A stretch of 64,000 nt of DNA, taken from NCBI RefSeq assembly GCF_009914755.1, contig NC_060940.1, one strand, 5' to 3'. Position 1 is the stretch's first letter. Each line of letters starts with the position of its first letter. Under the pieces are notes generated by a model. The model was not told the origin of the DNA. It made no database searches and was given only the letters and a program-made list of their open reading frames with translations. The stretch comes from the human T2T-CHM13v2.0 reference genome, Homo sapiens. This document shows, piece by piece, positions 1 to 64,000 of the stretch. The position numbers and the translations under genes were made by a program.

Positions 1-2
1 TT

Positions 3-2340
<2,338 letters not shown>

Positions 2341-2399
2341 TATGATGTTATTTTGCTCGTTAGTTGATGCAGTTTTTTCCTAGCACTGATGGTCTTTAT

Positions 2400-3418
2400 A
2401 ATTTGGCATGTTTTTGCAGTCGCTGGTACTGGTTGTTCCCTTCCATGTTTAGTGCTTCCTTCAGGAGCTCTTGTAAGGCAGGCCTGGTGGTGACAAAATC
2501 TCTCAGCATTTGCTTGTCAATAAAGGATTTTATTTCTCCTTCACTTATGAAGCTTAGTTTGGCTAGATATTAAATTCTTGGTTGAAAATTCTTTTCTTTA
2601 AGAATGTTGAATATTGGCCCCCACTCTCTTCTGGCTTATAGAGAGAGTTTCTGCGGAGAGTTTTGCTATTAGTCTGATGGGCTTCCCTTTGTGGGCAACC
2701 TGACCTTTGTTTCTGGCTGCCCTTAACATTCTTTCCTTCATTTCAACCTTGGTGAATCTGATAATTATGTGTCTTGGGGTTGCTCTTCTCAAGGAGTATC
2801 TTTTGGTGTTCTCTGTATTTCCTGAATTTGAATGTTGGCCTGCCTTGCTAGGTTGGGGAAGTTCTCCTGGATAACATCCTGAAGAGTGTTTTCCAACTTG
2901 GTGCCATTCTCCCCATCACTTTCAGATACACCAATCAAACGTAGATTTGCTCTTTTCACATAGTCCCATATTTCTTGGAGGCTTTGTTTGTTTCTTTTTA
3001 CTCTTTTTTCTGTAAAGTTCTCTTCTTGCTTCATTTCATTCGATACTCAATCACTGATACCCTTTCTTCCACTTGAACGAATTCAGCTACTGAAGCTTGT
3101 GCATGTGTCACGTAGTTCTCGTGCCATGGTTTTCAGCTCCATCAGGTCATTTAAGGTCTCTACACTGTTTATTCTAGTTAGCCATTCATCTAATCTTTTT
3201 TCAAGGTTTTTAGCTTCCTTGCGATGGGTTCGAATGTCCTCCTTTAGCTCGGAGAAGTTTGTTATTACCAAGTTTTTGAAGCCTACTTCTGTCATCTCGT
3301 CAAAGTCATTCTCCGTCCAGCTTTGTTCCGTTGCTGGCGAGGAGCTACAGTCCTTTGGAGGAGAAGAGTCACTCTGATTTTTAGAATTTTCAGCTTTTCT
3401 GCTCTGGTTTCTCCCCAT
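2400..3418 (-). pseudogene. L1 ORF1 (p40), disrupted
   Basis: MGRNQSRKAENSKNQS... 3418-3083 ends prematurely; further pieces in other frames (3034-2789 LQEIWDYVKR; 2792-2598 RATPRHIIIRFTKVEMKE). Confidence 0.93.
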
Positions 3419-4465
3419 CTTTGTGGTTTTATCTACCTTTGGTCTTTGATGATGGTGACATACAGATGGGGTTTTGGTGTGGATGTCCTTTTTGTTGATG
3501 TTGATGCTATTCCTTTCTGTTTGTTAGTTTTCCTTCTAACAGTTAGGACCCTCAGCTGCAGGTCTGTTGGAGTTTGCTGGAGGTCCTCTCCAGACCCTGT
3601 TTGCCTGCGTGTCACCAGCGGAGGCTGCAGAACAGCAAATATTGCAGAACAGCAAATATTGCTGCCTGATCCTTCCTCTGGAAGCTTCATCTCAGAGGGG
3701 CACCCTGCTATATGAGGTGTCTGTAGGCCCCTACTGGGAGATGTCTCCCAGTTAGGCTACTGAGGAGGTCAGAGACCCACTTGAGGAGGCAGTCTGTCCA
3801 TTTTTAGAGCTCAAACTCCATGCTGGGAGAACCACTGCTCTCTTCAGAGCTGTCAGACAGGGACATTTAAGTCTGCAGAAGTTTCTACTGCCTTTTGTTC
3901 AGCTAAGCCTTGCCCCCAGAGGTGGAGTCTACAGAGGCAGGCAGGCCTCGAGCTGTGGTGGGCTCCACCCAGTTCAAACTTCCCAGCCGCTTTGTTTACC
4001 TGGTCAAGCCTCAGCAATGGCAGACACCCCTCCTGCAGCTTGGCTGCCACCTCACAGTTTGATCTCGGACTGCTGTGCTAGCAGTGAGCAATGCTCCGTG
4101 GGCATGGGACCTACTGAGCCATGTGTGGGATATAATCTCCTGGTGTGCCGTTTGCTAAGACTGTTGGAAAAGCACAGTGTTATGGCGGGAGTGTCCCGAT
4201 ATTCCAGGTACCGTCTGTCCATCTGTCACGGCTTCCCTTGGCTAGGAAAGGGAAATCCCCCAACCCCTTGCGCTTCCCAGGTGACGTGATGCCCTGCCCT
4301 GCTTTGGCTCACACTCCGTGAGCTGCACCCACTGTCCAACCAGTCCCAGTGAGATAAACCAAGTACCTCAGTTGGAAATTCAGAAATCACCCGTCTTCCG
4401 CATTGATCATGCTGGGAGCTGTAGACCGGAGCTGTTCCTATTTGGCCATCTTGGAATGATCCACC
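3419..4465. promoter_or_regulatory. L1 5'UTR: internal sense promoter (firing leftward) and antisense promoter (firing rightward)
   Basis: Intact YY1 motif CAAGATGGCC on the minus strand at 4444-4453. L1PA 5'UTRs are known to be bidirectional. The ZNF93-associated 129-bp segment is present at ~3575-3705. Confidence 0.7.
4017..4289 (+). CDS. L1 antisense ORF0 homologue, open, 90 aa
   Basis: MADTPPAAWLPPHSLISDCCASSEQCSVGMGPTEPCVGYNLLVCR... matches primate L1 ORF0 (MAGAPPPASLPPCSLISDCCAS...). Strong Kozak gcaATGG. C-terminus is longer than the canonical ~71 aa. Translation not shown. Confidence 0.7.
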   Translation: MADTPPAAWLPPHSLISDCCASSEQCSVGMGPTEPCVGYNLLVCRLLRLLEKHSVMAGVSRYSRYRLSICHGFPWLGKGNPPTPCASQVT

Positions 4466-4618
4466 TGCCACATTTTCTTTATCCAGTCTATCCTTGATGG
4501 ACATTTGCATTGGTTCCAAGTCTTCACTATTGTGAACAGTGCCTCAATAAACATACGTGTGCATGTGTCTTTATAGTAGAAGGATTTATAATCCTTTGGC
4601 TATATACCCAGTAATGGA
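4466..4618 (-). mobile_element. Older L1PA ORF2 3' fragment, host of the nested L1
   Basis: gccacattttctttatccagtctatc...catacgtgtgcatgtgtctttatag...tatatacccagtaatgg is the reverse complement of the L1PA ORF2 3' end. Confidence 0.88.
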
Positions 4619-4724
4619 TCATTATTTCTGTTTTTTCAATGGCAATTGTCTCCTGATCTGTTGGCTTCAGTATACTTGAGTAATGATAAAATCTACATTT
4701 TAAAACACATGAGATGTTTTTAAT

Positions 4725-6470
4725 GTATATTTGCCTTCGTTTCTTTCAGCAATATTTTGTGGTTTTTCTTGTGCAAATCTTTCGTCTCCATTGTTGTTTA
4801 TTCCTAAGTATTGTATTCGTTTCCATGCTATTGTAAATAAGATTGTTTTCTTAATTTTCATTTTGGATTGTCTGTTGTTAGTATATAGAAATGCAAATAA
4901 TTTTTGTGTGTTGATTTTGTATCCTACAATTTTGCTGAATTTATTTTTTGTGTGTAAGTATGACTAAGATCGTGTCATCTACAGAGATGTTTTTACTTCT
5001 TTCTTTCCAATTTGAATGGCTTTTATTTTTCTTGCCTAATTTTTCTGGCTAGAACTTAAATTTCTAGCCCATGGAAAAAGCAGGCATATTTGTCTTTCTC
5101 CTGATCATTGGTGAAAGACTATGATGTCAGCTGCAGATTTTTATATATGGCCTTTATTATGTTGAGGAAATGTCCTTCTATTTCTAGTGTATTGAGTATT
5201 TTATCATTTAAAAAAGTTAATATTTTTCTGCATTGATTGAGATGATTATGTGTTTTTTCCATTCTTCTCTGCATGTGGTGCATTAAATTAATTGATTTTG
5301 TTTGTTGAATCCTCTTTGTACTCAAGGAGTAAATCCTCCTTGGTCATGATATATAACCCTTTTAAAATGCTGGTGAATTTTAGTTGCTAATATTTCTGTT
5401 GAGGAACTTTTCATCAATATTCATAATCTTTCCTTGTCATGTTTTTGCCTGGCTTTGCTATCAGGGTAATCCTGGTCTCATAAAATGAGTTAGAAAGTGT
5501 TACCTCCATTTCAGTTTTCTGGAAGAGTTTGAAAAGGATTATTGTTTATTCTTCTTTAAATATTTGGTAGAATTCACTGGTAAAGCCCTCTGGTGCAGGA
5601 TTGTTCTTTGCTGAGTGGTTTGATTACTGATTTTATGTCCTTACTAGTTATAAGTCAGTTCAGATTTTGTATTTCTCCATGACTCAGGCTTGGTAGTTGT
5701 ATGTTCCTACAAATTCATTCGTTTCATCTATGTTATTCAATATTTTGGCATGCAGTTGTTCATAGTACTCTGAGATCATCCTTTTTATTTCTGTAAAATC
5801 ATAAGTAATGCTCTCACTTTCATTTCTGGTTTTAGTTATTTGAGTCTTCTCAATTTTTCTTAGTCCGGCTAAAAGTTTGTCAATTTGTTGATCTTTTCAA
5901 ATTATTAAGTTTTGGTTTTGTTGAATTTCTCTATTATTTACCTATTCTCTATTTATCTCAATTCCTTTTTTCTGCTAAATTTATGTATACTTTACTTGTC
6001 TAATTCCTTAAGGTGTAAAGTTAGGTTATTTATTTGAAATTTTTATTTTTCTTTAACGTAGGTATTTACAGCTATAAATTTCCCTCTGAGTACTGCTTTC
6101 ACTGCATCTCACAAGTTTTAGTATGTTGTGGTTTTGTTTTTATTTGTCTCAAGGCAGTTGCTACATTTTCTTCTGATTTCTTCATTTATCTTTTGGTTGG
6201 TTAAGAGTGTTTTGCTTAATTTCCACATATTTATGTATTTTCCAGTTTTCCTTTTGCTATTGTTTTCTAGTTTTATTCCTTTGTGATAAGAAAATATACT
6301 TTGTATGATTTCAGTCTTTTTAAATGTAATAAAATTTGTTTTGTGGAGTAACATGGTTTACCCTGGATATGTTCTGTGCACACTTGAGAAAAATCTGTGT
6401 TCTGTTTTTGTTGGGTGGCATGCTCTGTGTATGTTAGGTTAAATGGGCTCTCTCTGTTTCCTTATTGATC
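4725..6470 (-). mobile_element. Ancient L1M (mammalian-wide) ORF2 region, decayed
   Basis: Degenerate ORF2 peptides on the minus strand (5119-5325 ILNTLEIEGHFLNIIKAIY; 6118-6354 IIQSIFSYHKGIKLE...MWKL). Confidence 0.85.
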
Positions 6471-6580
6471 TTGAACCCAGGAGGCGGAGGTTGCAGTGAG
6501 CCGAGATTGCACCACTGCACTCCAGCCTAGGTGACAGCAAGACTGTGTCTCAAAAAAAAAAAAAAAAAAGAAAAGAAAAA
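6471..6580 (+). mobile_element. Alu right-arm fragment with A tail
   Basis: ttgaacccaggaggcggaggttgcagtgagccgag...ctcaaaaa. Confidence 0.92.
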
Positions 6581-6589
6581 AGATATGCT

Positions 6590-6810
6590 TGTCAATCTAT
6601 GTAAAATAACCACAGAGATTTTGAAAGGAATCGTATTCAATCTGTAGGACAAATTGAGGGGTATTACCATCTTAACAATATGGAGTCTTCTGATCATGTA
6701 AGTGAGGCATCTTTCCATTTACTATGATTTAATTTCTTTCCATTTCTTTCTTATAGTTTTCTGTGTAGAACTCTTGCACTTCTTTTGTTAAATATACTTT
6801 GTCATTTTAA
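6590..6810 (-). mobile_element. L1M fragment
   Basis: Minus-strand peptide RLHIVKMVIPLNLSYRLNTIPFKI resembles L1 ORF2 ([23 protein letters not shown]). Confidence 0.75.
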
Positions 6811-6989
6811 TTGTTCAATTAAAATTGAACAAATTGAAAAATTGTTTGTTAAGTCTGGTTCTAGCACTGATCCCTAGAAAACTTAAAAGAGACACTTTAT
6901 CTCTCTATTTTTGTCCCCTATAAGTAATAACATGGTCCTGTATTCATTTTTTAAAACTTTGAAAAATATGCATTTCCAAAGATTCTCAC

Positions 6990-7050
6990 ATTCATTCATT
7001 CATTTATTCAGCAAACATTTATTAAACACCTTCTATGTGCCAGGCAGATA
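6990..7050 (-). mobile_element. L2 3' end fragment
   Basis: (cattc)n followed by agcaaacatttattaaacaccttctatgtgccaggca. Confidence 0.65.
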
Positions 7051-7484
7051 CAGATATCTGCCCTTATACAGACTAAAGCCATAGAATTTAATATTGACAT
7101 ATCAATAAAACTCAGTAAAAATATTTAAAATAGCCTCTGAAAACTTATATCACTTATTTGAATCTTTTATCAGACTTATACATTATATTCAAGTTTTTTT
7201 GTTAAAACTTGAAATACCACATATATCTATAAACAACTACCTCTAAAGAAAATGGATAGTTCATAAAGATTATTGCTAAAATTTTGTGAGCTTTTTCTTC
7301 CTTTTTATCTTATTTTTAATGTTTGTTTCTAACCATTGTGAGTGAATTAAAATGTATTTAAATTTTTTAAATACCTTCTGGGTGAGTACATAAAAAGAAA
7401 AGAGATGTTAATATAAGTGGTTTATAGCTTCATTTAAGTGTTTTTCATGTCTTAACAATATAAGGTGAATTACTGGGGAGATGA

Positions 7485-7690
7485 TCTCTGGGCTTTTAAG
7501 AATCACAGTACTGCCACTCACTAGCTGACTCATTTTGATGAAGCTTCTTGACTTTCTGAGCCCTGATTCTATCCTTTATGGATAGATTAATGGAGATGAT
7601 AATACTCATTATTTAACCCATTTTAATTGTAGACGTTAAACTAGATAATATTTGTGAATGTATTCTGAAAACTCTAAGGCACTGTATGGA
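7485..7690 (+). mobile_element. MIR SINE
   Basis: ctgccactcactagctg...ctgagccc...aatggagatgataatac core-SINE-like text. Confidence 0.55.
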
Positions 7691-8707
7691 TGTATTATTT
7701 TACATGATATTCGATTTCTGTCAACTCTCCCACAGGAGTACCAGCTCATGATAGGAGTCAGTAATTGGATGCTCTGGGCAGCCTATTTCTTCACGTTCCT
7801 CTCTTTGTATTTTATTATCATCATTTTTATGTGCATAATTTTCTTTGTCAAGGCAAGTGTCTATTTGGCTGCAGCATGTTGTGGATAAACTTTGAGAGGG
7901 AAAGTAGAAACATGGTGTGGGGCCAGATGGGCCTCGGGTTTCTAGGGGATGAAATGTGGCTTTTGTTGACTTCACAGTGGAAACTCAGAGACTGCTTAGT
8001 CTCTCAGCAAACAAAACTTTAGACCTAGAGGGATGGGCCATCTGTAGGAAATAAATTGTTAACTCTCCATCTCACTAAGCAGAGTCATCAGTTTCACTAA
8101 GACTATTAAAACACTTATGGATGTTTCATTTTTCCTCTTTGGTTTTGGTGTGATACCGCTTACAGCATGACTAAACTGGTTTCCTAATTGTTTTGCTAGG
8201 TTGAACCTGCACCAGTCATCCAAAGCAGTGACCCAACGCTTATCTTTATCTTTTTGCTGTTTTATGCCATCGCCACAATATGCTTCAGCTTTATGGTTAG
8301 CACTTTCTTCAGTAGAGGTGAGTCTGAGATTCCAGTGGTGAAATATTCTCAGTAACTACACTTTAGCTGCCAACTCATCTACAGCCTCTGTTTACACACT
8401 CTAACCGAAAAGACAAATATCATGTACACGTGAAATGATTTGGAAGGGAATGAAGAGAGCAATGACAATTAATGTAGCACAGGATACATGTGAAAAAAGA
8501 CAAAAACCAAAATAAGATCATGTCTGTGTGTTCTTTCTAACCTTTAGCTGCTACTTCATGTATGGTATTTGTCCAACCCTTCCAGCAGGAAGGGTTGAGA
8601 TGGAGATGGCTTCTGTATATTCCATTGGAGGGACTGATGTATGCTAGTATCTGATGATGAGAGTGATATATGTGAAGAGAAAGAAAATGGCAGTGCTACT
8701 TCAATGA

Positions 8708-9146
<439 letters not shown>

Positions 9147-9189
9147 TGAATATTATATGCACAAAAAGTAGTTTATAAAATACATTAGT

Positions 9190-9572
9190 CAGGGTCACAT
9201 GATTTGCAGAGTACAACTGGGGACCCAGGAAAACCAGTGGTATAATTCCAGTCTGACTCTGAAGGCCTGAGAACCAGGGGAGGTGGTGGTGTAAATCCCA
9301 GTTCAAAGGCTGGAACAGACTAATGTCCCAGTCAAGAAGGCAACAAGGAAGAAATGAGAGCAAATTCCCCCTTCCTCCACCCTTTTGTTCTTTTCAGGCC
9401 CTCAACAGATTGGATGATGCCTGCCCACATTGGGGAGGACCATCTGCTTTACTGAGTCCACTGATTCAAATGCTTATCTCATTTGGCAACCTCCTCACAG
9501 ACACACCCAGAAATAATGTTTAATCTGTATACTCCATGGAGAGTCAAGTTGGCACATAAAATGAACCACCAT
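9190..9572. mobile_element. MLT2-type (ERVL) LTR
   Basis: gaaggcctgagaaccagggg...ggccctcaacagattggatgatgcctgcccacattggggagg...ctcacagacacacccagaaataatgtt...cataaaatgaaccacca. Confidence 0.8.
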
Positions 9573-9660
9573 AAGAAGACATGCAGAGAACAATGAAAAT
9601 TAACAAAGCATAGTGTACACATTTAAAAAAAAAAAAATGGATTAAGATATTCCAGGTCGA

Positions 9661-10000
<340 letters not shown>

Positions 10001-10083
10001 TCAATCAAGGTAGGTTTGTGAAGGATTTGAAGATGGGAATGAATAGGAAGTCAAGTCAGTGGATGCAGCTATACATTCATTCA

Positions 10084-10515
<432 letters not shown>

Positions 10516-10929
10516 TCACTAGAAGGAGATGAGAATTCCTCATGCTCCATATTCTTGCCAATATTTAGAATTGCCAAGCTTTTAATTGTGCCAAATTAGG
10601 GATATGAAATGTTATCGCATAGCAATTTAAATCTACATTTCCCAATTGTTAATGAAGCTGTGTGTTACTAATATGAGTCATGTGTGTCTCCTCTTCTGTA
10701 ACTGTTAGCGCATTCTGATTTTTTATAGTTATTGAAATTTTCTGACAATATTTTTACTTAAAGTCTATTTTGTCTGATATTCATATAACCACCCTGATCT
10801 CTTTTTGTTATTTTCATGGAGTATCTTTTTCCATCCTTTCACTTTCAACCAGTTTGTATATTTGAATCATTTTTAAAAAATCCATTCTGCCACCCTTGCC
10901 TTTTATTGAAGATAATAATACAGAACATT

Positions 10930-11260
<331 letters not shown>

Positions 11261-11753
11261 TTATATATGTCATATCTTTTTTCTCTCATAGCTTCCATTT
11301 TGAGTCCCATCTAATTTCCTTTTCTGTATATTTTCTAGTTCTTCTCTGAGGGGATAATTTGGATTTTACAATTAGTATCTTAAACAATTTAATTTGGGTT
11401 AATAACAATTTAGCTTTAATACTATACAAAAGCTCTTCTGTCAAGCTTCAGCCCCTCTTTGTGTTGGTATTTTTGCAAATTACATCTTTATATTGTGTGC
11501 CTATTAACATGTTTATCATTATTTTATGCATTTATCTTTTAAATCATATAGAAGGAAAAAGAAACCATTATCATAACACTGGCTTTTATATCTGCCTATG
11601 TAGTTACCTTCACTGGAGCTCTTTATTTTTTCATGTGACTTCATGTTACCATCTAATGTCCTTTCATTCAGCTGAAAGAACTATATTATAGGGCAGGTGT
11701 ATTAGCAAATTTTCTTAGCTTTTGCTAATCTGGCAATTTCTAATATCTCCTAA

Positions 11754-11820
11754 TTTTTTTTTTTTTTTTTTTTTTTTGAGACAGAGTCTTGCTATGTTGC
11801 TGAGGCTGGAGTACAGTGGC
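11754..11820 (-). mobile_element. Truncated Alu (tail plus ~45 bp)
   Basis: T-run then gagacagagtcttgctatgttgctgaggctggagtacagtggc, after which Alu similarity ends abruptly. Confidence 0.85.
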
Positions 11821-12200
11821 CTTTCTACTACAATGAGGAATTCTGCCTTGGGACTTGAGAGAGGTAGCAGTCCTAGGGTGTGGGTTAGGGGCATTCACTG
11901 AAATACCATGTAGCAGCGTAACCTGTGGCTATTGAAATGTGGCTGTAGGAATATTGCTCATGACTTGACTTCTGCTCTTGAATATTCATAGCTGGGCAGC
12001 AGAGAGCGATGTGAGGACTATACTTATGGCATGATACCATTTTTATTGCAAATATATAGGTATATGTGGAAGTTGATTAAAAATTTATGTGTGATCATTT
12101 TTACAGTGCCTATCTCTAGGTAGTAGGATAATTTTTATTTTTCCCTTTGTCTTTTATTGTAGTTTCTCAGTTATTTCCAATAAGCACTGCATTAATTTTA

Positions 12201-12854
<654 letters not shown>

Positions 12855-13339
12855 AAGGAGAGGAGATTTCTGTCAGGCACAATTTCTGTCAGGCACAGTA
12901 GCAGGAACCAGATTGAATTCTCTTGCCATTGAAATCTGGACAAAAATCTGTGAATCGGCTGTCCTAAGACATTAGACAAGCAACAGCACAGGACCGTGAT
13001 CCTGAGAGAAGGAACATGAGAGGAGGGGACAGGGAGATGCCAGGCAGAGATAGCTACATCACTGCATGGAGGAGATGGGTTGGAGTTGAGAGAGGCTGAG
13101 GCAGCAGAAAGTTGTGGAATCAAGTTCTTAAGAGCAGAGGGTTACACGGGGACCTTCTTGGGTGTTTGGGGGATTCCAAGGCAGGCATGAGCTCAATGGC
13201 TCCTAAGCTCACCCCAGGCTGGGTGGTGGTTGGATTCCCACTAGCCAGAGTCCTCAGTGATCAGTCACTGCACTAGCTGGCCATGCCTACTGGCAGGCTA
13301 AACTGTCCCTAGAATAAAGGCAGAGCTTAAGAGAGCCTG

Positions 13340-13632
13340 AGAAAGATCACATTAAATCACAAGTAACAACACTTTTAAAAGAAAGACAGCAAAACCTAGA
13401 CACCCAACAAAGTAAAATTCACAATCTCCGGTATCTAGTCCAGAGTACCAGGAAGCAGGAGATTGTGACCTATGATCAGAAAATCAGTAAATAGGAAGGG
13501 ACCCTGTCTGGAATTAACTGACCAGGACATTGAAATCTATTAAAATTACATTCAGGAATTTAAAGGAAAAAAGGAACATAGCAAGGAGAGAAATAGAAGA
13601 CATAAAAAAGAACCGTATGGAACTCCTAGACT
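13340..13632 (+). mobile_element. Old L1M 5'/ORF1 fragment
   Basis: caacaaagtaaaattcacaat...caggaagcaggag...aaatagaagacataaaaaagaacc...ggaactcctaga pattern. Confidence 0.55.
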
Positions 13633-14564
13633 CGAAGAGCGAGGAGAGTTGCTGCCAGGCTTGCCTTCCATGTGTTTCGGGTACGTGCATTTGGTAAGGT
13701 TAGCGGTCTGCTTCATCCAATGGGGAATCAAAACCCAAGTTAAATGACTTGCCAGGACCTTAGTGAGCAAGAAGCTGCTGTTATATAACCTGACGACTGC
13801 CAGATATGTTGGCCTGCGTCATTAGGATACCAGAATCTTGAAAGGGTAAATTTAATGAGCTGAAATTTCATAGCTGGAAATGTAGACTCAGAACATTTGC
13901 ACAGTAGTAGACGGTGGTGTAACATTGTGTGAAGCCGAGTGTTTTGCTGGCTGCGCTGGTGTGCAGGAGCTTCCTCGGAGCCCTTGTGGTTGGAAGGTGC
14001 ACTCTGGAGCACACCCATTCTTAGCTTGTCTACCCTGTGGCCCCAGTGGAGCGTTTTGGAGCTGCTGGGAGGAGCTGTCCAGGGACAGACTGTCATGGTG
14101 GCAGTGGGCTGGAAACTGTTGTCTTTGGGGAAACGGTTAGAAATTGAGATTTCACAAGGTTTGATAATGGTTAGATGCCTGGAGAAGCAGCACATAAGTG
14201 AAGAATTAGGCTGGTTTTGTAGGTGCTAAGAGGGTCAGTGGAGGAACAGCAGCTCCGCGGAGGTGGGCTTCAGCCCAGCTGGGATTTTGTCATTTTCTTC
14301 CTGGGGTGCACAAGGCTTGCTCGAGGACCTGTGGTGGTGAGTGCTCTGTAACTGCTCAGGCGGACAGGAAACCGCCGTGGAGCACGCAGCACTGCCTGGC
14401 GGTGGTTGCTTTGGGACATGACCCATCACTGGAGGTGCTCAGGTGGAGTCAGGGTCTTTGGCTGGAGCCAAGCTCTCCACATGCAGCATGCAGGTGGGCA
14501 TGTTGAATCTCCTTTGAATCTCATGAATTTGAGATTCTGATTTAGTGTAGCTAGGCAATTTCTA

Positions 14565-14918
<354 letters not shown>

Positions 14919-14962
14919 TTAAAAAATGTATTCAGTGGAATCTATGTACTATGGCAATTTAA

Positions 14963-15826
<864 letters not shown>

Positions 15827-16433
15827 GACTACATTTTTATGCTTAAAAGCTTTTTAAAATTAGTCATTATAATTCTCTGCAACAAAACTACGTGTATACA
15901 ATGAAAATTAAAGTTTTTCTGTGCTCTTAATATTCTAAGAGTTTAAGAAAATTATGATTGAGACATCATTACAGTGAAAATTAATACACAGTACATCAAA
16001 GCAAATGTATCTCATTTTGATTAAACACAGCAAGTAAAATTTGTTGGAAATGTATCTTTAAGTGCGTGGATGAGACTTTTGCTCTATTAGTTTAATTACC
16101 CATGGACAAATATTGCCAGCCTGAAACAGCTTTTAATGTCCACTTTAAGAACTTCATTCATTTAAATAAGTTGGGACTAAAAGGGGTTTTGTCATAGCAG
16201 CATCACGCCACTCTCAGGCCCTTCTGCATTCCATGTCGGAAACCTCAGTTCCTAAGACTCACTCGTAGTGATCTCTGCAGAAGAGTGGAGATGCAGTGAG
16301 CCGAGGAAAAATGAAGCATTTCCTCTTCTCTGCTGTGGGAGTCGAGAGTGAGGGACGGGGGTGCACACATGCTGCACAAGGCAATGCCTAAGAAACTTCT
16401 CGTTCACCCCGTTCACACCTGTTGCCCCCACAG

Positions 16434-16570
16434 AGCCGATGATGAGCACCCCACCTCCTGCCAGAGAGCTCCTGCAGCCACAGCCGCAGCCGCAGGCCCT
16501 GCACTACGCGCTGGCCAACGTGCAGCAGGTGCAGATCCACCAGATCGGAGAAGACGGACAGGTGCAAGTA
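16434..16570 (+). pseudogene. BANP: BANP-derived exon A (137 nt, phase 1 to 0)
   Basis: ccccacag|AGCCGATG...CAAGTA|gtacgt. Confidence 0.92.
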
Positions 16571-18122
16571 GTACGTACCCTCTCCACCTCGCACCTTGGG
16601 AAAGGGGGCTGCGGGGTGGGCCACGGCAGGGCCCTGGCGGCTTCCACCAGTTCCGCTGTGTTTCGGGAGCACAGTGATAGCTTGGGAGGAGGCACAAGGT
16701 TCCCATTTAAAGTAGAGGTCATCATGGCCATGAGCTCTTAACATTTCACAGGTGGGGGCGGCTGCTGCAGAGCCTAGGGATTGAAGCACATGGTGGGGTG
16801 GGGCGTTCAGTCAGCTCACCTCAGTCCTGCCAGCAGGCAGGCGGGCAGTCAGCTCCAAGGGTCAGGCTGTGCAGTGGTCCCTGCCCCAGCTCGTGCTCCT
16901 GGGAAGCATCGGAAATATTTCTCAGCTCAGAAGTGCAGGCGTCCTCTTACTGAGGGAAAGAGTAATTTCCTTCTAGGATCAGTGGCAAAAGCTTGAGGTC
17001 ATTGTTCCCATGCAGCGTTTCCCTTGGAGTTACTCAGCACACCCAGGTTGGGCGGGCACTGTCCCAGCAGCAAGTCAATGTCCTGCCTTGCCCATGCGGA
17101 GTTCTCTGTTGGGGTTTTGTGACCCAAGCTGTGGTCAGTCTGATGCGCCTAGGGGCTCGCTCCCGGGTGAAGTCCCTCTACAAACACCTCCTGGATTCTG
17201 TGGCACGAGAGTAGGGGGCGGCTGAGAAGAAGACTTTTCTGGAAGCTTTGCTGAGTGACTAGAAATTTTACATGCACCACTAGACATCGCCTATGTTTTT
17301 AGTGGCACCAGCCCCCTTGGGCCCTCTGAAGACAGGTCATCGTGTGCCTCCGTGTTACCAGGGCTTTCTCCTGGAAACAAGGTCCTCCACTGTTGAGAGT
17401 GGGTCGTGGCTCTCATCTCAGTGTGGCTTCAGCGTGCTGTCTGGAAGAGGGAAGGCTTCCAGAAAATTCTGGGGCTTTTAGAGGGGGCATTACCCTTCCT
17501 CTTCCAAAGGAGATGAGACAGTTATGAATAGTGAATCTTATTTAATAAGCTTATTAATTTATTTGACATTCACAATGGCAGTTCCTCTCATCTTGTTAGT
17601 AAGAAGTTCTTTGAAAGCGTTCCAGAGTAGATAACTTTGTCATAAGGCTTACATAGAACATTCTACAGGAGTTTAAGATCCATTTCGACTAAGAGAGAAT
17701 TTCAAATAAGATAAGTATTCATTTCATTTACAGGTTTATAGGAAATATTTGTCTGCCCATATGTATAAACAGTGGATTCTTTGATTTTTTTTGAATCACA
17801 TTTGTTAGTGTTTCCTCAAACTGTTTAAATAGTCATATGAGTGTTTCTTTGATTTGAAAAATGTTGCCTGCCCTGTTGTGAGTGTAGGCACGCAAACAGC
17901 TCCCCTGCTTCAGCCATACACTGCTTGCGTAGCCTCCCAGCATCCCCAGAGAGCTGAACGTATCATTTGAAAAGAGGTGTCATTGTGATTTTCTATTTCC
18001 CCTCTTTTCTGTGTGTCATGCACATTTTAAAATTTACTTGTTTAGTAACATTTAAAGATGTATATATCTTTCCTGGGACCTATTGCTCCTTTGTGAAGTA
18101 CTGGAACATGTTCTGTGTTACA

Positions 18123-18462
18123 CAGTACCCCCCCTTACCCATGCTTCCACTTTCCTAGGTTTTAATTACCCATAGTCAACTGTGATCTGAAAATATTAGA
18201 TGAGAAACTCCAGAAATAAACAATTTGTAAGTTTCAGATTGCATACTCTTCTGGGTAGTAGCATGATGAAGTCTGATCGTCCTGCTGTGTCCAGCCTGGG
18301 ACGTGAGTCATTCCTTTGTCCAGCATGTCCAAGCTGTGTGGCACGTATGGGCAGGAAAAAGCATAGCATATACGGGGTTCCGCACCATCCACGGTTTCTG
18401 ACGTCCACGTGGTGGGGGGAGGGGGCGCTTCTTGAAACCCTCATGGATGAGGGGGACTACTG
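18123..18462 (+). mobile_element. MER44A-like (TcMar-Tigger) DNA transposon
   Basis: Terminal inverted repeats cagtaccccccctta... and ...atgagggggactactg; internal ccagaaataaacaatt and gggacgtgagtcattcctttgtccag. Confidence 0.85.
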
Positions 18463-18646
18463 TGAACCAAAAGCTTAATTTAAAGAGGTGACCACAGACT
18501 ATATTGCACTATTCAGGATTTAGTTATCTTTTTGAATTGTAAACAGATAATCAAGAACAAACATTCCGGAAGATGTTTCTTGTTTCCTTTGCTTTTTATT
18601 TTCTTCTGATGCTTCTTGGTGTCTTTTCTTGCTGCGGATCCCACAG

Positions 18647-18709
18647 GGACACCTCCACATCGCCAAGGTGCCGCAGGGGGAGCAAGTCCAGATCACGCAG
18701 GACAGCGAG
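18647..18709 (+). pseudogene. BANP: BANP-derived exon B (63 nt, phase 0 to 0)
   Basis: atcccacag|GGACACCTC...GACAGCGAG|gtgagt encodes GHLHIAKVPQGEQVQITQDSE. Confidence 0.92.
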
Positions 18710-21211
18710 GTGAGTCATCTCTCGCTGCAGCCCTGTCCCTGCAGGCACTGTGCCCGCATGCTCCTGACCTTCATCGGTGTCACAGTGCGAGGGCAGCAGG
18801 GAGCCCCCAGGATGGGGAACATGGGCGAGGGCTGCAGGACTCCGCTTCCAGGGTGCACATAGCAGGCCTGCAGTCTCTGTGGCCTCACTGCCTCCCCCTC
18901 CTGTCCGTTGGTCTCCACAGCTTCTGGTCTGTCTTGGCAAAGATCTCCTGGGTAGATGTTTCTGCTTCTGGCTCGAAGTGCCCTCTGAGTACCCTTCTCT
19001 CCCTGTCTGGCCCTGCCCTTCCTGCCAGGGGAGGGCCCCAGTGTGGCCGAGATGGGGTCTGCCCCTGCACAGGTGACCTGACATACCCCCTCACCTGCCA
19101 TGTGGCCCCAGCTTCCTGGTGGCCTCTACGGGATTAGTGCCGATTTCATAGGATGGTGGGGAATCCCACAAGGTGATGCTGCCAGTCCTGAGAGCTGGTC
19201 ATAGCCCTGACGCACCTGCCATGTCTGTGATTGTCTCAGTTTCTGGAGCTCTACCCAGCCACGCGCTCAGAAGTGCGGGCTCAGCTGCTGTTGGGGTCTG
19301 GAATGTGAAGGCGGGAGTGACAGTCTGAGTTCTTGGAAAGCCGAGGCCGGCCGGTTGCGATGCTCCGTGTTTGCGTGCCAGAGCAGGACTGTCTTCCGGG
19401 TGGCTGGTGACCATCCTTCGACTCTGGGCTGTTTCCTGCAGCACAGGCAGCAGCAGGCACAGGGCAGTAAGCAGCGCACACGTGCTGTACTGAGTGACCG
19501 TGGTGCGCTCTGGGGGATGAGGAACATGGCTGTTTCTAGGTCGTGCCAATGGCACCAGCTTTGTGTTTGGTGTATAGTAGTGTATCGCTACGAAGATCTC
19601 AGGCTTCCCCACACACACCAGCAGCAGAGACTAGGAAGCCCGGGTGCTGAGGTCAAGGGGACTCATGGAGATGTTGGCGTGCGAGGGCTCCCGGGAGCTC
19701 ATGCTGGGTGCAGGTGCTGTGGGGGAGCAGAGGAGAGAGAAGCCCTGCCATCGGGGACTCACAGCGGGCGCAGAGCCTCCTGCCCAAGTGCCCATGAGCA
19801 AGACTGTGGACACATGCATGCCGTGGCACGTGGAGCACCAGGGACTTGGGCGTGTCTGCTGGCAGTGGCTTTAATTTGGACACCAGCAGTTCCCAGTGGG
19901 TTATTCTGAGAGGGGAGCACATGCATAAGGGTTCCGGGGCGGAATGAGGAAGAGGTGAAAGGGGAGGAATGAATTCATATGGGGGCCATGAGCGACTGGG
20001 AATGAGTGGGCTCATCCACACAGCGACATGACCAGGTCACTAAGAAACATATGGTCAGATGGATGGATGGAAGGAAGCACCAGGGCGGGGAGCAGGTAGG
20101 GGACGGTCCCAGGAGGCCAGAGTGTCCAGGAAGGGGCAGGGCCTGGTTCTGTGTCTGTGGGTGGGCCAGGGACCATCTCCCTGGAGATGTCGGGAGATGC
20201 GCCTGTCAGCTCAGCAAGGTCAGGTGCAGGAGTTGGGGGCCTGAGTGGCTGCGAGGTGCAGGATCCCAGCAGCACCTTCCAGTGCAGGAGCTGCCTTTGA
20301 GGGGCAGGGGAAGGTTGGCTTCTCAAGGCACAGACAGGTGGGGGCTGGGAGGCTAAGCTCACTGCCAGAGACCTCAGCCAGAGTTCTTGAATACCTGGAA
20401 GCCTATGAAGTTCGTCGGAATGCTTAATTTCCTTAGAGTCATTGAAAATGCAGGAAAATTGAAACGGCAGCAAAAGAAAAAAATCAACACACATTTGCTT
20501 TTTATAGTTTATGCTAAAAAATCTTGACTACTGGAATTTCAATTTTTTATTATTAGTTTTATCCTTCAGTTTTCAAAACTGAATCCATCTTGTATAGGTG
20601 ATTGTCTTTCATTTTCATTAGGAATTGAATGCAGTAAGTTAGAAATTGCTAATAATACTAACGATGGCTTTGTGATAAGTGACAGTATGCAGTCTCCTCA
20701 CCATAAATTCATACCATGTTCATTTAAAATTATTTTGTTAAAACAGGATATCTGCAAATAAACATTTAGCAGGGTCTAACAGACATAAAACAGTTCCTTT
20801 TTACAACAAATGAAAATGAATTTCTAACTGGAGAGCTCTTAGTAGCTCTGTGGTTGAGTGAGTTGGTTCCTTGCGTGCAGCCCGTGACCTGGCGTGGTGA
20901 TGCCGCACAGCTCAGCAAGGCGTCCCCCTTTGGGGAAGCTGGGTGACATGCACATAGCACCTCTCTCTGCTACTTTCTGTACTTTTTGTGAGTCAGATTC
21001 TTTCAAAATAAAAAATGAAGTAAAAATGACATTTTCATTTGGGGTCAGGGTGGGGGAATGGGTACAGTGCTTTTTGAGTTGTTTGTTCATCTTTAAAATA
21101 ATAAATAGTACCTAGAAATCTAAATATTTTGTTTTGGGGCTTTTGTTGCTACTGGAGGTTGAATTTTTGCAGAACTAGTGTTTTTCTTGTTATTCTCAAG
21201 TGGCCTGTGAT

Positions 21212-21343
21212 GTGTCTTGGCGTGTTTGCCGTGTCTGCGGGTGTCTTGGCGTGTTTGCCGTGTCTGCGGGTGTCTTGGTGTGTTTGCCGTGTCTGCGGGT
21301 GTCTTGGCGTGTTTGCCGTGTCTGCGGGTGTCTTGGTGTGTTT
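21212..21343. repeat. 29-bp minisatellite, ~4.5 copies (GTGTCTTGGYGTGTTTGCCGTGTCTGCGG)
   Basis: Units start at 21212, 21241, 21270, 21299 and 21328. Confidence 0.95.
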
Positions 21344-21378
21344 CTACTCATGACCGTTCCTCCTCTCGTTCTTTGTAG

Positions 21379-21417
21379 GGCAACCTCCAGATCCATCACG
21401 TGGGGCAGGATGGTCAG
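21379..21417 (+). pseudogene. BANP: BANP-derived exon C (39 nt, phase 0 to 0)
   Basis: ctttgtag|GGCAACCTC...GATGGTCAG|gtgagt encodes GNLQIHHVGQDGQ. Confidence 0.9.
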
Positions 21418-21655
21418 GTGAGTGTCCCAGTCCCCATGCACATGCGGGCATTGCGCTGCCAAGGGGTGGGGTTCTCAGGGGAGGGGGTGGGACGGTCAGG
21501 TGAGTGCCCTGGTCCCCATGTACATGTGGGCATTGTGCTGCCGAGGGGTGGGGCTCTCATGGGAAGGGGGCGGATGGTCAGGTGAGTGCCACAGTCCCCC
21601 TCTCACATATAGGCCATTGTGCTGCCAAGGAATGGGGGCTCTCATGGGAGGAAGC
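21408..21655 (+). repeat. 82-bp tandem repeat x3, each unit containing GGTCAG|GTGAGT
   Basis: Donor GT at 21418, 21500 and 21582. Confidence 0.9.
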
Positions 21656-23764
21656 GAGGGTGCAAAGGCCTCTCAGTGTGAGCCCCAGAGCAGGACTGGC
21701 TTTCCTCACCATGGCAATGCACAGGCCTGGAAGGGGGAGGGCGGGGCTTGGGGGTTACATTTGCTGCTCTGTAGGATTTCAGCAGCTTTTGCATTATGGC
21801 GGAAACATGCCCTCCCACCCCCACCACCCCACCCCCTTCAGATGGTTATTTTCTGCACACGCATGCGTATGTTGATGGTGGTCATATCTGCACAGATAAC
21901 TCTGTTAGAAAAAGGTGGTTTCGCTCCTGTGTATTGCCATCAAACTCACAAACTTGCCTGCTTTCTAATCCTTGACAAAAAGAGTGACCATTGGTTGAAC
22001 ACCCCAGTACGAATGGTCTTTACAAAATGATGTGCTCCGACGGTGCGGGTCCTGGGGAGGGTGTTGCTGTGCAGGACAGAGTCAACTCTCTGGTGGTTTT
22101 GAGGCTGTGTGTTCCTAGGTCCTGGTGAAGACCCTTTCTGTTCAGGAGATGGCTGTCACCTCTGGATCATTGAAGAATCTGGGTGATCTTCCCATTTCAT
22201 AAAACAGAAGCTGGGAAGTTGACAGTGAGAACCATAAACAGAACTCACTGTGTAGAAAGATAATACTAATTTTTCAAAACCACAGCACACTGTCCTTCGA
22301 GAAACCTGCATGTGTTCCCTTTGTCAAGGCCAGGCCCTGCAGATCTCTGACCCGACTGAGCCTGGGGCACCCCCAGAGTGAGGTGCTTAACACAGAGGGG
22401 GACAGAAGGGCATGTGCTCCCGTGGGCTTTCCGTTGACCCCTCAGAGGCACCTTGGGAGAAGGGCTGCAGACCCTCCAAAACTGGTTTATGTCAGAGTTT
22501 CTTAGTTGGAAAGTTTCATCTTAAAGATCAGCACGAGGTTTTCTCAGGTAGTCCTGCAGCATCGCTCGTCTGTAAGTATGAAATTGCTGCTCTGGAAAAG
22601 AGCCAAAGGAATGCGCAGCTTTTAAATCCACAGTTGTGGCTTTGCGCTCACTCCACTGGGGTAATGAGGCTGCGGTCGGCGCAGTGCAGGTCAGTTCTCC
22701 GCGCCTTTGTCCCCCGTGGTTCTCACGGTCACGGGGGCAGCAGAGGACAGGGCTCATAGCTGGCGGTCCGTCTTAGTTTTCTGCAACATAGTGGTTTATG
22801 GTTCTGCTGGTAGTGGAACTGTATCATAGTTGAAACGCTGCTGGACGTTTAATTCCTAGGAAAAGTAAGGCACGTCACCTTCGATATTCCCTTGTTCCTG
22901 TCTCTACCCCTGAACAAAATCCACTTGGAATTTTAAAGATAGAACCAGGCTTTTACACTGTATCACTGCAGTGCTTCTGTTTGTGATTGTAGACAGAATT
23001 CTCCCAACTCTACTGTGGGGACAGAGATTCCAGCTTTTCTCAGCAGGCATGGAGGCCCATTGGCTCCAGCACAGATCTGAGTTCAGGAAGGACTCAGGGC
23101 TGATGTCGGAGGAGTTGCTGTCTGGATTTCTCTGAACAAGATTCCGTTCTGGTGTCTCTCGTTCCTCCGTCACTGCTGCCGCCCCACGTGCCTTTGCACT
23201 GCAAGCAGGGTCGCAACTGCTGCTCATTCCCGCCTCTTCCGTGGCCCCTCCGAGTTCCCACTGTCTCTAAGTGGCCTCACCGCAGAATGAATAAAGCTGC
23301 CGTACTACCACTTTTTATGTGAAACAAATAATAATTTATAAATCACCTTTTTTTTTTTCCCCTTGTGAACTCTCATACGCTCCTGATTCCTATTATCGGT
23401 CACATTTCTGGGACCTCAAATCAAAGACGGCTTCAGGAGAGGCCGGTGCTGCACTCAGGGTAACGGGCGGAATCTTGGTACACGGTCCCTGCTTCTCTTG
23501 GGAAGGAAACTGCTGTGTGATTTAAAGAAACCGCTGTGTTCAACTGAAGCTGCCTTTTCTGGTAAATCTGTGTAGTGAACCCCCTCATTTTCCATTTGTG
23601 GAAATTCTTTTTTTTTCCCATCATTTGGCCAGTTCTCATTCCTGCTGAGCTACACCCTGCTCATGCAGGCTTTGTCCTCCGGGCTGGCCACACATTTGGG
23701 AGACAGAAGGATGTTTCAGAAAGCACAGAGAAGCCCACTCACCTCGATGTTGTTGACTGGGCTA

Positions 23765-24027
23765 AGAAGCCCCAAGCCGTGGTGGGGGTCACACAGCCCA
23801 TTCGCTCTCCTCCCCGTCCCCATTGCCTACAGAAGCCCCGAGCAGTGCGGGGGACACACGGCCCATTCGCTCTCCTCCCCGTCCCCGTGCCTACAGAAGC
23901 CCTGAGCTGTGGGGGCGGTCACATGGCCCATTCACTCTCCTCCCCATCCCCATTGCCTACAGAAGCCCCGAGCAGTGCGGGGGACACACGGCCCATTCCC
24001 TCTCCTCCCCACCCCCATGCCCACAGG
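23765..24027. repeat. 65-bp minisatellite, ~4 copies
   Basis: gcccattc recurs at 23796, 23861, 23926 and 23991. Confidence 0.93.
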
Positions 24028-25330
24028 AGGATAGTGCATGCAGGTCTAGGGCTCTCTCTTCTCCAGCCAGACTTGATCTCAGAAGCATCCTTCATGTGAC
24101 ACTGCAGATGGCTCAGCTCCCCGTCCTGTCCCAGAGGCCCTTGGCCTGCCCTGGTGTGAGCACTGGCTTGATTGACGGGAGACCCTGCAGCCCACGCTTG
24201 TTCCAGGTAGTTGGGGGAAGGCGAGGAACAGCACCCCAACTGGAGTAAGAGAACACAAAGAAATGGACGCGGCTGCTTTAAGTTCCTAGATCACTGAGGA
24301 TTGGCTTAGTATTCCCTTCTGATTCCCTAGTTCCAACTGTCATTTAGGAGTGGTTATGTGGCAGTAGACTCAGAATCTGACAGAGCAGCTAGAAATCCTC
24401 TTGGGAGGGTGGCCAGGCCTCCCCTCTTCCGGCCGTCCGTTTTCCATCCTGGGGCTGGGGCCTGTGCCCTGCGCCCTGCACCCCACATCCTGCACACCAC
24501 CCCCTTTCCTTGTGCTGGGCTCACACTTGTTGCTGTTCTCCTCCTATTCCACTTCTGAGATGATTGTTGCTATTACTTCTTGTAGTTAATTGATTATTTT
24601 CAGAATTAGTGGACAGCTTCTCTGAAAATAGCCTCCATTCTTAGTTCCACGGAGGGAGGGATGTGCGCTGTGCTTGTGGATTGCTGCTGGGGCGACGGGT
24701 TTGAGGCCACGTCTGCGGCCAGCAGCAATGTCAGTTCCAGGAGGACCTTGGTGGCTGCGGTGCTGGGAAGTGCCATTGTGCTGCGTTGGTGTGACCCTGT
24801 GGCACCTGCTGCCAGGGGACCATTCTTTTTGAGTCATGTTTTCTTCAAATTAAATATTGAGAGATTCTAGTCACATCCCACAGTTGCCATTTGCTGTCTG
24901 AGTAGAAAATATGAAGAATCGCCTGATTTGAAGCTATGTGGTCAGTTTCATGTCCATAGCAGCCTTGCTTTTCTTCCTTGCTGAGAGATGGAATGCCCCG
25001 TCTCACGCTCTTTCTGCCATTATGTCTCTGTCTGCTCTGATACTGAGGTTCCAGGAGGGCTGCCTTGGCCTCCTTTCCCTGTAGCCCACGACCCCCGCAT
25101 TCTCTGGCTTCTTTGCCGACAGTTGTGGTGTGCGCTTACATCTGGTGCTGGGTTGCAGGCAGGGTGGGACTCACAGCTGTTCGTTGACTCTGGGAGGGCT
25201 CCCCTGGCTGAGGCTGTCTGCTGACAGGTGCTCTTCAGGTGAGCGTGAGCCTGCACTAAGGAATGCTGATTAGAGTCCATTTCAGGCCCTGTTGGGCACA
25301 CTGGGAGTGCGCAAGAGCCACAGAGCCTGA

Positions 25331-25450
25331 GAGACACAGTAGGAGGGTGGGAGATGCAGTAGGAGGGTGAGAGATGCAGTAGGAGCATGGGAGATGCAGT
25401 AGGAGGGTGGGAGACACAGTAGGAGGGTGAGAGACACAGTAGGAGGGGTC
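25331..25450. repeat. 20-bp minisatellite x6 (GAGAYRCAGTAGGAGGGTGR)
   Basis: Read directly from the sequence. Confidence 0.93.
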
Positions 25451-26079
25451 GGGAGAGCCACCTGCACCAAGGCCTCAGGACAGCGAATGGCACAGCCATG
25501 GGGAGGGTGACTGCCTGTGCAAGGCTGGAGGCCATGGGCACCCAGGTCCAGTGAGGTCGGATGGAGCCCCCGGTGCTCAGCCTCCTGTGACCAGTGTTGG
25601 GGGGTAGCAGTAGCGGATGGTGCATCCCAAATGTGGGCAAGAAGTTTGGAAAGATTGGTGGAGCACCAGAGGCTTCATAAAGAGCCATTTGGGAAGACAA
25701 GGTTCAGGGGATGGTGGTGGGTGCACATGTGTGGGGACGCACTGGCTGCATGGTGCCCGCTTCCTCTTCCCCGAGCCGTGCTCTCCAGCGCTGTGTCTCA
25801 GCCTCCCCTCCAGGAGCGCTCACTTCCTCTCAGCTCTGGGCCCCTGTGGCCTCTGCTTTGCCAGCTGCCCAGCCGTGATGACTAGTTTCCACTCCAGTGC
25901 TATCTCTGTCTTTATTGTTCTTTTTGACCTCTAGGTGCACATGCTGTCGTGCCCCAGTGTTCCAGCATCGCTGACTGGGAGAGGGAAGAAGAGGTGAGGG
26001 AGAGGGAAGAAGAGGTGAAGGGCTTTCTTAGAACACTGACATTGAAATTGCAGCTGAATCTTTAAAAAAAAAATGTTTT

Positions 26080-26376
<297 letters not shown>

Positions 26377-27691
26377 TCAATGGTTTTTCAAAAAATTAAA
26401 ATACTTAAAAAATTATTTGGAACCACTTTGGCTGGTTTCAAAGGTTGTGTATTATCTTTCCTCCTGAATAACAACTTTACATAAGAACAAGCATTCAGTT
26501 CACTGTGGGAGGTGCCTAAGTGAGAGTCTCAGTCTCGGGCTTTGTAGAGCTGAGCCCCTGTGTGTGTGTGGACGTGTGCTGCCCTCCTCGCCTCCTGCCC
26601 TCCACCGCGTCCTCATCATGCACCTAATCTGCTGCCTTCCAGGGAAGCCAAACAGCCACTGCTGTTGGAGTTGAAATTAAAATGCAGTGGCTGGTTCTGG
26701 TCATGGCTCCAGGCATGGGTAGCTCCTTCGGGTGAGCTGTGTAGAGCTGAGCCTGGGTCTTTGGCTGTTTAGATGCATTTGTGGCTGTGTTCTGGGTGCT
26801 TCTTCGTTGAGAGTGGAGTTGTGGAGAAATGGCTCCTTCATCAGCTGAATACACTGTGCTGATTTCTTTTGTCCCTGCCTCACTGGGGGTGTGAGGCATC
26901 CGGGCAGCATTTTCCTTTACTGGACAATCCCCTAGTGTTGGCTTTGTTGCTCAGTGAGTATTTGAAATTAATTATTTGCTGCCCTGGGCATGAAGATCAA
27001 ATGATATCATAGCAGAAATTCGGAATGATTTAAGTAGAGGTGTTATTGTATTGCCCATATGGTTAACTTAAGGGATTGCAGAATTGGTTTGAGTAGAGGA
27101 CAGGCCTTGTATGGTAAATTAGACCAGAATCAGGGGCATCTGGAATTCCCTGAAATTCCCTGGAGCAGGGAGAGGCAGTCTGGTGTGCCAGCGATTCACA
27201 GAGCGAGAGAGTACGTTCAGACAGATGGTGCCAGGAGTGTAAAATAATTTATTGTCTAAGGAATTTCAATTTTCAGTTAGTGGTAAGGATAATAGAATCT
27301 TTAATTTGGTGCAGATTTTCAGAAGATTCTGAAAAACAAAAAAAGCCCTTAAAAATTAAGAGTTGTAAGGATTGAAATTTGCAGGGAGGTGGATGACTTT
27401 ATTTTTGAGTGCATTTTAAATGAAAATTGATGGGTTTTTTATGAGGTCATGGGAACTTTTGCATGAGGTGGATAGACCAGTTGGCCACTTCAGGGGGCTG
27501 GCAGGGGAACCGCTGGTTGGTCATACCCGCATCTTGGTGCAGCTGCTTTGCTGCCGTGGGTACCCTGAGCCAGTGCTGCGTGACCTGGGCAGACTCCCTA
27601 TAAAGGTGAACTCGCATTCTGCGGCGATGCTGCCTCTGGAGTGATGAGTGCACGCGAGCTGCATGGCTGGACTCTACCAGCATCTGCGCAA

Positions 27692-27883
27692 GCCACAGCA
27701 GGAAGCAGCTTTCCATCGCGGTTCTAGAACCCTCCTCTCTCACTCATGCGTGTGCACACACACAGTCGGAACAGGTCCACAGGACAACAGGCCACAGCGA
27801 GAAGGCAGCTTTCCATTGTGGTTCCAGAGCCCTCCTCCCTCACTCACGTGTGTGCACTTACACGGTCCGAACAGGTCCACAGA
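27692..27883. repeat. Diverged 100-bp tandem duplication
   Basis: gcagctttccat at 27705 and 27805; gaacaggtccacag occurs twice. Confidence 0.85.
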
Positions 27884-28158
27884 ATGGTATTACTGTGTGC
27901 TGATTGCACTAATATTTTTTATTCTGTTTTCTGTTCTGCTTTTCTGTTTCTCTTCCTTTTTGTCTCTTTGAAAACTGGCTATGACACATTGCATTGATTT
28001 TGCAACCCACACTTTGAAAAATACTGGAATAGATGATCGCTAATGTCTCTTTCGTAAGAGTTTGTAGTTCTAAAAGTTGTAATTGAGTAGCTGGGACTAT
28101 AGGTGTGCACCACTGCATCTGTGTAATTAAGTAATTTTTAAAAATTTACAACTATATA

Positions 28159-28484
<326 letters not shown>

Positions 28485-28624
28485 TTAATATTCTTCCTCT
28501 CATATTTTGATAAATCAAAAGATAATTGTTCTTGAATTGGGAAGCTTTTTAAAAAATCACATTCAATCTAAGAAAAATGATTATAAATGTGCTAGTTAAA
28601 AAAATGTTTAGCGTGCTTCTCAGG

Positions 28625-28758
28625 GCTTTTCATCTAGATCAGGAAAATTAGGATTATCCGTGTCACTTGGGCATTAGAGTGAAGTTTCCCTGCTTTTCAT
28701 CTAGATCAGGAAAATTAGGATTATCCGTGTCACTTGGGCATTAGAATGAAGTTTTCCT
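28625..28758. repeat. Near-perfect 67-bp tandem duplication
   Basis: gcttttcatctagatcaggaaaattaggattatccgtgtcacttgggcattaga starts at 28625 and 28692. Confidence 0.95.
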
Positions 28759-29764
28759 GAGAACTGCAGTCAGGTTTTTGGCATGGCTGGCCTTCTGTTG
28801 GTCATATGTTAGGCATGGAATGGAAGATGGCTCGATGTTTGCTGCGGCTGTCCATGCCCCTCTACGCCATCCACAAGCCTCTGACCGAGTTATCCGTGCA
28901 TGCATTTGAGCGTTTCTTGCAGGAGAGGCCGGGGCCAAAGGAACGCTTCAGTTGCGCTGGGCTGTGCCAAGGGGCCTCAGCAGGAGCAACCCTTGGGGGC
29001 CAGAGCCCAGGCTCTTCCAGCAACAGGAAGGACCTTTCTTCCCTCTGCAGCACCTGTCGAACAAAACATGCTGGACTCCCTCATTCATTCCCGGCAGAGA
29101 AGCACTCCCCTCACCCCCCACAGAGCCCTGCTATGCCGGGCACTCAGACCAGCCAGAGGTGGGGGAGCCTGTGAGTAAAGTGGAGAATTGGAGGTGTGGT
29201 GCCACCCTGACCACAGCACCTTTCTTCTCCCTGAGGCCACCTCCTCAAATACTCTTCTTGGCCACAGATGAGGGCCCAGCTGTGGTTGGCAGATCTTTTG
29301 GGAGATAACTGGATGTGTGGGGGTGGGAGAGTTGCCATGGGTCCCAGTCTCAGGGCGGCCGCTCCCTCAGTGTCTGTCGTCTTGGGATGCGGCAGTGTCG
29401 CTTCCTCGTGCTTCAGTGCCCTCTTCACTGCGGTGGGGTGGCAGCAGCACCTGCTCAGGAAGTTGGTGGGCTTTGCTGGGTGCACACGGCCCACGTGGCA
29501 CTCACCAGCCTCTGGGCTGCCCTTGGCAGGTGCCGTCCACACTCCAGCACTCAGGGAGGGGCGGTGCAAATCCTCAAAAACTGACCACACAGGCACTGGC
29601 ACCCAGGTGGTGAGTAGGCAGGCTGTGGTCTGCAGACAGAAGCTTTACCCTGTATACGTACGAGGAGTAACAGCTGCTCATTTGAGTGAAGTCACTGGAC
29701 TGCGGCCCTTAGAGCCTCCTGACGCGGAGGTGGGCCTTTCACTTCTGCCTTTTGCATGTGTGGA

Positions 29765-29765
<1 letters not shown>

Positions 29766-29803
<38 letters not shown>
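29766..29803. repeat. (TG)n microsatellite
   Basis: Read directly from the sequence. Confidence 0.97.
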
Positions 29804-29804
<1 letters not shown>

Positions 29805-30037
29805 TTTTAGAGATACTGTTTTAAAACTGTGTACTCAAAGCATTAGTTAATTAACTAGGAAGTTTTGTCTTGTGAAAATGATGACCAGGACTGAACCTTT
29901 TAAAACAGATCATCTGAACCTCATCGCTGTAAAGCAATCTGGACTACAAAGTTCATTCTTTCACGTGAATTAAATGGTTTGGTAAAGAAATACTGAGCGT
30001 AACATGGACGTGCTCTAGTGATCTTAGGGAGCTGTGA

Positions 30038-30399
<362 letters not shown>

Positions 30400-30401
30400 T
30401 T

Positions 30402-30696
30402 GGTACTTGTGATATTTTGATACATGCCTAGAATGTGTAATGACTTTGAACAGATGTTTGCTTTTTTTTTTTCTTTCTTTGAGCAGTCTCCCGGGGCTAG
30501 GGTAAGTTCAGAGAGGCTCCTAGATCTTTGTTTCTTGTTTATTTCACCAGTTACTCATTTTCAGAAATGAATCAAAGATCTAGGAGCCTGAGCCTACTCT
30601 AGCCCCCGGAGACTGCCCAAAGAAAGAAAAAAAGAAGCAAAGATCTGTTGAAAGTCATTACACATTCTAGGCATGTATCAAAGTACCACAGGTACC
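30402..30696. repeat. Inverted repeat with ~130-bp arms (30402-30534 and 30569-30696) and a 34-nt spacer
   Basis: tttgatacatgcctagaatgtgtaatgacttt pairs with aaagtcattacacattctaggcatgtatcaaa; ggctcctagatctttg pairs with caaagatctaggagcc. Confidence 0.93.
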
Positions 30697-30758
30697 CTAT
30701 AAATATGTACAAATATTATGTATCAATAAAATAATTTTAATAATTTTTTTTAAAAAAA
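30654..30758 (+). mobile_element. Short 5'-truncated L1MA-like 3' end with TSD aagatctgttg
   Basis: ttacacatt...gtatcaaa...gtaccctataaatatgtacaaatattatgtatcaataaaa, flanked on both sides by aaagatctgttg. Confidence 0.75.
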
Positions 30759-30769
30759 AGATCTGTTGG

Positions 30770-30959
<190 letters not shown>

Positions 30960-31889
30960 TCAACAGCCAGGGACGGAGGGATCCAGTCTGAGAAAAGCCA
31001 GCATCAGGGACTACTTCAGTCCTCATAGAAATCACTGCCAATGGCTTTGGCTACCTCCTGTGTCCTGGATTATGTCTCTGCAGCTTCCCGTCTCCCGGAC
31101 GCCTCCCTGAGTCCCTGTGTATGAGTGACTTAGTGTTACAGGCTGGGTGAGGAGCTTTGCAGGGATTTAGCTTTTCTCAGGGCCACCTGCCCTCAGGCTT
31201 CCTGGGCCCTCATACTTCTTCTTGTTTATATCTTATCTGCCTTTGGGGGAATGACCTTAGAGGAATTGGTGTGAGTAAGCCATGAGGTTCTTGGTCCACT
31301 TCCATCCAGCCAAGGGCAGCTGGCAGCTGGGCACTTACATCCAGCAAGGCAGAAGCAACCCTGGCTTTGAAGTCAGACTGCTAGGGTGAGTCTGAATGGC
31401 CTCGGGGAAAGTTCCCTCTGAGCCTTCGTTTTTTTCACTTGCGAAGGCGATAGTCTCGCCTAGCTTGAGGGTTTGTCAGGGGGATTCAGTGAGAACCTCA
31501 TTTGAAGCAGCTGCTTTAGTTCCTAACACCTAATAAATGTTTAACCACTTACCCTCCTCTCCCACCACCCTTTCAACTTTGAACCTCTTCCTCCATGTCA
31601 TCCCTTCTTAAGGCGCTGACCTTTTGGCCACAAAGAATGGCTCTTTTTGTTCCCATCAGGACTAGAATTCTTATCTTTTTGTTGCTTGGCCCTGGTAATC
31701 AAAGAACCACCAACACATTTGCAAGGCATCTCCAGCCTTCTCGTTCTGGCCGCCCCTCTCTGTCTTAGGGAGAGTGCTATACCGGTATGGTGATGAGATG
31801 AACGAAAGGGCAGTCTCTGGCTGTTTTCTGCTGATGAGGATGTGCTGAGCAGCCTCCTGCAAATGACAAGCAGGGAAAAGACCAAACTA

Positions 31890-32140
<251 letters not shown>

Positions 32141-32608
32141 TTACCCCCTCATTGTCACACCATATTCAGTTTTCTGTATATCCCACAAAGTAGCATGCTT
32201 TTTTGAAAGCAGGACACCGTGTTTACTTTCTCTTGACACCTAGCATAGTGTCTGCCACTACACAGGTTGTTCAATAAAATTATGTTCACTAAACAAATAC
32301 ATCTTGGTTGGAAGGAAGGGCATTATTCATTGCGTGCAGTACTGTATTTCATGGTTCCTGAGGTACCATATACCAGGATCACTACAGTTTGCTACAGGGA
32401 AAGTGATTAATTTTTAAGGAACAAAGCAAAAGTTAATGAAAAGCAACCCAGAGCTCTACACAGACTTGGCTTGCTGTCTTTGTAGCCACTGGAAACCCAA
32501 GTAGCCAGTACAGAATACAGTATGGAAAAATGAATTATTTTCCATTCCACTTGGGAAAGGAGAAAGAACCACTGTCGTTACTGGCGTTTGATGCATTTGA
32601 TGGCATGA

Positions 32609-39686
<7,078 letters not shown>

Positions 39687-40154
39687 CGGGTTTTCTGTTT
39701 TTTTTGTTGTTGTTGAGCAATGCTTTGTTTTGGGGCAGTGTTGTCACATTGATGAGACACCCCTCACCCCCCATGGCTGTGGAACACAGGTGTTGCTCAG
39801 CACTTGGTGTGTTCTTGGTCTTCTATAGATGATTGTCAGATGACTGAAGAACATGCCCTGTCTCACTGCATTATTTCCTGTGGTTGCAAATGATAGAAAA
39901 TTCTTTAGATTGATTTAAGAAAAAAAAAGATGAAGGACATTTATTTATTGACTCAAGTATCTAAGAAATCATCTTGGAGTTGAGCTGGATTCAGGGGGCC
40001 TGCCCTTCTCCCAAATCTGTCTCCATCTGTCATCCCTCAGCACCGCTTCTCTGTGGTTGGGTGTCTTTCCAGGTGGGGGGTCTCTACATGATGGGGTGGA
40101 AAATGGCCCCAAGTAGCTCCAGGTTTCCAGGATGATGAGAGATCCTACTTCTAG

Positions 40155-40370
40155 GACGGGGTCGGCACACTCCCTCCTTATGGGTCATATTATAGGGTTT
40201 GTGAGCCATGCAATCTCCATCGCAGTGACTCAGCTCTGCCACTGGAGCAGAAACTCAGCCACAGACCATATGGGAGCAAATGGGTGTGGCTGCGTTCCAA
40301 GACCACTGTGCTTACAAAAACAGTTTGGAGGCCAAATTTGACCCCCAGGCCATTGTTTGCTGACCTCAGC
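40155..40370. mobile_element. MER58A-like hAT DNA transposon
   Basis: ggggtcggca...actcagctctgccactgg...aaatgggtgtggctgcgttcca...gtttgctgacc. Confidence 0.75.
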
Positions 40371-40437
40371 TCCTGGAGGAGACAAGGCCTCTTTTCTGGT
40401 GGCTCTGGTAGAACTTGTGCGAAGGGACCCTGTGGTC

Positions 40438-40570
40438 CAGGGCTGAGACTGGGGTGAGGTTAGTGACACACTCACTTTGGCCACAAAATTGAAGGCGGTA
40501 CCAAAAAACTTATCAATCAAGATAAATACTATTTTTATGTAATATTAAAAAAAAATGAAAGTTGCATATG
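40438..40570. mobile_element. MER91-like hAT fragment
   Basis: cagggctgagactggggtgagg...caaaatt...ccaaaaaactt...aatcaagataaata. Confidence 0.6.
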
Positions 40571-40715
40571 CCATGGTTCCGGCCAGTTAATTGCCTGCCC
40601 TGGGTTAGCTGTCCACCCCTGCAGTAGGGGGAGGTTAGGATAGTGCTGAAGGATCCCAGTGGAATGTGTTTCCCATAGGAAAGAGGGGTGGTCTTACTAG
40701 AAGAAAGGGAAAGGG

Positions 40716-45790
<5,075 letters not shown>

Positions 45791-45922
45791 ATCTCCTACC
45801 TTTTCCATGCTAAGGGGATACTCTGTTACAATCTCCAACATTGCCTAGAGGCTTTGTGTGTTCCTCTCCCAGTGCTGAGTGCCCCAGGCCGAGTGCCAGG
45901 CGCCTGCACCCTCTCTCCGTAG

Positions 45923-46104
45923 AGCCCGTGTTCTGGTACTACGTGAAGGAGGTCCTCAACAAGCACGAGCTGCAAGCGCTTCTACTCCCTGCGCCACATC
46001 GCCTCAGACGTGGGCTGGGGCCGCGCCTGGCTGCGCTGTGCCCTCAACGAACACTCCCTGGAGCGCTACCTGCACATGCTCCTGGCCGACCGCTGCAGGC
46101 TCAG
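45923..46104 (+). pseudogene. SNX29P2: SNX29-derived exon (182 nt; RUN domain; +1 A insertion at ~45974)
   Basis: ctccgtag|AGCCCGTG...GGCTCAG|gtacgt. Removing one A from CTGCAAGCGC restores LQRFYSLRHIASDVG. Confidence 0.92.
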
Positions 46105-46702
46105 GTACGTGGCCGGGATGGGACCTGGAATGGGATGGAGCAAGGGGTGAAGATCTTGGAGTCTGTAGTCAGACCACCTGGATTTTCATCCTAGTTCCCC
46201 GATCTGGGGCAAGTGGGCCTCCCTCTGACAGCTCCGGAGTGTTCTGCTGAGCTGTGGAGAAACTTGGGGGAGAATCATTGAGAGACTGCCTGTAACGGGC
46301 TCGGCATGGCACTTGCATACAGCCAGCTTGGATGTGGAGAGAGCTGTTGTCCTAGGACATAGCTTCCTCTTCACTTTCTGGATTTTTTTTTTTTTTTTTT
46401 TTTTTTAAAGACAGGGTCTTGCTTTGTTTCCCAAGTTGGAGTGCAGTGGCATGAACACGGGTCATTGTAGCCTGGACCTCCCTGGCTCAAGCAATCCTCC
46501 CACCTCAGCCTCCTGAGCAGCTAGGACCCTAAGTGTATGCCACCCTGCCTGGCTAATTTAAAAAATTGTTTTGTAGCGATGGGGTCTCAGTGTGTTGCCC
46601 AGGCTGGCCTCGAACTCCTAGGTTCAAGTAATCTTCCCGCCTCAGCCTCCCAAAGTGCTGGGATTACAGGTATGAGCTACCATGACAGGTGCAGAATTTT
46701 AA

Positions 46703-46903
<201 letters not shown>

Positions 46904-48631
46904 TGAGTAGCTGGGATTACAGGCGTGTACCACCATACCCAGCTGATTTTTTGTATTTTTAGTGCGTACGGGGTTTAATCATGTTGGCCAGGCTGGTCTC
47001 GAACTCCAGACCTCAGGTGATCCGCCTAGGCCTCCCAAAGTGCTGGGGTTACAGGCGTGAGCTACTGTGCCTGGCCGTGGCCATTACTTTTGCTCTGAGA
47101 ATGGTGGACTAGACAAGTTGTTTTGTGTCCTTGAGTGATACGGAGTGACCCTGATGAATCCTGTTCTGGTTCCTTAAGTAACTTCCTGATCAGCACCGCC
47201 CAGATCTTCAACAGTGAAATTTCACTGAATTCAATAAGTGGGCAGTTTGTGAGTAGTGTGGCATGTTCCCTTGATTTTATATCTTGCCCTGTGTTCCCTA
47301 GTTTAGGTCTCCTCTTCTGCTTTATCTACTGCTGTGGTCACCTCTCTACTGGTAATGTCTCAGATCTTCTGGGATTGTGCACTGGGGCTCTTAAAAATAC
47401 CCTTAAAGTTCTCTGTTGCCTGTGGCTCCTTGTTCAATTGTATGGCAAGACTCTATGTGTCCAAAATGGGAGGGCTTGGGAGCCAGGAGGACTGACACTG
47501 ACGACACCTGTGTACTGCTCACGGTCAGAGTTCGGAGGCTGAGAATGTCTGGACCTCTAGGGCATTAACCAGCTTTAGTTAAGGAAAACACACTCCTGTT
47601 TCTTTCTTTCCTTTTTTTGGAGAAGAAGTCTCGCTTTTTTGCCTAGACTGGAGTGTAGTGGTGCGATCTTGGCTCACTGTAACCTCTGCCTCCTGGGTTC
47701 AAGCGATACTCCTTGCCTCAGCCTCCCTAGTAGCTGGGTCTACCAGTGCCCGCCACCATGCCTGGTTAATTTTTGGTATTTTTAGTAGAGACGGGGTTTC
47801 ACCATGTTAGCCAGGATGGTCTCAATCTCCTGACCTCGTGATCCTCCCACCTCGGCCTCCCAAAGTGCTGGGATTACAGGTGTGAGCTACTGTGTCTGAC
47901 CTACTCCTTTTTTTTGAAGTGAATTTCTGTGAAGCTCCTTCCAGCATATCATTTACGGGTAGTTCAGAGTTACATACTCAGTCTCAAAGTTGAAGTGACC
48001 AACAAGGAGAAGTCAGTCCAGCAGGTAAGAATCACAGTTGACTTTACCTGTATCACCAGCCACTTCCCTAGCTGGATGTTGGGAAAACACATTCATTTAG
48101 ATGCGTGAAAACGGGCTCAGATTTTTAAAGGATTATGATTTTAGGAATCAGGTGCAGTCAGAATGTCAGCTTGAGCATGTGGTTTGTACGTCTACTAACA
48201 TTTTCTGGGAAAGTATATTGGAAATGCTCCTCTTCTTTCTTTCTGTCAGTTGTATTCAGTCACTTCAGTGGCTAATTTTTCCAGTCTCTCACCCAACTAC
48301 AGGTCATGTATCCCTGACTTTGCTTTAGTGAAATTGACTTTTTCCTTGATTAATTTAGAATTCAATGACCTGGCGGGGAAGTTATGGCACTGGGGATTTT
48401 TGGTTTCCATTGCTTAACAGGAAGTCAGAGAGAGCTTGGAAGCTGGACTCGGGAGACCTGCTTTTAAGCCCTGGCTGGACCATTTATTGGCTAGATGACC
48501 TTGGACAGGCCCTGTAGGCTTCCTTGACACCCCTACCCCAACTGCCATCTAGATTTGTGGGGCATTTTTAGCCTCCTAGCCTTTTCCAAGGATAATGTGG
48601 GCTTTCAGGCCTGTAACCTAGGCAGGCATTA

Positions 48632-48674
<43 letters not shown>

Positions 48675-48817
48675 TTGAGGTGGAGTCTCGCTCTTTCGCC
48701 CAAGCTGGAGTACAGTGGCGCAATCTCTGCTTACCAAGCCTCTGGGTTCAAGCGACTCTCCTGCCTCAGCCTCCCGAGTAGCTGGGATTACAAGCACCTG
48801 CCACCATGCCCAGCTAA

Positions 48818-48967
<150 letters not shown>

Positions 48968-49409
48968 TAAATGCCCTGGTTGATGAAGCCATAGAGGCTC
49001 TGTAATTTCTGTCTGAAATGGTCTCTTCTTGTATTAGGCAAATCAGGCGAGCCCTGTTGGCAGGCTTGGATTTCCTGTCTGTCTCTTGGGGACATTGCTT
49101 GAGTGGAAGTCACCCACCTGACTGCTCCGTTCCACTTTGCTGCTTTATAAATACATTTACATATCATGTCTATTTTAGTACTCTAAAGCTGAGGGTCGGG
49201 GGGGACCAGCGAGGAAGTTGTAGGATGTATGTGTTCAATCTTCTGTTTGTAACCAGAAGCTTTAAACCAGCAGAGACCTCAGACAAATCATATCCCTCCT
49301 GGGGTGACCAGGTGCAGATCTTCCAGGGAGCCGTCTAATGGAATTTCCTGGTTAATGGACACAGAGAACCACTGCTAAGAACGATTTCCTTTTCTCTTTC
49401 AATCTGCAG

Positions 49410-49480
49410 TACTTTTTATGAAGACTGGTCTTTTGTGATGGATGAAGAGAGGTCCAGTATGCTTCCTACCATGGCAGCAG
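49410..49480 (+). pseudogene. SNX29P2: SNX29-derived exon (71 nt)
   Basis: tctgcag|TACTTTTTATGAAGACTGG...GCAGCAG|gtaagc. Confidence 0.93.
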
Positions 49481-49705
49481 GTAAGCCTGGCCCAGATCAG
49501 GGCGCCAGGCCTTGTGACACATGGCAGAGGGGCTGCCTTGGGGCAGTTCCACAGCGCCATGGAATGTTGTGATTCTTCTGTCCCTCAACAACTCAATGAG
49601 TCACTTGCTGCTGTCCTTCTTTTACTAGCACTGAATGTTGGTTTTTAAATTTTTATTTCTTTAAAGAGAGAGCCTCACTCTGTCACCCAGGCTGGAGTGC
49701 AGTGA

Positions 49706-49972
<267 letters not shown>

Positions 49973-50584
49973 TGAGACCCTGGCAGAGAAAGCGAAGATT
50001 TGAAGGTTTTTAGTTGGGCTTTGGAGATGTAATATGCATTGCGGGGAATTGGAGGTGGGAGACCTATCTTTGAATCCTGGCTTTACTCCTTGCTACCTGG
50101 TGACCTGGGGCAGATGCCGTAAGCTTTGCTGCCTTTTCTTTCCTCTCTGTGAGGTGGGAATCATGCTGTCTCAGCAGTCATCTTCATGGGGCTGTGAGAG
50201 AATCATGTGAGATCAGGAGTCGCACACACGACGAATCAACATGGAGAGACCCTGGGTTGATGTTAGTCGGTGGACTGTTACATTGTTCACCCTTTGACTC
50301 AAAGGGTGAAGGTGGAATCAGCTGGACTGAAGTGGGCAACTTGCTTCCTCTTTCCAAGTTCTTTGTTGCCTCCTTTTTGTTTTTCCTTGAAAATTTATAC
50401 TAAACTCATATATCTGGGCTTATGTTAGTCCTGTCCATTGATGAGAAAAAGAATTTGACCATGATTTCCTTTGTAGATCATAAGATGCCCAGTGTAAGTT
50501 TCTGTCCACATTAATGATGATGATGTTACCAGTGCACATTTGATGGTTTATGGAGCTGAGTGTTTTGTGAGAGATTGCCTTTAA

Positions 50585-50992
<408 letters not shown>

Positions 50993-51394
50993 TAGTAGGT
51001 GGCAGTGCTGGGATTTACCCCCAGGCAGCCTGATCCCGGGACTTGTGCCTTTACCTCCTCCCAGTTGAATTCTTATTCATATTCATCTTCCTGGCTGTTA
51101 GGGAGAGAATGTGGCATGACTCAACTCCCATGATAACGGATGTCTGCTGACCCCAGTTTCATGGGAGGTTGTTTTTTTTTTTTTTTTTGAAGCCGAGTCT
51201 TGCTCTGTCACCCAGGCTGGAGTGCAGTGGCACGATCTTGGCTCCCTGCAACCTCTGTGTGGCAGGTATTTTTATACCTATTTAAGATCAACGTGTCTCC
51301 TCTTCTGTAATCTGTTGTCTGCAGCTGTCTTCTCTTATTGGTGGTATGACTGCCCATCAGCAAGCACTCCAGACTTTTCCCTTTTTTTGGACAG

Positions 51395-51640
51395 GTCCGA
51401 ACTCCATACTCTTTGCGATTAACATTGACAACAAGGATTTGAACGGGCAGAGTAAGTTTGCTCCCACCGTTTCAGACCTCTTAAAGGAGTCAACGCAGAA
51501 TGTGACCTTGCTGAAGGAGTCCACGCAAGGAGTGAGCAGCGTGTTCAGGGAGATCACAGCCTCCTCTGCCATCTCCATCCTCATCAAACCTGAACAGGAG
51601 ACCGACCCCTTGCCCGTCGTGTCCAGGAATGTCAGTGCTG
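51395..51640 (+). pseudogene. SNX29P2: SNX29-derived exon (246 nt)
   Basis: ttggacag|GTCCGAAC...AGTGCTG|gtgagt. Confidence 0.93.
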
Positions 51641-52197
51641 GTGAGTGGGAACTGGTGCTCGAGGCGGAGCAGAGGGAATCAGAATGTGGCTGATGGGGTG
51701 GACATACCTCATCATCTGAAAGTCATTCCAAGGGGAATGGAGTCCAGTGCACTTGCGTTTTCCATTTGTGTTTCTGTTTCTCATCCTCATTCACTCTGAA
51801 AGGGCTCTGATGGCCTTACCTAGATGTGAGAATTGCTGGGTGGAAAAATGAACAGCTCAACCAGAGCGAATGGAAAGTGAGGGTGTGAGAGACACCGGGA
51901 GCCAGATGACGTTGATCCTCATTCATTCATTCCTTTATTTGTTCCTTCATCGTATTCTGTGTGTTAGGCGGTGAGCCGAATAGGAAAGACAGATTGCCAG
52001 CAGGTAGCCTGCAGTCTCCTTTGGGATGGGTGTGGGTGGGTAGTTCATGACAAAATATATAATTTAGGATCCTTAGGATAAAAGGGATGAAAGCCAAGCA
52101 TAGACTGCTATGGGGAACATCTGCCATTGGGCTTGCCTCTGATTGGGGATGGCATTTAAGGCCTCAGGAAAGAGAGGAGTTGTCAGGTTTGACTCTA

Positions 52198-52350
<153 letters not shown>

Positions 52351-52354
52351 TTAA

Positions 52355-52615
<261 letters not shown>

Positions 52616-52722
52616 TAAAGTGCTAGGATTACAGGCGTGAGCCACTGTGTCCAGCCTGTTTTTAAAAAATTTTAATTAAAAAATTAAATATAAAAAAAGA
52701 AAGTTGATTCAGTTAAGATTAA

Positions 52723-52968
<246 letters not shown>

Positions 52969-53626
52969 TAGTATTCTCAAATCTCTTAAACAAGGCAGTA
53001 ACTGTGGCCATCCCTTTGGAATTATTGATGGTGACCCTGCATGAACCTTGTAGGAGATAGGGCTGTTGACAGCTTTGTGTAACAGACACTGAAATTTCTA
53101 CACCCACAGGAGTAGCAGTCCCACCCATTTTTGGAACTGCTTTTGAGGTGATCTCAGAGTTGTGCTATACCAGTGAGGCCTCACCACATCACACATTGGT
53201 TTAGACAGATTGGGTTTTTGGAATTGGCTCAAAGTGTCTTACATCCAAGTGTGATGATTAAAATAGGGGCACAAAGTGTCTTCTGTGAGAGCTGGTCACT
53301 AAGGCAAGCTTGATTTCTTTTTCAGTTAGCATTTGCTATATAACAAGTGATTTAAAAATGTAGTGGCTTAAAACCACCGCAGTTCGTTACTTTTTTGTGT
53401 AGGTTGGCATGGTGGCTCTGCTGCTGGGCTCCTTCGGCTCACTCATGGGAGCTCGTGGTTAGATTGGAAGATCTAAGATGGCCCCATCCACATGTCTGGA
53501 ATCAGTGCTGGGGCTGCTCAGATTCTACTCATGGACTCTCATCCTCCAGTCGGCTGAACTGGCTTCTTTATGTATGGGGTCAGGGCCACTGTCCAGGAGA
53601 GCAAAGGCAAAGCTGAGACCTTTTAA

Positions 53627-54045
<419 letters not shown>

Positions 54046-54821
54046 TAGGAGGCTGAGGTGGGAGTATTGCTTGAGGCCAGGAGTTTTGAGACTAGCTTGG
54101 GAAGCACAGCAAGACCTCATCTCTACAAATAATAATAAAATTAGCTGGGTGTTGTGGCATGCACCTGTAGTCCCAGCTACTCGGGAGGCTGAGGGCAGAG
54201 GATTGTTTGATCCCAGGAATTTGAGGTTACAGTGAGCTATGATTGCACCAATATACTCCAGCCTGGGCAATAGAGCGAGATGCCCCAACTCTTAAAAAAA
54301 AAAAAAAAAAGGCAGAGCACTACGCCAGCCAGATTCAAGAGGGTGCAGAAATAGACATCACCTCTGGCTGGGAGGAGCCACAAAGACCCATTGCAAAGGG
54401 GCATGGCACAGGAATGGCAGGAATTTGAGGCTGCTCAACACTTGACTACACCCCCCAGCTGGTTCTCCTGGTCTCATCTACCAGCTATGAGAATATTTTC
54501 CAAAGTGAAGCATTGAAGATCATTTTGGTAATGGTAGCATCCTTCACATCAAAGTGACTGCTTGGAAGGAACAGTTTCAAGGTGTGCTCTGTGGTGTGTT
54601 TATTTAAATCAGTGGGAGAGGCCTGCATCCATTCTGCTCAATCTTCTGTACACAGATTTTCACTGAGGATTTTAAAAAGTCTGAATTCATGTTACAGTGT
54701 ATTTCTCACTAGAATAGTATTTTCCACAACCTGGAAGTGAGTTGGTTTCATCATCCTTTTGTCTTGCCTACTTTTTCTTATACTGTATCTTTTCTTTTTT
54801 TTCTTTTTTTTTTTTTGCCAG

Positions 54822-55657
<836 letters not shown>

Positions 55658-56029
55658 TAGGAGTGTTATTTGGAAGGAGTGTTATTTGCTCTTCCCTTGA
55701 GAACTGAAAGAGGGGAAGAGAGTACATTTGAGGGCACTTAATACAAAGTTAATGTCAGAATGTGTGCCTTGAAATTCTTGCTTTATACATACATCTGTAA
55801 TTTTCATTTCACAGGGTTCACAGGGTTTCACAGTCTGATGAGACTGTGCCTGTTATTGTTTTTTATTTTTACTCTGGATTTTCCTTGCATCTGACTTGCC
55901 ACTAGCACAGGAAGCTCAGGACGAAGGCAGCGTTAGGAGAATAGTTGTGGTATGGTGACTTCTGTGTTTATCTGCAGGGGTGTGAATAGCTGTAATATCC
56001 ACTGCACCTGCTGCCTTAACAGTGGAGTT

Positions 56030-59035
<3,006 letters not shown>

Positions 59036-59192
59036 TAATAATAATAATTATTTTTTTTTGACAGAGACAAAAAATAATAATGATACTTTTTTTAAAAAAA
59101 GGAAAATGGGAGGTGATTGTAGAAGGTAGAGGATTTGGAGTGATAGTTCATTACAATTGTAATAAGGACCACAAGATGCTAAGAGTAATGAG

Positions 59193-60046
<854 letters not shown>

Positions 60047-60274
60047 CCCAGTGAAACCTCATCTGTAAGACCTCTGAGCCACCAGTATCCACGGGGCTTG
60101 TCCTATAACAGCTCCTGTGCAATCCAGTAACCTTGAACACTGGAAGCCACTGAGCCCTTCTGTGAGTAGATGCACACCTCTGAGGCTAAGATTACTGGTG
60201 TACTCATTGGGACCAGTTTGGTCTCAGTGACTGAAAACTCAACCCAAACTTGTTCATTTGGAAAGGAAAAGTCA

Positions 60275-63810
<3,536 letters not shown>

Positions 63811-64000
63811 TCTGGGGAGCACGTGGGGGAGGGACTAGTGCATCACAGCCTAATTGAACGAGCAGGAGACTGCCATGGGATGAGGCCAGGCCCAACTGTG
63901 TCAGTCCCTCTGGGTCATTCTAAGGACTTCGGATTCTATCCTGAATGCATGAGGAAACCCTTGAAGGCCTTAAGCAGAGAGTGACATGGTCTGATTTTCT

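What the first reader, a model, noticed from the sequence alone, without database searches (positions are those of the whole stretch)
4017..4289. ORF0 stays open in an otherwise dead L1, with donors in all three phases
Seen: ORF1 and ORF2 carry several stops and frameshifts, but ORF0 is open for 90 codons with a strong Kozak context. Donor-like sites are CAT|GTGTGG after 4122 (phase 1, weakened), CAG|GTACCG after 4207 (phase 2) and CAG|GTGACG after 4280 (phase 0, inside the ORF only because it is extended). Splicing 4207->49410 gives an in-frame ORF0-SNX29 fusion (…RYS-S-TFYEDW…) that skips the frameshifted exon. Splicing 4280->18647 or 4122->16434 gives in-frame ORF0-BANP fusions. Known: ORF0 can form fusion proteins with proximal exons. 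Caveat: with three phases available, some in-frame match is guaranteed, and a 270-nt GC-rich ORF can survive by chance.
Basis: partly seen in the sequence, partly recalled or inferred. Interest (0 to 1): 0.7.

Follow-up and report, generated by a model that had tools for sequence, protein, structure and literature searches.

The report
Leftover ORF0 in a decayed L1
The 90-codon open frame is the antisense ORF0 of an old, dead LINE-1 element; about a third to a half of similar-age copies keep such a frame, so it is an ordinary relic and its proposed fusions to neighbouring pseudogene exons are arithmetic without evidence.

Summary
The ORF is real: + strand 4017-4289, 90 codons, GCAATGG start context. 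It lies antisense in the 5'UTR of a minus-strand full-length L1. Its first 64 codons align without gaps to the 71-aa ORF0 of young L1 copies (38-39 of 64 identical).

Staying open is not unusual. Of 53 distinct related copies, 25 keep the ATG plus at least 70 codons, and 15 keep at least 90. The first codons of ORF1 in the same copies survive at a similar rate. The element's own damage density predicts P=0.35 for 90 codons. ORF2 still has a 466-codon open stretch.

ORF0 is also not undamaged. An 8-nt insertion at 4211-4218 shifts the family's tail frame. Private changes are 5 nonsynonymous to 2 synonymous.

The three donor-like sites and their phases are as stated, but two are weakened. The junction arithmetic is right for 4207->49410 and 4280->18647. 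4122->16434 gives a TAG at the junction.

I found no transcript evidence.

Verdict: neutral relic of a known kind, low interest.

The parts
4017..4289 (+). Relic L1 ORF0, 90 codons plus stop. Codons 1-64 are colinear with the young-L1 ORF0. The tail (codons ~66-90) is in a shifted frame.
   Evidence: ORF and Kozak context. (38-39 of 64 identical to the 71-aa ORF0 of L077, L079 and L081). (tail shifted).
4211..4218 (+). 8-nt insertion (tandem-like; placement ambiguous by a few bases) that shifts the family's ORF0 tail frame.
   Evidence: absent from 8 of 8 relatives aligned; local sequence.
4120..4128 (+). Donor-like site D1, CAT|GTGTGG, phase 1, with T at -1.
   Evidence: Young copies have CAG|GTGTGG in 8 of 12. 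Only 19 of 53 same-age relatives have GT here.
4205..4213 (+). Donor-like site D2, CAG|GTACCG, phase 2. This is the family state.
   Evidence: CAG|GTA in 43 of 53 relatives. Young copies have CAG|GTGCGT in 10 of 12.
4278..4286 (+). Donor-like site D3, CAG|GTGACG, phase 0. It has lost the G at +5 that the family carries.
   Evidence: GTGAG in 43 of 53 relatives and in 12 of 12 young copies, where it lies after the ORF0 stop.
3419..4455 (-). L1 5'UTR with a decayed CpG island. It holds the region homologous to the antisense promoter.
   Evidence: 82-90% identity to 29 related copies over 3419-4460; 17 CpG, observed/expected 0.24; the 5' end reads ...ccaagatggccaaataggaacagctccgg on the minus strand.
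2396..3418 (-). ORF1 relic: 340 codons in one frame with 10 premature stops.
1..2340 (-). ORF2 relic, which runs off the window start. Open stretches of 263 and 466 codons are separated by at least 2 frameshifts.
11818..18900 (+). Start of the BANP-derived segmental duplication. The L1 lies 7.4 kb outside it.
   Evidence: window 11818-16199 is 95-96% identical to C16:29.60 Mb and C16:94.10 Mb; 16200-18900 is 98% and 96% identical.
16434..16561 (+). BANP-derived exon (128 nt), acceptor ...ccccacag|AG, donor CAG|GTGCAA. It is not in the RefSeq transcript.
18647..18709 (+). BANP-derived exon behind the acceptor ...cccacag|GG. RefSeq exon 1 starts 5 nt upstream, at 18642.
   Evidence: plus the annotation supplied with the task.
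49410..49480 (+). SNX29P1 exon 4, the acceptor of the proposed ORF0-SNX29 fusion.

Best explanation
A full-length L1 of an older primate subfamily sits on the minus strand from the window start to about 4455. My estimate is L1PA4-7. It rests on pairwise divergence and recalled subfamily ages and was not typed against reference consensus sequences.

The 90-codon frame at 4017-4289 is the element's antisense ORF0, inherited at insertion and decaying neutrally since. It is still open because it is short.
- Only 27 of 594 possible single-base changes in its first 66 codons make a stop.
- The one frameshifting hit it took, an 8-nt insertion after codon 65, happened to land in a frame that stays open for 24 more codons.

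The donor-like sites are family features of the L1 antisense strand, two of them weakened here. That they cover all three phases is chance, and it guarantees an in-frame match to any downstream exon.

Shown: the anatomy, the homology, the frequency among relatives and the junction arithmetic. Inferred: neutrality and lack of use.

If the antisense promoter fires at all, for instance in hypomethylated cells, the most likely product is a short unspliced or locally spliced non-coding or ORF0-only RNA. A BANP or SNX29 fusion is not the likely product.
For: (1) Homology and position.
- The ORF is antisense in the 5'UTR. Its ATG is about 440-450 nt from the L1 5' end. PMC10619931 puts the ORF0 start codon at L1 nt 451 (passages).
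- Young copies give a 70-71 aa ORF0 in 9 of 12. I picked these by the published ORF0 reverse-primer site, which has 856 exact matches in the genome.
- 38-39 of 64 residues are identical to the query, without gaps.

(2) Frequency among relatives.
- Sample 1 was chosen on the ORF itself: 17 of 29 keep ATG plus at least 70 codons, and 10 of 29 keep at least 90.
- Sample 2 was chosen on the neighbouring 3419-3900: 11 of 29 and 8 of 29.
- In the union of 53 distinct copies: 25 and 15.

(3) Matched control, the first codons of ORF1 in the same copies.
- 11 of 28 (at least 70 codons) and 9 of 28 (at least 90) in sample 1.
- 7 of 29 and 6 of 29 in sample 2.
- Fisher p = 0.19, 0.39 and 0.76.

(4) Decay within the element.
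- 13 disruptions in 1121 codons give P=0.35 for 90 clean codons.
- ORF2 keeps 466- and 263-codon open stretches.

(5) No constraint is visible.
- Private substitutions in the first 198 nt are 5 nonsynonymous and 2 synonymous, against a neutral share of 0.75.
- The 8-nt frameshifting insertion is present.
- CpG observed/expected is 0.43 in ORF0 and 0.24 over the 5'UTR, against 0.79-0.95 in young copies.

(6) The kind is known. Papers citing Denli 2015 report about 3000-3200 ORF0 loci, in L1HS and L1PA2-8 (PMC4908685; PMC5554003).

(7) No Pfam family matches the 90-aa or the 177-aa frame.
Against: - The relatives were the best-scoring 29+29 of 5217 and 4012 first-look candidates, not a random sample. 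Sample 1 is biased towards copies without large gaps in ORF0.
- ORF0 survival is nominally higher than the ORF1 control in both samples (17 vs 11, and 11 vs 7). A weak excess cannot be excluded with these numbers.
- The ATG has a strong context and would be the first AUG for any + strand start between 3821 and 4016.
- The frame is open from stop to stop for 177 codons (3756-4289), longer than needed.
- No expression, ribosome-profiling, methylation or ape-orthologue data could be consulted, so non-use is inferred and not shown.
Confidence: 0.88

Rival explanations
1. The L1 antisense promoter serves as a distant alternative promoter of SNX29P1. It would give ORF0-BANP or ORF0-SNX29 fusion proteins: 4280->18647, or 4207->49410 with exons 1-3 skipped.
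For: - The L1 antisense strand points towards SNX29P1.
- The frames match for 4207->49410, giving 295 aa that end at a TAA just past the annotated transcript end.
- The frames also match for 4280->18647, adding 41 aa.
- Citing papers report ORF0-exon fusions at 57 of about 3200 loci (PMC4908685).
- L1PA2-8 show antisense promoter activity in the same 5'UTR region (same paper).
Against: - Each acceptor necessarily matches one of three phases.
- 4122->16434 gives TAG at the junction.
- D3 has lost its +5 G and D1 its -1 G.
- The splice must span 12-45 kb. On the way it passes 15 + strand AATAAA/ATTAAA hexamers (first at 4546) and 6 strong acceptor-like sites.
- 4207->49410 must skip three good acceptors that the annotated transcript uses.
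- With ordinary exon order, D2 gives out-of-frame tails that stop in exon 4, and D3 stops in exon 3. These stops lie upstream of further junctions, so I infer the transcripts would be targets of nonsense-mediated decay.
- RefSeq exon 1 begins 5 intronic bases before the 18647 acceptor. That cDNA was therefore not spliced from upstream (plus the supplied annotation).
- The paralogue at C16:29.60 Mb shares the duplicated stretch that holds this exon, and no copy of this L1 closer than 87% exists anywhere in the genome. So the paralogue has the same exon without this L1 upstream.
- None of SNX29P1, RUNDC2B, SNX29P2, SNX29, ABCA15P or CRYM occurs in the 11 supplementary files held for Criscione 2016. 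SNX29P1, SNX29P2 and SNX29 do not occur in the 1 file held for Garza 2023.
Confidence: 0.03
2. The ORF0 of this copy is translated as a stand-alone 90-aa peptide whenever the antisense promoter is derepressed. It would be one of thousands of ORF0 loci, with no locus-specific selected role.
For: - Strong Kozak context, and no upstream ATG between 3821 and 4016.
- Citing papers describe ORF0 transcription as enriched in pluripotent cells, and antisense promoter activity in L1PA2-8 (PMC5554003; PMC4908685).
- A polyadenylation hexamer lies 257 nt after the stop.
Against: - The CpG island has decayed (observed/expected 0.24), which I read as long germline methylation.
- No promoter or enhancer element is annotated over 1-4460 in the table supplied with the task.
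- The peptide differs from the young ORF0 at 25-26 of 64 aligned residues and has an unrelated tail.
- No expression data were available.
Confidence: 0.08
3. This ORF0 copy has been kept open by purifying selection because the host uses it.
For: The ORF0 open fraction is nominally above the ORF1 control in both samples. The stop-to-stop frame is long, at 177 codons.
Against: - The differences are not significant.
- Private changes are 5 nonsynonymous to 2 synonymous.
- There is an 8-nt frameshifting insertion in the tail.
- The donors are weakened.
- P=0.35 by chance alone.
Confidence: 0.01

Closest known systems
L1 ORF0 (Denli et al. 2015, Cell 163:583). The paper is not held; I know it here only through passages of citing papers.
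   Same: - Antisense ORF in the L1 5'UTR, downstream of the antisense promoter.
- Strong Kozak ATG at the homologous position.
- 38-39 of 64 residues identical to the 71-aa ORF0 read from young copies of this genome.
- Donor-like sites at the two positions inside the young ORF0. That these are the two published sites is my inference.
   Different: - 90 codons, not 70-71. The homology stops at codon 64.
- The tail comes from the older family's longer form (110 codons in several relatives), further shifted by an 8-nt insertion.
- D1 has T at -1.
- The host element is dead and CpG-depleted.
L1 antisense-promoter chimeric transcripts (Criscione et al. 2016, PMC4908685: 988 transcripts; ORF0-exon fusions at 57 of about 3200 loci, as cited there).
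   Same: The geometry is that of such loci: the antisense strand of a full-length L1PA 5'UTR points at downstream exons on the same strand.
   Different: No transcript is known. The gene names of this neighbourhood are absent from that paper's 11 held supplementary files. The nearest usable acceptor is 12 kb away, and the gene is a transcribed pseudogene whose annotated transcript starts at 18642, inside the duplicated segment.
LINC01876, an L1PA2 antisense-promoter lncRNA (Garza et al. 2023, PMC10619931, passages).
   Same: An L1 antisense promoter with its ORF0 at the head of a host transcript. That paper tracks ORF0 integrity across apes.
   Different: There the transcript is documented by RNA-seq, long reads and H3K4me3, and the element is young (L1PA2). 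Here the element is older and nothing is documented.
SNX29P1 as a BANP+SNX29 chimeric pseudogene (PMC13122177, passages).
   Same: This explains the BANP-frame exons at 16434, 18647 and 21379 and the SNX29-frame exons from 45923 on. The duplicated segment starts at window 11818.
   Different: The passages I read name only BANP and SNX29 as parents and do not mention an L1. The L1 lies outside the duplicated segment.

Membership tests
L1 ORF0 locus | Lies antisense within the 5'UTR of a primate L1, downstream of the antisense promoter region. | tested here: met
   The ORF1 ATG is at 3418 on the minus strand and the L1 5' end is at about 4455. The ORF runs 4017-4289 on the + strand.
L1 ORF0 locus | ATG with a strong Kozak context at the homologous position (L1 nt ~451 per PMC10619931). 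| tested here: met
   GCAATGG, the same heptamer as 12 of 12 young copies. 47 of 53 relatives keep the ATG.
L1 ORF0 locus | Peptide homologous to the ORF0 of young L1. | tested here: met
   38-39 of 64 identical, without gaps, against L077, L079 and L081.
L1 ORF0 locus | About 70-71 codons ending at the canonical stop. | tested here: not met
   90 codons. The tail after codon 64 is not homologous to the young form, and an 8-nt insertion shifts the older family's tail.
L1 ORF0 locus | Two splice donor sites inside the ORF. | tested here: inconclusive
   GT dinucleotides are present at both homologous positions. D1 is CAT|GT (G at -1 lost) and D2 is CAG|GTACCG. The published positions could not be read because Denli 2015 is not held. 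Site strength was judged only against the textbook consensus.
L1 ORF0 locus | Host element belongs to L1HS or L1PA2-8. | tested here: inconclusive
   88-91% pairwise identity to the nearest copies over 2520-4460 and 80-84% to young copies over 3900-4460 suggest a mid-age L1PA. No reference subfamily sequences were available for typing.
L1 ORF0 locus | Transcribed from the antisense promoter and translated. | not testable with these tools
   No RNA-seq, CAGE, Ribo-seq or proteomics data were accessible.
ORF0-exon fusion locus | An observed transcript that joins an ORF0 donor to a downstream host exon in frame. | tested here: inconclusive
   In-frame junctions exist on paper and one carries a junction stop. 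No report was found: term searches of the supplements of two papers, and 10 papers mention SNX29P1, of which I read passages of one. Denli's own fusion table could not be seen.

The most novel reading that the evidence does not exclude
The old L1 was already in place when the BANP/SNX29 duplicated segment landed 7.4 kb downstream. In some permissive tissue its antisense promoter might now supply an upstream first exon to SNX29P1. That would give an ape-specific ORF0-SNX29 chimeric protein (63 ORF0 residues plus 232 more: a junction serine and the SNX29-frame residues of exons 4-6) or an ORF0-BANP peptide.
Probability: 0.02. Interest if true: 0.45.

Novelty: already known. Interest (0 to 1): 0.1.

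Why it matters
It matters little as it stands. ORF0 loci of this kind are reported in the thousands, and this copy behaves as a neutral relic.

The case is useful as calibration. In copies of this age, an open ORF0 with donor-like sites occurs in roughly 3-5 of 10, so it is no signal on its own. Donors in three phases make in-frame fusions a certainty on paper.

A junction-supported ORF0-SNX29P1 transcript would be a modest example of a retrotransposon promoter capturing a recently duplicated chimeric pseudogene.

Tried and rejected
- Denli 2015 and Speek 2001 could not be read because they are not held. The published donor positions, the locus list and the fusion table are therefore unseen.
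- One literature search failed on a too-short term. A search for ORF0 + Ribo-seq + LINE-1 + fusion found 0 papers.
- PMC8554170 held none of the terms I looked for.
- My first nucleotide alignment used wrongly guessed locus coordinates and is uninformative. I replaced it with script alignments.
- Pfam gave nothing for the 90-aa or the 177-aa frame.
- I did not score splice sites with a trained model because none was available. Strength is judged against the textbook MAG|GTRAGT consensus and against the family state.
- I did not type the L1 subfamily because I had no reference sequences. The L1PA4-7 estimate rests on pairwise divergence and recalled subfamily ages.
- I considered and rejected selection on ORF0: not significant against the ORF1 control, and 5 nonsynonymous to 2 synonymous private changes.
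- I considered the 177-codon stop-to-stop frame as a larger gene and rejected it. It has no in-frame ATG upstream of 4017 and no family match.

Full report
**What is there.** The + strand carries an ATG at 4017 in the context GCAATGG and a TGA at 4287-4289, which makes 90 codons. On the minus strand lie L1 ORF1 (2396-3418) and ORF2 (from 2340 down past the window start). The minus strand near 4455 reads like an L1 5' end. The ORF therefore lies antisense in the L1 5'UTR, with its ATG about 440-450 nt from the L1 5' end. PMC10619931 puts the ORF0 start codon at L1 nt 451 (passages).

ORF1 is one 340-codon frame with 10 premature stops. The ORF2 part in the window falls into three frames, so it has at least 2 frameshifts, and it has a stop at 105.

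**Is it ORF0?** I could not read Denli 2015, which is not held. I took the ORF0 reverse primer printed in PMC7746726 and searched the window's own genome for its site.
- There are 856 exact matches.
- In 12 fetched copies, the frame from the homologous ATG is 70-71 codons in 9 of 12. Reviews give the same length (PMC4859970; PMC4908685).
- The query's first 64 residues align to these without gaps, with 38-39 identical. Beyond codon 64 the tails are unrelated.
- Pfam finds nothing in the 90-aa or the 177-aa frame.

**Is the open frame more than chance?** I took two samples of related copies from the same genome. Both are the best-scoring copies, not random draws, and sample 1 favours copies without large gaps in ORF0.

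| Sample | How chosen | Self-hit | ORF0: ATG + ≥70 codons | ORF0: ATG + ≥90 codons | ORF1 control: ≥70 | ORF1 control: ≥90 |
|---|---|---|---|---|---|---|
| 1 (L002-L030) | with the ORF itself; 5217 first-look candidates, 40 scored, 30 loci kept | L001 | 17 of 29 | 10 of 29 | 11 of 28 | 9 of 28 |
| 2 (L042-L070) | with the neighbouring 3419-3900, so not selected on ORF0; 4012 candidates, 40 scored, 30 loci kept | L041 | 11 of 29 | 8 of 29 | 7 of 29 | 6 of 29 |
| Union | 53 distinct copies | – | 25 of 53 | 15 of 53 | – | – |

- The ATG is kept in 27 of 29 copies of sample 1 and in 47 of 53 of the union.
- The control reads ORF1 from its homologous ATG in the same copies. One locus in sample 1 did not align at that ATG.
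- ORF0 is nominally ahead of the control, but not significantly: Fisher p = 0.19, 0.39 and 0.76.
- The element's own damage is 13 disruptions in 1121 codons. That predicts P=0.35 for 90 clean codons.
- ORF2 of the same 'dead' element still has 466- and 263-codon open stretches.
- Only 27 of 594 possible single-base changes in the first 66 codons create a stop.

**Signs of constraint.** There are none.
- All 8 relatives aligned lack 8 nt that the query carries at 4211-4218, directly after the GTA of the 4207 site.
- Many relatives read a 110-codon ORF0 ending ...MR*. The insertion shifts the query out of that tail frame into one that ends at 4287.
- So the 90 codons are 65 inherited codons plus a frameshifted tail that happens to be open.
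- Seven substitutions are private to the query in the first 198 nt. Five are nonsynonymous and two synonymous, against a neutral share of 0.75. The number is small.
- CpG observed/expected is 0.43 in the ORF and 0.24 over the 5'UTR. It is 0.79-0.95 in the ORF0 of 12 young copies. I read this as long methylation-driven decay.

**Donor-like sites.** All three are at the stated places and phases.

| Site | Query | Young copies | Same-age relatives | Comment |
|---|---|---|---|---|
| 4122 | CAT\|GTGTGG | CAG\|GTGTGG in 8 of 12 | GT in only 19 of 53; many have GCG or GCA | The GT looks like a product of CpG decay |
| 4207 | CAG\|GTACCG | CAG\|GTGCGT in 10 of 12 | CAG\|GTA in 43 of 53 | Query has the family state |
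| 4280 | CAG\|GTGACG | GTGAG in 12 of 12, after the ORF0 stop | GTGAG in 43 of 53 | Query has lost the +5 G |

Against the textbook MAG|GTRAGT consensus (recalled), all three are weaker than the five annotated SNX29P1 donors shown.

**Fusions.** SNX29P1 is described as a chimeric pseudogene with 105 bp from BANP and 878 bp from SNX29 (PMC13122177, passages).
- Window 11818-18900 is 95-98% identical to two other chr16 places, C16:29.60 Mb and C16:94.10 Mb. I take these to be the SNX29P2 and BANP loci, an identification that no call tested.
- The L1 has no copy closer than 87% anywhere. It therefore lies outside the duplication, 7.4 kb upstream of its edge.
- I tested every donor against every annotated acceptor and against the unannotated BANP-derived exon 16434-16561.
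- 4207->49410 gives ...RYS/STFYEDW... in the SNX29 frame, 295 residues, ending at a TAA just after the annotated transcript end.
- 4280->18647 reads the BANP frame for 41 residues and stops in exon 3.
- 4122->16434 has the right phase, but the junction codon is T+AG = TAG. The same G-to-T change that weakens this donor kills this fusion.

**With ordinary exon order,** 4207->18647 gives a 104-residue tail in neither the BANP nor the SNX29 frame.
- All these stops lie upstream of further exon junctions. I infer that such RNAs would be targets of nonsense-mediated decay.
- The favoured fusion must skip three acceptors with good polypyrimidine tracts.
- It must also span 45 kb. Between 4290 and 16433 the + strand has 15 AATAAA/ATTAAA hexamers, the first at 4546, and 6 strong acceptor-like sites.
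- RefSeq exon 1 starts at 18642, five intronic bases before the 18647 acceptor. That cDNA was therefore not spliced from upstream.

**Literature.**
- Papers citing Denli 2015 report ORF0 in L1HS and L1PA2-8, about 3000-3200 loci, two donor sites, and observed exon fusions at 57 loci (PMC4908685; PMC5554003; PMC4859970; PMC13517631; PMC10760644). I read passages only.
- The gene names of this neighbourhood do not occur in the 11 held supplementary files of Criscione 2016. SNX29 names do not occur in the one held file of Garza 2023.
- Ten papers mention SNX29P1. None of the 9 listed has L1 in its title, and I read passages of one.
- Denli's own tables could bear on this locus and were not seen.

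**Verdict.** This is an ordinary, neutrally decaying ORF0 relic in an older L1PA element. The fusion reading is not excluded, but it has no support and several structural obstacles. I put it at about 2-3%.

Noticed in passing
window 3756-4289 (+): The frame that holds ORF0 is open from stop to stop for 177 codons. The 87 upstream codons hold no in-frame ATG. On the + strand the last ATG before 4017 is at 3820.
   Followed up: partly
window 18642-18647: RefSeq exon 1 of SNX29P1 starts 5 bases upstream of a well-formed acceptor (...cccacag|GG) inherited from an internal BANP exon. The annotated 5' end therefore includes intronic bases. This points to a start inside the duplicated segment or to an incomplete cDNA.
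   Followed up: partly
window 16434-16561: A further BANP-frame exon (128 nt, acceptor ccccacag|AG, donor CAG|GTGCAA) lies upstream of the annotated SNX29P1 start and is not part of NR_045011.1. It is also present in the copy at C16:29.60 Mb (locus L032).
   Followed up: partly
window ~11818: The upstream edge of the BANP-derived duplicated segment. From here on the window is 95-98% identical to C16:29.60 Mb and C16:94.10 Mb. Upstream of it only dispersed repeats match.
   Followed up: partly
window 55197-55201: The last annotated SNX29P1 exon ends at what looks like an unused donor (GAA|GTAAGT). In the SNX29 frame the next codon after the annotated end is TAA.
   Followed up: no
window 105-1505 (-): ORF2 of the dead L1 keeps a 466-codon stretch without a stop through the reverse-transcriptase region. 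ORF1 has 10 premature stops in 340 codons but no frameshift. Damage is very unevenly spread.
   Followed up: partly
window 4461-4640 (+): Directly beyond the L1 5' end lies a fragment that reads like the 3' part of an L1 ORF2 on the + strand. It holds an AATAAA at 4546. From about 4700 on there are minus-strand L1-like ORF fragments, so the element sits in a nest of older L1 pieces.
   Followed up: no
loci L006, L018, L063, L064: In some related copies the ORF0 frame runs on for 140 or more codons, to or past the L1 5' end. ORF0 length is very variable among old copies.
   Followed up: no
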